A stretch of DNA of 63,953 nt, counting the filler, from Craspedostauros australis (lineage: Eukaryota), in NCBI GenBank assembly GCA_030167865.1. It is 9 parts of 9 records of this genome, joined end to end, with 100 filler letters (N's around TTAATTAATTAA, not from the genome) between each part and the next. Parts side by side here need not be neighbours in the genome. Positions count along the whole stretch, not along the records: positions 46,860 to 57,829 come from JALAGF010005704.1; 8 more parts are not named here. One strand, given 5' to 3'. This document shows positions 1-63,953 of the stretch, one piece after another (position 1 is the stretch's first letter; each line of letters begins with the position of its first letter). The translations under genes and the position numbers were made by a program. The notes under the pieces were generated by a model. It ran no database searches and was not told the DNA's origin. It saw nothing but the letters and a program-made list of their open reading frames with translations.

Positions 1-2440
1 TTGGATTTGGGGTGTATCAAGACCGCTGGCAACCTGATCTTCGATGAGGCCCACTTCTCTGCCCATGAACGTCCGCCAGGACCATGACTTCTGTTCGACC
101 TCAGGTTTCAACTGCCTCACGATGGCAATGGCATACATGGCTCAGGTGCTGAGAAAGCCAAGACGGACAGTCATACGCCTTTCTATCAAGTGCGCCAACT
201 ACATTTTGCATGATAGTGACATGCTCCATGAAGCTGCAGCAGCATGCTCTGTTGACGGTGTTGACAGTGTTGACAGTGCCTACATCGTGCGCATGACTGG
301 GGATCCCTACGAAAGGGCATTCCAACAGCGCATCCGCCTCTCCAGAAACGATTCAACTGCAGGGTTGGAATTTGTGCCTGATGAGCTCTGAGGACGTCTG
401 CGTCTCACATGATGCAAACCAGGTTCAGCTGCAGCGCGCATTTTGCAGTGGAGATCCTGGCTCAAGGGTGCCTACTTGTTGGCCATCAGCGACCATGACA
501 TCCGCTCGCTGCTGGATTTCACCCAGGCTGTACTGGATGCGTGCGACGCGGTCTTTGCGTTCGGTGATGTTCAAAACTCCCTCACACAGCACGGTATTCC
601 ACATATGTATTTTTGACCAACTTGGGCATATCGGCTCCATCCTCCATCACATCTCACCAACTGCATGTCAAGTGGAGGCTGCTCCGAAGCTCACCTGGCG
701 CAAACTGCTCCAGCGCGATGGCCNGGATGAGTGACAACAAGCCAAATTCAAGAAAATGGAGCAATGCTATCACCAAGGCATGTTCCGCGAGCTCATCGAG
801 GCACCACCAGGCGCAACGGTCTTCAACTGGGTTTGGTTCTACGTTGTATAGACGCAAGAGAGCAACCGCAAAAAGGCTTGTGCTATTTCTGATGGGTCCA
901 CCTGGGGAGGCAATGTGCACATCTTTGGTNNNNNNNNNNNNNNNNNNNNNNNNNNNNNNNNNNNNNNNNNNNNNNNNNNATCTTTGGTCACACATACGCT
1001 GCTACTCCTGACCTCATGGAGTTCCGCATCTTGGTGGCCATTGTTGAAGTGCAAGGACTGCTCGTGTACGGAGCTGGCATCGCGAATGCAGTCGCCAAAG
1101 CGCCTGCCAGCGCACAACGTCACTACATGCAAATTGATGATCAGTTCTGCAGCTGGTGGAAGCACAAGCATGACGTTGTTCTGGGTCAACACATGGTTGT
1201 GCCTGTTCTCAAGAATCTACAGGGCATCCTGAAGCACCGCTACAGTGGAGTCTGCATGCCAATCGGCTACTCAAGGACATGGGGTTCACACAACAACTCA
1301 AGCACCTTGTTTGCACATTGGAAACCTTTGCACCCACAATGTGTAAGTGCCCTGGCAGGTGGATAACTTTGCGGTGGCAACCAAGGATGAGACCTTTTAC
1401 CAGGAGTTCTGTGACATGCTCGATGCTCGGCTGAACCATCCCATCACTTGGTACGGTCTGTTTGCACACTACAACAGACTGGATCTCACTCAGGCCTGAT
1501 GACATGTGAATGTGCACTGCTCCACATACATCGACAAGGCGCTCAAGCAACACGATTGGCATTGATTGAAGTTTACACAATGCCTACCCATGCGCACAGA
1601 CAATGGACATGTGTGGCAATTAGATCAGGCAGTCATACCCAACATGGAAGCCAAGCATCATGGTCTGCAATCCAAGTCCTTCAGCTACCACTAAGCCATT
1701 GGCAAGCTCATCTGGGCCATGGTTTCCTGTCACCCTGACATCTTCTTCCCTGTGGTGAAGCTGAGCCAAGTCTTGATGAACCCTGCACGTGTACACTACA
1801 AAGCCGTCAAATACCTCTTCAGGTATGTTGCATCCACCAGGGACTTTGAGATCACCTACTGGTGACAGTCTCCTGTCCCGCAGCTTGCAGATGTGGCAGC
1901 ACTGAAACAACTTGTGCCTGCCAACAACAAGCACCACAGCCCAGCAGACCAGGCCACCATCCAGGTGACTTTCCTCTATGTATATGTGGACGCCAATCAG
2001 GGTGCCAATACAAGGCATTGAAAATCCACCAGAGGCATGGTGTTGCTTCTTGGCGGCCCTGCTGTCACGTGGAAAGCCCACGTCCAACCCACCATTTCTC
2101 TCAATACCTCTAAAGCCAAGTTCATTGCCACTGGCAACAATGGCAAGATGGTGCTCTGGTTTCAGTCCATTCTGGACAAGATCAGCATGTGCCAACAGCA
2201 TGTCATACTTATCTACAAGGACAACCAAGGGGCCAGAATGATGGCAGACGCCAACCAACCGCTGAGGAACTCCAGGCATATCGATGTACACACATTTGCG
2301 GTCTGCGATTGGGTGGGCAGAGATCTCATCCTCGTCGCTGATGTGTCATCCAACCACAATGCTTCGGATCTGTGAAACAAGCAGATGCCTGTGATTCTGT
2401 TCTTTTGACACACGGACCTACTCATGGGATGCATTCCATC
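1..2440 (+). mobile_element. Degenerate Ty1/copia (CoDi-like) LTR retrotransposon pol remnant: post-integrase region, RT, RNase H
   Basis: Frame-broken motifs: IKTAGNLIFDEAH..RPPGP*LLFDL at the start; RT-like FRILVAIV..GAGIANAVAKAP..YMQIDDQFCSWW..VPVLKNLQG (1016-1250); copia RNase H GGPAVTWKAHVQPTISLNTSKAKFIA..IYKDNQGA..RHIDV..DWV..NASDL (2037-2375). Many stops and frameshifts; LTR not resolved. Confidence 0.88.
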
Positions 2441-3576
2441 ATTCTACGTTCGCCAGTGAATGCCGCCAGTGGAGTGCGGTGATCCCAGTCTTCTTTGTAC
2501 GACATACTGAATTGTTTCCGCTAGCTAACACAAGCGTGTGNNNNNNNNNNNNNNNNNNNNNNNNNNNNNNNNNNNNNNNNNGACAGCAGCAACAGCTGAC
2601 ACAACAAACAACATCACAACCCCGTAGTCACGAATCCATCATCAGCACGAAATCATACACACAACACACGCGATACTGACAAATTCAGACAGCAATTGGA
2701 CAACACCATGCATTTTGTCAGTAGAAACCAAAAAATATGAAAATATCACGATAATTACACGATTCGGGAAATGGATGAATGATGCAATCAGTCAGAAATC
2801 ACGTTTTCACGACGCAGCCAAAACGACAACACAAAAAATGTGCTTCGAAACGTAAAAAATGGAGAAGGAAAACTCACAACATGATCAACGTGACGTGTCG
2901 GACAAACCCTTCGGAAGCCCGAAGGCGTCATCAGTTAACAACAACAATGGCATTGCATGAACCGACCATCATGATTGGCTGGTTGGTTCGTGGCGTTATG
3001 TCAAAACTCTTATTTGGTGGGAACGCAATGATGTCTGCGACAGGTCACGAAGATACCGATGTCCACAACACGAGGGGAGTTCTCANGTTTCCTTTCAAAC
3101 AAATATCGATTGCGTGCTTGTGAACACAAATAAAATGTCAAATAGAAAATCGATGTTTCGTGATTTTGTCATTGCGTCGTTCTTCGCATGTTGCACAGTG
3201 TTCTATTTCGTCTGTGGAACTGGAGGACGGTTTGGACTTGCCGAACAGAGAGTGACGTCACACCAAGAATTAACCTTCCAAACACTCGAACAAGTGAAAG
3301 CACACGAACCAACTCTTGCACAGTGTTTCATTGACAGAAACGTGGAGGCATGGTGCTGGACAAGCAGTCTAAATGTGGAGCTGCTGTCCTCTGTTTTATG
3401 GTATGGTTTAAATGGTATCTACATACATTGGTACATCAACTATTGATGATACTGCGATGGGTACCGAAGGTCAACAAGGATGCGTCAGGCCAGGGTGGGA
3501 GGCGACTGGGAAAATGGTCTCCCGCAGCTCCCAAAGTCGGCCACCGCGACACAATGTCGAACCGATGATAAAATAG

Positions 3577-3608
3577 ATAAGTGGAAATCATTTCGGAACA
3601 GAGGAATA
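3577..3608 (+). repeat. Dispersed 32-bp element end (mariner/Stowaway-like TIR followed by TA), shared with 31250-31281
   Basis: ATAAGTGGAAATCATTTCggAACaGAGGAATA vs ATAAGTGGAAATCATTTCacAACgGAGGAATA, 29/32 identical. Confidence 0.55.
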
Positions 3609-6600
3609 TAATACAATCTTTTAGTCCTCACGCGCAATTGGATGGAACGATTTGCATCAACAATCGACCGTTTCAAATGCCGTTGTGCCAGTTACGTGAG
3701 TCGTGCATATCCTTCATTTTTGTTGAACGTAGCCTGTGTTCGGAGGCCAGAGCAACTCTCTTGTCGTGGAGATTCGACAACTGTCAGCCATCGTACATTG
3801 TGTGTAAGATTATATTGTAATACTATGCACACTACTCCAAAGCGTTGCCGACTTCAGCAGCAACACAAGTACGAGTACGAATGCAAGTGCGTGTCTCGGT
3901 GCTCTCGCATCCCATGGCGCACTTGCAGTCATGGGCCGACTATTGAAGATCTCCAGAGGGGAGCGATGCAGGGTTCACGTCGGTACCAATTCCTGCCCCG
4001 AATGCATCCAAGACATGCGCGACCTATCGTAGACGATAGACTGTCTGGGGATCTTTCAGCCCATGACCAAACAGGAGTGCAGAGTAGCTCGTATGGCGCC
4101 AAACAAGGATCAGGAGAGGGTACTGCCCGTCGAGAGGGTGCGCGTTCATCCATGGTGCTTGTTCTGCCTTGCGAAGCGCAGCACAACGTCAGCCAAGGAG
4201 ACAACACGACGCTCGGTCATGCCACAAAGATGTGGGAAGCAAAAGAGGGGGCAAGAGCCAAAAGAGAGAGAGAGAGTGCGTGTGTGTGGTGCATAGGAGG
4301 TCGTAGCTCTGGCGAGATGGTGGCAGTCTCCTGTGGAGTTTTGTGGTTCGGTCTGATCGTAGGATTGCGTCATTGTGCCATTTCGTCATTGCGGCATTTT
4401 GTCCATTGTATCACTGCGCCATCGTGGCACTACTGCCATGTATCACTCGGCATCATTCCTCCATCACACCACTCCTCGCAATCGTATTAGCACAGTGCTA
4501 TTATACGAGTAGATTGCATAATATTATACGAGCAGCTCGTGGATCTGTGCATCCGAGTAGTGTGACTGTACCCACGAGATGCGATGCATACGACTACGAG
4601 CTGCTCCACCTCCAATGCCAGCCTCTGCCACGACATAACCTCGTGATAAATCGCTGCGCACGGTCCATGTCCGACTTGATCTCCCTGAACGAGTTACTCG
4701 CAGCTCTTACTCGTGAGATGTCAGAGGTGTTGCGGATGCTGGTGCGGTGGCGATGTCGATGACGCTCTTGGTCACACCACCGAAATCGTTGCGAGGGAGG
4801 GCATGGATGAGGGGGCAGCGATGTTGGGTCGCCGTCATTGCCATCTGTGCCATCGCGGAAGAAACTCGTCTAAGATCCATGCCAGTCCACAAGTTGAAGA
4901 CATCTTTGCACACGTCTTGTGTACTCTATGGTGCGTAGAGTGCGTCCGGCAGGCAGATGGAGGGGCCGAATCCGTCCAAAGGACATAGGAGAGAGCCACT
5001 GCGAAAGATCCATCTTTGGATGGCTGCAAGGTGCGGGTGGTGGGAAGCGACGTGAGAAGAAATGAGACGCGAAGAAATGAAGTATGGAGTAGAGTATAGC
5101 AGTATGGAGCGAAGCGAGAGGAGGGAGGAAGGGTGGTTGGCCTGCTCTTGGAGTGCTTCTGGACCGTGGCCAAAGTCGACAATCCCGGTTGTCATTGGAA
5201 GGCCAAGGACGCTCTGCGCCCTCCTGCCATGCCCTGCTGCCTTGCGATCTGCTATACTCTATTCATCTCACGGCACTTTGGTGAGAAGAAGAAGGATGGA
5301 CATCGCGGACAGGCCAATTTCGGCGAAAAGCAGCCAACCATGCCACAGGGCGATGCAGAGATCCCGCATCGCCGCCCAATCTGTTTTTCCTCTTTCTCTC
5401 TTGTGTTGTATTACTATGTTACTCGTATTAGCTCCTAGCTCGTAGCTTGTATGCATGCAAGGCAGTTGCCAGCACTTGAAAGCTGTCCATCCAGTCTCTC
5501 CACCAAGAGGGTCGCTCTGCGAAATTGTGAAAGCTCCAAAACCGCTCACTCCACGCAGAACACGGAGTAATCCAAAAAGCTGGCGTGTGTAGTAGATGCG
5601 CCATTATTGTGCAGCTAGCCGTTGCACCAGAGAGCACACCGGAGTATAGTAGATTACTCCTCAATCCCGAGGATAGAACGGAACCATCTTCCTTCTGCCG
5701 GATCATGGCGTCCTGCCCAACTTGAATTATCTCATGTGTTGTGGATACGATCCACAGATGCTGTAGTCGCACGAGCTGCAGACCCCCACGATGTCAGTGG
5801 ACCATGCACACTTCTTGGATTAGTTCTTCTGTGGTGGATCCGATCTGTCCACACAACAGATGGAAACATCTTTTGTGGATGCAAATGCGTGACGTCCCTG
5901 TTCTCTGGTGCCCAAAGGTTCCCTTTTCCAAATTCGAAAACCCGACTGAGATGCCAAACAGGTTGTGACCGGTTGGCTTTGTGGGCGCGTGCAATGCCAC
6001 TCACTTAGCAATATGACTGCCAAGACCTTTTCGGCCCGCGCAGGGCTTCCATGTTTTGGCGGGTACCATGAACAGAACAGTGCCGGAGACATCCCGACTG
6101 ATGTCCATCAGATGGCTGTTGTAACCGTTCATCACGGAAGGGACCTTTTCGCTTGTGGAACGGATACATTGTTCTTCGCTCCAGTCTCGTAGAATAAGTA
6201 CTGGTGTGGACGGGCGTGAGAGAGCAGTTCGCGTTCACTGCCAACATCGCCGCGCCGCATTGTGTGGTAATGATGGGGGTATGAAGACCGTGTCAAGCGG
6301 AAGCCAAGGAGGCGCGCAGAAATGGTTCATTTGTGCACGAGCGACCTGTGTAAAATACCACAACGCGTACCATCCCCGCCCATGGCTGCGAAGAAGCAAA
6401 AGGAACGGGCGGAGATGTTCCTTGGAGAGAAGGAACGCACGACTGTCGCTGGCCCGAGGTCGTGGGAACGCATTCACGTAGTACACGAACACGTGGGTCG
6501 TACAGGGCGCAAAGAATTATGGCGAAGAGCAACGTCCAGTCAGAATTGGAGCGAGGCGGGCACAGAAGGCAGAACAGGCGCTGGCACCGGCACTGGTGGA

Positions 6601-6899
6601 ACACTCACGCAGAAATGAATGGGTGTGACAGTACAACTCAGCCACCTTCACTTGGTTTTGGTGAGCGTTTGTGTGTGTTTGGGATGTTTTTGGTGAGCGT
6701 TTGTGTGTGTGTTCGGGAGGTGGTGGCGATGTCATTCTGCTCATAATCTCAGCTCATGAACAATCAGCATCCAAGCATCAATCACAATCCACCGCTCACC
6801 TCCACTCTATTCTACTCCATTCTACGCCATCATATTATATAATAGAATACCTTTCAACATTCTAACACCACAACACTAACACAAGAAGCGCAGATCAAG

Positions 6900-7571
6900 A
6901 TGGCCACCGTTACAACAACACTCCTCAGCACACCGAAGCGCAGCCTGCAGCCGCTCCCAAGCCTCTCTGCGCCACCGCGCAAGCGCCTTCGCCACGAGGC
7001 ATCCAGGGCACCGACCAGCCGCATGATGACCACGACACCCCTCTTCGCCACCAGCGACAACCGCGGAGACCTGTCCCCCATCAGCATCGCAGCCTTCCCG
7101 GACTCCCTCAAGCTCTCTGCCGACATGTTCAGCGATGCCCCCAGCAAGCGCGTCAGCCGCATGGACTGGTCCAACCCACGGGCCAACGTTCCTGCCTTCT
7201 CTCTGAGACCCAGAGGTCCGCTGCTGTCGATCCGTCCACGCACCATCACAAGCCGCATTGCATTGCCAACCACCATGGCACTTCCCACCATGCAGAGCCA
7301 ACAGTCACGCCAGCGACCATCCATGCAGCCACTGCAACAGCCGCTGCTGCGGCCAACGGGAGGCCTCCGACGCAGACTGTCCATGAAGGACGTCACCCGT
7401 GCCATGGAGGATGCCGCTTACGATGCACCAGAAGCACCACAGGAGCAACACCAGATCGCACCTCTCCCACGTTTGCCACGCCGACTGTCGCTCACATCGC
7501 TGTCGTCGCACGGTCTCAGCGACTTCCCACAGCTCGATCTCGCTGCGCCTGACTTTGCCGGCTGCGCATAA
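6900..7571 (+). CDS. Hypothetical low-complexity Ser/Pro/Arg-rich protein, 223 aa, single exon
   Basis: ATG-to-TAA ORF with C/G-ending codon bias, preceded by an AC-rich leader like other genes in the window; repeated RRLS motifs; no domain recognised. Confidence 0.6.
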   Translation: MATVTTTLLSTPKRSLQPLPSLSAPPRKRLRHEASRAPTSRMMTTTPLFATSDNRGDLSPISIAAFPDSLKLSADMFSDAPSKRVSRMDWSNPRANVPAFSLRPRGPLLSIRPRTITSRIALPTTMALPTMQSQQSRQRPSMQPLQQPLLRPTGGLRRRLSMKDVTRAMEDAAYDAPEAPQEQHQIAPLPRLPRRLSLTSLSSHGLSDFPQLDLAAPDFAGCA

Positions 7572-8850
7572 GCAGATCCATCCGGCGCGGGCATGTTAGC
7601 CTCCCGCACACTGTACCATATCATCTCATACAAACAAGCACGAAGCACGAAACAGCAAGCACGAAGCAGGAAAGATCACAGACTCAGCCTCCTCGGTTTG
7701 GACGTCCCAAGCCCAAACGCTTATTGTTCATTCCATAACTCTACAGTTACATGTATTGCCATAACGCATAAATCCAACCACGTTGTACCTACACGCTCTC
7801 CATCAACTTCGACTCAATCAATCGACACACGTCTGGTCAGTCCGCAGAGAGTATCATTCATAGTCGCACGAGTATTCCAACACAAATAGAACCCATAGTA
7901 GTATGCACGTACATGAGCCAGCGTAGTCATCACTACCCCTTCTTGCTGTGGAGCTTGATCATTAGGCGTCGCTCGTGCGATGCGCTTGATTGTGTACTTT
8001 CGTGCGAATGAATCCTTGCCACCAGCCCCGTTCCTTTCTGTAATATGCGTATGGCATGGTAGGGTATTGCGCCGTTGTCCAACAGGGAGGGATGTGCAAG
8101 CTTGGAGGGAATCCAAGACACAAGCCAGCGGGTATCGCATCATAGCACCCAGCCACGAGTGGCTGCTCCATAACAGCCCGTACGGAGGAGTGCTCGTACT
8201 GGTACTCGCATCCTGGGGTGCGAATAGAGGAGCCGGATCTGGCCACGGACTCTCTGCGTCTCCCTCTCCCTGTCTTCCACAAGGATGGATTGCGATGTCG
8301 CAATTGTGCGCTCGACGAAGTCTCACACGACATTGAGAGACATGAGGAGAGTACGAGCCATGCGCATGAGTGGAGTGGACTGCTCAGCTACAATACAGAA
8401 CCGCCGCAAGAGAGGGCGATGCTCATGCCAAGCGTTTGCACAGAATGTGATTCTATTCAAGTAACGGGCATCTGCATTAGTATGTGTGTCATTGTGGTGC
8501 GGACTTGAACAGGTGCTTCTATTTCCCGTACGCGTGCTCATCTGCTCGCCTTGACCAGTTCTGACTTGATCACTCACTCACTCACTCACTGACATTCGCG
8601 AGGCGTTCGCGCGCTCCCTTGCTTCTTCTTTCCCTACTGCCCGCTTGCATGTTGTTCATCGAGTGCGACTAACTTCTCCCAATACACTGCACTGCACTGC
8701 ACTGTGCTGCCTACTAAGCGCAGTATTACATACAACCATGCAGTATGATAGTAGTACATACACTGGGGTTGGTACCTGTGGTATGCACGGATACAACATA
8801 CTCGTACGGGTCAGCACGACACGCCCGCATAGAGTATATTGTGCTTTCGC

Positions 8851-11520
8851 TCACACGGCGCTGGTCAGCATCTTCAGTCGCTTGTTGGCCGAATGCTGAT
8901 TGACAAGTTGGCTGCTCGACGAGGTGGATACGACGGTGTAGTCTTCCATCGGGCTCAGCAGTCCATCATCGAGGTCTTCATCCAGAATGACTTCTTCGTG
9001 GGGGGTCTTCGTGTCTTCGTTGAAGCTGTCGCTGATGTGGATGTCGGGCAAGGTGGAAACGGGGGAGTCGACATCCATTGTGGTCTGCTGCTCCTGCTGG
9101 CTCTGTTTCTTGGTGGACGACTGACATAGCTTCTTCTCCAGCCGTCGATTGCGCCGGAGGCTATGACAGACCTTGTCCCGCAGCTGGTCGTCGTTGGCCA
9201 GGATCCAGATATCGTTCTCGTCCTTGGTGTAGACCTTGGTCGATTCGAATGCCTTGATCTCGTCGACGATCTTCTGCGCTATCTCCGTCTTGACCTTTCG
9301 CTTGGCTGTGTTGTACTCCTCGTAGAACTTGACGACGAAGTCGTGGAACTGCTGATTGCCGGGGTGCAGCTGGCGTGGTTTGCCACGTCCGAGAAGGATA
9401 TCCGACCTGGATGGCAAGTAGACGGAGTCCTTGTACCGCTCCGGGTACTGTTCCTTCTTGTTTCTAAAGTCGAACCATTTGGTTGCGTAAGCCTTCTTCC
9501 ACTCGTAGCTGGACGTGATGGGGAAGCAGTCCACAGGAAGGCCGTACGACATCAGCGAGTACTGGACTTCTTGGTGTGTGCCTGATGGATGGATGAGTCG
9601 ATGGATGTGTGTGTGTGTGTGTGTGGATGTGTATGGGTGGACGTATGAAACGATTGTGTTAGACAAAGATGAGGGAGGAACGGACGAAGAATGGTGAGCG
9701 TCCCGCACGCAAAAGGCAGGTATCAACGTAGTAGCAATACCATGTTGGAAAGGGAGATACATGAATGGCACCGCACTTACCAGTGTGCACCCGAATTCTG
9801 GACTGTATCTTCTTTGGGAATCCCATGGTGATGAGGGAGAGGATGGGACTGAAGACGCTCTTGTTGAAGCAGTAGTGGATGCCCCCCACCCGGACCGGGA
9901 CGGAGTTGGCGACGATGGAGGTGTTCCACCACACGCGACGGTCGACTTCCTCGTTTCTGATGACTACATCCAATGCGTAGGCGACATGGACGATGCCCTT
10001 GCGGTAGGCCACCTCGTCCTCTGTCAGCGCCATCATGAAGTACCAGAACATCCTGGCCTGTTGTCGTTGAGGTCAACGCCATGTGGAAAAAAAAAGGCGG
10101 ATACAGGTATTGTACCAAGTATTGGAATAGAACGGAAACACAGAATGCAATGCAAGTGCGATGCAAATGGAACGTGAGATGGTGCGTACATCGCTGTGAT
10201 CCACAATGGGCTGTTGCTGAAGTTGCCCCATTCGCATGGTCCGTACAGTACGTTTGCATCTGTATCTGCGTCCGCATATGAATGAATAGTAGAGTCGAGC
10301 AGTGCGGAGTGACACATCCAACCCAATACATCCAATACATCCAATACAATCATATGCAGTCCAGTCCAAAACAATCAAATGCAATTGAAACAAAGAGGCA
10401 ACGGCAAAGAAGGAAAGGCGTGAATAGGACTGACCATGAATACGGGCGGGTTGTCCGTCTTGTAGAAGAGTCGATGGTACCTCTCCCACGTGAAGGTGAT
10501 GGGACGATCGGAGGTATCGCGGTAGGGCAGGACCTGCGAGCTGGCGCACTTGGACATGGTCTCCCGCTCTATGGGATCGAGGCGAGCGAAGGTGATCTCC
10601 TTGGTGAGGAGGTGCTCCCCGAAGAAGGTGAGCTTGGACTGGAAGTGGCGCACGTACTTCTTGGCGGCATCTTCGACGCAGAAGTCCTCGGCGTAGAGGA
10701 ACTTGAGGCGGAAGTCCGTGCTCTGGACGTAGGCCGGGTCCTGCTGCATCGCCGTGAGGTAGGCGGTCTTGTCCTTGTTCCTGATCTTGGTCTGGATGTA
10801 GAGCTCGAACTCCTCGAGCTTGCTGTGGATGTTCTCCGGAGAGTCCGACGATTCCTGGTGGGTTCGCGGGACGCCGTGCAGTTCCTCGTAGGCCTCCTCG
10901 CGCTCCTGGATGGAGAGGGACTTGAGCGCGTCGGCCAGCGAGCTGGTGTAGTTCTTGACGTTGTTGGACGTCGGAGGTCTGGAGATCTTGCTGACGTACT
11001 CTCCGTTGTCGTCTTCTTCTTCCTGGTCTTTGTTCTCTCCTCCATTGCTGTCTCCATTGCTGTCTCCATTGGTGCCTCCGTTGGTGAAGGACTGACCCAG
11101 GTGGGACGATCCGTTGGCGGACGACGTCTGGTTGAACGGCGCCGACTGCCGCTGCTGAGGCTGCGCAAACGGATTCCAAGACGAGCCCCATGAGCCTCCG
11201 CCATTGCTATTGTTGCCATTGCTATTGCCATGGGAGGTGGATTGGGAACGATTAGAGCCAAAGAGATTGCTGTCTCCCTCAAGGCCATCCAGACTGTTCT
11301 TCCTGGAACGCTTGGACCCGCCCGTGTTCCAAGCGAAGCAGGCCCTGGCGTTGTAGCTGTTGCCGTTGTAATCCAGGCCGCCCGCCATGGCGCCCACACC
11401 GCCGTTGGCCACCTGAGGCATGGGCCGCGAGTCGCTGAAGCAGCTGAGCAGCATGTCGCCGCTCTCCGAGTTCTCGGAGTCGGACGTTGGGTAGCCGCGG
11501 TAGTCTAGTGCTGCTGCCAT
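8851..11520 (-). CDS. CRAL-TRIO (Sec14)-like + DUF6824 domain protein, 697 aa, 3 exons
   Basis: Exons 11520-10435, 10057-9781 and 9581-8851 join in frame through GTCAGT/CAG and GTAAGT/CAG (2094 nt). Motifs: LSIQEREEAYEELHG, FRLKFLYAEDF, DTSDRPI, PVRVGGIHYC, RIRVHTGTHQEVQYSLMSYGLP; DUF6824-type DILLGRGK..HPGNQQF..K..IA..IV..DKVCHSLR. Confidence 0.85.
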
Positions 11521-12646
11521 CTTCACTGCGTTACATCACTTGCGGCTTGTTGCTGTCCGCTGTTGTACTATAATATAATACTAATCAATGTCCTCGACTT
11601 GGTTGTCCTGAGCTATTGGTGTAGGTGGAGTGTGTAGGTGGAGTGTGTATAGTCGGGTGGATGGATTGATTGGCGCCAGCTCCGTTCTTCTCTGTTCGTA
11701 TCTGCGTTGGATTCGCGCTGGCTTCCTTCGTTGTTTCTTTCTTGCTGCCTTTTCTTGCTCATTTGCGCCACCGTCTGTTTGTCTGTTTGTTGTTTGGGCT
11801 TCTCGTGCGAACACCAGCGCAGTCGTTGTTCTCGTTTGCGGTTGTGTCGCCTGGCAATTGTGCGACGTTGTCGCAACGGGATGGTACGCACTGGCAGAGA
11901 ACACAACGCAAGCATTCTTCCTTCCTTCGGTGTTGTTACCAGCGCGATCCTATGTACCACTGCGCGTAGCGTTGTACTGAGTTGACACTGCCCATGCTGC
12001 GCGTGCTTCCTCGATTGTTTCTGGCCGTTCGCATACCATCAGGGTTCTGACAATCTGATTCGTCTTGCATTCACTACTGGCAATTAACACGAATGAGGTA
12101 CAATGCCACCCAATACGTCGTATACGACATGGTAGGAGGCATGGTGCAGTTGCGTTGGGCTGTTATGTTGGGAGTTGGCGGTATTATCATAAAACAAAAA
12201 TATTTAATTTTGTTGAATCGCTTCACTGTGGTGGATTGTGACACGACTGAGAGGTGGCTACTTGTACCAAATATAGAAGAGGCCGATCGGATTGCAGATG
12301 TTCGACAGCATGGTCATCAATGTCTTGAGTACCAACATTCAACCGCAACGTGGAGTATGTACTATGTAAGTCTGGATTACAGCAAATTGCTCCTCGTCTG
12401 CTGCACCTTGCTATACTGTGGCTTCTTCTATCATGTCATCGCTGTTGCTTCTCTGTGCGTGTGTCCGTGTTCTGTTGTATTGTAATTGGCGCATAACACC
12501 GTGCTTCGAGCATATCATGCCATGTCTCTCTCTTTCTCTCTAGCGGCCTCTTCGTGCCATTCACACTGCCATTCTCCCATTCCGTGCTGGCATTTGCTTC
12601 TCTCTCTCTCTCTATCATCAAATTGTGCTTCACTTCATTCCATTCT

Positions 12647-15600
12647 TTATGAAAAGTAGGAGGAGAGGGAACCAAAGAGACTGCTCTTGCGTCGAAGGGT
12701 CTGGGCACGACCGCGGTTGCTGCCATCCACGTCGCCTTCACCACCGTCGTCTTCGGCGCCATCGACGTTCTCACGGGACTGCCCTCTGGGGACATAGTCA
12801 CCGTCGAGACCGCCGCCGTCCACGCCCGCCAGGAACTCCATCTCGCATTCGTCGGCAACCTCCAGCACCTTCTCCACGAGACGGGTGTCGCGGCACTGCT
12901 CCTGCACGATGTCAGTCACGCGACCCAGCGCCTTCTGGTACTGCAGCCGAGAACGGACCTCGGCGATGTAGGTTGCCTTCTTCATCTTCAGCTCCTCCTT
13001 CAGCTCGATCTGCATCACGTTGTACTGCTGGGCCTGCTCCTTCACCACCTCCACCTCAGTCTGCAGCTTGTTGTTCTGCTTCGACAGCTGCTTCGCGTGC
13101 TGGTTCAGAGCGACGAACGACGCCCCGGCAGACGCGTTCGCATCCATCAGCCGCTGGTTGTTGTCCTTCAGCAGGTCAAAGTCGGTCTTCAGCTGCGAGT
13201 TCTGATTACGCAGCTTGAACACCTCCTTGCGCAGATACTCAAGCATCTTCCCGCTCTCGTCCATCAGCGTCTGCTGCTCCGCATTCAGCTGGGTTTGCAG
13301 CTTGGCCTGCTCCTGCTCCTGCTCTTGCAGCTTCACGCGCATCTCTTCACGTTCCTCCTCCGCCTTCTTGCGCTTCTCCTCCGCCACCTGGGCCGCCTCG
13401 ATCGCAGCCTGCTCCTTCTTCTCCTCTTCCGCCCGCGCCTCCTTCTTCTCGCGTTCACGCTGCTCTTCCTCGGTGCGCTGCCTCTCCGCCTTGGCCTTCT
13501 CCTCCGCATCCTTCACTGCCTGCGCTGCCTTCAGCTCGGCGGCCTTCTCGGCCTCCAACCGCTTTTGTTCCGCCTCCTCCAGCTTGCGCTGCAGCGCGCG
13601 CAGCTGGTTCTCGAGCTTGGCCTCTTCCTTCTTCTCGAATAGCGCCTGCCGGTACTTCGGCCGTTGCAGCGCCCCTCGTACCATGCTCTGCATCACGACG
13701 ACCGCCTCCTTGCTCCTTCGCAGCTGTCGGCCGTCCATCACCATGCGCCACCGCGTCTGAATCAGCGTCGCCTTGAAGTTGCGCCTTAGCACCTCGATGG
13801 TCTTGGCCGCATTCAGCACCCTGTGCCAGCATTGCACACGGATCGCGGCCTTGCGGATCAGCCGGTACGTGCGGCGGCAATTCCTCATGCGCAGCTTGGT
13901 CTGCGTCCACAGCGCGAACATCCGAGTCATACGATAGTTGCAGGTGCAGACGTATCGCCTCGCCTCCTTCTGGATGCGGGTGGCCCAAACACCCAGGTAC
14001 TTCAAACGCTCGCCTTCCAGGTATTCCAACGCACCTGCACGGAAGTAGGTGCGCGTCTTGCCGATGACGAATCCACGCACCACCTTGCCATCCGGCCTGG
14101 TGATCTCCAATGCCTGCAATGCCCGCGTGAGCAACCGATCCACGGCACCCCGCACGGCCGATGTTCCCATGTCGTCGCTTTCGCTGGCGTGTTGCGACGA
14201 GTCGCCATCCATCAAAGACGTCGACGTTCCCGAGTCGGGCGTCACGCCATGCGGCCACAGGGACTTGAAGCGTTCCAAGACAACATCATGATCCAAGCGA
14301 TTGGGGAAGGCGGATCGCGAAATTGTGACGGCGGCCACCACTCCAGCGCATCGCAGCTGCTCCACGGCCATGGTGTGCTCCATCAGCCGCGGCCGCTTCT
14401 TGCTGTTTGGCTTGATGCATCGGATGTAGCGTGTGCGCGTGTCATTCAGCTGCGTCATGAGTCGCGACAGCTGCGTCTTGAACTTGGTCCAGACGGTCTC
14501 CGCCACGAGGTTCGATTTGACGCTGCGCCTTGGCATGTGATGTCCAGGCCTGGACGTGGGAGCAGAAGCTGAAGACGCGGTGGGGGCGCCACCCGGTCGG
14601 CCGCGCGCACCCTTGGGCCGCTTTTTCTTCTTCTTTGGCGCCGCCGCCGCCGCCGCTGTTTCCGGTGCCTTGGTGCTGCTCTGCACCGGCGCGAATGGAT
14701 TCATCATGGCCTCGTTGGTGAGCTCCTTCGCAAGAATGGCGTTGCTGGATTTGGCAGCACAATCCTGCAAATCAGTCGGCAGCGTGTCCATGTTCTTGGT
14801 GACGAAGCCGTTGGAATCGTACGTCACCTTGCCCGCGTAGTGGCGGATGCCGAAGGACGTGGCAGAGTAGTGCGGCTCTCGGATCCACACGGCGTTGTCC
14901 TTGTTCATGGCCTGCGCCTTGAAGACGAAGGTCTTGTCGGAGCCCTTCGGACGCACGCACTCCTCGTTGAGCAGGGCGAGAAGTCCCATGCCGCCCTCCA
15001 CGAGGTCGAGAACGTCAGTGTTGTCGTCGTAGGTGATCTCCCCTAGCTCGATGCCCTCGAATTCGTACTCCGTCTGGACGGATCGGAAGATGTCCTGCGT
15101 GAACTTCTGCTGCAGCTTTTCGTTGGCGTAGTTGATGCAGAGCTGTTCAAATCGGTTAACCTCGAACGTTTCGAAACCGAAGATGTCGAGCAACCCGATG
15201 ACACCGAAGCGCTGATGATCGAAGGAAGCGTTGCGGTAGTTGTTTTCCGCGCAGGTGGCGTCGTTGATGGTGCGCACCAGCCAGAGGAAGGTCTTGGCGT
15301 AGATCTCCTTCGCGAAGGCATCCGTGGAGTCCTTGGCGGTCTCCGCCTTGAGGGGCACCTGGAAGGTCTCGCCCTTGGCGGTGACCGTGCGGACAAGCAG
15401 CGCCACTGCCAGCTCATCGGGTGGCACGTCCATGAGCTCCGCCAGCTCCATGAGCTCTTCGTCCGTGGAGATGACGCACTTGTCGTCGTCGAGCGGTGCA
15501 AATTCAAGATTTCCTAGCTGCAGGACGATGCAGATGGCACGCAGAAGGGCCTTGAGCTTGTCGTCGATCACACCGACGAGGGCGAGGGAGTTGAGGGTGA

Positions 15601-17271
15601 GCTGGAATCTGTCCTCGTCGCTGCGTCCCTCGATGGTGTTGGTGTCGGTCCAGCCGACGTAGCAGAATGATTCGTTGTCCGTGTCCTCGAGGCCTGACCA
15701 GACGGTGGCCTTGTACTCTTCCGGCGCCGCGAGGAGCTGGTAGAAGATGTGGAAGGTGCGCTCTCCTTCGGCGTGCGAGATGACGCGCGATTTTTCTAGG
15801 AGGTAGACCTCGCACTTGCTGCCCGCCAGGATGCAACGCGATGCCGTGCCCGTGGACTGCGCGAGGACCTGCTGCCTGGAGGACATGCCCGTGGCTGCAA
15901 CGGCCATGTCATCGATGGAGGATGCGTTGTGCAGCTGGTGACTGAGTGGGTTATCGAACTGCAGCTGGATGTACTTTCCGAAACGCGAGGAGTTGTCATT
16001 GCGCAGGGTCTTTGCGTTACCGAATGCTTCGAGGAGCGGGTTTGAATCGAGGACCCTTTGGACGATTTCGGAGTTGGCCGGTGCGGATGCTGATCCTGTG
16101 GTGGAGAGTGCCGATGAAGCCACGCTGGATGCGGAGCTGACCGCTGCATTGAGGACGCGCTGTTTCTGCCTCTGCTTGGGCGTGAGGTTCTGGATGCTGG
16201 CGAGATGAGACATGCAGATCTTGACCGTCTCCGTCTTTCCCGCCCCGGACTCTCCCGAAACGAGGATGGATTGATCGTCTCCCCTGGCAGCGAGTCCCTG
16301 GTATGCCAGCGCGGATGCTTCGTAGACGTGGGGGACGAGGCCGTTGCGTGGATCCGAAATATCAGCCGTTGGCGATGCTCCCTCACCCTGTGATTGCGGC
16401 TGCGTCTGCGACTTTGTTTGGTTGTTGTTGCTGTTGTTGCTGTTGCTGTTATCATTGGAATTGGGTTTGGATGTCGATTTCCGCTTGGTGATGTTGGATC
16501 TGTTCTTCCAGATGAGCGCCTCGGAGTATGTGTTCTGATTGTCATGGCTGTACAGGACGTGGAACCATTGGTACGGATTGACAGCGATGACGATGTCACC
16601 CGTTCTGGTGTACGGCAGAGCCTGAACATGTCTGGCCTTGAGATTGTACAGAATGGCGGCCTGTACGAGTATTGAGGTGAGCGAGACGAGTGAGCGAATG
16701 TTAAGAGAAGATATGATAGCAGACGGAATGTCATATCCAACCAATGGCAATGACCAATGAATGAATGAATGAATGGCACACAACAGAATGGAACAAAACC
16801 ACAATGGAACGACACCATACGTGCACTGAAACTAACCTCATGCAAGAAGGGCAGATCCACCATGTCGGGAACAGGAACGAGCTGCCCTTCGGAGTTGACA
16901 TTCTGCAAGGGAAGCTGCTGGATGCTCATGGAGATGGTGGTCTTGTCAAAGCGCGAGGCCGATCTGCCTCCATCCGACTTGATCTCCTGCTCGGATCGGT
17001 AGACCGGGATGGAGACCGTGAGGATGGGTCCTGGTGCATCAGCGGAGTCTGAGGGAGCAGCGTCCTTGTACTCGATGATGCGAGCTGGAATCCACGCGTG
17101 TTCCTTGCTGGGGATGTAGACGTGCTTGGAAGTCCTGAGTTCGGCGGCTGTGGTGACTGCTTCGGTGATGGCAGTGGCAGTGGTGGCATCCTTGGAACTA
17201 TCCTCATCAGTCGCCGAGGTTGCAGTTGCGGCAGTCGCAGCAGCGCTGTCTGTGGACTTGATATCTTCCAT
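12647..17271 (-). CDS. Unconventional myosin (motor, about 5 IQ motifs, SAH/coiled-coil tail), 1482 aa, 2 exons
   Basis: Exons 17271-16837 and 16660-12647 splice to give DMVDLPFLHE|AAILYNLK. P-loop GESGAGKT, NPLLEAFGNAKT, switch I NDNSSRFGK, switch II LLDIFGFE, YIRCIKPN, EQLRCAGV, IQ-like repeats, E/K/R-rich tail. Confidence 0.96.
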
Positions 17272-18412
17272 AGTGATATATATAGTCAATCACAATGTTG
17301 TGTTGTCTTGTGTTGTCTTGCGTTGTCTTGCGTTGTATCAGAGTGATATGACAACGGAATAGACAGTCTCAAGAATGTGGGCGCAATCCCAAGGATGCCT
17401 GTCTGTGAGTATGAGAAGCCTCTGCTTTCTGTCGCTGCTCCTTCGCAGTTGCTGCCCCGTGGTTGTCCTGTGGTTGTCTTGGATCTGACCGATCAGGCCT
17501 CTCCAATGTCGATACGCAATGTTGACGAGTGCGATGCGATGTGAAGTGGGTCGTGGAGTCGTTCCTGTTCCCACTTCGGCTGCCGCTCCTTTCGATGACG
17601 ATACTGATGCCACAATCGGGTGCCGCGATTGGAAGTTGTGGCTGATCTGACACCTGCTTGATCAGCGTTGTTGATAGCTTCGTTGATAGCTTCGTTGATG
17701 GATGAAGTTCGATTGATTGATTGATTGTGGATTGCACCTTCTCTGATTCCTCTCTTGGTTGAGATCCTGTGTCTGCCTCTCTCTGTGTGCGTTTCCAACT
17801 CTCAACTCTCAATGTGGATGATCAATGATCAATGTTCAATGTTCAATGATCAATGATCACAGAGACAGACAAAGACAGGGATGAACAGATGGGAGTTCTG
17901 CACAACGCAACAACACAAAATAACACACGAAAATCCTGGATTTGGGCGATCGCTCCGCGTGTTCTTCCCGCATCGCGGTTTGCATCTTTTTTGGTCTCAC
18001 GTTTTGAATTTTCTGTTCTGTTCAACAATTTTGTTCCTGGTGTGACACCGTTGTGATGTCATAATTGTCCATTTCCTGTTTTAATCGTGGTTGTCAAAAG
18101 CGGAATTGTGGAGTCCAGTGAATCATGGGAGTAACAACGCGTGGAGGGAAATCTTGGATCGTGGCAACAACCGCCAAGAGCAACACCGTGTTGCTCCACG
18201 CTTCGATTTGAGTTCTCACGATCTTCGGCAGCGGCTGTGACCACGACCATGGCCATCATCCTTTCCACATCGTCCGCCTCTTGATCGTCGACCGTCTCTT
18301 CTGCTCCGCTGCAGTCAACACACTCCATCTCAAAGAGAGAAGAGCATTCTGCGGTCTTGTGTTGCGTCGAACCAGCGGAGCAAGAGGCAATTGATTCCGA
18401 AGAGTGGTTGCA

Positions 18413-20665
18413 ATGGCGGGTTCGGCCTCAGGACGGGCGCGGACCGCACTCTGGCTGGTGTCGCTGTCCCTGCTTCTGCCCCTCACCTTGGCCAGCAGCA
18501 ATGGAAACGGCAATAATGCAGCGCAACCCAGCTATGACAGTTACAATTATGATGGCAACAATGAAGCCAACGCTGGTGCTGGCAATCAGAACAACAACGA
18601 TGGATATGAAGGCCATGATGGGTACAGCGGATACAACGGCTACGATGGATACAACGACTACAACGACTACAACCAACGTGACCAATACCAATCCCAATAC
18701 AACCGACAAGATTATGCCAGCGAAGGCCGTGATCAAACAGGTTCCACCAGTACTATGGCAACTCCACCACCTCCTCCTCCTTCCGTTGGATCCAACTCGC
18801 AGGCATCTTCTTCGTATGGCTACGACTCCTCGGATGACAGAAAGGACAACCAGAATCAGGCCGCACAGAACTATCCATATGACTATGCTTCGGAAGGTTA
18901 TGCTAATGCTGCTGCTGCTGCCAATGGCGCTAGTTCTCGATCGGATGCAACTGCCAGCGAGGCCAACGAATACATGTCCGAGGACGGAAGATCGAAACGA
19001 GATGGCGATGATCTGGATGGAACCACTGGCGCGACAACATCGCGAGATGCTTCCTCAAAGGATGATCCATCCTCGTCTGCTCCGCAATACAAGCCACCTC
19101 CCATCCACTATCAATTCCCCGCCAGCGACAAAGACAGTGTCAACGACAACGACAAGGATGGCGATAAAGGAGCTGATGCAGCAGCATCCAAGGACTTCGC
19201 ATCGCCCAGGCAGGACACCATGGGACGATACCTCTCCACCAAGAACGGCAAGCTGCAAATCGCTGCAGTCTCGGGTCTTCTCGGCGGTTCCATCGGTGCA
19301 TTCCTCACCAAGGTAAGCGCTTGCGTCGTATTATGTGATCAAGCATGACATGGAATGCCATGCCAACATCTAGATTTGCATCAGAGTGGAATAGAGCAGA
19401 GCAGAGTGGAGTAGAACGCTGTACGCTGTGCGCTGCTCAAGGCGAGAACTGTGCACCCTCTGGAGTGATAACCCCACAAGAGCCAATCTGCGTGCTCTCT
19501 GTCTCACCATTCACACACGCACGTTGTGTCTCTCTACCTTTGGTACATACCCTACCCTACCCCACTCCACTCCACTCTACACAAATCATCACAGTCCATC
19601 ATCTCCACAGGCGTCAACACCATGTTCGTGGTCTGCTGCTTCACGTGGGCCATCATGGCATGGTTCATTCGCAACCCGTACGGGGAGCTCGTCAGATCCC
19701 TTGGCCTTGCCTTCGTCCTTCTTCTGCAGCAGACCAGAAGAATACGGCGCCAGTATCCAACCCACCGTTACGTCGTCCCCGCCATCTTCGGCATCTCCCC
19801 CTCCAGACAGCTGCGCCGATTCCCGCCCAACAATAACGAAGATGGCTCGGTCAACGTATGGCGCTACGAACCGCAATCCAGACGAGATCCAGAATTCAGC
19901 ATGCTCCCCGCGCTCGTCGTCATGACCCTCATCGGTGCCTTCTGCGGGGGCAGCATCAACCTACCCCTCTTCCCCACCTGGCTAGGTGCCCTCGGCGGTG
20001 GTGCGGTCCTCGCCCTCGGATGCATGGTGGTCCCGTCCTCCGCCGACGACGTCACCAGCGCCTTCGTCGGAGATCTATGCCGCTCCATGGGCATGCGTGT
20101 CGTCACCATGGCACAGGAGCTGTGGTACATCCAGCAGGACCTCGAGCTCATCCCGCAGGTGGGCACCGTCTCCTCCCTACTCATTGACAAGCTCCTCATC
20201 CTCGATGGCAAGCACAAGGTCCGGAAGCGGATCGCCACCTTCACCAGCCGCATTTACAACCAGATCCTGCAGCTGCAGTCGGACTCCAGCAGTGGCAAAC
20301 GCGGCGGCCGTGATAGAAGGGACAGAGATGATAATGATCGCGGACCCCCGCGCGAGCGTGGGGGCAGACGATCGGATCCAGCAAGGCGTCGGTATCCTCG
20401 TGATTCTGATGGCGACGATGAGACGAGCAGAGATGACTTTGAGCGTCGAGACAGAAGACGACCACCACGTGATGAAGACGCCAATCGAAACGACAACGAC
20501 AATGTGGACAATCCAAATCGCAGGGATTCCTCCAGACGCGATCGTGATGATGGCTACGATGATCGTCCTCGTCGTCAAGGTCGGCCTTCCAGATCGGATG
20601 AGGAGCAATTTGATGACAACGACAGCAGCAAGAAGAAGTCGCGTGGATTGTTTGGATTCCGATAG
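18413..20665 (+). CDS. Signal-peptide-bearing multi-pass membrane protein with Tyr/Asn/Asp/Gly-rich N-region and Arg/Asp-rich C-tail, 656 aa, 2 exons
   Basis: Exons 18413-19312 and 19595-20665 (GTAAGC..CAG, phase 0, FLTK|SIISTG). Hydrophobic leader ALWLVSLSLLLPLTLA; 4-5 hydrophobic segments in the middle. Confidence 0.8.
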
Positions 20666-20969
20666 TACGAACAAAATGGAGGACAATCCACAAGCTACCT
20701 TCAAACTTTTCGCATCCTGGCGTCCTGTTGTTGTTTCTTGTACTTGCATAAACCGTGTTAATAGTATAATGGAATACTCTACAGTGGTTGTGACTCACCA
20801 TACACTCTCTCCTGAAAAGGGAGCACCCTCTATTGTGTCGGCACGTGCAGACCACGTCGTCCGCTGCTGTCGTAGTTGAAGATGGGGATTGGAGTATTCT
20901 CTACTCGCGGAGGAGCGTTTCGTTCAAGTTACCATGCTCTCCCTCAGCTGGCATTTCCAAGATCCTTGC

Positions 20970-22592
20970 TCAGGCCTTCGTGTGAACGGACTCGTTCACG
21001 TTTGAGGCATGCGCTTTCATCTTGCATTGGCGGTGCAGCAACTTGCGGATCAGCTTAGATGTGTTCGTGACCTCGTGGTTGGACTTTCCTTTCGAACTCG
21101 AGTGGTAGATGCCGAGTGCCTTGCCGAAATGTGGCAGGGCTCCGTCGAATTCGTCGCGGTCGGCGAGCAAGCTGCCCACCTTGCAGTACATGGAGGCGGA
21201 CGGCAGCTGGAGGCGTCCCACGACGCTGGACTCCTCGAGTGCCAAGGCGGCACCGTACTCCCTCATGGCAACATCGAAGTTCTTCTGCATCAGCATCATG
21301 TCCGCGTTCACCTCATGCAGCACCGACTTTTCCAGGACGCCGCAGTACTCATCCACGGCCTTGTCCGACCATCCGTACTTCAATGCAGCCTCGCGGAAGT
21401 GATTCAATGCTGTAGCCGTGAAGGTGGAGTAGGGACCGTATCGGATCATGTAGACGCCCAACGCCTTGCGGTGAGACACCATCGATCGGTCGAACAGGCC
21501 CTGCTGAGAGTAGCCATCGCCGATCTTCGTGTGCAGATGGGCCAGCTCAGGCTGCGCGGCTGGTTGGTTGATGAGCTTGGCGGCCAACGGGCTGCTGTTG
21601 ATCAGCATGGTGCGACGTCGCTGATGCAGCGCCAGCGCTGTTCGGTACTCCTGGTTGGCATGCTTGTGCTTTCCATTGTTCATGTGCTCATCGCCCTTCT
21701 GCTCGTGGTCGAATCCTTTGATCAGCATGCTCCAGTACTCCTCGATGTCTCCGTCACGCATGTGCAGGGCATCCAACGAGTTGCTGATCCATCCGTTGAC
21801 CACGCCGCAACGGTCGACGTCGCCATCGTTCATGGTGTACTTGATCTGAAGTGCGTGGCAGAACATCTCCAGCGCCTTCTGGTGCTCGCTCTTGTGCCAG
21901 TAAACCGTCGCAATCCAGTAGTACGATTGGTACGTGTCCTCGTGATACTTGCCCAGTACGGCTTCCCGCAGTTCCAGGCATCTGCGGAATTCCACCAGAG
22001 CCAGATCGTATTCCTTCGCACTCCAGTACGTGACACCCTGATCGAAGGAGCTCTTGGCCATCTGCAGTCTGAAATCGTCCGCATCCGCAGCGATCGGAGC
22101 CTCCGCATGGCTGCCATCGCCACTGGCGACATCGCTGTCGCTGCATCCGCTCTGCGTCGTACCGGTGCTGTTCTTGCGGAGGATGAGGTCGTCGAGGTGG
22201 TTTGGACCATTTTTCAGGCCAATTTCGACGCACCCACCCAACGAATCTGACTGGTGTAGTTCGAAGATGTGGCCATTATTGTGCTGTTGTGGTTGGGAGT
22301 TGGAGAGGACACACGGGCACGATGTCGTAGGTATTGATGAAAGGTGAGTGTGTGTGTGTGTGTGTGTGTGAGATAGAGAGAGAGAAGGAGAGACATCTAG
22401 TGAGTGTGGACGTGTGAATGGGGAACCATTGTGCTGTGCTGTCACCATGGTCAGCGTGCAGATGCAACTTACCACAAGTTCGCTCTTTCCATTGTTGCTG
22501 GTAGCACCCGTTTCATCCCCGAAAAAGTCGATCAGATCAATCACATTCGGAGTCGGTGTCTGCTGTCTCTGCTGCATGTAAGTCGGCGTCAT
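20970..22592 (-). CDS. Tetratricopeptide-repeat protein (kinesin-light-chain-like TPRs), about 477 aa, 2 exons
   Basis: Exons 22592-22473 and 22283-20970 (GTAAGT..CAG; intron contains a (CA)n tract). TPR helices ALVEFRRCLELREAVLGKYHEDT..YYWIATVY, LHTKIGDGYSQQGLFDRSMVSHRKAL, YCKVGSLLADRDEFDGALPHFGKAL. Confidence 0.85.
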   Translation of the reverse strand: MTPTYMQQRQQTPTPNVIDLIDFFGDETGATSNNGKSELVVSCICTLTMVTAQHNGSPFTRPHSLDVSPSLSLSHTHTHTHTHLSSIPTTSCPCVLSNSQPQQHNNGHIFELHQSDSLGGCVEIGLKNGPNHLDDLILRKNSTGTTQSGCSDSDVASGDGSHAEAPIAADADDFRLQMAKSSFDQGVTYWSAKEYDLALVEFRRCLELREAVLGKYHEDTYQSYYWIATVYWHKSEHQKALEMFCHALQIKYTMNDGDVDRCGVVNGWISNSLDALHMRDGDIEEYWSMLIKGFDHEQKGDEHMNNGKHKHANQEYRTALALHQRRRTMLINSSPLAAKLINQPAAQPELAHLHTKIGDGYSQQGLFDRSMVSHRKALGVYMIRYGPYSTFTATALNHFREAALKYGWSDKAVDEYCGVLEKSVLHEVNADMMLMQKNFDVAMREYGAALALEESSVVGRLQLPSASMYCKVGSLLADRDEFDGALPHFGKALGIYHSSSKGKSNHEVTNTSKLIRKLLHRQCKMKAHASNVNESVHTKA

Positions 22593-24783
22593 TGTGGATG
22601 TGTGACGTTGTGCGTAAATATGTGCATGGGTTGCTGCAAACGTTCCTATGTGTGTGTGTGTGTGTGCTTGGCTCACTGTGGAATGATGCGAATTCCGTCG
22701 CAACTGCGTAGTGCAGGTTGGTTGTCTGCCTTGTCTTGTCTAGTCTTTGGTGCGTGGTTGATTGTGTCCAGTGTCCTTCGAAGATCTTCAGAGTAAAGTG
22801 CTCTACTCTACTCTACTCAACTCTACTTGCGTGTGAATGTATGGATGTGTGGATGCAGGCACGTTGTTAAGCTGGATTGTGCTCAGTTGTGTTTGCTGTG
22901 ATGTTCTATGGACTATGCTCTACGTAGGATAGGGTATTCCACCTCACACTTCTTTCCTCTGATTCAATTGATGACGAGATGTCGGAGGTGGTTGGCAACT
23001 CGACCAGCAACCGCAACTGGAACTGGAGCTGGTGCTGCGACTGCTCGCTGATCTGCGATAACAACCACGAGGATGGCAAGCTCAAAGCCGCGCACGCGCT
23101 TGCTCTTGTTGGTACGATTATCTTCCTCTCTGGCAATTGCACACAGTACGCACTCACATTTGCCCATAGAACACCGACGGAACGGAACGGTAGGGTAGTG
23201 TGGTCCAATCGATTCCTCCTTTGCTTTGTCTTGGTGTGGCTTTTTCCTCGGGATGGAGTTACGCATATTCCACGATCGTGGTGCGTTACGGTGAACAGTT
23301 CTGCAAATTCAGCGATGGCAAGTGCCTAATTACCATAGTGACATCTTCATGTTCTTCCGTTGTGGACGATACAAGCGATGCTGTCGTCATGTCAAATAAA
23401 TATTGGACGTTATAATGGCGTTAATTGAGTCGTACGTTTTCCGTTGAAAGGACATGCGTTCTCAACGATCCGAATCTGGATTGATTGTCCCCCAGTCACC
23501 ACCAAGACTCACAATTTCATCAATTTCCGATTTTCTTTCGCACCCTTCGCGATGTGACCGCCAAGACAGTGACAGTCTTTGAAGCAGCTAAATGTGGAGC
23601 AGATTGGTCATGACACAGGCATCAGCATCGCTCGTCTTCGCGATGATGGAACATCTCGGGTGGAGTCGATACTTTGGCGCTTTGTCCCGGACCTTCGCTG
23701 TCGCACAAGGAAGGGCTCACGTTGTTGGGTTGCGAAGGGGTGGAGAAGGCGTGATGTGGTGCTCATATGTCTGGATGCGTGAATGAGCGATCGTATTCCC
23801 TGACGCGCCCGATCGCCGTTGCACCTGTTTGTATCAAATCGCCAGTTTTATTGGTTCTATTGGTGGCAATAGTCGGGTGGCCTCGGTGGTATAGAGTAGG
23901 TGTTCTGCAATTGGCGAACAGGTCCCAACGTGAGGGAGATGATGTGTTCCCTGCGGCGTGAAGCGGCATGGTTGGTGCGAGTGTACCCCGTAGGACAGGT
24001 GATTGTGTGCCCATGCGCTTGCGAGAGTTGCCACGAGCTGCTCCTCCGAGGAGTGTGGTGGAAAACGATCATGAAGGCCTTTGGATATCTGATGCTTTAG
24101 GTTGCTTGAGCGATACTCGGCGTTCTCAACGAGTAGCTTGTGAAGTTAGGCTGAGGCTCCAAGAACTGCGAACAAAGAGAGCCAAAGTTCCAGACAGCCC
24201 AGCAACTTCTTGTGCGCAAGCGTGGCGGATTCCTGCACGATGCAAGAAACCGAGTAGTCGCCGATCTTGGTGCAGAGTTCGTTTGTGGGAGGATTGTGGC
24301 GGAAGGAGAAGCCAGACAAGGACCAATACGCGAGCATAGCTTCGGTGATAGCGTCACGGAGAGCACGGGTAATCCGAGACGCTTGCGACGATACTTTGGC
24401 AGACGTGTTCCGCAAAACGCAAGAGAGGCAGGGAGGCTGATCTATTCCTGGCTCTAGCTAGTCCCTGTGCTGCCCTTGGTCCCCCACAACATCGCTTCTC
24501 TCGAACATGTGCGCCTACGAGTATGGTAACTTGCCGCACATCTACTCGTTTGACGCTGGGCCTTCCTTTGTGGCCTGCTTCTCCCAACCGCAGTAGGAAT
24601 GGTGCCGTGGGCGTGATCGCGCATCTCAGAGGAATGCCTGGGTCCATGGGAGATCACGTCTCTCGGGCACTTCGTATTTGCACCATTGTACCTCGCGCCT
24701 TGCTCGTTGTGATTTGTATGCCATTCTATGTTACGACATGCTATGTTTTACGCCTTGCCGGTCACCGTCGTTGTTGGCGGAAA

Positions 24784-27700
24784 TCAAAGCTGGGATTGGC
24801 GTTGTTGGGCGGCTCGTAGCTGCTGGAATAGCTGCAATGAAGATCTGCGTCGCTGTTGTTGGCTTTGATGGATTTGTTGCAGCTGTCCAAGGGTTGGTAA
24901 AGCTGCAGCGGCGTTGCTTGCAGTCGTCGCTGCTTCGTTCTTGAGGTGTTGCTGCAACATCCCCGGGTTGAAGTTGCCATTGCTGTTGCTATTTGTTTGA
25001 GCCAATCGGATTGCGCTTTCCAGAAGGAGGGAAGATGCTGGCACTGGCGCCGAATCTTCTTTCGTGTCGTCATCGTAGGCGGCTGTCAAGCTCCCTTGCG
25101 TTGTTCCAGCGGTAGTTACGCCGGCAGTGGTGGAGGCATTGGCGACGAATGGATTTCCGCAGGCGTTGTCGATTGATGTGGCATTCCCACGCGATTGTTC
25201 GCCGTCATATCGTTGCCGTTGCTGCCTCAGAAGCAAGCCGAGACGTGACCATTCATCGTTCGTTTGTGGCAACGCTTGCTCTTGGGTGTGACAATCTGTC
25301 TGAGTCGAGGATGGCAGAAGCCCACTTGTGTCCTGGGCCGCCGCCAACTGTGCCAGCAATGCTGCGGAAAAGTCCTCACCATGCTCCTTCTGATGATGAC
25401 CGTTGCTGTTCCTCGATCCATTGCCAGGATTGGTCGATGCCTCTGCCAACTGGCGTTCCAGGGCAAGGCCGCTGTTCGACACCAACCGATCGATAGCTGG
25501 CAGCCTTGGCTGCTGCTGCTGCTGTTGATGCAGGCCGGCAGTGGCTACTGAGAACGAGGAGTTTGCTTGGTGTCCAACCATAGCTTGTTGACTGTGAGAC
25601 ATTGAAGCTTTGAGGAGCTCAAGATTCCTCTGCATGCACATTGCTTCGGTCGGCGCAGTGGTGTTCGTGGATGGTTTCATGGCTGCATGAGGAGATTGCT
25701 TCATGAGACCATGCCCCGGTGCATTCGCCACAGAAAGAATGGATGCCAAATTGGGAAATCGTTCGAGTATCGTTGCCAAGTTGAGTTGATGTTGCTGTCC
25801 GTGGCCCTGTTCACGATGCTGATGCTGATACTTGGCTGTATCAGCTGGTTGTCCTTGCTGTGCGTGCTGCGCATGCTGGGCGCGTTGTTGTTCGTCTACT
25901 TGTTGTCGACCTGCTGAAGTCGGGGATGAGGTTAGGGCGAGAGCTGGAGCAGAGGCAGGAAAAAGGTTTGATTCGGATCGGACTGTTGCCTCGGAAGGCG
26001 GATCCGCCGGTCTCCGCTCTGCCTTGATATAATCACGCTCCTCCATCATTTGCAGAACGCGCTTCTGCAATACAAGTACCTGTTGCTTGAGACTCCTATT
26101 TTCCTGCTGCAGCACGAGGTTCTGGTACCGCAAGGCGACATTGCTCTCGTCCTGCCCGCGATTCGCAACTTCTGATGCTGCGGAGAGGAACGACGCGTCG
26201 TGGTGCATGCCCTTGCCGTTGGCCATTTCGTGCAACGCAAGTTGTTGGGACAGATTGTCCATACCGCTCGTCCAGGGGATGCTCCCGTAACCAGCTGCTG
26301 CTCCATTGAGGGCCTGGACTAGCGATGGCGATGATGATGACGATGCCATAGCTGACACCAGTTGAGGCGATCCCATCAATGATGCGAGTGGATGCTGACC
26401 TATCGGTGTCTGATTGTTGTGTTCGACACCGACGCCGACACTGCCATATCGCTCAGCACCGAGAAGCCTTGCTGCCAACAAATCGCGTTGTTGCTGTTCC
26501 TGTCGGAGCCGCTGTTGCTGGCGCTGGGCATCCAGCTCTTGGGCTGTTTCGTTGATCGCAGCGCACGCTGCCGCAATGTTGTCCGTGTACAACATGCTCG
26601 TCACGGTCTTGTTATCGTCACCGTTGTTGCCTCCCCCATCCTGCTCGCCGCCGTTGCCAGTCCCATCACTTTTGTTCGAAGCACTGTCCGCAATGTTGCT
26701 TGCATCATCTGCTGTGCTATCGGCACTGCCTTGGTGGGTTGGTGGTTGACTCGCGTTGTCTGTTGCTATCTGCGGGAGCCTTGCCTTCTTCTTGGTCGCG
26801 GCGAGTCCTGATGATGAACGCAACTCTTTCTCATCCGCCTGTCCTGGAGGAGTCCCACCAATGACATCAGCCGTGCCATTTACAAGTACGGCGTTCGCGT
26901 CTGCTGTCGTTGACGGTATTGGTTTGGGTGAAATCTCCTGTTCGTCTGTGCCACGACCCATGGCCTCTCCTCCTGCTGCATCTCGTCGTTGTCTCTTCCT
27001 CCGCTTCTTCGACTTTGCTGACTTCCGTCGCTTGTCTGTGCCAGTTCCGCTCGTCTTCGCTTCGCTTGTGGCGTCGTGTGCAGCGCGCTGTACCTGTCCA
27101 TCGCGCTTTCGACTGTTCGTTGATGCCGCCATCGCTGATCTGGAGGTATCCGTCGACGCTGCTGATGACGATGACGATGTTGGCTTCGTTTGTTTGGATG
27201 CCGGAGGTACCGGTGATGGCTGTTGCCGTCCAGTATCGGCGCCCTCTCCAGGCATGCGCTCGCCATCTTCTGCGTTGCCTCTCTTCCGTTTCGACCTTGG
27301 CGTGCCTGATGCGTCAGCGGTAGAAGATTTGGAATGCGTTTCGCCGGCAGGGTTGAATGCGGTCCGTGAGCGGATCGATTCTGTGTTGGAACCTCCGTGC
27401 TTACCGATATGGGTAGCTGTGTGATGCTTTGCTGTTGGGAATGATGGTTTCGACGATGCTATTGGTGATGATTGCGATGGGTGGGGATTCTCCAAGACAC
27501 CCCAGGCCTTGCCCAGGAAGCCCCTCTCTGCGGACGGTGATCTGTGCTTTATGTACGCGTACTCGCAGGCCGGGCGAGCTGATCCACTCCCCAGTTTGAT
27601 GGAGTCTCGGCCGCTGCAGGTATCGGCGACCGACAAAACCGTCTTCACATTGTCCACATCACGAACTCTCGAGAAGAAAGTGTTCTGATGTGATGTGTGA

Positions 27701-27855
27701 GCGTCGTGCGCAGCCACGATCACTGCGCGACGGGGCTGATCGTCTCCGCTGCTGTTGAACGCACCGCTCCTTCGATCGTCACCATTGCCATCACGTTCTG
27801 CTTGGGGTGATTCATTTGCCACGGCCAATTTATCGTCATCCATCAGGTCAGACAT
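24784..27855 (-). CDS. Hypothetical 1023-aa low-complexity protein with NLS-like basic clusters, a leucine-zipper-like coiled coil and Gln-rich segments
   Basis: Uninterrupted 3.07-kb ORF. KRRKSAKSKKRRKRQRR; heptad segment LRYQNLVLQQENRSLKQQVLVLQKRVLQMMEE. No folded domain recognised; exon structure unverified. Confidence 0.62.
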   Translation of the reverse strand: MSDLMDDDKLAVANESPQAERDGNGDDRRSGAFNSSGDDQPRRAVIVAAHDAHTSHQNTFFSRVRDVDNVKTVLSVADTCSGRDSIKLGSGSARPACEYAYIKHRSPSAERGFLGKAWGVLENPHPSQSSPIASSKPSFPTAKHHTATHIGKHGGSNTESIRSRTAFNPAGETHSKSSTADASGTPRSKRKRGNAEDGERMPGEGADTGRQQPSPVPPASKQTKPTSSSSSAASTDTSRSAMAASTNSRKRDGQVQRAAHDATSEAKTSGTGTDKRRKSAKSKKRRKRQRRDAAGGEAMGRGTDEQEISPKPIPSTTADANAVLVNGTADVIGGTPPGQADEKELRSSSGLAATKKKARLPQIATDNASQPPTHQGSADSTADDASNIADSASNKSDGTGNGGEQDGGGNNGDDNKTVTSMLYTDNIAAACAAINETAQELDAQRQQQRLRQEQQQRDLLAARLLGAERYGSVGVGVEHNNQTPIGQHPLASLMGSPQLVSAMASSSSSPSLVQALNGAAAGYGSIPWTSGMDNLSQQLALHEMANGKGMHHDASFLSAASEVANRGQDESNVALRYQNLVLQQENRSLKQQVLVLQKRVLQMMEERDYIKAERRPADPPSEATVRSESNLFPASAPALALTSSPTSAGRQQVDEQQRAQHAQHAQQGQPADTAKYQHQHREQGHGQQHQLNLATILERFPNLASILSVANAPGHGLMKQSPHAAMKPSTNTTAPTEAMCMQRNLELLKASMSHSQQAMVGHQANSSFSVATAGLHQQQQQQPRLPAIDRLVSNSGLALERQLAEASTNPGNGSRNSNGHHQKEHGEDFSAALLAQLAAAQDTSGLLPSSTQTDCHTQEQALPQTNDEWSRLGLLLRQQRQRYDGEQSRGNATSIDNACGNPFVANASTTAGVTTAGTTQGSLTAAYDDDTKEDSAPVPASSLLLESAIRLAQTNSNSNGNFNPGMLQQHLKNEAATTASNAAAALPTLGQLQQIHQSQQQRRRSSLQLFQQLRAAQQRQSQL

Positions 27856-30619
27856 GTTTTGACTCGTCCACCCCTGAGTTTGGTGGCTATCTCACTCAAC
27901 GGGGTTGCTTGCTTCGGCCTTTGATGTCCTTCACTGTTCCGTATGTTCTGCGACGTATGGTACGTGCGAGTGTGATCGTCGCCACGCGAGTATGCGGATA
28001 TCCAGATCTGTCGGTGGTGTGATGGTTCAATGGCGAGAGTGAAAGGTGTATGATGCACAATGTACGATGCGCAATGTATGATGCACAATGTACGACCCAA
28101 CAACGAGACACGGAATCGTGCGCTGTTTGAATTGCGCGTGCACCCCACAATCAGACGAAGCGCGATTTGATCAGTTCGAAGCCTTGGGAGATTGTGTGTG
28201 ATGCTGATCCTCCCGCCGCAGCTTTGGGTACCCTTGCACTCTGTGTTTGCCCGTCGATGCTGTTCTGGCTGATGGTACTGTTTCAATTGTGGACTCTCTC
28301 GTTCGTCGACGATCTCACGGTCCCAACGCCGATACCGGAACCCGCCATGTTGTTGGAAGAAAAGATGTGACGAGAAGTGACAGGGCGAAGCGGTCAACAG
28401 GCGGAAGGGGATGGCGGCGCCAATTCCGACGAGGGAGTTGTTAACACATCTCCGAGGATGATTGGAACAAGACCTGTGACATTTTGGTGAGAACAGACAT
28501 CTTGTCGGGAATGTCGATTGACAATCGATACAGCGCTTGGGGTTCCCCATTTATCCGGTGGCGCGTCTTGGATTTCGAACCCCTTATTTGTCTTGATAGC
28601 CGATGGCAAACAAGCGAAGATTAAATCCACCAGAACCGCCCAATGGCAGGATCATCACACGCCAGGATCACGTGTGAACATCATCGTCACCACGATCGGC
28701 GAAATCATTGCTATCGCAGCGGCACCACAGATGCCTGCCGGTTGCTCTTTTGCCTGTCCAAGGTCGAGATTGTTGATGATGGCACATTGGTTCCGTCAGC
28801 AACCACACACAGGCTCCTTCATTTGGTGATTGCGGCTTCACAAGTGTTTTCCAAACTTTGTTCCAGGATGAGTATGTGTGGGGCATGTCGCAGCAAAGCA
28901 CTCTCCTGCCACACTTGCAGAGTGGAGACAGATTGAGGCCATCAATTAGCTACGAGTATGTCCAAGGTGAGGAATGGTGGGATAGGGTGAAGCAGGAGTG
29001 CGAAGGAGAGAGAACGAGTTGTGGACTCTGCTCGTATGTGAATTTGGGGAGGACGTCACTTGTCCTCCATGTAGAACCGCGTACTCTCTCTATATATATA
29101 CACATATATAAATACATACCTACATACATACCTACACACATGTAGAGAGAGAGAGAGGACGATGCCCTGCATCATTCTCATGTTCGTTTGGGATGCCCAT
29201 CCGTCCAAAGTACTACACTGTAATATTACATTGAATAATATTATATTGGACTCTTTATGGTTCTTCGCCGATTTATGCACTTGGTTGAACTACGGTATGC
29301 ATATGTGCTCGGCTGTCCTCGCATCTTCACATCCACTTGCACCACGTTGATCTGTCATGTGCCGCATGGCACCAGTGAAATGTGGCAGAGTGATTGTTTT
29401 GCTGGCGTCGCAGAATTGGTTGACTGGAAGACAGATCAGTCTTTATAGTCACCATGGATGTTGATTGTCTCCAGCGCACATACGCAGAGCAGAGTACTCA
29501 TCCAATCATTTTCTCCATCGTCGTCGTTTGGGGAACAGCATCAGGAGACGCTCGAACCATCCCAACCAAGAGATCGTGGTCGAAGTGCTCGCAGAGCACC
29601 TGATTGAATCGCTGACTGGTTGGATGTCTGACTTGGTCACTCACTTCATGGCCAGGGTGCACAAATGATTGTTTGGATGCCCGTGTTCCATAAATGTACT
29701 TGTCGAGTACACGAGTAAAATCGGAGTTTGGCTGCCCGGGATGGAGCACTCGCTCCGTTTCGTGTCACGCCTGTGTTTCTGCAGGTGCTCTCCAGTTCCG
29801 TCGACATGGACTCGACCAGATGCCCCAAGGTCACCGCCATGCCGCGCCCATTAACAAGAATGGCAACGACCATTCGTCCCCTGGTGCACAATAGTCGTCT
29901 GTGCGGTATGAATAGGCTTTCCGATGTCGATGGGACGCCAACTCCAGACATTCTCTGGGTCGTGCCGAACCCAGGCGAGGCTTGTGGTCGAGGTTGCGCA
30001 TACGAACACTTCGTGTGGCACGAGTAGTCGTACGTATTGAAACTGATCCAATAGATCTATTCAGGCGCTGTGCTTGTTACAGTCGTTTCGCAACCACAAT
30101 GTCTCCTTCGTCCTCTGTGCTCATTCTTCCAGAGATATCTTGCGGAAGCCAAGGCAACATACATGTGGTAGCACTGGGACTGAGACTCAAGGCGGAGTCT
30201 GGAAGTGTCTCCATGTGCTAGTGCCGAACAAGGATTCGTGAAGCGCGGGAGGGGGATCACGGTGACGACAGCTCCGTCCAACACGAAGCACCGAAAACCG
30301 CAACTCTCATCCATCGATATCAATCGATTTCCGGAATCATGATTTAAATTGATTGTCACGTGCACGTTCTGTCAGTCGTCGGCAATATATTCGTGACTCC
30401 TCAACGTCCGACAAATTTGTCGATCAGTTATTGTTCGATTCAACATCAATCACGAATCGAGCCAGAGCACGACTAGAAGTCTACAGTTATGTAGCCGAGC
30501 GCTTGGTATGGTGCCATACTCGTATCCTTTTGTGTCACTCGCCATGCACATACGAGCACGGAACCAGCGTCCATGCGCGTACTAAGACATACATGCGTCC
30601 ATGACGTACTCTAATCTAC

Positions 30620-31034
30620 TATTGTAATACAATATATATGTCGTTGTCTAACTGCTTGATCATAAAATACTTCACCAAGTTGATGTAGCCTGTGCCATTA
30701 CGAGTACTGCGCATTGTATTTGGATGCTATGCTGTCGAAGAGNGCTTGCCAACCATCACGGTTGCCATCGCTGAAGAGGTTGTCCAGATCAACATCGCAG
30801 AACTTGCTGCTGCTAAGAGCTTTCTGCCAAGCAGCTTCAATGTCGCTGTTTCCATCACCATTTTGATGATACTCCGGCACGATCTCTCTTTGGATCTGGA
30901 CAGACTTGCTCCATAGTTGCTGCAACTCAGTTTCGGCGAGGCAGGCCATAATTGACGATGGTGTTGTTGGCGTTGATGAGGAGCCATGCTGCTTCGTAAC
31001 TTCCACGAGCTTTTGCTGGATGGATTCGTAGATC
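30620..31034. repeat. Near-identical copy of 31280-31694 (3' end of the adjacent gene); probably an allelic/assembly duplicate
   Basis: Colinear at a 660-bp offset with a few SNPs, separated by an N gap. Confidence 0.85.
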
Positions 31035-31249
31035 NNNNNNNNNNNNNNNNNNNNNNNNNNNNNNNNNNNNNNNNNNNNNNNNNNACCTGAAACCCACAGC
31101 AGCCCATAACTTATCTAATATAATGATGATCCACCTCGGACATTTTTTTATATATACTTCACAACACGCTGCATATTATTCTGCAATAACCTGAAAACGC
31201 ATGTAGACTGCTCCCCCCGCGACTCGTTGGTTTGTGACTGAATGGGCTC

Positions 31250-31281
31250 ATAAGTGGAAATCATTTCACAACGGAGGAATA
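31250..31281 (+). repeat. Dispersed element end (mariner/Stowaway-like) inserted at TA
   Basis: Matches 3577-3608. Homology with the duplicate copy at 30620 starts exactly at the TA (31280-31281). Confidence 0.55.
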
Positions 31282-31357
31282 TTATAATAAAATATATATG
31301 TCGTTGTCTAACTGCTTGATCATAAAATACTTCACCAAGTTGATGTAGCCTGTGCCA

Positions 31358-31814
31358 TTACGAGTACAGCGCATTGTATTTGGATGCTATGCTGTCGAAG
31401 AGTGCTTGCCAACCATCACGGTTGCCATCGCTGAAGAGGTTGTCCAGATCAACATCGCAGAACTTGCTGCTGCTAAGAGCTTTCTGCCAAGCAGCTTCAA
31501 TGTCGCTGTTTCCATCACCATTTTGATGATACTCCGGCACGATCTCTCTTTGGATCTGGACAGACTTGCTCCATAGTTGCTGCAACTCAGTTTCGGTGAG
31601 GCAGGCCATGATTGACGATGGTGTTGTTGGCGTTGATGAGGAGCCATGCTGCTTCGTAACTTCCACGAGCTTTTGCTGGATGGATTCGTAGATCGGTTGA
31701 TGCAAGCCAGGTGCGCGCCGAAGTGCGGCGACGACGGATCGCTTGAACTTGATGCGCTTCTTGTGAACGGCATGCCATGCGATGCGTCGCGCTCGATATA
31801 ACGGATCTGATGAT
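31358..31814 (-). CDS. 3' fragment of an uncharacterised protein (5' part lost at the scaffold end)
   Basis: Frame open from the gap: SSDPLYRARRIAWHAVHKK..CLTETELQQLWSKSVQIQREIVPEY..KFCDVDLDNLFSD..WQALFDS..stop. Resembles, from memory only, the C-terminus of diatom sulfotransferase-like proteins. Confidence 0.55.
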
Positions 31815-31858
31815 NNNNNNNNNNNNNNNNNNNNNNNNNNNNNNNNNNNNNNNNNNNN

Positions 31859-31870
31859 TTAATTAATTAA
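31859..31870. other. Artificial scaffold spacer TTAATTAATTAA
   Basis: Six-frame stop 12-mer flanked by N runs. Confidence 0.97.
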
Positions 31871-31914
31871 NNNNNNNNNNNNNNNNNNNNNNNNNNNNNN
31901 NNNNNNNNNNNNNN

Positions 31915-33529
31915 GAGACAATCGTCCACATAGGTGCCGATTAAAAGCAGTTGCCCTTCCTGATTCCAAATCAGTAGGCATGGGTCTACCTCACTCTGCC
32001 TGAACCCCAGTTTGAATAGGATGTCGACGAGCTTCTTATTCCATTGTCTGGCACTCTGCACGAGTCCGTAGATGGTTTTCTTGAGCAGCAGACATTCGTC
32101 GGTTTCGTGCTTCATGCCTTTCGGGCATTGCATGTAGATCTCCTCGTCGAGGTCACCGTGTAGGAATGCTGTCTCGAAGTCGATGATGATACTATCTAGC
32201 TTCAATATCATCTTCATGGTGAGCATGATGCGGTAGGTTGCGTCATGTATCACCGGTGCATGGTGCGCTGAGAAGTCGACTCCTGCGATCTGCGAGTATC
32301 CGCATGCCACGAGTCTGGCGCGGAATACCCCGTTTCTCTTTTCCTTGAAGACCCATTTGGTCTTCACGCACCGCCGNNNNNNNNNNNNNNGGTCCTTCTT
32401 GATCTTTTCCCATACTTTCCTTCTGGCCATATCGTAGAATTCCTTGTTGATGGCTTCTCGCCATTTCTTTCTCTTACTGGGGTCCGCGTGGTCCCAGCAG
32501 TCCTCAAATGTGGTTGGGTCCAGCAGCATAGCGATGCTTGCTAGTTCCATCCCATCCTCATTTGGTTCGTTGTTCAATGCTTGGTCCGCAGTGATGATAT
32601 CGTCGAGTCTCATCATTCCGTGAGGTGTATCTATCATCATACCTNNNNNNNNNNNNNNNNNNNNNNNNNNNNNNNNNNNNNNNNNNNNNNNNNNTTTGCG
32701 AGTATCCGCATGCCACGAGTCTGGCGCGGAATACCCCGTTTCTCTTTTCCTTGAAGACCCACTTGGTCTTCACGCACCGCCGATTTCTCGGCATCCGGTC
32801 CTTCTTGATCTTTTCCCATACTTGCCTTCTGGCCATATCGTAGAATTCCTTGTTGATGGCTTCTCGCCATTTCTTTCTCTTACTGGGGTCCGCGTGGTCC
32901 CAGCAGTCCTCAAATGTGGTTGGGTCCAGCAGCATAGCGATGCTTGCTAGTTCCATCCCATCCTCATTTCGTTCGTTGTTCAATGCTTGGTCCGCAGTGA
33001 TGATATCGTTGAGTCTCATCATTCCGTGAGGTGTATCTATCATCATACCTGCGATATCTCTGTTGAATGTTGACCCGTCCGCGTGGAAGTCGGGTCCTCC
33101 TGTGTCCGATGGGGATGCGATAGTCTCTTGGGGTGTCTCGTACCCTTCGTCTGTATTTGATTCTGACTCATCGCTCGATTCGAGGTCTCGCTCCTCCTCT
33201 GGAATGGGCTCTTTGTTATACCCTGCGAGAGCACTCACCATCCTTGGTACGCGTTGCACAGGTTCTGCGATAGGGGTCTGCTCCGGCTCATATTTGGCCT
33301 CTTCATNNNNTCTCCCCTCATCGTCCCTTCCGAATTCGTCGCCGTCATTATCGTTCGACTCATTTTTCCCTTGGGTGGGGAGCAAGTCATCTTGCCCTCG
33401 CGCAGCGTCTTCTGTATCTTCTTTCTCTCCGGCTCTGCTGCTGCAATCTGCGTCGTCGGTCTCCATGCCTTTGATGGTCTCCGATCGTCGCTCCCAAGCT
33501 GCTCTCGTGTGTCGAGTCTTCATACCCGA
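31915..33529 (-). mobile_element. Ty1/copia retrotransposon pol fragment (linker + RVT_2 reverse transcriptase)
   Basis: DPTTFEDCWDH..WREAINKEF..KTKWVFKEKRNGVFRARLVACGYSQIAGVDF..IDFETAFLHGDLDEEIYM..LKKTIYGLVQSARQW..DPCL..YVDD. 32291-32644 is repeated at 32697-33050. Confidence 0.96.
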
Positions 33530-33573
33530 NNNNNNNNNNNNNNNNNNNNNNNNNNNNNNNNNNNNNNNNNNNN

Positions 33574-33585
33574 TTAATTAATTAA
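33574..33585. other. Artificial scaffold spacer TTAATTAATTAA
   Basis: Six-frame stop 12-mer flanked by N runs. Confidence 0.97.
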
Positions 33586-33629
33586 NNNNNNNNNNNNNNN
33601 NNNNNNNNNNNNNNNNNNNNNNNNNNNNN

Positions 33630-34141
33630 GATGTTGAGTCTGCTGAATGGCTCCGCCTCTAGCAGGGCAACTTGTCATACTTCCATCTGGTTGGCATTGA
33701 TGGCGATCGGCGTACTTCCAGTGGGCGTCTTGGTGAGTGTACCACAACCTTGCAGCTCATTGCCTCGGCGAGTTCACGATTGGTGGCTTCCTTCATCGCG
33801 AGTTTCAATCACATTTGGGTTGCCTTGCTGGCAACAGGAGTCTTGATGGTTCGTACCTCATACCCGGTCGTTGTAGTGAACTCGTTAATGGCTGCCCAAT
33901 CGGTTGCTTGGTCGATTTGCCGTTCTTTCGCGAAAGCGAAAATGCGAAGGATGTTCTCAATGTTGATCAAGGTGAGTGTTGGTGAGAGAGCCAGCGCTTG
34001 GATGGTGTTTTTGTCTGGACTCTTGATGGCGCGTTCGATCCTTCTGAGTTGCTTGTTGATGAACTCCATTTCTTTGTCATCGAGGTNAGCAAGTTCCTTG
34101 ATTACGGCTGTCAAAGCTTGGTTGTTGATTGGTCTTGCCAT
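33630..34141 (-). pseudogene. Probable gag 5' region of an LTR retrotransposon, interrupted by stops
   Basis: ATG (MARPINNQALT..) lies about 40 nt downstream of an LTR end and PBS; in-frame TGA at 33809-33811. Call rests on position, not on a recognised domain. Confidence 0.55.
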
Positions 34142-34181
34142 GGTGGTTGATGTTGTAAAGGTGATATGCTTGTTGGTAAAC

Positions 34182-34195
34182 CACGACTCTTAATC
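34182..34195 (-). promoter_or_regulatory. Primer-binding site GATTAAGAGTCGTG (complementary to a 5'-half tRNA-Lys(CUU)); second copy at 34519-34532
   Basis: Directly abuts the LTR 3' end (..TTTGACA). Its complement CACGA-CTCTTAA-TC reads as anticodon stem, loop with CTT, and 2 nt of the 3' stem. Confidence 0.7.
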
Positions 34196-34357
34196 TGTCA
34201 AAGTGCACAAGTAACTCCTGGAGACGTATTGGCCCGTTGTTGCGTGCCCTGGTCGGAGCTCTTGTTCTTTTATCGTGAGTTGTTCGAGGACAATCTCCAA
34301 CCAGTATTTTGACTAATATGATTTGTAAAGAGGTAACAAGTACAGAGAAAGCTGTCA
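34196..34357 (-). mobile_element. 5' LTR (about 162 bp, TGACA...TTTGACA)
   Basis: TG..CA ends; boundaries agree with the TSD-flanked solo LTR at 35006-35175; followed by PBS and ORF. Confidence 0.75.
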
Positions 34358-34532
34358 CCTGCCATCATCACCATTGTTTCTCTTGCCAACACCACCTTCA
34401 TTGCCATCACCATTGCCTTCTNNNNNNNNNNNNNNNNNNNNNNNNNNNNNNNNNNNNNNNNNNNNNNNNNNTTGCCATGGTGGTTGATGTTGTAAAGGTG
34501 ATATGCTTGTTGGTAAACCACGACTCTTAATC

Positions 34533-34695
34533 TGTCAAAGTGCACAAGTAACTCCCTGGAGACGTATTGGCCCGTTGTTGCGTGCCCTGGTCGGAGCTCT
34601 TGTTCTTTTATTGTGAGTTGTTCGAGGACAATCTCTGACCAGTATTTTGACTAATATGATTTGTAAAGAGGTAAAAAGTATGGAGGAAGCTGTCA
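34533..34695 (-). mobile_element. 5' LTR, second (gap-duplicated or allelic) copy, 163 bp
   Basis: Part of the 34135-34421 / 34472-34759 duplication; contains AATAAA; same TG..CA ends and PBS. Confidence 0.72.
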
Positions 34696-35005
34696 CCTGC
34701 CATCATCACCATTGTTTCTCTTGCCAACACCACCTTCATTGCCATCACCATTGCCTTCTGTGACAGAATCATTCGGGTTGCTTCCCCATCCTCATCTTTG
34801 TTGCCATCACCAGCATCGTCCTTGACAACAGCATCGCTGTGGGTAGCACCACCACCTTCGTTGCCATGGCGGCGACCNNNNNNNNNNNNNNNNNNNNNNN
34901 NNNNNNNNNNNNNGCTGTCTATGTCAATGCTGCCCCAATCAACACCACCGTCGCTGTCAGCATCATTGTGGCCATCGAATGCATGGCGGATAACGCCATG
35001 TCCGT

Positions 35006-35175
35006 TGACAATTCTCACAGAATTCCTTACTTCTTACTTCTTTACTAATCGTACTAGTCAAATACTGGTCGGGGGCTGTCTTCGGACAGCACTCACAAAT
35101 AAACAACAAGAGCTCCGACCAGGGCACGAAACAACGGGCCAATACGTCTTCCATAGTTACTTGCACTGTTTGACA
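35006..35175 (+). mobile_element. Solo LTR (170 bp) with 5-bp target-site duplication TCCGT
   Basis: TCCGT|TGACAATT....TTTGACA|TCCGT; internal AATAAA; homologous (inverted) to 34533-34695, including AACAAGAGCTCCGACCAGGGCACG.AACAACGGGCCAATACGTC. Confidence 0.85.
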
Positions 35176-35333
35176 TCCGTCATGAAATAGGAGTAGTACC
35201 TTTGCGTGCAGTCTGGGGTAGCCGTCGTCAAAAATGGAATGGTTGATGTAGATCTTCATGAACAAGTTGAAAAACGCAGATGATAGTTGNNNNNNNNNNN
35301 NNNNNNNNNNNNNNNNNNNNNNNNNNNNNNNNN

Positions 35334-35345
35334 TTAATTAATTAA
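35334..35345. other. Artificial scaffold spacer TTAATTAATTAA
   Basis: Six-frame stop 12-mer flanked by N runs. Confidence 0.97.
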
Positions 35346-35389
35346 NNNNNNNNNNNNNNNNNNNNNNNNNNNNNNNNNNNNNNNNNNNN

Positions 35390-36937
35390 CACAAGAAGGC
35401 ACTCTCCAACGCATCCGCGACCAGCATCTCATCTGGGTCAGAAGCATCTACCCATAGAACCGGACGCGACAACAACAGCCACCAAGGAGGAACCCCATCT
35501 GGGCTCTCCCTCATGCTTGGTGGGAACACACCGCACCGTACTCCACCCGACTTCCCGAACGAAACCCAACTCTCCAGCATCGCCAAGCAAGGATCACAAA
35601 ACACGTCACCAGTAATCATCGACAACCGTGGTACCACCCCGCCCAACGGAGGTACAGAACCAGGCACCGACTACGACCAACACCCTGGTAACGACGATAC
35701 CGTAGGCGCATCCGACAACCGCGGTCCCACAGGACGGAACCGACTCTTCCCCAACGTAGACCCCGCGACGATCGGCGATTACAATCGCAACCCAACCGGC
35801 ACCAAGGTAGTAACCTTCGCCCCCGAAACGACCGCCAGAGGCCCAGGAGATACCAATGTACCCCGGATGAACTACCCAGAGAACGGCAGGAACCGTCCAC
35901 CCCACGATCGGAACCCGCACCCCTACCACGGTACTGCGGATACACCAGCCTCACACGGCGTGGGTAACTATCGAGGCAACAACGGGCACGAACCCGTGAA
36001 CCGAAACCCTGCCGGCAACCCACCCNNNNNNNNNNNNNNNNNNNNNNNNNNNNNNNNNNNNNNNNNNNNNNNNNNNNNNNNNNNNCACCACGGCGGCAAC
36101 CCGTATGGGCATTCCCCTACCATGGGAAACCAATTCCCTCATGGCCCACCGCTTCCGATGTACCACGGAACCCACCCAGGAGGATTCCCGCCCATTGGAA
36201 TTCCTATCCCCATGGGCCATTTTCCCCATGGAACCGGAGGTTTTCCAATGCCACAAGGAGCCTTCACCCCTGTTGGACACCCTCACCCCGGGTATCCACC
36301 ACGACCACCCACGTATGGGTACCGCCCAACCGATCCCNNNNNNNNNNNNNNNNNNNNNNNNNNNNNNNNNNNNNNNNNNNNNNNNNNACACGGCGTGGGT
36401 AACTATCGAGGCAACAACGGGCACGAACCCGTGAACCGAAACCCTGCCGGCAACCCACCCGCGAACCATGGAACAAACCGCCCACACCGTGACAACCATG
36501 GACCCCCAAGTAACCATGGGCACCACGGCGGCAACCCGTATGGGCATTCCCCTACCATGGGAAACCAATTCCCTCATGGCCCACCGCTTCCGATGTACCA
36601 CGGAACCCACCCAGGAGGATTCCCGCCCATTGGAATNCCTATCCCCATGGGCCATTTTCCCCATGGANCCGGAGGTTTTCCAATGCCNCAAGGAGCCTTC
36701 ACCCCNGTTGGACACCCTCACCCCGGGTATCCACCACGACCACCCACGTATGGGTACCGCCCAACCGATCCCAATGGAGGTTTCGGAAGACATAACCCAC
36801 GCAACATGGGCCCAAACACCCCACACGGGCAACACGATCCCGGGTATACACCACATCGTGGACCCACCCGCGGCGAACCACCAGTCGCCCAGGCCAAGCT
36901 AACGAAGCGTCGCCCCATCCCCGACTCCGTCAAATTC
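35390..36937 (+). CDS. Pro/Gly/His/Asn-rich ORF fragment, open at both ends; possibly a retrotransposon gag N-terminal region
   Basis: Frame open across the whole mini-scaffold, ending ..KRRPIPDSVKF. Strong C/A strand skew; many Ns suggest a multicopy origin. 35953-36337 is duplicated at 36388-36772. Confidence 0.45.
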
Positions 36938-36981
36938 NNNNNNNNNNNNNNNNNNNNNNNNNNNNNNNNNNNNNNNNNNNN

Positions 36982-36993
36982 TTAATTAATTAA
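36982..36993. other. Artificial scaffold spacer TTAATTAATTAA
   Basis: Six-frame stop 12-mer flanked by N runs. Confidence 0.97.
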
Positions 36994-37037
36994 NNNNNNN
37001 NNNNNNNNNNNNNNNNNNNNNNNNNNNNNNNNNNNNN

Positions 37038-37697
37038 GGGACACCCAGCAAAAAGCAAAGGAAACGGAAACTCGACTAGTACGACTAATTCGACACCCAA
37101 GAACGATTTTGTCACCCAGACACGAGAAAGCCACATTCGACATTTCGCCATTGACAAAGAACGAATCTTCTTTCAAAAAACATCGCATGAAAGTCTGTTG
37201 GTCCTAGTCCGGAGAAATACAAAAGGACATCAATACCGCTTGCCTGCTTGATCGAGTCCCGTCAATATCAATGACACGAAAATCCAGAATCTAAATAAAT
37301 CGAATGACGACTATTTAATTCGAATGAAGTCTAAATAATTCAAATGGTGTCTACATAAATCAAATGACGAGACTATTTAAATCGATGCCGTCTAAACATT
37401 TCAAATGACGACTAATAAATTCGAATGGCGTCTAAATAAATCAAGGGTATCTCTGTGGCACGATTGCCCGGGAATAAATCGAGACGAAGCGTGTGGAGGT
37501 CATTTTCGGAGTTTTCCTCAAATACCCCTTAAATGAAATTGGCGTCTGTGACCCACGAAGAGTTCCTGAGAACGAAAGTAAGAGTCGAGAACGTTCTTTT
37601 CGCAGAAACGGTTGTCATTGTCAACACAACATGCTTTGATTGGCTGGATCAGTCAAATCGCTGATTGACTAATTCGACCCATTTTGCCGGGTGTCCC
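37038..37697. mobile_element. Putative MITE / non-autonomous DNA transposon (at least 660 bp)
   Basis: Inverted termini GGGACACCCAGCAAAA (37038-37053) and TTTTGCCGGGTGTCCC (37682-37697), 15/16 match. AT-rich non-coding interior. Left flank lost in the gap, so no TSD is visible. Confidence 0.65.
37293..37444 (+). repeat. AT-rich degenerate 20-bp tandem array, about 7.5 units
   Basis: Units such as AAATAAATCGAATGACGACT, ATTTAATTCGAATGAAGTCT, AAATAATTCAAATGGTGTCT, AATAAATTCGAATGGCGTCT. Confidence 0.85.
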
Positions 37698-37791
37698 AGA
37701 CTGCTATTTCCACTCCCGCTAGTGACTCACCAGTCGGACTCACGAACCCAAAAGATGTGAGCCGAACGCAGAAGACTTCCGAGCGAGCCAC

Positions 37792-37853
37792 AGCTCAGTG
37801 GCAAGTTTCGGACACTCCAAGCTCAGTGGCAAGTTTCGGACACTCCAAGCTCA
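37792..37853 (+). repeat. Perfect 28-bp tandem duplication upstream of the ankyrin gene
   Basis: AGCTCAGTGGCAAGTTTCGGACACTCCA x2.2. Confidence 0.9.
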
Positions 37854-37983
37854 TCGACAAGTTCTCATAATTCTTGGCAAACAACACCGATTCACCCACA
37901 CAGTCCTATTAGTACGAACTGCACACTTCCTTGACAGCCAATCCAACGCCAAAAGACCATCAACCATCGACCATCCTCTCAAA

Positions 37984-38951
37984 ATGCCGAATGTCACAGA
38001 CCAACAACTCCTTGTTGCTGCCTGGGAAGGTGGCTTGTTGGTGTTGAAGGAATGGAAGAAGCAGAACAAGACGCAGAATGAAGGAGTTGATGTCAACAAG
38101 GTCAGTGACTGGTATGGTCGGACTCCCCTTCATGTGGCATGCAACAACGGCCACCTGGAGTGTGTGAAGTACCTCGTCGAAGCATGTGAAGCGAACATCA
38201 ACTGCAAAGACAACAATGGTTCCACTCCCCTTCATGTGGCATGCCGCAACGGCCAGCTGAAGTGTGTGAAGTACCTCATCAAATCATGTGCGGCGAACAT
38301 CAACTGCAAAGACAACGATGGTTCCACTCCCCTTCATGTGGCATGCTGCAACGGCCAGCTGAAGTGTGCGAAGTACCTCATCGAATCATGTGAGGCGAAT
38401 ATCAACTGCCAAGACAGCGATGGTTGGACTCCCCTTCATGCGGCATGCCGCGATGGACAGCTGGAGTGTATGGAGTACCTCATCCAATCATGTAGGGCCG
38501 ACGTCAACTGCACCGCCAATGATGGTGACACTCCCCTTCAGTATGCATGCCGCAACGGCCAACTGGAGTGTGTGGAGTCCCTCATCCGAGGACTTTCACC
38601 TTCACCTTCAGCTCACCCACAACTGCAACAACTGCAGCAACACTTACAACAAAACGAACAAGAGAATGGCAACAACAAGAACAGCTGAGACAACAGTTGA
38701 AGCGAAAGAGGCAAGAGAATGAACACAAACACAGCAGCCACAAGCGGACCAACATCAGCATTAGAGAAGACCGACTCAAGTCCTTCTAAACTGGGAACAG
38801 GACAGATTCCGTCTTCTTGTGTGGACAGGACGACGAACAGTAACCAATCAAGGCAAACTCCGAAGTCCTAATGATCACCCTCCCATCCATTGAGACACTG
38901 ATCGACATAGGAATCCAACACCAGCACGCGAATGATGGCACTGAAGACTAC
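37984..38951 (+). pseudogene. Ankyrin-repeat gene (ORF 37984-38688, about 5 repeats) with frameshifted, stop-interrupted coiled-coil/BTB remnant
   Basis: TPLHVAC.NG.L.CVKYLI..C.ANIN repeats at a 102-bp period. In a shifted frame: ISIREDRLKSF*TGNRTDSVFLCGQDDEQ*PIKANSEVLMITLPSIETLIDIGIQHQ, colinear with the open paralog at 62886. Confidence 0.85.
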
Positions 38952-39328
38952 GTGGCCCCATGTGCGTACAGCAATCGAATCCATTTTTCCTTACTCTATT
39001 CTATTCTAGTCCAATTCACAAAACATGCATGCGTAGTTTCCATACAGACAATCGATCCCATCTGCCCCACCTGCCCGATACTTTCCTCCTTGTTGATGTG
39101 GGTTTGTCGTGTTGGCCTCGACCTTTGTTCATAGACCCTGCGAGTTGTTCATCGCTCCACCATCGTTTCACGAATCATCGAGTCGTGTTTCGGTCTCCCG
39201 CCATCGTCGATCTCTGCAACCAAAAGGTTCGCAATCCCCACAATCACGACCTCCATAGTCGTACTCCATCACAATCACCATCGCCATCGCCATCTCACCA
39301 ACTACTGCCACTTCCACGCAACTCCAAG

Positions 39329-41101
39329 ATGGGCGAGGGACTGCTGTGCATCAACGGATCGCTGAATCAGCCGATGGCGATCTGCAAGAAGCTGGAAAGA
39401 TGCTGCCAGCTCATCAGGCAGCCTCAAACGCGATCGCGGTTGTCGCCTTCATCATCATCATCATCATCATCTTCATTTTCTTCTTTGAGTTCGGGATCAT
39501 GGGATCATCTGCTTCTCTCTGCGGTGCACGTGGATGCTGCCATCGCATCATCGCTGCGGTCGCTCTTGCTATGCCAGCGCCATTGGAAGCGCCTGACCTT
39601 CTCACACTGCACAGGCCACTTGATTTCGTTGCTGCAGTCCCTCGTCTTTGTCGCAAGTACAGATGGTGAACCCCAAATCACGCAGAAGCGAATGGCCCAG
39701 AAGCCGCAGACGAGATTGAAGGACGACCCTTCGAAGACACCATCACTCACAGAAACATCGATATCGGCGAGCTTGCGATCGTCCATCATCATCAAGGAGT
39801 TGGTGCTGGTGAATCCAACCCCATCCGTCGCGTGCTGCGTCGTGCGCAACTTCCGCCACCATCAGTCTCTGGTGCACCTGGAATTGGCCGTCGAGCTATC
39901 GCATTCCATTGTGAATGCCTTTGCCGAAAGCTTGCAGAGTCATTCAGCGCAATGCATGAATCAGAGTCAGCACAGCCACGTGCAAGCGAGAACATTCAAA
40001 AACGTGATTCCGTTGCGGTCGTTGGATCTCTCCGCCAGCAACTTGCCACGATGCAACCCAGACGATCGGACCGCCATCGTGTCCAAGCTGGCTGCGGCTA
40101 TCGCTCATCTCACTCAATTGCAGAGCCTGAGGTTATCCTATTGCGGCCTGGATGATGAGCATATGGCGCATCTGCTGACATCCGGAGTCTCTCGGTTGGA
40201 ACACCTGCTATACCTGTATTTAGACAACAACTTAATCGGTCCCAAGAGCATTCATTCTATCGCGGATATTCTGAGCGGCAACCAACAATCATCGGCGCAG
40301 TCGTCCTGTGCGCTGCCATCCCTTCTCCATCTCGATCTGCACAATCAGGACGTGTGGGACGGTCGGGATTACTACGCCATCTTCTTCCGCGCCTTGTCCC
40401 ACAACACCTCGTTGCAGTACTTGAATCTGGCCGGCAACTTTCTGCACGACGGATTGGCGCAATCGATGGCAACATCCTTGGTCTGCAACATCAGCCTCAA
40501 GGAACTCATCCTCTCCGACAATCTCCTGGGCGACACATTCGCGCACACCCTCGGTTGCTCTATGCAACAGATACAAGGATTGGAATCATTGCATTTGATG
40601 TTCAACTCGAGGCTCAGCAAGGATCTCGGATGGGCGGCGCTAGCGCAGGGTCTGTGCCAGAACTGGTCCCTTTGCCGCGTCTTGCTACACGAGATAGACA
40701 GCGCCGAACATGAAGCGCGGTCTCGCTGCCGTTGCGAATTGGCACACGATCGTGATGTTCTCGAAGCGTACACGGCGATTCGGTACTACACCCATCTGAA
40801 TCGATGTGGGCGGCGGGCCATGCTCGATGGTGGGGCGGCGCAACATAGTGCTGATGTAACACAGTCACTGGCCACCTCGCCGGGCACTCGCTTGCCTGTT
40901 GCCCGGGATGCCAACTCCCTGCCAACCTCATTGTGGCCACACATTTTTGCATATGCCGGCTCAGCTGAGAACCGCATCCTCGCGCTGTGCTTGAAAGAAG
41001 TTGGTTTTGAAGTTGAGAAAGCGGAGGAACAACAGCAGCTCCTCCAAGCGAATGTGCTCTTCTACTTCCTGCGAGAGAGATTCTTACATGCTTATGGATG
41101 A
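39329..41101 (+). CDS. RNI-like leucine-rich repeat protein, about 590 aa
   Basis: LRSLDLSASNL, LQSLRLSYCGL, LLYLYLDNNLIG, LQYLNLAGNFL, LKELILSDNLLGD; C-terminal YYTHLNRCGRR..SLWPHIF..VLFYFLRE cap typical of diatom LRR proteins. Start codon uncertain (ORF open from 38960). Confidence 0.85.
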   Translation: MGEGLLCINGSLNQPMAICKKLERCCQLIRQPQTRSRLSPSSSSSSSSSFSSLSSGSWDHLLLSAVHVDAAIASSLRSLLLCQRHWKRLTFSHCTGHLISLLQSLVFVASTDGEPQITQKRMAQKPQTRLKDDPSKTPSLTETSISASLRSSIIIKELVLVNPTPSVACCVVRNFRHHQSLVHLELAVELSHSIVNAFAESLQSHSAQCMNQSQHSHVQARTFKNVIPLRSLDLSASNLPRCNPDDRTAIVSKLAAAIAHLTQLQSLRLSYCGLDDEHMAHLLTSGVSRLEHLLYLYLDNNLIGPKSIHSIADILSGNQQSSAQSSCALPSLLHLDLHNQDVWDGRDYYAIFFRALSHNTSLQYLNLAGNFLHDGLAQSMATSLVCNISLKELILSDNLLGDTFAHTLGCSMQQIQGLESLHLMFNSRLSKDLGWAALAQGLCQNWSLCRVLLHEIDSAEHEARSRCRCELAHDRDVLEAYTAIRYYTHLNRCGRRAMLDGGAAQHSADVTQSLATSPGTRLPVARDANSLPTSLWPHIFAYAGSAENRILALCLKEVGFEVEKAEEQQQLLQANVLFYFLRERFLHAYG

Positions 41102-41419
41102 AACGTGACCAGTGAACTTACAGTCACAATGCCCGCTCTCCTCATGGTGATCTGCGTGGAATGTATCAATAGTGAGAGAATAGTGTGTACTAGATTAATT
41201 TGTACTGTTTTGAACGAGTGCATTATGCTGCACCTTCATGCCTTCGTGTGTGTCGTTAACGCCATCCCATAACCGACATTCCGTCTGTCGTCGAGGGGCG
41301 CAGTGTGCAGGTGTCCGAAGTTGTGGCCTCTCGTCTCTATGCATTGATGAAGACCACGATGGATGGAGTGGAGGGAAGCCGAAAGAGTCACTCTACTCAA
41401 ACGAGGGTGCAGTGTCATT

Positions 41420-43511
41420 CTAGACGGAATCGCCTGCATCCGCTTTGGCGTCCGCGTCTGCGTCCGCATCTGCGTCGACACCAGCGATAGCTTCGATCTC
41501 GGATGCTGCTTGTTGCGCGGAGTTCTCCTCAATCTGAGACAAACGGAGAGAGAAGCGACGGGACAGACGTTCCGCCATCAACATGCGATCGTCACGAGCA
41601 TTGTCGTATTCCTCGTGGCACTGCAGGTTTGAAAAAAGTGGAAGATGATGAATGGAAAAAGATAACGTATCGGTGGATGGGTGAATGGATGAGTGACAAA
41701 GGCGTCATGCCATGAAGAATGGTGCGGGATTGACTGAACCATTCGTTGCACCATAAATGCGATGCACGCATCATAACAAAGCACAGAACGGAACAGCGCC
41801 ACGTCGAACATATCATCGAACTCACTTGACCCATGAAGGCGCAGAACTCAAGGAAGTCCACGTATCCGCTACCATCAGCATCCATCACCGCCCACAATGC
41901 NTCGAAGTCATGGCGGTTCATCTCGACCGCCTTCCCAGAGCTCAAAAACTCCCACATGCCTTCTTTTGTGATGTTTCCCACTGAACTCGCACGCCGGTTG
42001 CTGCTGTCGGCTGCGGTAGTTTGAGCATCGATCTTCTGGAACTCGCGAGCCAATGCGACGGCGTCCATGCGCCTGGCTGGAACGCGGATGCTCATGGTCT
42101 GTGCGACACGAGCAGCGAAGACAGTGCGGTATCGTTTTGCTTGCTGCTTGTTGTAGACGTATATTCCGACGGAGACTGCGATGAGGAAGACGAGTACGCC
42201 GCCGATTGCGAATCCAGCGATGACACCTGGTTTGACGGGCGTGGTTGGTTCTTGGTATGGGTTTGTGGCGCAATTTGGATCGAACTGCATTGGCGAAGAA
42301 GTGAAGATCATTGGATGAGTGAGCGAGCAAGAANNNNNNNNNNNNNNNNNNNNNNNNNNNNNNNNNNNNNNNNNNNNNNNNNNCCCACTGAACTCGCACG
42401 CCGGTTGCTGCTGTCGGCTGCGGTAGTTTGAGCATCGATCTTCTGGAACTCGCGAGCCAATGCGACGGCGTCCATGCGCCTGGCTGGAACGCGGATGCTC
42501 ATGGTCTGTGCGACACGAGCAGCGAAGACNNNNNNNNNNNNNNNNNNNNNNNNNNNNNNNNNNNNNNNNNNNNNNNNNNNNNNNNNNNNNNNNNNNNNNN
42601 NNNNNNNNNNNNNNNNNNNNNNNNNNNNNNNNNNNNNNNNNNNNNNNNNNNNNNNNTCTTGGTATGGGTTTGTGGCGCAATTTGGATCGAACTGCATTGG
42701 CGAAGAAGTGAAGATCATTGGATGAGTGAGCGAGCAAGAAAAGGAATGTAACGAACCACCAAAAATGCCACGCCTTTGCTTCGCAACCACCACAGATCCA
42801 TATCTTGGACAGCAATCAATCCATGCCTATACGTGATCGTGCTCGTACCTTGCACCATTCCTCCTCGCCAGGAAAAGAGCCGGACAGAGATGAATCCGCC
42901 ATCGGCACGCTGACACGGGCTGTTTCTGGCACCATGAATTGCTGGTATGTGGCCGCGATGCCTTCGACGAACTCCTGTTCGCTGATGCGTTGATTGGTGC
43001 ACCCCTGCGAGGATGTATGCTGGAAGCTTTGATAGATCGATGCCAACTCGCGAACGGTGTCGCAATCTTTCTTGAGACAGGTTTGACTCGTCGTGAGAAA
43101 GGTGCCAGGCGTGGCGTCGCGGATCGTCTTGGCGAAGAGCGTGTCATTTCCAACTTGGTACGTCACCGTCACTTCATCATCCGTGAACAGGCCATCCGTG
43201 GCGTTGCTATTCGCCTGGTATGGCAAGGTGATGAACCTCCCATCCAGCTCGAAGGTCGATGTTGCATACAAATCGAAGCCTTGCGAGATCCCAAAAGGAG
43301 CACCTCCAGGAGCAAGAACAGGAGGAAGGATGTTGTATCGATGAGAGTAGCTTCTAGTTCCAGCCACCGTGTAATTGGTGAAGATCTTGTACGGAAATGT
43401 GCCGAATGCCAACAGTCCAACACCGGGAACGTCCACTTGACGACTCTGCAACGGCTGACCATCCGGTCCGTACGTGTACATGTCGCACACGTAGTATCCC
43501 TGAAATGCTTC
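41420..43511 (-). CDS. Single-pass membrane protein with cytosolic EF-hand pair (5' incomplete)
   Basis: Exons ~43511-42849, 42284-41826 and 41620-41420 join at phase 0 (EEWCK|FDPNCATNPYQEP; AFMGQ|CHEEY). TM GVIAGFAIGGVLVFLIAVSVGIYVY followed by basic residues; EF loop DADGSGYVDFLE. 41977-42333 is duplicated at 42384-42740. Confidence 0.82.
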
Positions 43512-43671
43512 CTGTGTGATCAAAGAGTAAGTAATGCAATGGCGCCAGACAGATGATGGACGGATGAATGAATGAATTTGTACCGTATGTTAGAATGCTC
43601 GTGGGATTGCGCAGGGCGGAGGGGCCGNNNNNNNNNNNNNNNNNNNNNNNNNNNNNNNNNNNNNNNNNNNN

Positions 43672-43683
43672 TTAATTAATTAA
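43672..43683. other. Artificial scaffold spacer TTAATTAATTAA
   Basis: Six-frame stop 12-mer flanked by N runs. Confidence 0.97.
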
Positions 43684-44213
43684 NNNNNNNNNNNNNNNNN
43701 NNNNNNNNNNNNNNNNNNNNNNNNNNNTGCGTGATGAACCCTGCTCGTGTCGCTCCCCTGCTCGTGTCGCTCTCATCGTCGGCTGTTGCTGTGAACATCC
43801 TCCCTCCGCTCCGCTCAACGTGCGTGTGATTGCGCAGTCCAGATGTTTCCCTGGTGTTTTCGTTCGTTTCATTAGGACACACTCGGATTGTTTCGCACAA
43901 GCAACAGTGTCTGGTTGCCTAGTCCATCCTCTTGTGATCCAGAAAGGATGTCACCCCACGTGGACGAAGCTCCTTGCCCATTCTCCACACGGCTTTCCAG
44001 TGGGTCCGAGATACATTGTTGGCAAACAGTGTTCCCCACAGCAAAGCATAGCACTTACACGATGAACCAGTCAGTGCGATGATGTGCTCGCCTTTTTTCA
44101 AACCAGGACACCAGACACCAACTCACTAGAACAGACAAGGGAGAGCATCCAGGATTACCATTGTTTGCATGTTCAATTTTGGCTATTTGTTACTACTAAG
44201 TGGGACGGGCTAT

Positions 44214-45226
44214 TTAGTGTGTGTGCTGTGCTTCTGCTTGGGCGATGGCACGTTCACGTGCTTCTTGCATGGCGACAACAACGTCAAACGAGGGGAAGCC
44301 GTTGCTCAGTTCAATTTGGGTGAGGATGGCAACCGCGTTGAATGCAAGGCGATGCTTGTCCACGTGGTGCCGCCACTTCANGTGCATGCATTGCCAGTGC
44401 TTGATTCGCCTGTTGACCGTTTCGTGGCGGCACCGCATGATCCCATCCGCGCGAAAAGTTGGGGGAAATACGCAAGGGTCTCCGCGGTATCCGGAATCTG
44501 CTACTACGACTTCGTGTTGCGCCAATCTTGGCTTCAGTCCCAGACGGAAGATCGAGAGATCGTTCAGCAGGCCACACGGGAAAGGCCCATTCGCCCAAAN
44601 NNNNNNNNNNNNNNNNNNNNNNNNNNNNNNNNNNNNNNNNNNNNNNNNNNNNNNNNNNNNNNNNGAGTACCACTTCTTGTCAAACGGTTTCGGTTCCATG
44701 ATTCGCATGTCAGTTCCGTCAACCGTCACAAGAGCTTTTGCGTTGTGACTTGCGCCAACGAAACGACGGTTCCAAACAATCTGTCAATGCAAGCGGTACC
44801 ACGAAAAAAAGGACCATGTGTGAGTGGATGGAGTGAAAATAATTTTGTGTCGCAGTTCGGGTATGAGATTAATTTAGTACTTATGATTCGATCTTTAACG
44901 GTTTCAACGGCTGCCATCATGAGCCACATCCATTTGCGAAGAGTTTTTGCAGAACACTTGCACACAGCGGCNAACGCAGTTTCAGACACGTACATGCGGA
45001 GAAACGCGCACATCCAAAGGAGGTGTTTGGGTTTGGCCGCGCGTGGCAGAGCTCGAGCGTCTGCGAGCTCGTTCCACAAGATGTGTACAATGTCCGGATG
45101 TGTCCCGAACACAGACGCAAACTGTCGCAATGACTCCCTCGAAAGGTCATTGGTGAGCATGCCTCTTGGGCGAGAGCCAATCAGCCCAAAACCAACAGTT
45201 GCGAACGTTCCGTGAGGAAGTAACAT
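44214..45226 (-). mobile_element. PIF/Harbinger-like (DDE_Tnp_4) transposase gene, 2 exons, probably inactive
   Basis: Exon 1 45226-44885 (FASVFG, KPKHLLW..FLRMY, CSAKTLRKW HTH-like). Exon 2 44780-44214 (VTVDGTD, WANGPFPCG..D.SIFR, VADSGYRG, RCRHETVNRRIK, WRH). Splice donor reads ATAAGT. TIRs not found. Confidence 0.88.
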
Positions 45227-45921
45227 TTTGGTGCTGTTGCGAATTGTGAGCTCTTCGTGTGTCGGGAAATGTCAAAATGAAGCGAAAACACAAATGCCAG
45301 CAAGGCAACTGCCATCATTGTCAGCATGGTGCGTGAAAGAACTGCAACTTGGCAACGACGAAACAGCGTTTCCCCTCGTAGAACTCTGCTTGTCTCGTGG
45401 TAGAACAGTTGTTGTCACCTTTCGCCTTTGGGAGCTGATCACACGATACGCCCTGCGACAAACGCGAACTGTTGTCCCTGCGATGCCACTCGATTGCGCA
45501 AGGGTGCTAAGGAAACCAGCATCCAACGGACGACGAGGTCGTATTCTTTTCTTCATGGCCGAATACAACATCATCATCCTGCGGTGTATCCACGACTCTG
45601 TGTGGGTGGTCACTTGGAATGACGTGTGCGCTGTTTCGTTCGTCCCTGTACTGTAAGACAAGAGCACTGAGGAGGGCAGAGCGAACATGTTTGGAGTCGC
45701 CGGTCATCCTTTGTGATGGCAAACTCCTGCGTGCGCGATGTTGTCACCCACACTGAGGACTCCGGCAAGGGACTTGTGTGCAGTATGAACAATGATGGAC
45801 CTACAGTCATAAGTATGCAAATACGGACGGCAGGCTTGCATTGGCATCCGACGCATGGCGTGTCTGTGTCTTGCGAAAGTCGTGCTCATATCGCGTTCAC
45901 GTCGCGCTCATGTCATGTCGG

Positions 45922-46021
45922 TTGCTGGTCGATCGTGTCTCGTTTGCTGGTCGATCGTGTCTCGTTTGCTGGTCGATCGCCCCTCGTTTGCTGGTCGATC
46001 GCCCCTCGTTTGCTGGTCGAT
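45922..46021 (+). repeat. 22-bp minisatellite, about 4.5 units
   Basis: TTGCTGGTCGATCG(TGT/CCC)CTCGT repeated in tandem. Confidence 0.92.
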
Positions 46022-46361
46022 TCTGCATCGACTTTCGCCTATTTCAGAACTTTCGACACGTCTCATACGACATTTTTCCTTATGGAAGCGTGTCACTATT
46101 GCGTAGGTGACAAGGTTGCGAACGCTGCGATGCAAAACTCTCATGTCGATTGTGCTTCGGAATGCTGTCGTCAATCAACATCAAGCACTTCTGCTGAACA
46201 ATATAGACAGTATGTTCCATCTGTCCTATCTACTTGCACATTATGCACCATAATGCCAATAAAAAGACACCTGTATTAGATATCGTAGCATGGTGAACTA
46301 TCGCCACATGTCACAGTGACAGATCTGCTGTAAATTTGTGCATATTAGTACTGATTCAGTG

Positions 46362-46443
46362 TCGTTTGCTGGTCGATCGCCCCTCGTTTGCTGGTCGATC
46401 GTGTCTCGTTTGCTGGTCGATCGCCCCTCGTTTGCTTGTCGAT
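46362..46443 (+). repeat. Second block of the same 22-bp minisatellite, about 3.7 units
   Basis: Same two unit variants in a different order. Confidence 0.92.
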
Positions 46444-46803
46444 GCCTGTCCTGTCTCATGCGTGTCGCACACCCATGTCGTGTGGGTGTCTATCCTAACG
46501 CACTCCACATAGAGGCACATGGTGAGTCGCACGCGAGCTCAACGATTCCCTGACGAAACGGCGCACCTGGTGAAGAGCCATCACGCCACGTCAGGGTGCA
46601 CGTGCATTGTCGGAGGCGTGCGCGACGCAGGCCGAAGAACCATGTGTATCGTCAATCGTCGACTCACAGGAACCATGTTTAGCGTACGTTGAGCGTTGAG
46701 TCTAGTGTGCTTCAACTATACACCAACCATTGTAGATATATACTCGTAATAAACATATANNNNNNNNNNNNNNNNNNNNNNNNNNNNNNNNNNNNNNNNN
46801 NNN

Positions 46804-46815
46804 TTAATTAATTAA
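46804..46815. other. Artificial scaffold spacer TTAATTAATTAA
   Basis: Six-frame stop 12-mer flanked by N runs. Confidence 0.97.
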
Positions 46816-46859
46816 NNNNNNNNNNNNNNNNNNNNNNNNNNNNNNNNNNNNNNNNNNNN

Positions 46860-49670
46860 GGTCCAAGAGTACGGCATCGACTTGCGGGAGAGGACGCCAA
46901 CTACCATTCGAGCGTGGGAGAAGGAGGAATGGCTGATGCCGGCGCTGCGCGGAGCAGGGTACACAAGAGCGCAACTGGAGCGTCTGAATCGATGCAGGGT
47001 AAAAATGCAGGTGATGACGACTGGGGACGTGGCGTGCGCGGAAGTAGAGCTCCCTCCAGAGACGGCACGCGGCCGATGGCGAGGACGAGCTAGCATAGCT
47101 TGGCCGCGGCAAGGACCAATACCGGACCAAGACTGGAGGTTGTGGGGGCGAGCGATACGCAGAGTTCGAAGACAGCTCTCGACAGACGGCCGAATGGTGG
47201 CGCCACCGGAAGCTCTATGGGAGGTGCGCACAAGCGCAGTGTGGACCAGGGAGAGCGGGGGTCGTTGGCAGAAGTGGGCGGCACGAGCTGGCGACGACCC
47301 AGGATTACAGGGATTCTGGCGCCAAGGGCAACCCACAGAACTGGCAGCAACGCAGGGACGCCAAGTATGGCTCCGACAACGGGATGAACAGGTATACGTG
47401 GTGGGAGTGGGCAGATGGTGGAGACAACCGAGCGGGGCCGTGAGGTCGGAGTTCGGGGAAGCCGCAGAGAAGTGGGTCCAGGCAGCACGAGAAGGTAGAG
47501 CTGTTATCAGCACCGATGGGTCGTTTAAGGACGGCAGGAGCACGGCGGCTTTCTCGTTGAACGTGCGAGGGCAACGTGATGGATGTTTACAGATGGCGGG
47601 GCCGGTGCAAGGAAGACAAGCAATACAAAGCGCGTACCGAGCAGAGCTAGGTGGCATATACCAAGCCCTGGNNNNNNNNNNNNNNNNNNNNNNNNNNNNN
47701 NNNNNNNNNNNNNNNNNNNNNGGGACGCCAAGTATGGCTCCGACAACGGGATGAACAGGTATACGTGGTGGGAGTGGGCAGATGGTGGAGACAACCGAGC
47801 GGGGCCGTGAGGTCGGAGTTCGGGGAAGCCGCAGAGAAGTGGGTCCAGGCAGCACGAGAAGGTAGAGCTGTTATCAGCACCGATGGGTCGTTTAAGGACG
47901 GCAGGAGCACGGCGGCTTTCTCGTTGAACGTGCGAGGGCAACGTGATGGATGTTTACAGATGGCGGGGCCGGTGCAAGGAAGACAAGCAATACAAAGCGC
48001 GTACCGAGCAGAGCTAGGTGGCATATACCAAGCCCTGGTGGTGGCTGACAGAATGCTTCGGGAATCCGGCACAGAGTGTGGTGCTTCTGCGGCGACAGTT
48101 GTGGTCGCCTGCGACAACCGCATGGCCGGCATCCATGCCGTGGAATACGATCGCGATGTACACATAGGAGTCCAGCACTTCGACCTCTTGAGGGCGATAC
48201 GACAGGTGACAAGGACGATACCAGCAAAACTCGAGTATCGACATGTGTATGGTCACCAGCTGGAGCGCGATCGTGGCGTCGCGAGAGACGAGTTTGCCTA
48301 CTGGAATGACGACGTTGATCGCCTGGCTGGAATGGAGCAGAAAAGCCACAAGAGCAGCACAGACGGCGAGTGGAGAGATGATGAGTGGTCGGTGTGGCTT
48401 CGGTCATGTAAAGTGTGTCGAGGTGTGAAGACTGAACTTCGGCGCCATGTCCAGAGTGCGAAGACGTGGGCGTGGCAGCGCAAAACCAAGAAGATGTCGG
48501 CGGAGGTGATCGAGCGCATCGACGTGGAGTCGGTTCAGGCAGCTATGGGGCGCATAGGCAGTGCGCGAAAACGATGGGTGGTGAAGCATGCCGCAGGGTT
48601 CGGGCCAGTGGGGCGTAATATGGCGAAGTGGGGGTTCTGGGCGAGCAGCGAGTGCCCGATTTGTCGCGACGAAGAAGAGACGATAGAGCATATATTGCAG
48701 TGCCGGCACCCCGCAGCAATGGCAGTGAGGGAAGCTGCGCTTTCCGAATGGAAGGACAACATGCTGCAGTCCGGAGGAGATGTGGGCATGGTGAGTGAAA
48801 TGGTGCGCCAAATCAGGAGCTGGTGCAATAAGGAGGAGCCGGAGCCAAGAGCACAGCGAGTGGTCCAAGAGGCCGTTAACGATCAGCAGGCGATCGGGTG
48901 GGGGATGATGACGAGAGGGAGGTGGTCCAAGAGGTGGCGACAGGTTCAGTCAGCTCGAATGGAGATCGAGGCAAGGCCCATGAAACCGGCAAACTGGATG
49001 GGAGCGGCAGTCGCAGGACTGTGGGACGTGCGATGGAAAGCCTGGGAGGCGCGAAACAGGGTGCTACATGACCGGGAAGGGCGCAAGCGCGAAGCAGCTG
49101 AGACGGTAGCAGTGTGCAGGATGGTGAATCAGCAGTGGGAGATGAGGGATGCAGACATTATGGCGGCGGATCGTGGGCTGCTAGCGAATGTTACACGGAA
49201 CGAACTCGCAAGGTGGCCCGTGGACGACCAGCGCCGATGGGTGAGGCATGTGCAGGCAGCGCGGAGCGCGGCCAGAGCAGCCAGCGAGCGGAGGAGCGTA
49301 GTGGAAAGCGAGGCACGCGGAGAGAGCCAATGACTTGCGAACGACGCGAGACGGCAACGACGAGGGCGGAGCAGGAGCAAGCGACGGTTTGCTGCGGCTT
49401 CAGGTGACGGAAGGGCAAGAAAGCGACGACGTGGAGGACGGATCGGTATATGAGGCAAGTGAAGAGCATGGCGGGCGCAAGCCGGATGCCCAGTGCGGTA
49501 TGTTAGATGGCCCATGGAGCTGGCAAACCATGGTAGACTAGGTAGTGAGAGACCCAGTGCAGTCGTTCCAGCGCAATCGGCCTTTGGCTCGTTGTATGCG
49601 GTCGACTCTAAAGCCTTCGAGGCAACCCTGTGCGCAGGGGATATTCAGTGAGTTATTATTATTATTATTA
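46860..49670 (+). mobile_element. Non-LTR retrotransposon (LINE) 3' part: ORF with RNase H and zf-RVT-like zinc knuckle (stop at 49333), 3' UTR, (TTA)6 tail
   Basis: RNase H motifs STDGSFK, SAYRAELGG, VACDN, RHVYGHQ, WNDDVDRLA; CPICRDEEETIEHILQC; LWDVRWKAWEARNRVLH; TTA x6 at 49653-49670. 47355-47671 is duplicated at 47722-48038. Confidence 0.9.
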
Positions 49671-52600
49671 CATTGAGTTCAGTGAATCAAGTGGGTTTTG
49701 AGTCGGTAATGATTCATGAATGAGCGTGGGAGAAGGAGGTAAAATATGTACTTTCCGTATTTGTAGGCGTAGAGTTTCGCTCCATAATTGGCGCGCCAAA
49801 AACAATGTCATAGTGCGACATTGGAGACACTAAGTGGAAAGTAGTCTGTTCTTCAGATGAACTTCAACTATTCTAAAACATCTAAAAACAAAAGAATTGC
49901 CAGACATACCCCACAAATAGCTGATGTTGTCTTTCGTTTGCTCGCTTGGATTCGCGCAGCACGATCATTCACGCGGAAGCCGATGCAATTCGAGTATCAA
50001 CCGCTCTTGTATGTGGGAGCTATTGGAGTGTTGTAACTTCCCATCCTGAACAGCGTTATTCTTTCGGTCGACGTTATCAGCTCGATGTTGCGGGTTGGGC
50101 GTTCGACACCAAGTCAGGCCCATCGCTTGCCGTCGAGGCATCTTGAATCTGCGACGATGGTCGCAATCGGCGTGACGGTGCAGCGGTACTGACGTCCCAT
50201 CCATCCAGCAATCCATCCAGCAATCCATTGTCGAAATGGGGAGCGACGTACTCGTAGATGTCGCGCACTGCCCCGGAATGAGACGGCCCGCAGCATCGCA
50301 TGTCCGACGCGACTGTTTGAGTCCTGTAACGCGTGTGATAGACCTCATCTTGCGCGCGTCTTTCAACGTTGGTGGAGGTTGGCATTTCAGAAGATCCATA
50401 CTTCGGCAGTGCGTCGGCAATGGTGGATGGGAAGTTGGGGATTGCTGGACGCTCTGATCGCCGCTCTGATCGCAAGCCGAATCATTTCCGAATGCACACG
50501 CTATACTCGTCAATATGAACAATTTCGAGACCGGCGTCTCGAAATCGGTCTTGCCTGCGTTACCTGATTCGGAAGGCCTCATGCGACGACGGGTGTTGAG
50601 GCTGCCGCCTTGCACGATCACCGTGGAGAGATATTGGCCAGCGTACGTATCGTTCTTGCTCAGCAACGTCTCAACCAAGAACGCAAGAGCTGCAAACAGT
50701 CTGCCCATGGCGACCTCTTCCGCTTCCGCGCTGTGCGACTTCGAGAGGTGGCGGTGAATGTATTGAAGGCACCCTGACTTCGGATGTAGCTTGCTAAGGC
50801 GATACGACCGACATGGCCCCCTGTGCTATGTCCTGGAGACGTATCCCTTTGCAGATGAGAGATGGAACGTTTCGTTGGGGGCATGGACGAATAGCGACGG
50901 TGGGCTTCAAGCGGAGGAATCGAAACAAGTGCGATTCCGTGAATTGCGGCAGCCACGCTTGCCTGGATCGCTGGTTGCTTGGCGCCAACTTTTTGTGAGG
51001 AAGTGAACCGCACAGCAGGAGGAGCCGCCGGCTCGTATTATTGGGCAGAGGTGGCGGCGGCGGTGATAACAAATGTGGAGTTCGCCTTGGATCATATCGA
51101 GACGTCGAGGAACGGGGGGAGAGGTGAAGACCGATCAGCAACAACAGCGTCGCTGTGGACTACGGGTTCGTTGGAGGGTAAAGTGGCCCGCAGCCACCCC
51201 GCTAAATAGTGGATCATCTACCGTGAGAATAGTGGGCGTGACGGTCTGATCGGCAGCATGCGCGCCCGAGCCGTCGCCGTTGGCGATGTGAGACGATGCG
51301 ATGTTCGTGGGCGCACCACCTCGGTAGTTTTGGCGCGCTTGCTGTCTCAGCTGGCTGCTACTTCGACCAGAGTCGTGTCGTGCGATGCACTTGATTGGTG
51401 CTTCAAGTGGGCAGAATGTTGCTGTCGTGAGAGGAGGGTGGTGAAGGAAACTGCTGAACAATATCGGTGCGTTCCTTCGGCGGCGGAAGTTTGGTACGTA
51501 CTTGTGCATCCGAAAGCAGCTTCGTTCCTTCTGCTCTTGCTGAGGCTGACACTCCTGGCAAGTCTATGTTCGGTACTGTGGTGACCAGCCATGGCTTTGT
51601 CTGTTTGCTTCGCGGGAGGTTCCTCAGCAGGATTCTATTTGCCAAGTTGGCGTCGGCCTGCTGCGCGAACTCTGGCATCCATTCTTTGGAAGGGACAGCT
51701 CGAGAGGACAACGCGGAGACCATGGAGTTGGCGCTGCCGCTGCCGCTGCTGCAGACTGAGTGAGTGGTGGCAAGAGTGTCACGACTGTTTCTGTTGCATC
51801 CACGGCGCGAGGATTGTCGAGCTCTCAGCTGGTCTTTGCTGGCGCCAGCAGCTCATCGCCTTGCCATTGAAGCAATGCCAGCAGCCGGTCATTTAGATGG
51901 AACAGGATTCATTCTGCTTCGGATGTGGGTTGCGGTGGCATCTTTGTCGCGCACCCTCCCTCTGCGACACTTGGATCTTGTGTTGACGAAGCAACAAGTA
52001 GCTTCTGCGGTTGCGCAAGTGTATTTCTTCGCGATTGTGACTGATGCCCACGTTGCTGGTATCTTTTTGGTGCTCGATCGGCTTCACATTTCGACGCCTT
52101 GCCACGAAGATTCGTTTTGTGTGTAATCAAGGGTGTCGAATGAATCAACCATTGTGCATCTCAAGTGATTTCGACCAAGCGACGGACCGACAAAAGCATC
52201 TAATCTTCGAACAACAATGAAATAACCACCGAACACTCTGCTCCGCTCTACTCGTGATGGGCAAGTACGAGCTATTCATACCAGGGTGAAGCCCTCAAAC
52301 CTTGCACCAGTGAAGTTGAGACGGACCAGGATGTCAACTGCGACCGAACTGCGACCCAACTGCGACCGAACTGGGAACGAAGAAGAACCCCCTCCGGATG
52401 CTGTTGGACTCTACATGTGTCCGTATGACTGTCATGATCAGAGCCCCAAAACGGTTACTCTATCGTGAACACTCACGACAGACAAGGAGTGTCACAGGAA
52501 GCACACTGCGATTTTGAAGCAAAGAGTAAAGTGGAGGAGAGTAGTTTACTTGATCGCAAAATTAATAGAATACGAGATATGCCAGTGTCCCAACAACTCG

Positions 52601-53822
52601 CGCAGAGTAGTTCCTCGTGATTGCGACGTGCTTCTCTCCCCCTATCCACCTCGCGACAGCGCGAGACTGCATTGCACAATCAGTGGCTTCGTAGGATAGC
52701 TCGTACCTCGTTGTTCGTAGAGTCCCATCGTGGGTACAAAGAGCAGATTGCGCTGTTGTGCAATTGAGACGCGATTGGTCTGCGGACAACCCTGGAGTGA
52801 TTCGCATAGCCATGCCATTCTAAAGTCAATAGACTCGGTCCGAGACGACCATTCAGGCGCTTGGATTGTGCGATGACACCATTGTGTTGCCGCTTGTTGG
52901 TGCTTCGTTGGGACCAGCTTATTCGAATTTGTTCACAATGACCGTACCACGACGTTGACAGCGATGTCGCCAGTATTTCCAGCGCCAGACATAATTGCCG
53001 AGCGCGTCGCGACTGCTTCTCCCACAAGGAGGCAAAAGCAGTGACCTGGACCAGTAGAACACAAAGAGTCGTGGATCACCCATCGACGACAGCTGTGACG
53101 ACGGGTCAAATGCACCAGCAACAAAAGTCAGCCAAAGAACAATAGAGTAGAGTAAATGCCACACTATACTCAACTCTGCTCTACTCTACTCTACTCAACT
53201 CTACTCGTAATTGTATTCGTATTCGTATCCATACCTACGTTGCGCTATTTATTGGTCTCTTCGTTGACACCGTTGACGGCGAACGCCGCAGCAACCTCAG
53301 CCCACATCGTTTACTCAGTCATTGGCGCCAGCGTGAAGGTGACAACAGAGCGAGGTGGGGCGAGGAATCGTTTGCGCTCAAACAGCAAGCACAGTGGCAA
53401 CCAAATCCAAACCGTCGCGCCTTGACCTGCTCACAGTATTCGCCAGCACACATTGCACTCATCACGTCCATTACGCTCACATTGACAACACCATCGACAC
53501 CTACAACACGAACATCATCATCCGTAACATCTCTGTGAGCACGATCAGTAAATCACTACGATTGTCAGTATCGGTGAACCAGAGAAAGCTACAAGCCAGA
53601 ATACAATCAGCATTCAAGGCCACCCTCGTGGGAACGCAACGGCTGCCGCAAATCAGAAACAGTTGCCACGGCATCGCAAGTCTCCATCCGACCGATTTCC
53701 AGACCAAGAGAGCAAACAATCCAGAAGATCCGATGCAGCAGTCAGCTACACTGATTGAGCCAAATCAGCCGTCTCCAGCTGTTGCGTTTCATTGTGTCCA
53801 ACAGATCCCAGCATTGACCATC

Positions 53823-54581
53823 ATGAGCGATGCATCACCCAAAGCTTCCTCCACATGCGAGAAGGGAGAAGCCACCGATAATCAAACGCCGCAAGCCACT
53901 ACACACACAGTAAGTCAGACATCCCCTTCATCGGCATCGCCGCTTAGGCAGGCGGGAAAGCAGGGAGTCGATGTTGCTTCGATGAAGACATTGGGGAACA
54001 CTGCACCAAGACTGATGGAGCGGATGAAACCTCTAGCAACGAGCTTCACGCCGGGCCCGTTCGACGTGATTTGCGGGATCGGGAAGGAAGCTAGGAACCA
54101 TATCGGCAACCTGAACTTCCGCAAACGGATTAAGAAATCCGTCGAGGACTACTCCAATGCCACCAATCGATCCCACAAGAGCAAGATTGTCATGGCCATC
54201 GTGAACGAGATTCGCAAGGGCAGTCCATTCGGTGGTTTCATCAAACATCAGGGTGGTAGATGGCACGAGGTCGGTGATTCGATCGCCCGTGAGAAGGTCG
54301 GTCAGTATCTCCGCGATTCGTTGAGCAATCGATACCGATCGTCATCGAAATCCAAGCGACAGAAACGATTGGAGTCTCTCGGGAAGATGGAAGAGAATCT
54401 CGTGGAGATACTGTCCCGCAATCATGACATCAAGGAAAGCATGGAGGATCTGAGCAGCAAGGCCAAGACTGGCTCTGAGAAAGACTTCACAAATTCGAAC
54501 ACCAAGATCTTAGAAGCCATCAAGAAGGATGAGCCCCTCCAATCGGAAGGTCACGATGTCATCAAAAAGGCTGGGCTGTAA
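53823..54581 (+). CDS. DUF6824 domain protein, about 252 aa (start may be upstream, e.g. 53733)
   Basis: FTPGPFDVICGIGKEARNHIGNLNFR..YSNA..KSKIVMAIVNEIR..GGFIK..WHEVGDSIAREKVGQYLRD. Confidence 0.88.
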   Translation: MSDASPKASSTCEKGEATDNQTPQATTHTVSQTSPSSASPLRQAGKQGVDVASMKTLGNTAPRLMERMKPLATSFTPGPFDVICGIGKEARNHIGNLNFRKRIKKSVEDYSNATNRSHKSKIVMAIVNEIRKGSPFGGFIKHQGGRWHEVGDSIAREKVGQYLRDSLSNRYRSSSKSKRQKRLESLGKMEENLVEILSRNHDIKESMEDLSSKAKTGSEKDFTNSNTKILEAIKKDEPLQSEGHDVIKKAGL

Positions 54582-55783
54582 CTGGATATAGTCTCAACCA
54601 ATATACTTGAAGATAGTTGTATGGGCGAATGACATGAACTGATGAGTTAATGAATGCTACAGTAGTGAAGAAATTACCAATGTAGATGTACGTGGACAGG
54701 TGAGCGCCGTGCGATTGGTGTTTGCATTGATCCTGATGGCAATGTTGATGTTACTGTCCACGGTGATGCTGAGATCATCGATGCTGGTTGTCATACTCGT
54801 GCTTGCGTGGAGGCCGAGCTCCAGATTGGTGCGAACCAGTATCATATACCAGTCCCAGCAAATGACACCAGCACGGAATGGAGGGCACGAACAGGTATTG
54901 CAATTGGGAACTAGCCGGAAGAACATCGAAGACCACAGATGAATTTGGATCGAGCGAAACAAGACATGGTCGACGCAAAGGCCGAACATCTGATTCTCCA
55001 GACCACGATCACAAGTGTAGAAGCAGGCTCACGAAGAACACAACGAAGGAACACTGTTGGATTCCGATGGTTCGTTGGCATTTCTTCGTTCCGATTGCTT
55101 ATGACATACGACACGGCCATGCCGATTGATGGAAGGTGATTGCCGTTTGGGTATAGTTAGACGTTATCGGCACGAGTCTTGCGACACTCCATCGGAGAAA
55201 TGGATGGGAACAACCCGTGCCATTGGTCCCCCACGCGCAAACAGAAGAGAGGCAATGTGAAGAACACACACACAAACGAAACACAAACGACTCACTGACA
55301 CACACACAAACGAATCACAAAAGCAATCGGATCAAAAGTGGAGAAATCAAGTTCCGAACCAAAACACACACGGCAGCCATCGCCTGTCATTGTGGGATGC
55401 ACCCACAATGAAGTTTTCTGTGCACCATCCACAACCATCAGGAACTTTCGCAACGGTAGGCGAAGGATCAATAACAACGACACAACAAGAGCAACAACAG
55501 TAACATCAGCATCGCGATACCCAAAGTATAGTCTTGAGGCAAGCATTCGACACGTGCACAAGTGCAAGCGCTTCCCCTCTTCATTGATCGGAATGCCAGT
55601 GACCAGAATGCCCTTGCTGACTTGAGGTGGTGCAGAGAGTTGGTCGCAGGCAGAGGACAGAGGACAGAGGACAGAGGGTTGGGGTTGACTTTGGTGCTGG
55701 AAACCAGAGCGCACACGCACGAGTAGACGCAAACAGACACCACCACCAACAACAGCCACACCATTCATCCAATAGTGGGCACC

Positions 55784-57821
55784 ATGGTCGGCATTACTCC
55801 CTCAGGCGGATCTCTGGACAACCAGTACCATCACAGAGTGCTCCAGGACCTCATCCGGGCGCTGCAGGATGATGAGCTCACCGACCTCACCCTGCAAGGA
55901 TCCGACGATTCCTTGGTCCTGGCCAACCGATTCCTGCTGGGAGCACGGTCGCCGGTGTTCAAGCGAATGCTCTACGGATCCTTCCAGGAATCGAAGCAAA
56001 CCATCATCTCCTTGCCGTACGAGCACGCAGTGCTGGAGGCCGTCGTGGAATGGTGCGGCTCGCACGAGATCTCCACCTTCCGAGTGGGCTTGGGACGCAA
56101 CGCCGCTTCGGCCAGACGTCTTGTGCAGCTGGTGCAGGCGGCGGACTTCTTGGAATTGACAGAGCTCGCTCGGCTGGTGACGCGGCTGACGCATGACCTC
56201 GCATCGAGGTACCCGCCGTTGGCCTGCGTCGTGTACGATCAAGTGGAGGATGTGGATCACTCGGCCGTCGGACAAGAGGCGATGCTCCTGTTGTACTGCC
56301 GTCCCTACGCCGCGCTGCCACCGTGCGGGGAGACGGATGGAGGTGTTGCGCAGCTGTCGGCCGAACGTCTCCACGGCCTCTTCTCCTCGAAGCACGTCCA
56401 GGCTGGCGAGTGGTTCCTGTTCCAGATGCTGCAGCAGTGGGTCGAGGCACAGCCCGACCCATCGCATGAGGATGTCGTCGAGGTCGCGAGGGCCTGTGCT
56501 GCTGAGATCACTCTGGAATGGATCGAACCGCAGGACCTGCTGGGTGCGGTCCTCAAGAGCCAATGGATCGCTCCCGACCTCATCACGGCCGCCATCACCC
56601 AGCAGGCGCTCAAGGCGTCGCAAGACAGGGTCTGGACGCTTTCATGTCGAGGACCGACCGTGGAACGCATCCTCGTGGAAGGGGCGGGACATGCCAATGC
56701 CAACGGCATCTACTACAGAATACCCGGGCTGGCGAACGGGCAGCTGTACTCCAAACGAGAGGTCGCCTGCGGTCAGCAATTCGTCTACACGCTCAGTTGC
56801 AAGCAGCTCAATCGCAAGAAGGTGGAATGCCGAATCTTCTCCAGCAAGCTCCTGACCCAAGACGGTGTGAGGAAGATCATGGACCTAGATGATGAAGACG
56901 ATGAGAACCCCCGGCAGTACCCCTTCCGTCCGCTGCTGCAGGTCATCCGTTGCGAGACGGTCATCACGGACGCCACGCCAACCTACATGTCCACGGGTCC
57001 ATCAGCATCGCTGGAGCGTCGCAAGAAGAGGAAGCTGCAAGTGAGTCGGCGTTGCTGCTCATGTCGCTGTTGCATGCGTGGATTGTGTCATCGTCGTTGT
57101 TGTTGCTGCTGCTGCTGCTACTACTGCCGCCGTCGTGATTGCTTTGAGTTGCACTCTACCTGCGGGCACTCCACTCCATACAACACCCAATGCATGATAC
57201 ATGATACATGATGGACTCCAACTCTCATTCTCACACACTCCGATTACCAAAACGTCAACAAATACACAGATCCTGTTGGTTTCCGACGGCGAACACTTCA
57301 TCACGGCGACCATGGCGCCGAAGCTGAGGAACAGCAACAGATCCAGCGACATCGGTCTCAACAGTCTCATCAAGCTGCTGTCATACGAAAAGTACATCCT
57401 GCAGGGCAAGGTGGCGATCCGAATCCACAAAGTATCGCTCGTCAGCCAGGATCCGGGGCACCAGTTCGGCCATCCCATCGATTACTACGACGATGATCAT
57501 CCCGCCATGCATGGGTCCGAGCACGCGGATGGCACGGACTCACCGGTCATCACAGAGACATCGGTGGAATCGCACATCGGTGCACAGCTCCAGCTGCAGC
57601 AGAGCCTGTCGCAAGATCCGCCCAGCGACTTGAGCGAGTCGGAGGAGAGCCTTTACTTCTCCGAAGAATCCTTGATCAGCCTCTACTCGTGCCAATACGC
57701 TGTCAGCCACGCGCCTGTGGATTCGAAGATCCCGCGGCAAGGCTGGAAGGTTGACAGTGATGGGAATGCGCCGACACCATTCTGCCGTTGGATACCAGCT
57801 GCCAAGGATGCCGAGGCATGA
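55784..57821 (+). CDS. BTB/POZ(-BACK-like) protein with an RPA70N-like OB-fold insertion, 602 aa, 2 exons
   Basis: Exons 55784-57040 and 57270-57821 (GTGAGT..CAG, phase 0). BTB: LTDLTLQG..ANRFLLGARSPVFKRMLYGSFQES..AADFLEL; BACK-like EWFLFQMLQQW..ITLEWIEPQDL. Confidence 0.88.
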
Positions 57822-57873
57822 GCTGCCGANNNNNNNNNNNNNNNNNNNNNNNNNNNNNNNNNNNNNNNNNNNN

Positions 57874-57885
57874 TTAATTAATTAA
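57874..57885. other. Artificial scaffold spacer TTAATTAATTAA
   Basis: Six-frame stop 12-mer flanked by N runs. Confidence 0.97.
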
Positions 57886-59268
57886 NNNNNNNNNNNNNNN
57901 NNNNNNNNNNNNNNNNNNNNNNNNNNNNNGAGAGGGAAGGAAAGAGGAGCAAGAAGAGTGGAGAGAAGCGAAGGGTGGAATGACACCAAACGAGTAAGTA
58001 CCGGTACGGTACCGTACGGTAAGGCAAGGTGGGGCGTTCTTCATATCTTCGGTTACTATGTCAGAGCATCAACCACCAACACATTGCCATTGCGAGTAGG
58101 TACTCGCATGTGGTCTGTCTCCACATCGGCACCAAGGGAGAGAAACAACCTGAGCAAGCCACATGACCTGCATGAGCAAGTATCTTCCTTTGAAACAAAC
58201 AAATCCAGAAGCTGGAGGTCACAAGTTTGAATTCAGTGATGAAGTGACGAAGCGACGGAGTGGCGAGGGAACAATCGAAATTCAATGCCACGTGTCCCAG
58301 AGTCTCCATGTCTGCATGACAGTGCGAGACAGCGTTGACATCTTCAACATCCTCCACAAGGTGGATCGGCTGAACAAATAGTCTCTTGTCCGGGATCTCT
58401 TTTTGTGGTCGCTCTTGAGATGTGTTGGTGTGTTGGTGTGTCGCGAGCGTGCTGTTCACAGACACGACACGGAAGGTTCCTGTTGTTGGAGTTTCTGTTT
58501 CGGAAGTGAAAATGTGAGGAGGTGAGAGCGATGACGTCACAGATAACGCCACGGATGGTGTGACGTGACCGAGGGAGGCTTCTCGTTCTTTCCGCTTCTC
58601 TTCTCACATTTCTTCTTCCGTTTCCATCGTCTGTTTGTGCTTTGCGCTTTGCACTTTGCACCTCCGGTGATCATGTCAGATGGGCTCTGTACCAGTAGTA
58701 GAATGGTATGATTGTGTACTAGGTAGAATATTCTATTCTATTAGTATGTTATTACTCTACTCGCGAGATATATGATCGTACCTCCTTCTCGTACCATCGA
58801 GCGCAATCCATGAAGTCATCTCTTGTCTGTCCTGTGGAGGGGAAGATTTGGTCACCATCATCACCATCACCATCACTTCCGCCTCGTCATTCCGCTGCAA
58901 CAATGAAGATGAAGTACGTATTCTGCTCACTCACACTCAGGCATTCCAAAAGCAGGTTCGGGCATGTCGAATCCACGACAACATCGAAGTGTTCAACACT
59001 GTGCTCTAACCAAAGACATGCTACGCACGTGCGGAGATGTTTGATCGTTCTTCATTCTATGTATTCACTATCACTATCGCTCTCTCCCTCTCTCTCTCGA
59101 GTTTTATATATGTACAATCATGAGCATGCACGGTGTATCTTTCGTTCTTTCGCTCTTCACATTGATGTATGGTCTGCACGCATGCTGCTTGATGCCGGTG
59201 CGCGCAAGCTGGAAAATTGATTGATGTCGATTGCGGACCGGAGTGTCCACNGCTTCGGCATAAAGAGC

Positions 59269-61410
59269 TTATGCGTGCTGCTCATCGACACCGTCACCGC
59301 TCGCGGAGTCGCTCTCCTCCATCATGCTCATTCTCTTCGACTCTTCGTACATGAACACGCTCTGCTCCTTGGCTTGCAGCCACTCTTCGATTGGCTCGTC
59401 CTCTCCGTCCAACAGCAGGAGCTCCCAGTCTTCGAAGAAGCGGGGCAGCACGAAGAGACGTCCTGGGATGCACAGCATCGTCATCATGGGGAACACGATG
59501 GCAACCGCCTTCACGTTCTGGACGGTGAAGACCAGCGAGAAGAACAGGATCTGAAGGATGGTGTACATGTGGATGCGACCCTTCTCCATGTGCTCGGTGT
59601 AGATCGTCTTGGGGTACTTGGATGGTTGCTGGAAGAAGAGGAGGAAGCGGTTCCAGAACTGGATACCGTTGAGACTGGAGAGACCCATGAAGAGGAACAC
59701 TCCGTACAGGACTGGCAGAGGAAGGAGCTTGAGGACGTTGAGCACCAGGATGGACAGACCGACCATCAAGTGGGAGAAGAAGAGAGTCAATCGGGTCTCC
59801 TGCACCTCGAGGAAGTTGCCGTCACGGTCCTTCTCGGCCAATGCGTTGAGATGGATGATACATGGGACGGTGGTGGCGACCAACCATGGGAGGCCGAAGG
59901 CACCGTTGACGAAATTGAAGAATCCATTGAGACACAGATCGTAGTTGTACGCTTCACCGTGCTTCAGGTTGTGACTCTTGTGCTGGATCAAGTGCCATGT
60001 GATGCCGTTGTCGAGGTAGCAGAGAAGGAAGGCGAGGATGGCAGGACCAGCAGCTGCGAAGATCACCCAAGTCTTTCCGTTCAAATCACCGAAGTCGACC
60101 AACCAGGATCGTGTTCCGGCGGCCTCAGCCTGATCTTCGCAGTCATCTGGGAAGAAGGTACGGCACGAAGAATCGCAGCATGCGAAGGTTGGCTCGAATT
60201 CATCTGGGACGCTCAATGATTCTGTCTCGACGTGATCGAAGATGACCTGCTTGACGAGGGTCCACACGACGACCGACAGTGTGACGGAGAAATCATGGAT
60301 GGATGTGCGGGTGCCATCGTTGCAGAAGAATGGAGAATGACGGAATCCACGGAAGAAGAAGATCAGCGAGGTGGTTCCAAGTCCGAGGATCACACTCAGG
60401 AATCCCGAGGAGATGTAGGCGTAGTTTGGATCTTCCTCCTCGAGTTCCGTGTGAGAAGCATGATCTGGGTTCATGTAATGAAGAAGTCCGACGTCGCTGA
60501 ATGGATCGCCGATGGCGTCCATCACGAAGATGCTGACGATGAGGAGAGCGAAGATCTCGTCGGTGAAGCGGGTGGCGAGCTTGACGTATCTGGTGAGATC
60601 GAAGAATCCGGCAATGAGGGTATAGGCGAAGAGCCACACGCTGACCCATGCGTTGAAGGTGAGGAAAGGAACATCGAGGTTCTTGGAGAGGTTGTACACG
60701 ACGGTGGAGAATGCGAGGACCGGACCGGTGGATCCGATGACGCAGATTGGCATTCCGCCGATGAGACTGTAGACGACACCAACCCAGGCGGTTGCCATGA
60801 TGGTCTCGATGGCACCAATCTGGTTGTCGGTTGCCTTTCCGTAGACAGCTCCGAAGGTGAGGGTTGGGGAGATGACGGAGATGAAGACGAGGAAGGTGAC
60901 AGCGATGGTCTTCTGGTTGAAGTTGGTCATTTCCTGTTGAATTCATGGTGAATGGTGGATGGTGGGTAGTTGATTGATGTTGGTTGATTGGTTGATAGTT
61001 GGTGGTCAAAGTGGGGTGGATGAGTGTGAGAAGAAGCGAGCGTTGGCGGTGATGGTGATGGTGGTAGACATGGCAGCGCTGATGATCAAGAGATGCCAAT
61101 GAGCGCATGCCAATGAGCATCATAGATTCATAGTGCGGTGCGGTGCAGTACAGTACAGTACCAATACATTGCAGTATCTGCTCGGTTCTACTCCATTCTA
61201 CGTTGCTGTGTTCGAACGTACCTCTACCCAGTGGGTTCCGACGGTCCTCTTGATGTCATTGATGATGCCGCGTCCCCACATCTGTGGTTCCTCGTGATGG
61301 CCTTGGCTCACTCCGGCCATGAGCTCGGCGTTGGATGGCATCGACTTGAGACTGCGAGACGTCATGTTCGTCACTGTCTTGTTGAGTTCTTTCTCGCCTT
61401 GGTCGGTCAT
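59269..61410 (-). CDS. SLC4: SLC4-family bicarbonate transporter, 617 aa, 2 exons
   Basis: Exons 61410-61222 and 60933-59269 give GRGIINDIKRTVGTHWVE|EMTNFNQKT. Motifs SPTLTFG, IGSTGP, TRFTDEIF, GLPWLVATTV, VQETRLT, VLYGVFLFMG, QFWNR. Confidence 0.95.
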
Positions 61411-61434
61411 GATGTGGTGCTTGTCTCTTGTTGT

Positions 61435-61469
<35 letters not shown>

Positions 61470-61601
61470 GGATGGCGGTGATTGTCGCGTTTCTTGTTTG
61501 GTTTTGTCAAGACGGAGAGCGATGTGGCTTTCGGTGGTTGCTGGTTTCCGTTGTTTCNNNNNNNNNNNNNNNNNNNNNNNNNNNNNNNNNNNNNNNNNNN
61601 N

Positions 61602-61613
61602 TTAATTAATTAA
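61602..61613. other. Artificial scaffold spacer TTAATTAATTAA
   Basis: Six-frame stop 12-mer flanked by N runs. Confidence 0.97.
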
Positions 61614-62885
61614 NNNNNNNNNNNNNNNNNNNNNNNNNNNNNNNNNNNNNNNNNNNNACCAACCAACGAGCAACCCCATGCAGAGTGCGAGTGCCGTATT
61701 GCGGATCATGGTTGACACAGAGTTTCCATATGGCACAAGAAGCACGCGGTCAGCGGTCCATGGCCCATGCGCGCACCGTACACCCACATATCCTCCTTTG
61801 TGGTGCTCCCAACTTCGTTCGTGAGGTGGATGTTCCTGTCGATCGCCTCTGTTGAGCATCGATGCTCTGGAAGTCACGAGCCAAGACGGCAGCACTCATG
61901 CCTATTGATAGAATGTGCATGGTGTTGTGTATTGGTGGTCCGTGTGGCAGGAACAGTGGAGGCGGCACAGTATCACTCCGCCTGATGCTTGCTGAAGGTG
62001 CCACCCCAACCCATCCCAATACGCAATGTGGTGTTGGTTTGATGTTGAGGACTCTTGTTGCCTGTGCGGATGGTGATGGTTGCAGTGCGGTGGGATGGCA
62101 ACCAGTCAAATCCAAATGAGATGGGTCGCAACCAACAAAGACAACCAACACAGGCAATCAACAAAGGCAGTCACATCGGTGGCTTTATTGGTGGCTTCGT
62201 TGTTGTTCGAGGCATTGGCTCACACCTCAAGTTGGTGCTTGCGATGGCAGGCGGACGAGGGTCAGCGGTCTTGCAGATGCCACGATGACGCAAGCAAGCA
62301 AAGGTCATGGTGCACATGATGCACATACTGGTGGTGGTGCGGACAGCTCCTTCTCTCTCTGTCTCTCTGTTTCCGAAGACTTTGACGTTGTTTGCTTCGG
62401 ATTGGTGTTGCGTTGATTGTGGCCAAACGAGAACTCTGTTGTGGTGCTTCTTTCTTGTTGTTGGTCGCACGCATTTTCGTGATGGATGGGAACAGAAAGA
62501 TCCAATCCGCGCGAACCAGACGGGTGCGATCAAGAGAAGGAGACAAACACAGGCAAACAGAAGGAGGAGACCATGCGAACAAGACAACAGCACACACACC
62601 ACCCAACCCCATACTCAACCGCGTGAACAACAGACATCGAATTGCCACTCATATTCATCACACAGCGTATGGTACTCATACTCNNNNNNNNNNNNNNNNN
62701 NNNNNNNNNNNNNNNNNNNNNNNNNNNNNNNNNTACAAGCTGTTGCATACACAAACATCGATATCTCTTCCATAGGCAGCTCCGACCACAGACATCCTCG
62801 ACAGCCAATCCAACGTATATCGTCCAACTTCCAACGTCCAACGTCTATCGTCCAGCAACCATCGACCATCCACCACACTCTCAAA

Positions 62886-63953
62886 ATGCCGAGTGTTACC
62901 AACCAACAACTCATTGATGCTGCCAAGGCAGGTGACTTGTCAGTGTTGAAGGAGTGGAAGAAGCAGAACAAGACGCAGAATGAAGGAGATGGTGTCAACT
63001 GCAAAGACCATGATGGTTGGACTCCCCTTCATTGGGCATGCTGCAACGGCCAGCTGGAGTGTGTGAAGTACCTCATCGAATCATGTGAGGCGGACATCAG
63101 CTGCAAAACCAACTCTGGTTGCACTCCCCTTCATTGGGCATGCTACAACGGCCAGCTGGAGTGTGTCAAGTACCTCATCGAATCATGTGAGGCGGACATC
63201 AACTGCAAAGACAACAATGATTCCACTCCCCTTCATTGGGCATGCTACGGCGGCCACCTGGAGTGTGTTGCGTACCTCATTGCATCAGCCAATGCCGATG
63301 TCAACATCCAAGACAACGACAACAAAACACCCCTCGATGTGATCGGTGCGAAACTTCCAGTCAAGATGATAAAATGTCTCGATGATCTGAGTCACCGCAA
63401 CTCACAACTGCAGGAGCAGTTGGAGGAGAACGAGCAAGAGAATGAACAACTGAAACGGCAGTTGGAACAGAAGGAGGAAGAGAAGACACAGAAGGAGCAA
63501 GAGAATGAACAACTGAAACAGCAGTTGGAACAGAAGGAGGAAGAGAAGACACAGAAGGAGCAGGAGAACGAACAATTGAAACAGCAGTTGGAACAGGAGA
63601 AGGAATCAACGCAGCGCTTGCTCTCGAAAAGTCAACTGGAGAACGAACAACTGAAACGGAAGTTGAAACAACATCTCAAGATCAGCATCGACCAAGATCG
63701 TTGCGCCGCTGTTCATGCTGAGGCCATCGCAGACGTTACCTTCCTGTGCGGACAAGGGGACGAACAACAACCAATCAAGGCAAACTCCGCAGTCCTCATG
63801 ATCACTGTCCCATCCATTCAGACACTGATCAACTCTGGAATCCAACATCAATGCGCTCACGATGGTGCCCACGATGGCGCTCAAGATACAACTGAACCCA
63901 TCCAAACAACCATCCCTCTTCCCAACTTTCAACCAAAACACGTCCGATACGTC
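62886..63953 (+). CDS. Ankyrin + coiled-coil + BTB-like protein (runs off the window end; absent from the ORF track)
   Basis: Hand translation is open from ATG 62886 to the end: MPSVTNQQLIDAAKAGDL.., TPLHWAC x3, EQENEQLKQQLEQKEEEKTQK repeats, then ADVTFLCGQGDEQQPIKANSAVLMITVPSIQTLINSG..TIPLPNFQPKHVRYV. Confidence 0.88.
   Translation, partial: MPSVTNQQLIDAAKAGDLSVLKEWKKQNKTQNEGDGVNCKDHDGWTPLHWACCNGQLECVKYLIESCEADISCKTNSGCTPLHWACYNGQLECVKYLIESCEADINCKDNNDSTPLHWACYGGHLECVAYLIASANADVNIQDNDNKTPLDVIGAKLPVKMIKCLDDLSHRNSQLQEQLEENEQENEQLKRQLEQKEEEKTQKEQENEQLKQQLEQKEEEKTQKEQENEQLKQQLEQEKESTQRLLSKSQLENEQLKRKLKQHLKISIDQDRCAAVHAEAIADVTFLCGQGDEQQPIKANSAVLMITVPSIQTLINSGIQHQCAHDGAHDGAQDTTEPIQTTIPLPNFQPKHVRYV
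63432..63596 (+). repeat. In-frame 63-bp tandem repeat (3 heptads per unit), about 2.6 units
   Basis: GAGCAAGAGAATGAACAACTGAAAC(G/A)GCAGTTGGAACAG.. starting at 63432, 63495 and 63558. Confidence 0.92.

Follow-up and report, generated by a model that had tools for sequence, protein, structure and literature searches.

Known and proposed elements primed by internal tRNA fragments

Drosophila copia, 1731, yeast Ty5 and Volvox Osser possess a primer-binding site (PBS) which immediately follows the 5' LTR and is the complement of an anticodon stem-loop (PMC1181622, PMC8515867, PMC5371799), an arrangement which was also found at the locus described here. Synthesis of hemivirus cDNA has been reported by Gao et al. 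to start from the 3'-OH of nucleotide 40 of the tRNA (PMC1181622). A review of Ty3 describes the priming of Ty5 from internal cleavage of tRNA-iMet, with a half-tRNA likewise described for copia (PMC5371799), in agreement with a preliminary description of this DNA, which had named half tRNA-iMet priming for both elements. Other primers have been reported as well. The plant element Bianca uses a half tRNA-Ile, while Osser/Bryco/Gymco-II use a half tRNA-Met, and it is stated by Neumann et al. that among plant LTR retrotransposons half-tRNA primers occur only in Ty1/copia lineages (PMC6317226). In fungi, Copia and Helenus elements were found by Kojima to have anticodon-loop PBSs against tRNA-Tyr, Ile, Asp, Asn and iMet (PMC10886601). 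The Candida Tca2/gamma elements have an internal tRNA-Arg(UCU) primer (PMC4139406), and the preliminary description had likewise attributed the priming of Tca2 to a tRNA-Arg fragment. Such cases show that the primer tRNA species switches readily between Copia lineages. The principle in Bianca, Osser/Bryco/Gymco-II, Copia/Helenus and Tca2/gamma is the same as here, with differences in tRNA species and in hosts, none of which is a stramenopile.

A lysine primer has been published for the FunCo1 clade of fungal Ty1/Copia elements, the PBS of which is the complement of an internal stretch of tRNA-Lys (Donnart et al., 2017; PMC5445492). The spreadsheet supplements of that paper hold no more detail on the FunCo1 PBS, and its supplements in other formats may contain some. 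The CoDi elements are the Ty1/copia elements of diatoms (Maumus et al., 2009; PMC2806351), and the main text on them is silent on PBS or tRNA. No anticodon-arm PBS of a diatom or other stramenopile was found in the literature searched, which took in some of the supplements, and two recent papers on diatom transposable elements and one on an oomycete make no mention of a PBS or tRNA. The preliminary description had suggested that lysine half-tRNA priming in a diatom might be undescribed. This has to be narrowed, as the lysine case itself is already published for FunCo1 (PMC5445492), and it is the part concerning diatoms, and stramenopiles in general, which stands for the literature searched.

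The locus described here probably represents the beginning of an LTR retrotransposon (its 5' end) in a diatom-like stramenopile. The element is most likely of Ty1/copia type and has a PBS directed against nt 27-40 of cytoplasmic tRNA-Lys(CUU) and not against the tRNA 3' end. Like hemivirus-type elements, which have their primer 3'-OH at nt 40 and short LTRs (PMC1181622, PMC8515867), it combines an nt-40 register with a short LTR, and a 5-bp target-site duplication was found in its LTR family. It differs from them in the tRNA species, as hemiviruses use initiator tRNA-Met (PMC1181622) whereas the site here matches tRNA-Lys(CUU). The primer fragments of copia and Ty5 have moreover been shown experimentally, as cited in PMC1181622, PMC8515867 and PMC5371799, whereas the element here is known from sequence alone.

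LTR boundaries and assembly context

The window (the whole stretch of DNA analysed, 63,953 bases with a G+C content of 53%) was found to consist of several scaffolds chained by eight N44-TTAATTAATTAA-N44 linkers. These linkers, which contain stops in all six frames, occupy positions 31815-31914, 33530-33629, 35290-35389, 36938-37037, 43628-43727, 46760-46859, 57830-57929 and 61558-61657, and the adjacency of features across them is without known meaning. The window codes for a myosin, an HCO3 transporter, ankyrin and TPR proteins and a DUF6824 protein. Ankyrin repeats are encoded by 102-bp tandem repeats in two regions (38058-38623 and 62858-63865), which are paralogous, 80-87% identical and ~24.9 kb apart on different scaffolds. 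The element sits on a scaffold of 1660 bp (33630-35289), which ends 510 bp past the ATG of the element, so that any 3' LTR, PPT and pol of the element fall outside it.

The predicted 5' LTR is 162 bp in length (34357..34196, minus strand) and has TG...CA ends, starting with TGACAG and ending with TTTGACA; a TATA-like ATAAAA is located at position 85 of the LTR. It is directly abutted by the predicted PBS GATTAAGAGTCGTG (14 nt; 34195..34182, minus strand), with an ATG 40 nt further on. The layout given in the preliminary description, with no spacer between an LTR ending in TTTGACA and the 14-mer, was recovered on the minus strand. The sequence GATTAAGAGTCGTG was not found in the literature searched.

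The 14-mer occurs twice in the window, at 34182-34195 and 34519-34532. The block 34135-34421 recurs at 34472-34759 (minus strand) beyond a gap of 50 N (34422-34471), and this second version includes the flank, LTR (34533-34695), PBS (34519-34532), leader and ATGGCAA. The two versions are 7 substitutions and 1 indel apart, all of which are within the LTR, and they are identical over the 64-nt upstream flank and over 61 nt downstream. Duplication of this kind is present at nine of the window's 14 internal N gaps (those at 31035, 32377, 32645, 34422, 36026, 36338, 42334, 42530 and 47672), where the sequence on the left side recurs on the right at 95-100% identity. These gap-flanking repeats are unmerged overlapping contig ends, which produce false tandem duplications throughout the assembly. 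As the same duplication affects nine of the 14 gaps, the second 14-mer was assigned to an assembly duplicate, and the junction of the LTR with GATTAAGAGTCGTG is one locus and one independent instance, not two copies of the element. The fact that the versions differ inside the LTR alone suggests that reads of other LTR copies were mixed in, and thus that more copies exist in the genome.

The ends of the LTR could be placed with the help of a second, diverged LTR. BLAST of the element block against the window identified a match on the opposite strand, initially at ~35017-35175, which proved to be a solo LTR of a related family (170 bp; 35006-35175, plus strand; TGACAATTC...TTTGACA), 81% identical and oriented head-to-head with the element. 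In a three-way alignment of the LTRs the similarity begins at TGACA and ends exactly after TTTGACA, so that these boundaries are common to the LTR of the element and the solo LTR. The latter is flanked on both sides by a perfect 5-bp direct repeat, TCCGT (35001-35005 and 35176-35180, plus strand), which is an integrase-type target-site duplication. The LTR family of the element therefore combines TG...CA ends with a short target-site duplication, the duplication being that of the solo LTR. Because the solo LTR has this duplication and shares its boundaries, the repeat family is a true LTR with its 3' end fixed to the base, and it follows that the first internal nucleotide of the element is also the first base of GATTAAGAGTCGTG. 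Neither a Lys site nor an ORF follows the solo LTR, and no further LTR copy was detected in the window by BLAST. The region between the two head-to-head LTRs (34358-35005) contains imperfect GGTGATGGCAA-type repeats with a Gly/Asp/Asn-rich translation without a family match, and is probably host sequence into which both LTRs inserted.

The match to tRNA-Lys(CUU) and its alternatives

The complement of the 14-mer, CACGACTCTTAATC, consists of a 5-nt stem strand, a 7-nt loop with the anticodon CTT and 2 nt which pair back, a 5+7+2 arrangement which the preliminary description had assigned to the anticodon arm of tRNA-Lys(CUU). The stem was completed by Watson-Crick rules to give the 17-mer CACGACTCTTAATCGTG, with which a metagenome collection was scanned. 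The 17-mer was found at at least 120 metagenome loci, and among the matches listed ARAGORN predicted a complete tRNA-Lys(ctt) containing the arm in 107 of 120, in support of the assignment; as these loci were obtained by querying the arm itself, such counts do not represent a frequency among diatom tRNA-Lys genes. The other 13 listed loci comprise eight truncated or partial tRNA-Lys genes and five unrelated sequences. The listed arm-bearing tRNA genes are eukaryote-like, with flanks of 30-67% GC and at least 42 distinct 5' parts. This diversity of 5' parts indicates that the arm is widespread, and CACGACTCTTAATCGTG is, as far as predicted genes can tell, a widespread natural arm of tRNA-Lys(CUU). 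One contig (L055) carries an arm-bearing tRNA-Lys gene together with a mitochondrial carrier gene, the named relatives of which, among the 120 matches listed, are all stramenopiles (brown algae, chrysophytes, Vaucheria and Phaeothamnion, at 56-73% identity), and this places the arm in stramenopile nuclear DNA. The host's own tRNA-Lys(CUU) presumably has the matching arm, to judge from these genes. In the listed arm-bearing genes the TC which pairs with the first two bases of the PBS corresponds to nt 39-40, and a primer would accordingly end at nt 40. The site thus resembles a hemivirus-type PBS in being adjacent to the LTR, complementary to an anticodon stem-loop and in the nt-40 register, with metagenomic tRNAs serving as surrogates for those of the host.

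Some arm-bearing genes were found in unusual settings. Two metagenome loci (L005 and L010) contain four to five different tRNA genes per ~560 bp, an arm-bearing tRNA-Lys(CTT) included. At a third locus (L087), ~24 nt are inserted into a tRNA-Lys(CTT)-like gene, a few nt after the anticodon stem and before the T arm, on account of which the gene was not called by ARAGORN; the insertion could be a non-canonical intron, or the gene could be disrupted.

The specificity of the match was assessed with 119 distinct tRNAs of all kinds taken from the listed metagenome loci, which were compared with the 55 nt after the LTR. The longest exact match, over 14 nt, was shared by 67 distinct tRNA-Lys(ctt) genes, and the other isoacceptors in this sample matched over at most 7 nt. 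The 3' CCA ends of all 119 tRNAs matched over at most 5 nt, a result which bears on the location of the PBS. A TGG-type stretch, TGGTTTACCAAC (34183..34172), begins 12 nt downstream of the LTR, and a tRNA with the 3' end ...GTTGGTAAACCA could anneal to the TGG and the 9 nt that follow it. Were this the real PBS, the lysine match would be incidental. It is, however, highly improbable that priming occurs there, since besides the short CCA-end matches a spacer of 12 nt is long, and a perfect 14-nt complement of tRNA-Lys at the LTR would be left unexplained. The tRNA concerned would also require a 5' acceptor strand beginning TTACCAA, which is unusual for nuclear tRNAs. The absence of a TGG-type PBS, as originally reported for this element, was in this way borne out for the tRNAs sampled. 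Self-priming of the Tf1 type was also considered and rejected, as the LTR contains no complement longer than 6 nt to the 30 nt which follow it.

The match to tRNA-Lys(CUU) could in principle be due to chance alone, with a 14-mer beside a repeat happening to equal a tRNA segment. There is a single independent instance of the junction, and the loop with its closing pairs, GA-CTCTTAA-TC, is conserved in many tRNA-Lys(CUU) genes, which means that the match is partly to a widespread motif. Against this, the odds that a fixed tRNA segment has its exact complement of 14 nt at the LTR end are of the order of 1e-7 per tRNA species (own arithmetic), and the next-best isoacceptor falls to half that length. 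The lack of a spacer and the end at nt 40 also coincide with the position predicted by the known mechanism (PMC1181622). None of 100 shuffles yielded the 23-mer of the LTR end, while the 14-mer with up to 2 mismatches has 0.27 occurrences expected per window. Pure chance was given very little credence.

A different explanation is that a 3' or solo LTR landed in or beside a tRNA-Lys(CUU) pseudogene or a tRNA-derived repeat, in which case the 14-mer would be host flank and not a PBS. Upstream of the LTR lies a loosely PPT-like stretch, with 11 purines in 15 nt, but the run is interrupted by T and C and no pol-like coding was detected upstream in a Pfam search; the weak purine richness and the absence of upstream pol coding together favour a 5' LTR over a 3' LTR. 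A solo LTR is not indicated either, because the flanks of the 162-bp LTR are unlike each other (GCAGG upstream and GATTA downstream) and there is no target duplication around it. Insertion beside a pseudogene would be in keeping with a downstream ORF which is an orphan with an early stop, and with the motif GTTGGTA, which resembles a D loop and closely precedes the 14-mer in the tRNA sense. However, the similarity of the upstream 34 nt to 5' parts of tRNA-Lys is at background, with 605 of 3846 random windows reaching the score, and GTTGGTA is therefore evidence neither of a decayed tRNA gene nor of an extended pairing. An extension of the pairing to the tRNA D loop through this motif was rejected on the same count. 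The likeness to tRNA breaks off sharply at nt 27, and at its other end the break is exactly at nt 40, which is the hemivirus register (PMC1181622). ARAGORN predicted no tRNA gene within the window, and a search of Rfam at E<=10 returned no tRNA. No tRNA-like sequence was found beyond the anticodon arm, as would be expected of a tRNA gene, a pseudogene or a tRNA-derived SINE. An origin of the 14-mer from a flanking pseudogene or repeat was for these reasons considered unlikely.

With GATTAAGAGTCGTG taken as a PBS, a mechanism can be proposed by analogy with copia and Ty5. A cut behind nt 40, within the 3' strand of the anticodon stem, would release a 5' fragment of the tRNA-Lys(CUU), which would pair with the 14 nt directly downstream of U5. 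The new 3'-OH of the fragment could then prime minus-strand strong-stop DNA into the 162-bp LTR. On this analogy we infer that the tRNA fragment would be cleaved, packaged and used as primer, and that the copy would be active. The Lys-arm string was absent from one supplement of a P. tricornutum small-RNA paper.

The PBS of FunCo1, ATTAAGAGTCT, and the site described here have the same 10-nt core, ATTAAGAGTC (PMC5445492). The two sites differ in the three stem bases (CAC here), as they should if each element is fitted to the tRNA of its own host. The hosts of FunCo1 are Pezizomycotina as opposed to a stramenopile here, and FunCo1 is defined by RT phylogeny, whereas the likeness observed here is that of the PBS alone (PMC5445492). 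It can be tentatively suggested, though it is rather doubtful, that stramenopiles contain an LTR-element lineage whose gag is unrecognisable and which primes from an nt-40 5' fragment of tRNA-Lys(CUU), using the same PBS core as FunCo1. If such a lineage does exist, the trait would be either an old one, distributed across eukaryotic supergroups, or the product of convergence or horizontal transfer, and in both cases the host would have to produce a defined fragment of tRNA-Lys(CUU), 40 nt in length.

If the PBS is confirmed in full-length copies, truncated-tRNA priming, in the Lys(CUU) variant so far represented by the fungal FunCo1, would extend to diatom-like stramenopiles. Confirmation would also allow such elements to be classified cheaply in algal genomes, where standard LTR tools seeking tRNA 3'-end PBSs would miss an anticodon-arm PBS, and it would predict a specific 40-nt 5' fragment of tRNA-Lys(CUU) in diatom small RNA. 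The Lys(CUU) case leaves the understanding of the priming mechanism itself unchanged.

Leader, ORF and class of the element

An untranslated leader of 40 nt (34142..34181, minus strand) separates the PBS from the ATG at 34141, which has the context ACCACCATGG. An LTR, PBS, short leader and ATG in strong context make up the standard 5' end of such elements. The ORF which starts here has 109 codons (33815..34141, minus strand; stop at 33812-33814) and is possibly the N-terminus of gag. It has no match to a Pfam family, a word-based search found no longer homologues, and there was no usable match in the ESM atlas. When searched with full HMMER against 1.84 billion representatives, a single weak match was obtained, to a repeat protein of 3526 aa (E=3.9e-5), which was judged spurious. 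The stop after codon 109 suggests that this copy of the element may be dead.

The element is most likely of Ty1/copia type, an assignment made by analogy on the basis of the 5-bp target-site duplication of the LTR family, the short LTR and the type of priming (PMC6317226, PMC10886601). Copia coding sequence was found on a separate scaffold (31915..33529, minus strand), which carries the C-terminus of a Ty1/copia integrase and an RVT_2 fragment (E=3.5e-34). This fragment has 90 homologues at E<=1e-5, many of which are metagenomic polyproteins of ~1450-1500 aa with gag, PF22936, PF25597 and RVT_2, and its closest named relative is a protein of the diatom Cylindrotheca closterium, which makes a diatom-like stramenopile a plausible host. 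No sequence overlap or other link was found between this scaffold and the element. Given this, and as the order of the scaffolds is without known meaning, the copia scaffold shows only that copia elements live in the genome. The 109-codon ORF has no similarity to the gag N-termini of the 90 copia polyproteins (phmmer against 91 proteins), and a profile of the copia alignment showed no similarity to the six translated frames of the scaffold bearing the element.

Relatives were also sought in other collections. The copia alignment found no relatives in viral_contigs and 13 loci in contaminated MAG contigs, most of them 5'-truncated and of the same family as the copia scaffold (31915-33529). None of the 13 contains TTAAGAGTC, and their 5' regions yielded no complement to a tRNA over 11 nt or more. 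A search of viral_contigs with a 16-mer, composed of CA and the PBS, gave three matches, all of which were chance coding sequence. Likewise, an 11-mer search in five of the copia-bearing MAGs gave two chance matches and no tRNA.

Elsewhere in the window, an ORF of 560 aa (47651-49333, plus strand) has a weak zf-RVT match (E=2e-4), which is under the Pfam cut-off, and may be what remains of a non-LTR retroelement.

Follow-up and report, generated by a model that had tools for sequence, protein, structure and literature searches.

In the window, the whole stretch of 63,953 nucleotides of Craspedostauros australis DNA that was analysed, the plus strand carries a two-exon gene encoding a protein of 602 amino acids (Table 1). 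The intron opens with GTGAGT at 57041 and closes with CACAG up to 57269, the TGA stop codon occupies positions 57819–57821, 9 nt ahead of an assembly gap, and the modelled junction 57040/57270 joins the end of exon 1 (..AAGCTGCAA) to the start of exon 2 (ATCCTGTTG..). The two exons lie in different frames, the frame of exon 1 running without splicing to a stop at 57211. A single unspliced ORF was rejected, as were the antisense ORFs at 55802–56641 and 57059–57481, both of which lack a Pfam match. The splicing proposed in an earlier note on this DNA was upheld: once the intron is removed, the frame is collinear with 20 of the 22 full-length homologues, in which K-x-x-x-x-x-L-SDG runs unbroken across the junction, and the homologues that span it include transcriptome-derived proteins from Nitzschia sp. 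RCC80 and Thalassiothrix antarctica. One contig from a single sequencing run, the kind of which was guessed, covers only 57287–57825 and therefore has no bearing on the junction. No second copy of the gene was found within the window by tblastn. The peptides quoted in the note are all present in the translations of 55784–57040 and 57270–57818, with LLTQDGVRKIM starting at 56849, QFGHPIDY ending at 57485, and ILVEGAGHANANGIYYR and LYSC..IPRQGWKVDSDGNAPTP flanking the segment between them; as the note also held, the intron hides this domain from the ORF track. Judged from its sequence, the gene is intact, nuclear and of diatom type.

Table 1. Features of the two-exon gene, in positions of the window
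Feature	Positions	Strand	Description
Exon 1	55784–57040	+	419 aa, P0001; ATG at 55784; collinear with homologues from residue 1
BTB/POZ domain	55865–56185	+	Residues 28–134; Pfam BTB E 8.4e-9, 36 bits against a cut-off of 20.5
phi-x-E motif F67-Q68-E69	55982–55990	+	Cullin-3 contact motif of BTB adaptors
BACK-like helical region	56186–56644	+	Pfam BACK 15.8 bits, under the cut-off of 20.9
Beta module, N-half	56645–56857	+	Residues 288–358, ERILVEGAG..ANGIYY..LYSKRE..VYTLS..ECRIFSSK
OB fold, first part	56849–57040	+	N-terminal helix, strand 1, variable loop; OB profile match
Basic run RRKKRK	57017–57034	+	Loop aligned with the human R41/R43 region; not conserved in homologues
Intron	57041–57269	+	229 nt, GT..AG, (TGC)n-rich interior; homologues continuous across it
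Exon 2	57270–57818	+	183 aa, P0002
OB fold, second part	57270–57485	+	Invariant SDG turn to GHPIDY
Acidic linker	57492–57668	+	After the OB fold; probably disordered; the corresponding stretch of the model of homologue P0045 has low confidence
Beta module, C-half	57669–57809	+	LYSCQY..SKIPRQGWKVDSDGNAPTPFCRWIP; C-half HMM i-E 1.5e-28

The BTB and BACK-like regions were compared with solved BTB-BACK structures through a profile of the protein family. Positions 29–274 of this profile align to residues 33–273 of the KLHL11 BTB-BACK unit (E 4.8e-10), and the KLHL3 BTB-BACK unit is matched at E 6.3e-9. In the profile alignment the family G-s-F-r-E falls on G-D-M-S-E of KLHL3 and G-Q-F-S-E of KLHL11, so that F67-Q68-E69 is matched to M83-S84-E85 of KLHL3 and to the F-S-E of KLHL11. 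The glutamate of this phi-x-E motif, defined in PMC3616122, is kept in at least 90% of 22 family sequences, and the KLHL11 and KLHL3 units have both been crystallised with Cul3 (PMC3616122). The description of the protein as a BTB adaptor type thus stands as regards a BTB plus BACK-like unit that retains the cullin-3 contact motif, and these alignments make a CUL3 adaptor role moderately probable. What the protein shares with KLHL11, KLHL3 (PDB 4AP2, 4HXI) and the MATH-BTB protein SPOP is the phi-x-E motif and a BTB plus BACK-like unit that aligns over about 245 positions. The difference from SPOP and the BTB-BACK-Kelch adaptors lies at the C-terminal receptor end, which here is not Kelch, MATH or PHR but a beta module, unrepresented in Pfam, that holds a nested RPA70N-type OB fold. 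The portion of the main text of PMC3670738 available to us contains no per-species cullin or BTB counts.

Evidence for the OB fold was collected at the level of both sequence and structure. Against Pfam Rep-A_N (PF04057; gathering cut-off 26.7 bits), exon 2, taken alone rather than as part of the spliced protein, scored 13.6 bits (E 0.068, profile positions 42–85), and exon 1 alone gave no row. Full-length homologues reached or exceeded the cut-off in 8 of 22 cases (28.0–41.4 bits), in agreement with the RPA70N likeness described in the note; six more fell under it (19.2–25.1 bits), eight gave no row at E ≤ 0.01, and PF04057 is precomputed for 9 of 64 family matches. A local profile was built from 16 RPA1 N-termini, 15 from proteins with Rep-A_N, REPA_OB_2 and Rep_fac-A_C and one truncated. 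The spliced protein matched this profile over residues 357–491 (profile positions 3–114) with 44.0 bits, a score biased in favour of a match since the 16 proteins were picked from family-profile matches, against a maximum of 6.3 bits in 500 shuffles of the C-terminal part. Exon 1 alone gave 9.7 bits and exon 2 alone 34.2 bits, and all 20 homologues tested scored between 17.7 and 69.1 bits. Chance similarity to RPA70N was rejected on the shuffle control, and the profile match sustains the claim that the segment follows RPA70N from end to end. Consistent matches were returned by the family profile, at E 3.6e-6 with RPA70N chains and at E 1e-8 to 3e-12 with canonical RPA1 N-termini in a large library. 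When the OB domain of homologue P0045 was run by phmmer against PDB sequences, the top 13 rows were human RPA70 (best E 0.0037), the best alignment pairing query residues 20–121 with residues 18–120 of the RPA70 chain; P0001 and P0002 found no matches in the same type of search.

Structural work was carried out on P0045, which is about 41–45% identical to the window exons, and not on the window protein itself. The AF2 model of P0045 residues 273–551 has a pLDDT of 83.8 and a pTM of 0.74. Among the Foldseek matches listed for it at E ≤ 1e-3, all 21 are RPA70N or the Rfa1 N-terminal OB fold, the best being 2b29 (E 7.6e-8), with TM values of 0.77–0.82 on the target. The first VIA-align match is human RPA70N (7xut_A; Z 15.7, rmsd 2.6, 114 aligned), followed by Rfa1-N (Z 13.3), RADX (Z 11.6) and generic OB folds (Z at most 10.0), in rows that span mainly model residues 78–199 and barely cover the flanking beta module. 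A query of the ESM Atlas with residues 296–372 gave a best score of 0.86, under the useful range. Taken together, the profile matches and the homologue model identify the segment as a genuine OB fold of RPA70N type.

The likeness to RPA70N (DBD-F, the N-terminal OB fold of RPA1/Rfa1) therefore extends from the fold to detectable end-to-end sequence homology, with an N-terminal helix, a QPxLQV strand, an invariant SDG turn and a C-terminal GNPV-like motif common to both. RPA70N forms the N-terminus of RPA1 ahead of DNA-binding domains A, B and C, whereas here the OB fold sits in a loop of another domain within a BTB protein and, unlike RPA70N, precedes an acidic linker. An RPA1 orthologue was ruled out: besides BTB and the OB fold, the searches detected just a weak match to BACK, and none to tRNA_anti-codon, REPA_OB_2 or Rep_fac-A_C; the canonical RPA1 architecture is present in other matches of the profile. 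RADX, the third best structural match, is similar in carrying an RPA-like OB fold outside RPA, but differs as a multi-OB ssDNA-binding protein with neither a BTB domain nor the nested topology.

The OB fold is placed in the loop between the fifth and sixth strands of a small module, which is a beta domain of about 100 residues without a Pfam model (no family at E ≤ 0.1). In the window protein the N-half of this module, which matches strands 19–78 of the P0045 model, has an HMM i-E of 9.5e-42, and the C-half lines up with the final part of the uninterrupted module of P0136 and P0204. Between OB fold and C-half, the acidic linker carries a net charge of −16 over 63 residues, counted from three residues upstream of 57492. 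Both halves were found in 46 of the 202 proteins searched, 117–326 residues apart, and an OB match lies between them in all 46. The module is uninterrupted downstream of a Rep-A_N domain in P0136, P0203 and P0204, and P0205 and P0206 each carry three uninterrupted modules in tandem. In such homologues the N-half and C-half HMMs match in the right order and about 100 residues apart; in P0205, N-half matches lie at 159, 302 and 459 and C-half matches end at 264, 406 and 554. The N-half match is weak there, at 5.1 bits in P0136, 15.0 in P0205 and 17.7 in P0204, the E-values being those for a single sequence; the C-half of P0136 scores 22.3 bits, and residues 216–334 of P0136 match P0205 at E 8.6e-26. 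Because the module occurs uninterrupted in other proteins such as P0136 and P0205, we regard the OB fold as an insertion, in line with the suggestion that it splits one small domain into two halves. From the pLDDT of about 94 of the C-half in the model and from the uninterrupted homologues, we infer that the C-half packs against the N-half. A complex prediction with the two P0045 halves (residues 280–354 and 488–540, run without an alignment) scored 0.01, and an AlphaFold model of the uninterrupted P0204 module had a pLDDT of 44.1 and was unusable. The nested topology clearly exemplifies a domain insertion that an intron masks from ORF-based annotation.

Two groups of unnamed environmental proteins share the module with the protein described here. 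P0136/P0203, which combine a coiled coil, Rep-A_N and the module, resemble it in both the beta module and the RPA70N-type OB fold; P0205/P0206, with their three tandem modules, resemble it in the module. The motif VxVEGxG..NGxY..YxK..WxIG..FY..PPxxxW..G..PxPTCR is common to all of them. Both groups differ in having the module uninterrupted and no BTB domain, and in P0136 the OB fold stands ahead of the module, not within it.

Homologues of the protein at E ≤ 1e-3 number 64, and a profile of the C-terminal module matched 465 proteins among 1.84 billion at E ≤ 1e-3 and 53 at E ≤ 1e-30. The conserved order is BTB, BACK-like region and composite C-terminal module, and the named members come from pennate diatoms, one of them bearing only an automatic 'BTB/POZ' name. 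In a quick tree confined to domains spanning at least 85 profile positions, with at most two copies per tandem protein, the family OB domains fell in one set of 36 rows (SH-aLRT 97), and the P0136 OB domain fell in a separate set (SH-aLRT 99) with a TAZ protein and a BTB_2+SAM protein. The deep branches were unresolved, and no donor of the OB domain is therefore claimed. Rep-A_N, which also occurs alongside TAZ, PDZ, BTB_2+SAM and CARD-caspase and in tandem arrays, is a mobile module. The combination of a BTB domain with an RPA70N-type OB fold inside a beta module is unusual but conserved, and we hold its identity and architecture to be highly probable. We found no published description of a BTB protein with a nested RPA70N-type OB fold in the literature, and to that extent the earlier term 'undescribed' is apt; it is too strong insofar as public databases already contain members, with BTB and PF04057 matched automatically.

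The groove of the OB fold was compared with that of human RPA70N, in which, according to the accessible portion of PMC10479964, mutation of R31, R41, R43 and R91 lowers partner binding. In the family alignment the R31 position is basic in none of 23 sequences and acidic in 12, and R or K occupies the R41, R43 and R91 positions in 11, 12 and 5 of the 23, respectively. The window protein has E, R, I and K at the four positions in this alignment, the loop being ambiguous in that, when aligned by the RPA1-N profile, R41/R43 fall on R and K of RRKKRK. This partial retention of the groove arginines makes it probable that the ligand code has changed and that specificity is unlike that of RPA70N. The idea of an RPA mimic capturing DNA-damage-response proteins is weakened for the same reason, and we consider such substrates unlikely. 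A conserved NLS at RRKKRK, the run that the note called NLS-like, was rejected because homologues do not preserve it; from its place in the loop matched to the human R41/R43 region, the run may instead form part of the groove wall.

Considering these features together, the reading we favour, and believe somewhat likelier to be right than wrong, is that of a CRL3 adaptor in which the OB fold and beta module act as substrate receptor. The protein would dimerise via its BTB domain and bind cullin-3 through the phi-x-E motif and BACK region, presenting the OB and beta-module unit to substrates of the CRL3 ubiquitin ligase. A short peptide motif of the substrate would most likely dock in the OB groove between the L12 and L45 loops, as in RPA70N, and the acidic linker may fill this groove in cis. 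A far more specific version, which we offer as a speculation with rather poor chances, is that diatoms built a CRL3 receptor by putting an RPA70N-derived, peptide-docking OB fold into a lineage-specific beta module with the linker as a cis pseudo-ligand gate, the release of which, for example by phosphorylation in replication stress, would let acidic amphipathic motifs of replication or checkpoint proteins be captured for ubiquitylation. On this view, the presence of the OB fold and beta module together in P0136, in a second, non-nested arrangement, would point to two parts that function as a pair and were combined on more than one occasion.

Many BTB proteins do not bind cullin-3, and the protein might be no ligase adaptor at all: the BTB domain would only dimerise, and the OB fold would serve as a decoy or scaffold, competing with RPA for proteins with RPA70N-binding motifs or gathering them without ubiquitylation. 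True homology of the OB fold to RPA70N and the presence of Rep-A_N in other, non-ligase contexts (TAZ, PDZ, CARD-caspase and tandem arrays) are consistent with this, but the phi-x-E glutamate is retained in at least 90% of the family sequences compared, the best solved matches are two BTB-BACK units both crystallised with Cul3, and the arginines on which RPA70N partners depend are poorly retained, so we view this explanation as improbable. We rate at a similarly low level the possibility that the OB fold is a targeting domain which binds ssDNA, RNA or RPA-coated DNA and brings the CUL3 ligase there, with the beta module or acidic linker selecting the substrate. In its favour, OB folds that bind nucleic acid are also similar in structure (RADX at the Z given above, Teb1, archaeal RPA), direct ssDNA binding by the RPA70 N-terminal domain is described in the accessible part of PMC3561959, and the OB region of the window protein has a net charge of +3 and the basic RRKKRK loop; against this, the net charge of family OB domains ranges from −6 to +7 without a consistent basic surface, and in both structure and sequence the OB fold lies nearest to RPA70N and Rfa1-N, which bind proteins, rather than to the DNA-binding domains A, B and C. 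Finally, despite the weak Pfam evidence on the window's own exons, chance similarity or a gene-model artefact or pseudogene, with no OB domain present, is scarcely credible given the margin over shuffles, two open exons whose splicing restores a collinear frame, a conserved family and a confident OB model for P0045.

The analysis defines a beta module of about 100 residues that lacks a Pfam model. It is the receptor domain, Kelch, MATH or PHR, that defines BTB-BACK adaptors, and an RPA70N-type receptor, if true, would be a new class. The accessible text of PMC10479964 presents RPA70N as one of the main docking sites in the replication-stress response, with more than 20 partner proteins; a ligase-linked copy of it would thus give direct access to the way in which diatoms couple ubiquitylation to this interaction code or, alternatively, would show the fold re-used for other ligands.

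The intron of the BTB gene hides the RPA70N-like domain from an ORF view, as the earlier note had claimed: the two exons lie in different frames, and the unspliced exon 1 frame runs into a Cys-rich tail and then a stop at 57211. All peptides quoted in that note were found at their respective places in the translations of exon 1 and exon 2. Because the assembly gap begins so close to the stop codon, the 3′ UTR of the gene is absent from the window. Antisense ORFs across the BTB gene had no Pfam match. Part of the intron (about 57085-57139) is low in complexity, made up of (TGC)n/(TGT)n repeats, and the two neighbouring genes have no evident functional tie to the BTB gene.

Gene model of the BTB protein and its surroundings in the window
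Feature	Position	Strand	Remarks
Exon 1	55784-57040	+	ATG at 55784, open for 419 codons
Intron	57041-57269	+	229 nt, GTGAGT donor, CACAG acceptor ending 57269
Exon 2	57270-57818	+	frame differs from exon 1; TGA at 57819-57821
Assembly gap	57831-57929		runs of N around TTAATTAATTAA linker; starts 9 nt past stop codon
Upstream neighbour ORF	53343-54581	+	DUF6824, E 1.5e-21
Downstream neighbour ORF	59269-60942	-	HCO3- transporter (SLC4-type bicarbonate) domain, E 7e-122

A search with exon 1 retrieved 64 homologues at E ≤ 1e-3, and the window protein, spliced in silico, was aligned with 22 full-length homologues. The pattern K-x-x-x-x-x-L-SDG runs unbroken over the junction in 20 of the 22, the exceptions (P0036 and P0055) being aberrant from the junction onward. 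Since these 20 cross the junction and several homologues are transcriptome-derived (including Nitzschia sp. RCC80, Thalassiothrix antarctica and one labelled Tiarina), the mature message of relatives encodes an unbroken OB domain. Among the metagenomic relatives (P0003-P0030, P0085, P0094, P0095, P0100, P0102 and P0113), many had been predicted as a pair of ORFs, the first ending inside the first OB part and the second beginning at about OB profile positions 47-60, like window exon 2. Such a split hints that relatives share an intron located here or close by.

Pfam, applied to the separate exons, reported BTB (36 bits), with BACK below threshold. With Rep-A_N, the model named in the earlier note, eight of the 22 homologues reached the 26.7-bit cut-off, six scored below it and eight were unreported, and exon 2 of the window alone gave 13.6 bits, over profile positions 42-85 as expected. 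Against a profile built on the RPA1 N-terminal domain (16 proteins, 15 with full RPA1 Pfam architecture and one truncated), whose scores are biased toward similarity by the set having been taken from family-profile matches, the spliced window protein scored 44.0 bits in one alignment (residues 357-491, profile positions 3-114), vs. a maximum of 6.3 bits for 500 shuffles; exons 1 and 2 singly scored 9.7 and 34.2 bits, and all 20 homologues tested 17.7-69.1 bits. When the OB sequence of the homologue P0045 was compared with PDB sequences by phmmer, human RPA70 took ranks 1 to 13, with a best E of 0.0037 over residues 18-120, and the family profile matched RPA70N chains at E 3.6e-6. Residues 273-551 of P0045 were modelled with AlphaFold (pLDDT 83.8, pTM 0.74), and the model was submitted to Foldseek, where among the matches listed all 21 rows at E ≤ 1e-3 were RPA70N or the Rfa1 N-terminal OB, and to VIA-align, where RPA70N ranked first (Z 15.7, rmsd 2.6, 114 residues), followed by Rfa1-N (Z 13.3), RADX (Z 11.6) and generic OB folds (Z ≤ 10.0). 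Cumulatively, the sequence of the window protein and the predicted structure of P0045 show the OB fold to be homologous to RPA70N, in keeping with the earlier reading.

The P0045 model places five strands (19-78) before the OB domain (about 80-196), followed by the linker (pLDDT 58-61) and two final strands, 222-230 and 257-261 (pLDDT about 94). When the entire C-terminal part was turned into a profile and compared with 1.84 billion proteins, 465 of them matched at E ≤ 1e-3. Separate HMMs were built for the N-half, OB and C-half and searched against 202 proteins; both halves of the small β module occurred in 46 and, in all 46, an OB match lay between them. The module, of roughly 100 aa, has the general pattern VxVEGxG..NGxY..YxK..WxIG..FY..PPxxxW..G..PxPTCR. 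Its uninterrupted form follows a Rep-A_N domain in the related proteins P0136, P0203 and P0204 (VEVEGCG..NGxY..YSKK..NWYIGxW..FYSSTY..PPExxWEV..NPAPTCRL), and three unbroken tandem copies stand behind a coiled coil in the environmental proteins P0205 and P0206, for whose module Pfam gave no family at E ≤ 0.1; only about ten relatives were found. The C-half match of P0136 is clear (22.3 bits); N-half matches in the uninterrupted homologues are modest (5.1-17.7 bits), with correct order and spacing, and a model of the uninterrupted module came out at an unusably low pLDDT of 44. Because the module occurs unbroken in these five proteins with half-matches rightly ordered and spaced, the two flanks belong to one domain, as the earlier note had it, and the OB fold and linker sit in the loop that joins strands five and six.

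The family resembles KLHL11 and KLHL3 in having a BTB plus BACK-like unit with a phi-x-E motif. Family profile positions 29-274 align to the BTB-BACK of KLHL11 (E 4.8e-10) and KLHL3 (E 6.3e-9), both matched structures having been solved with Cul3, and the family G-s-F-r-E falls on G-D-M-S-E of KLHL3, which holds its phi-x-E motif (M83-S84-E85). The window motif is F67-Q68-E69, and 90% or more of 22 sequences keep its Glu. In KLHL3, the E85A mutation impaired binding to Cul3 severely, and a Kd could not be measured (PMC3616122). On this alignment and the conserved motif, a cullin-3 adaptor role can reasonably be inferred as the best candidate for the family.

In one study, mutants of R31, R41, R43 and R91 in human RPA70N showed weaker or disrupted binding of every partner peptide tested (PMC10479964). 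We mapped these groove positions through the alignment of P0045 with human RPA70. In contrast to human RPA70N, the family keeps the four arginines only partly: the R31 position is basic in none of 23 rows (E or D in 12), and R/K occurs at R41 in 11, at R43 in 12 and at R91 in 5. The window protein has E, R, I and K, respectively. Alignment of the loop is uncertain: by the RPA1-N profile, R41 and R43 fall instead on R and K of the window RRKKRK. That run, viewed previously as NLS-like, is not conserved in homologues and may instead form part of the groove wall. Since the arginines are only partly kept, capture of RPA partners by the OB domain is possible but unsupported, and the proposed RPA mimic capturing DNA-damage proteins is a weak part of the functional reading. 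The post-OB linker is acidic (net charge -2 to -16) in 21 of 23 rows, namely all that reach it, P0036 and P0055 being cut short before; that of the window carries -16 over 63 residues. One may speculate that it acts as a cis-acting pseudo-ligand.

The named family members come from pennate diatoms, namely Nitzschia sp. RCC80, Thalassiothrix antarctica and Nitzschia inconspicua, the last with two records that bear the automatic name 'BTB/POZ domain containing protein'. The nearest relative of the window protein has about 55% identity across exon 1. P0024, labelled as from a Tiarina (ciliate) transcriptome, may stem from a prey or contaminant diatom. A quick tree, built on 135 OB rows, puts the family OB domains into one set of 36 rows (SH-aLRT 97); 29 of these are labelled family, and the other seven are fragments of family members or their cluster mates. 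A different set (SH-aLRT 99) holds the P0136 OB together with P0175, a Detonula confervacea (diatom) protein with two TAZ zinc fingers and Rep-A_N, and P0150 (Rep-A_N+BTB_2+SAM). As the deep branches are open, we name no OB donor.

Full-text literature searches turned up no paper on BTB proteins that contain an RPA70N domain; the one match for the pairing was a review whose title and abstract point to an unrelated subject. Sequence and model comparisons bear out what the earlier note observed and support its structural reading, a nested RPA70N-type OB domain in a BTB-BACK protein. Outside RPA1, Rep-A_N accompanies a coiled coil and the small module (P0136/P0203), TAZ, PDZ, BTB_2+SAM, and CARD with caspase (proteins outside RPA1 also including P0175, P0173, P0150, P0159, P0097 and P0105), and forms tandem arrays of 6-7 copies in the fly Musca autumnalis and the grass Eragrostis curvula. 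Given these many other architectures, recruitment of the RPA70N fold outside RPA is not unique to this family.
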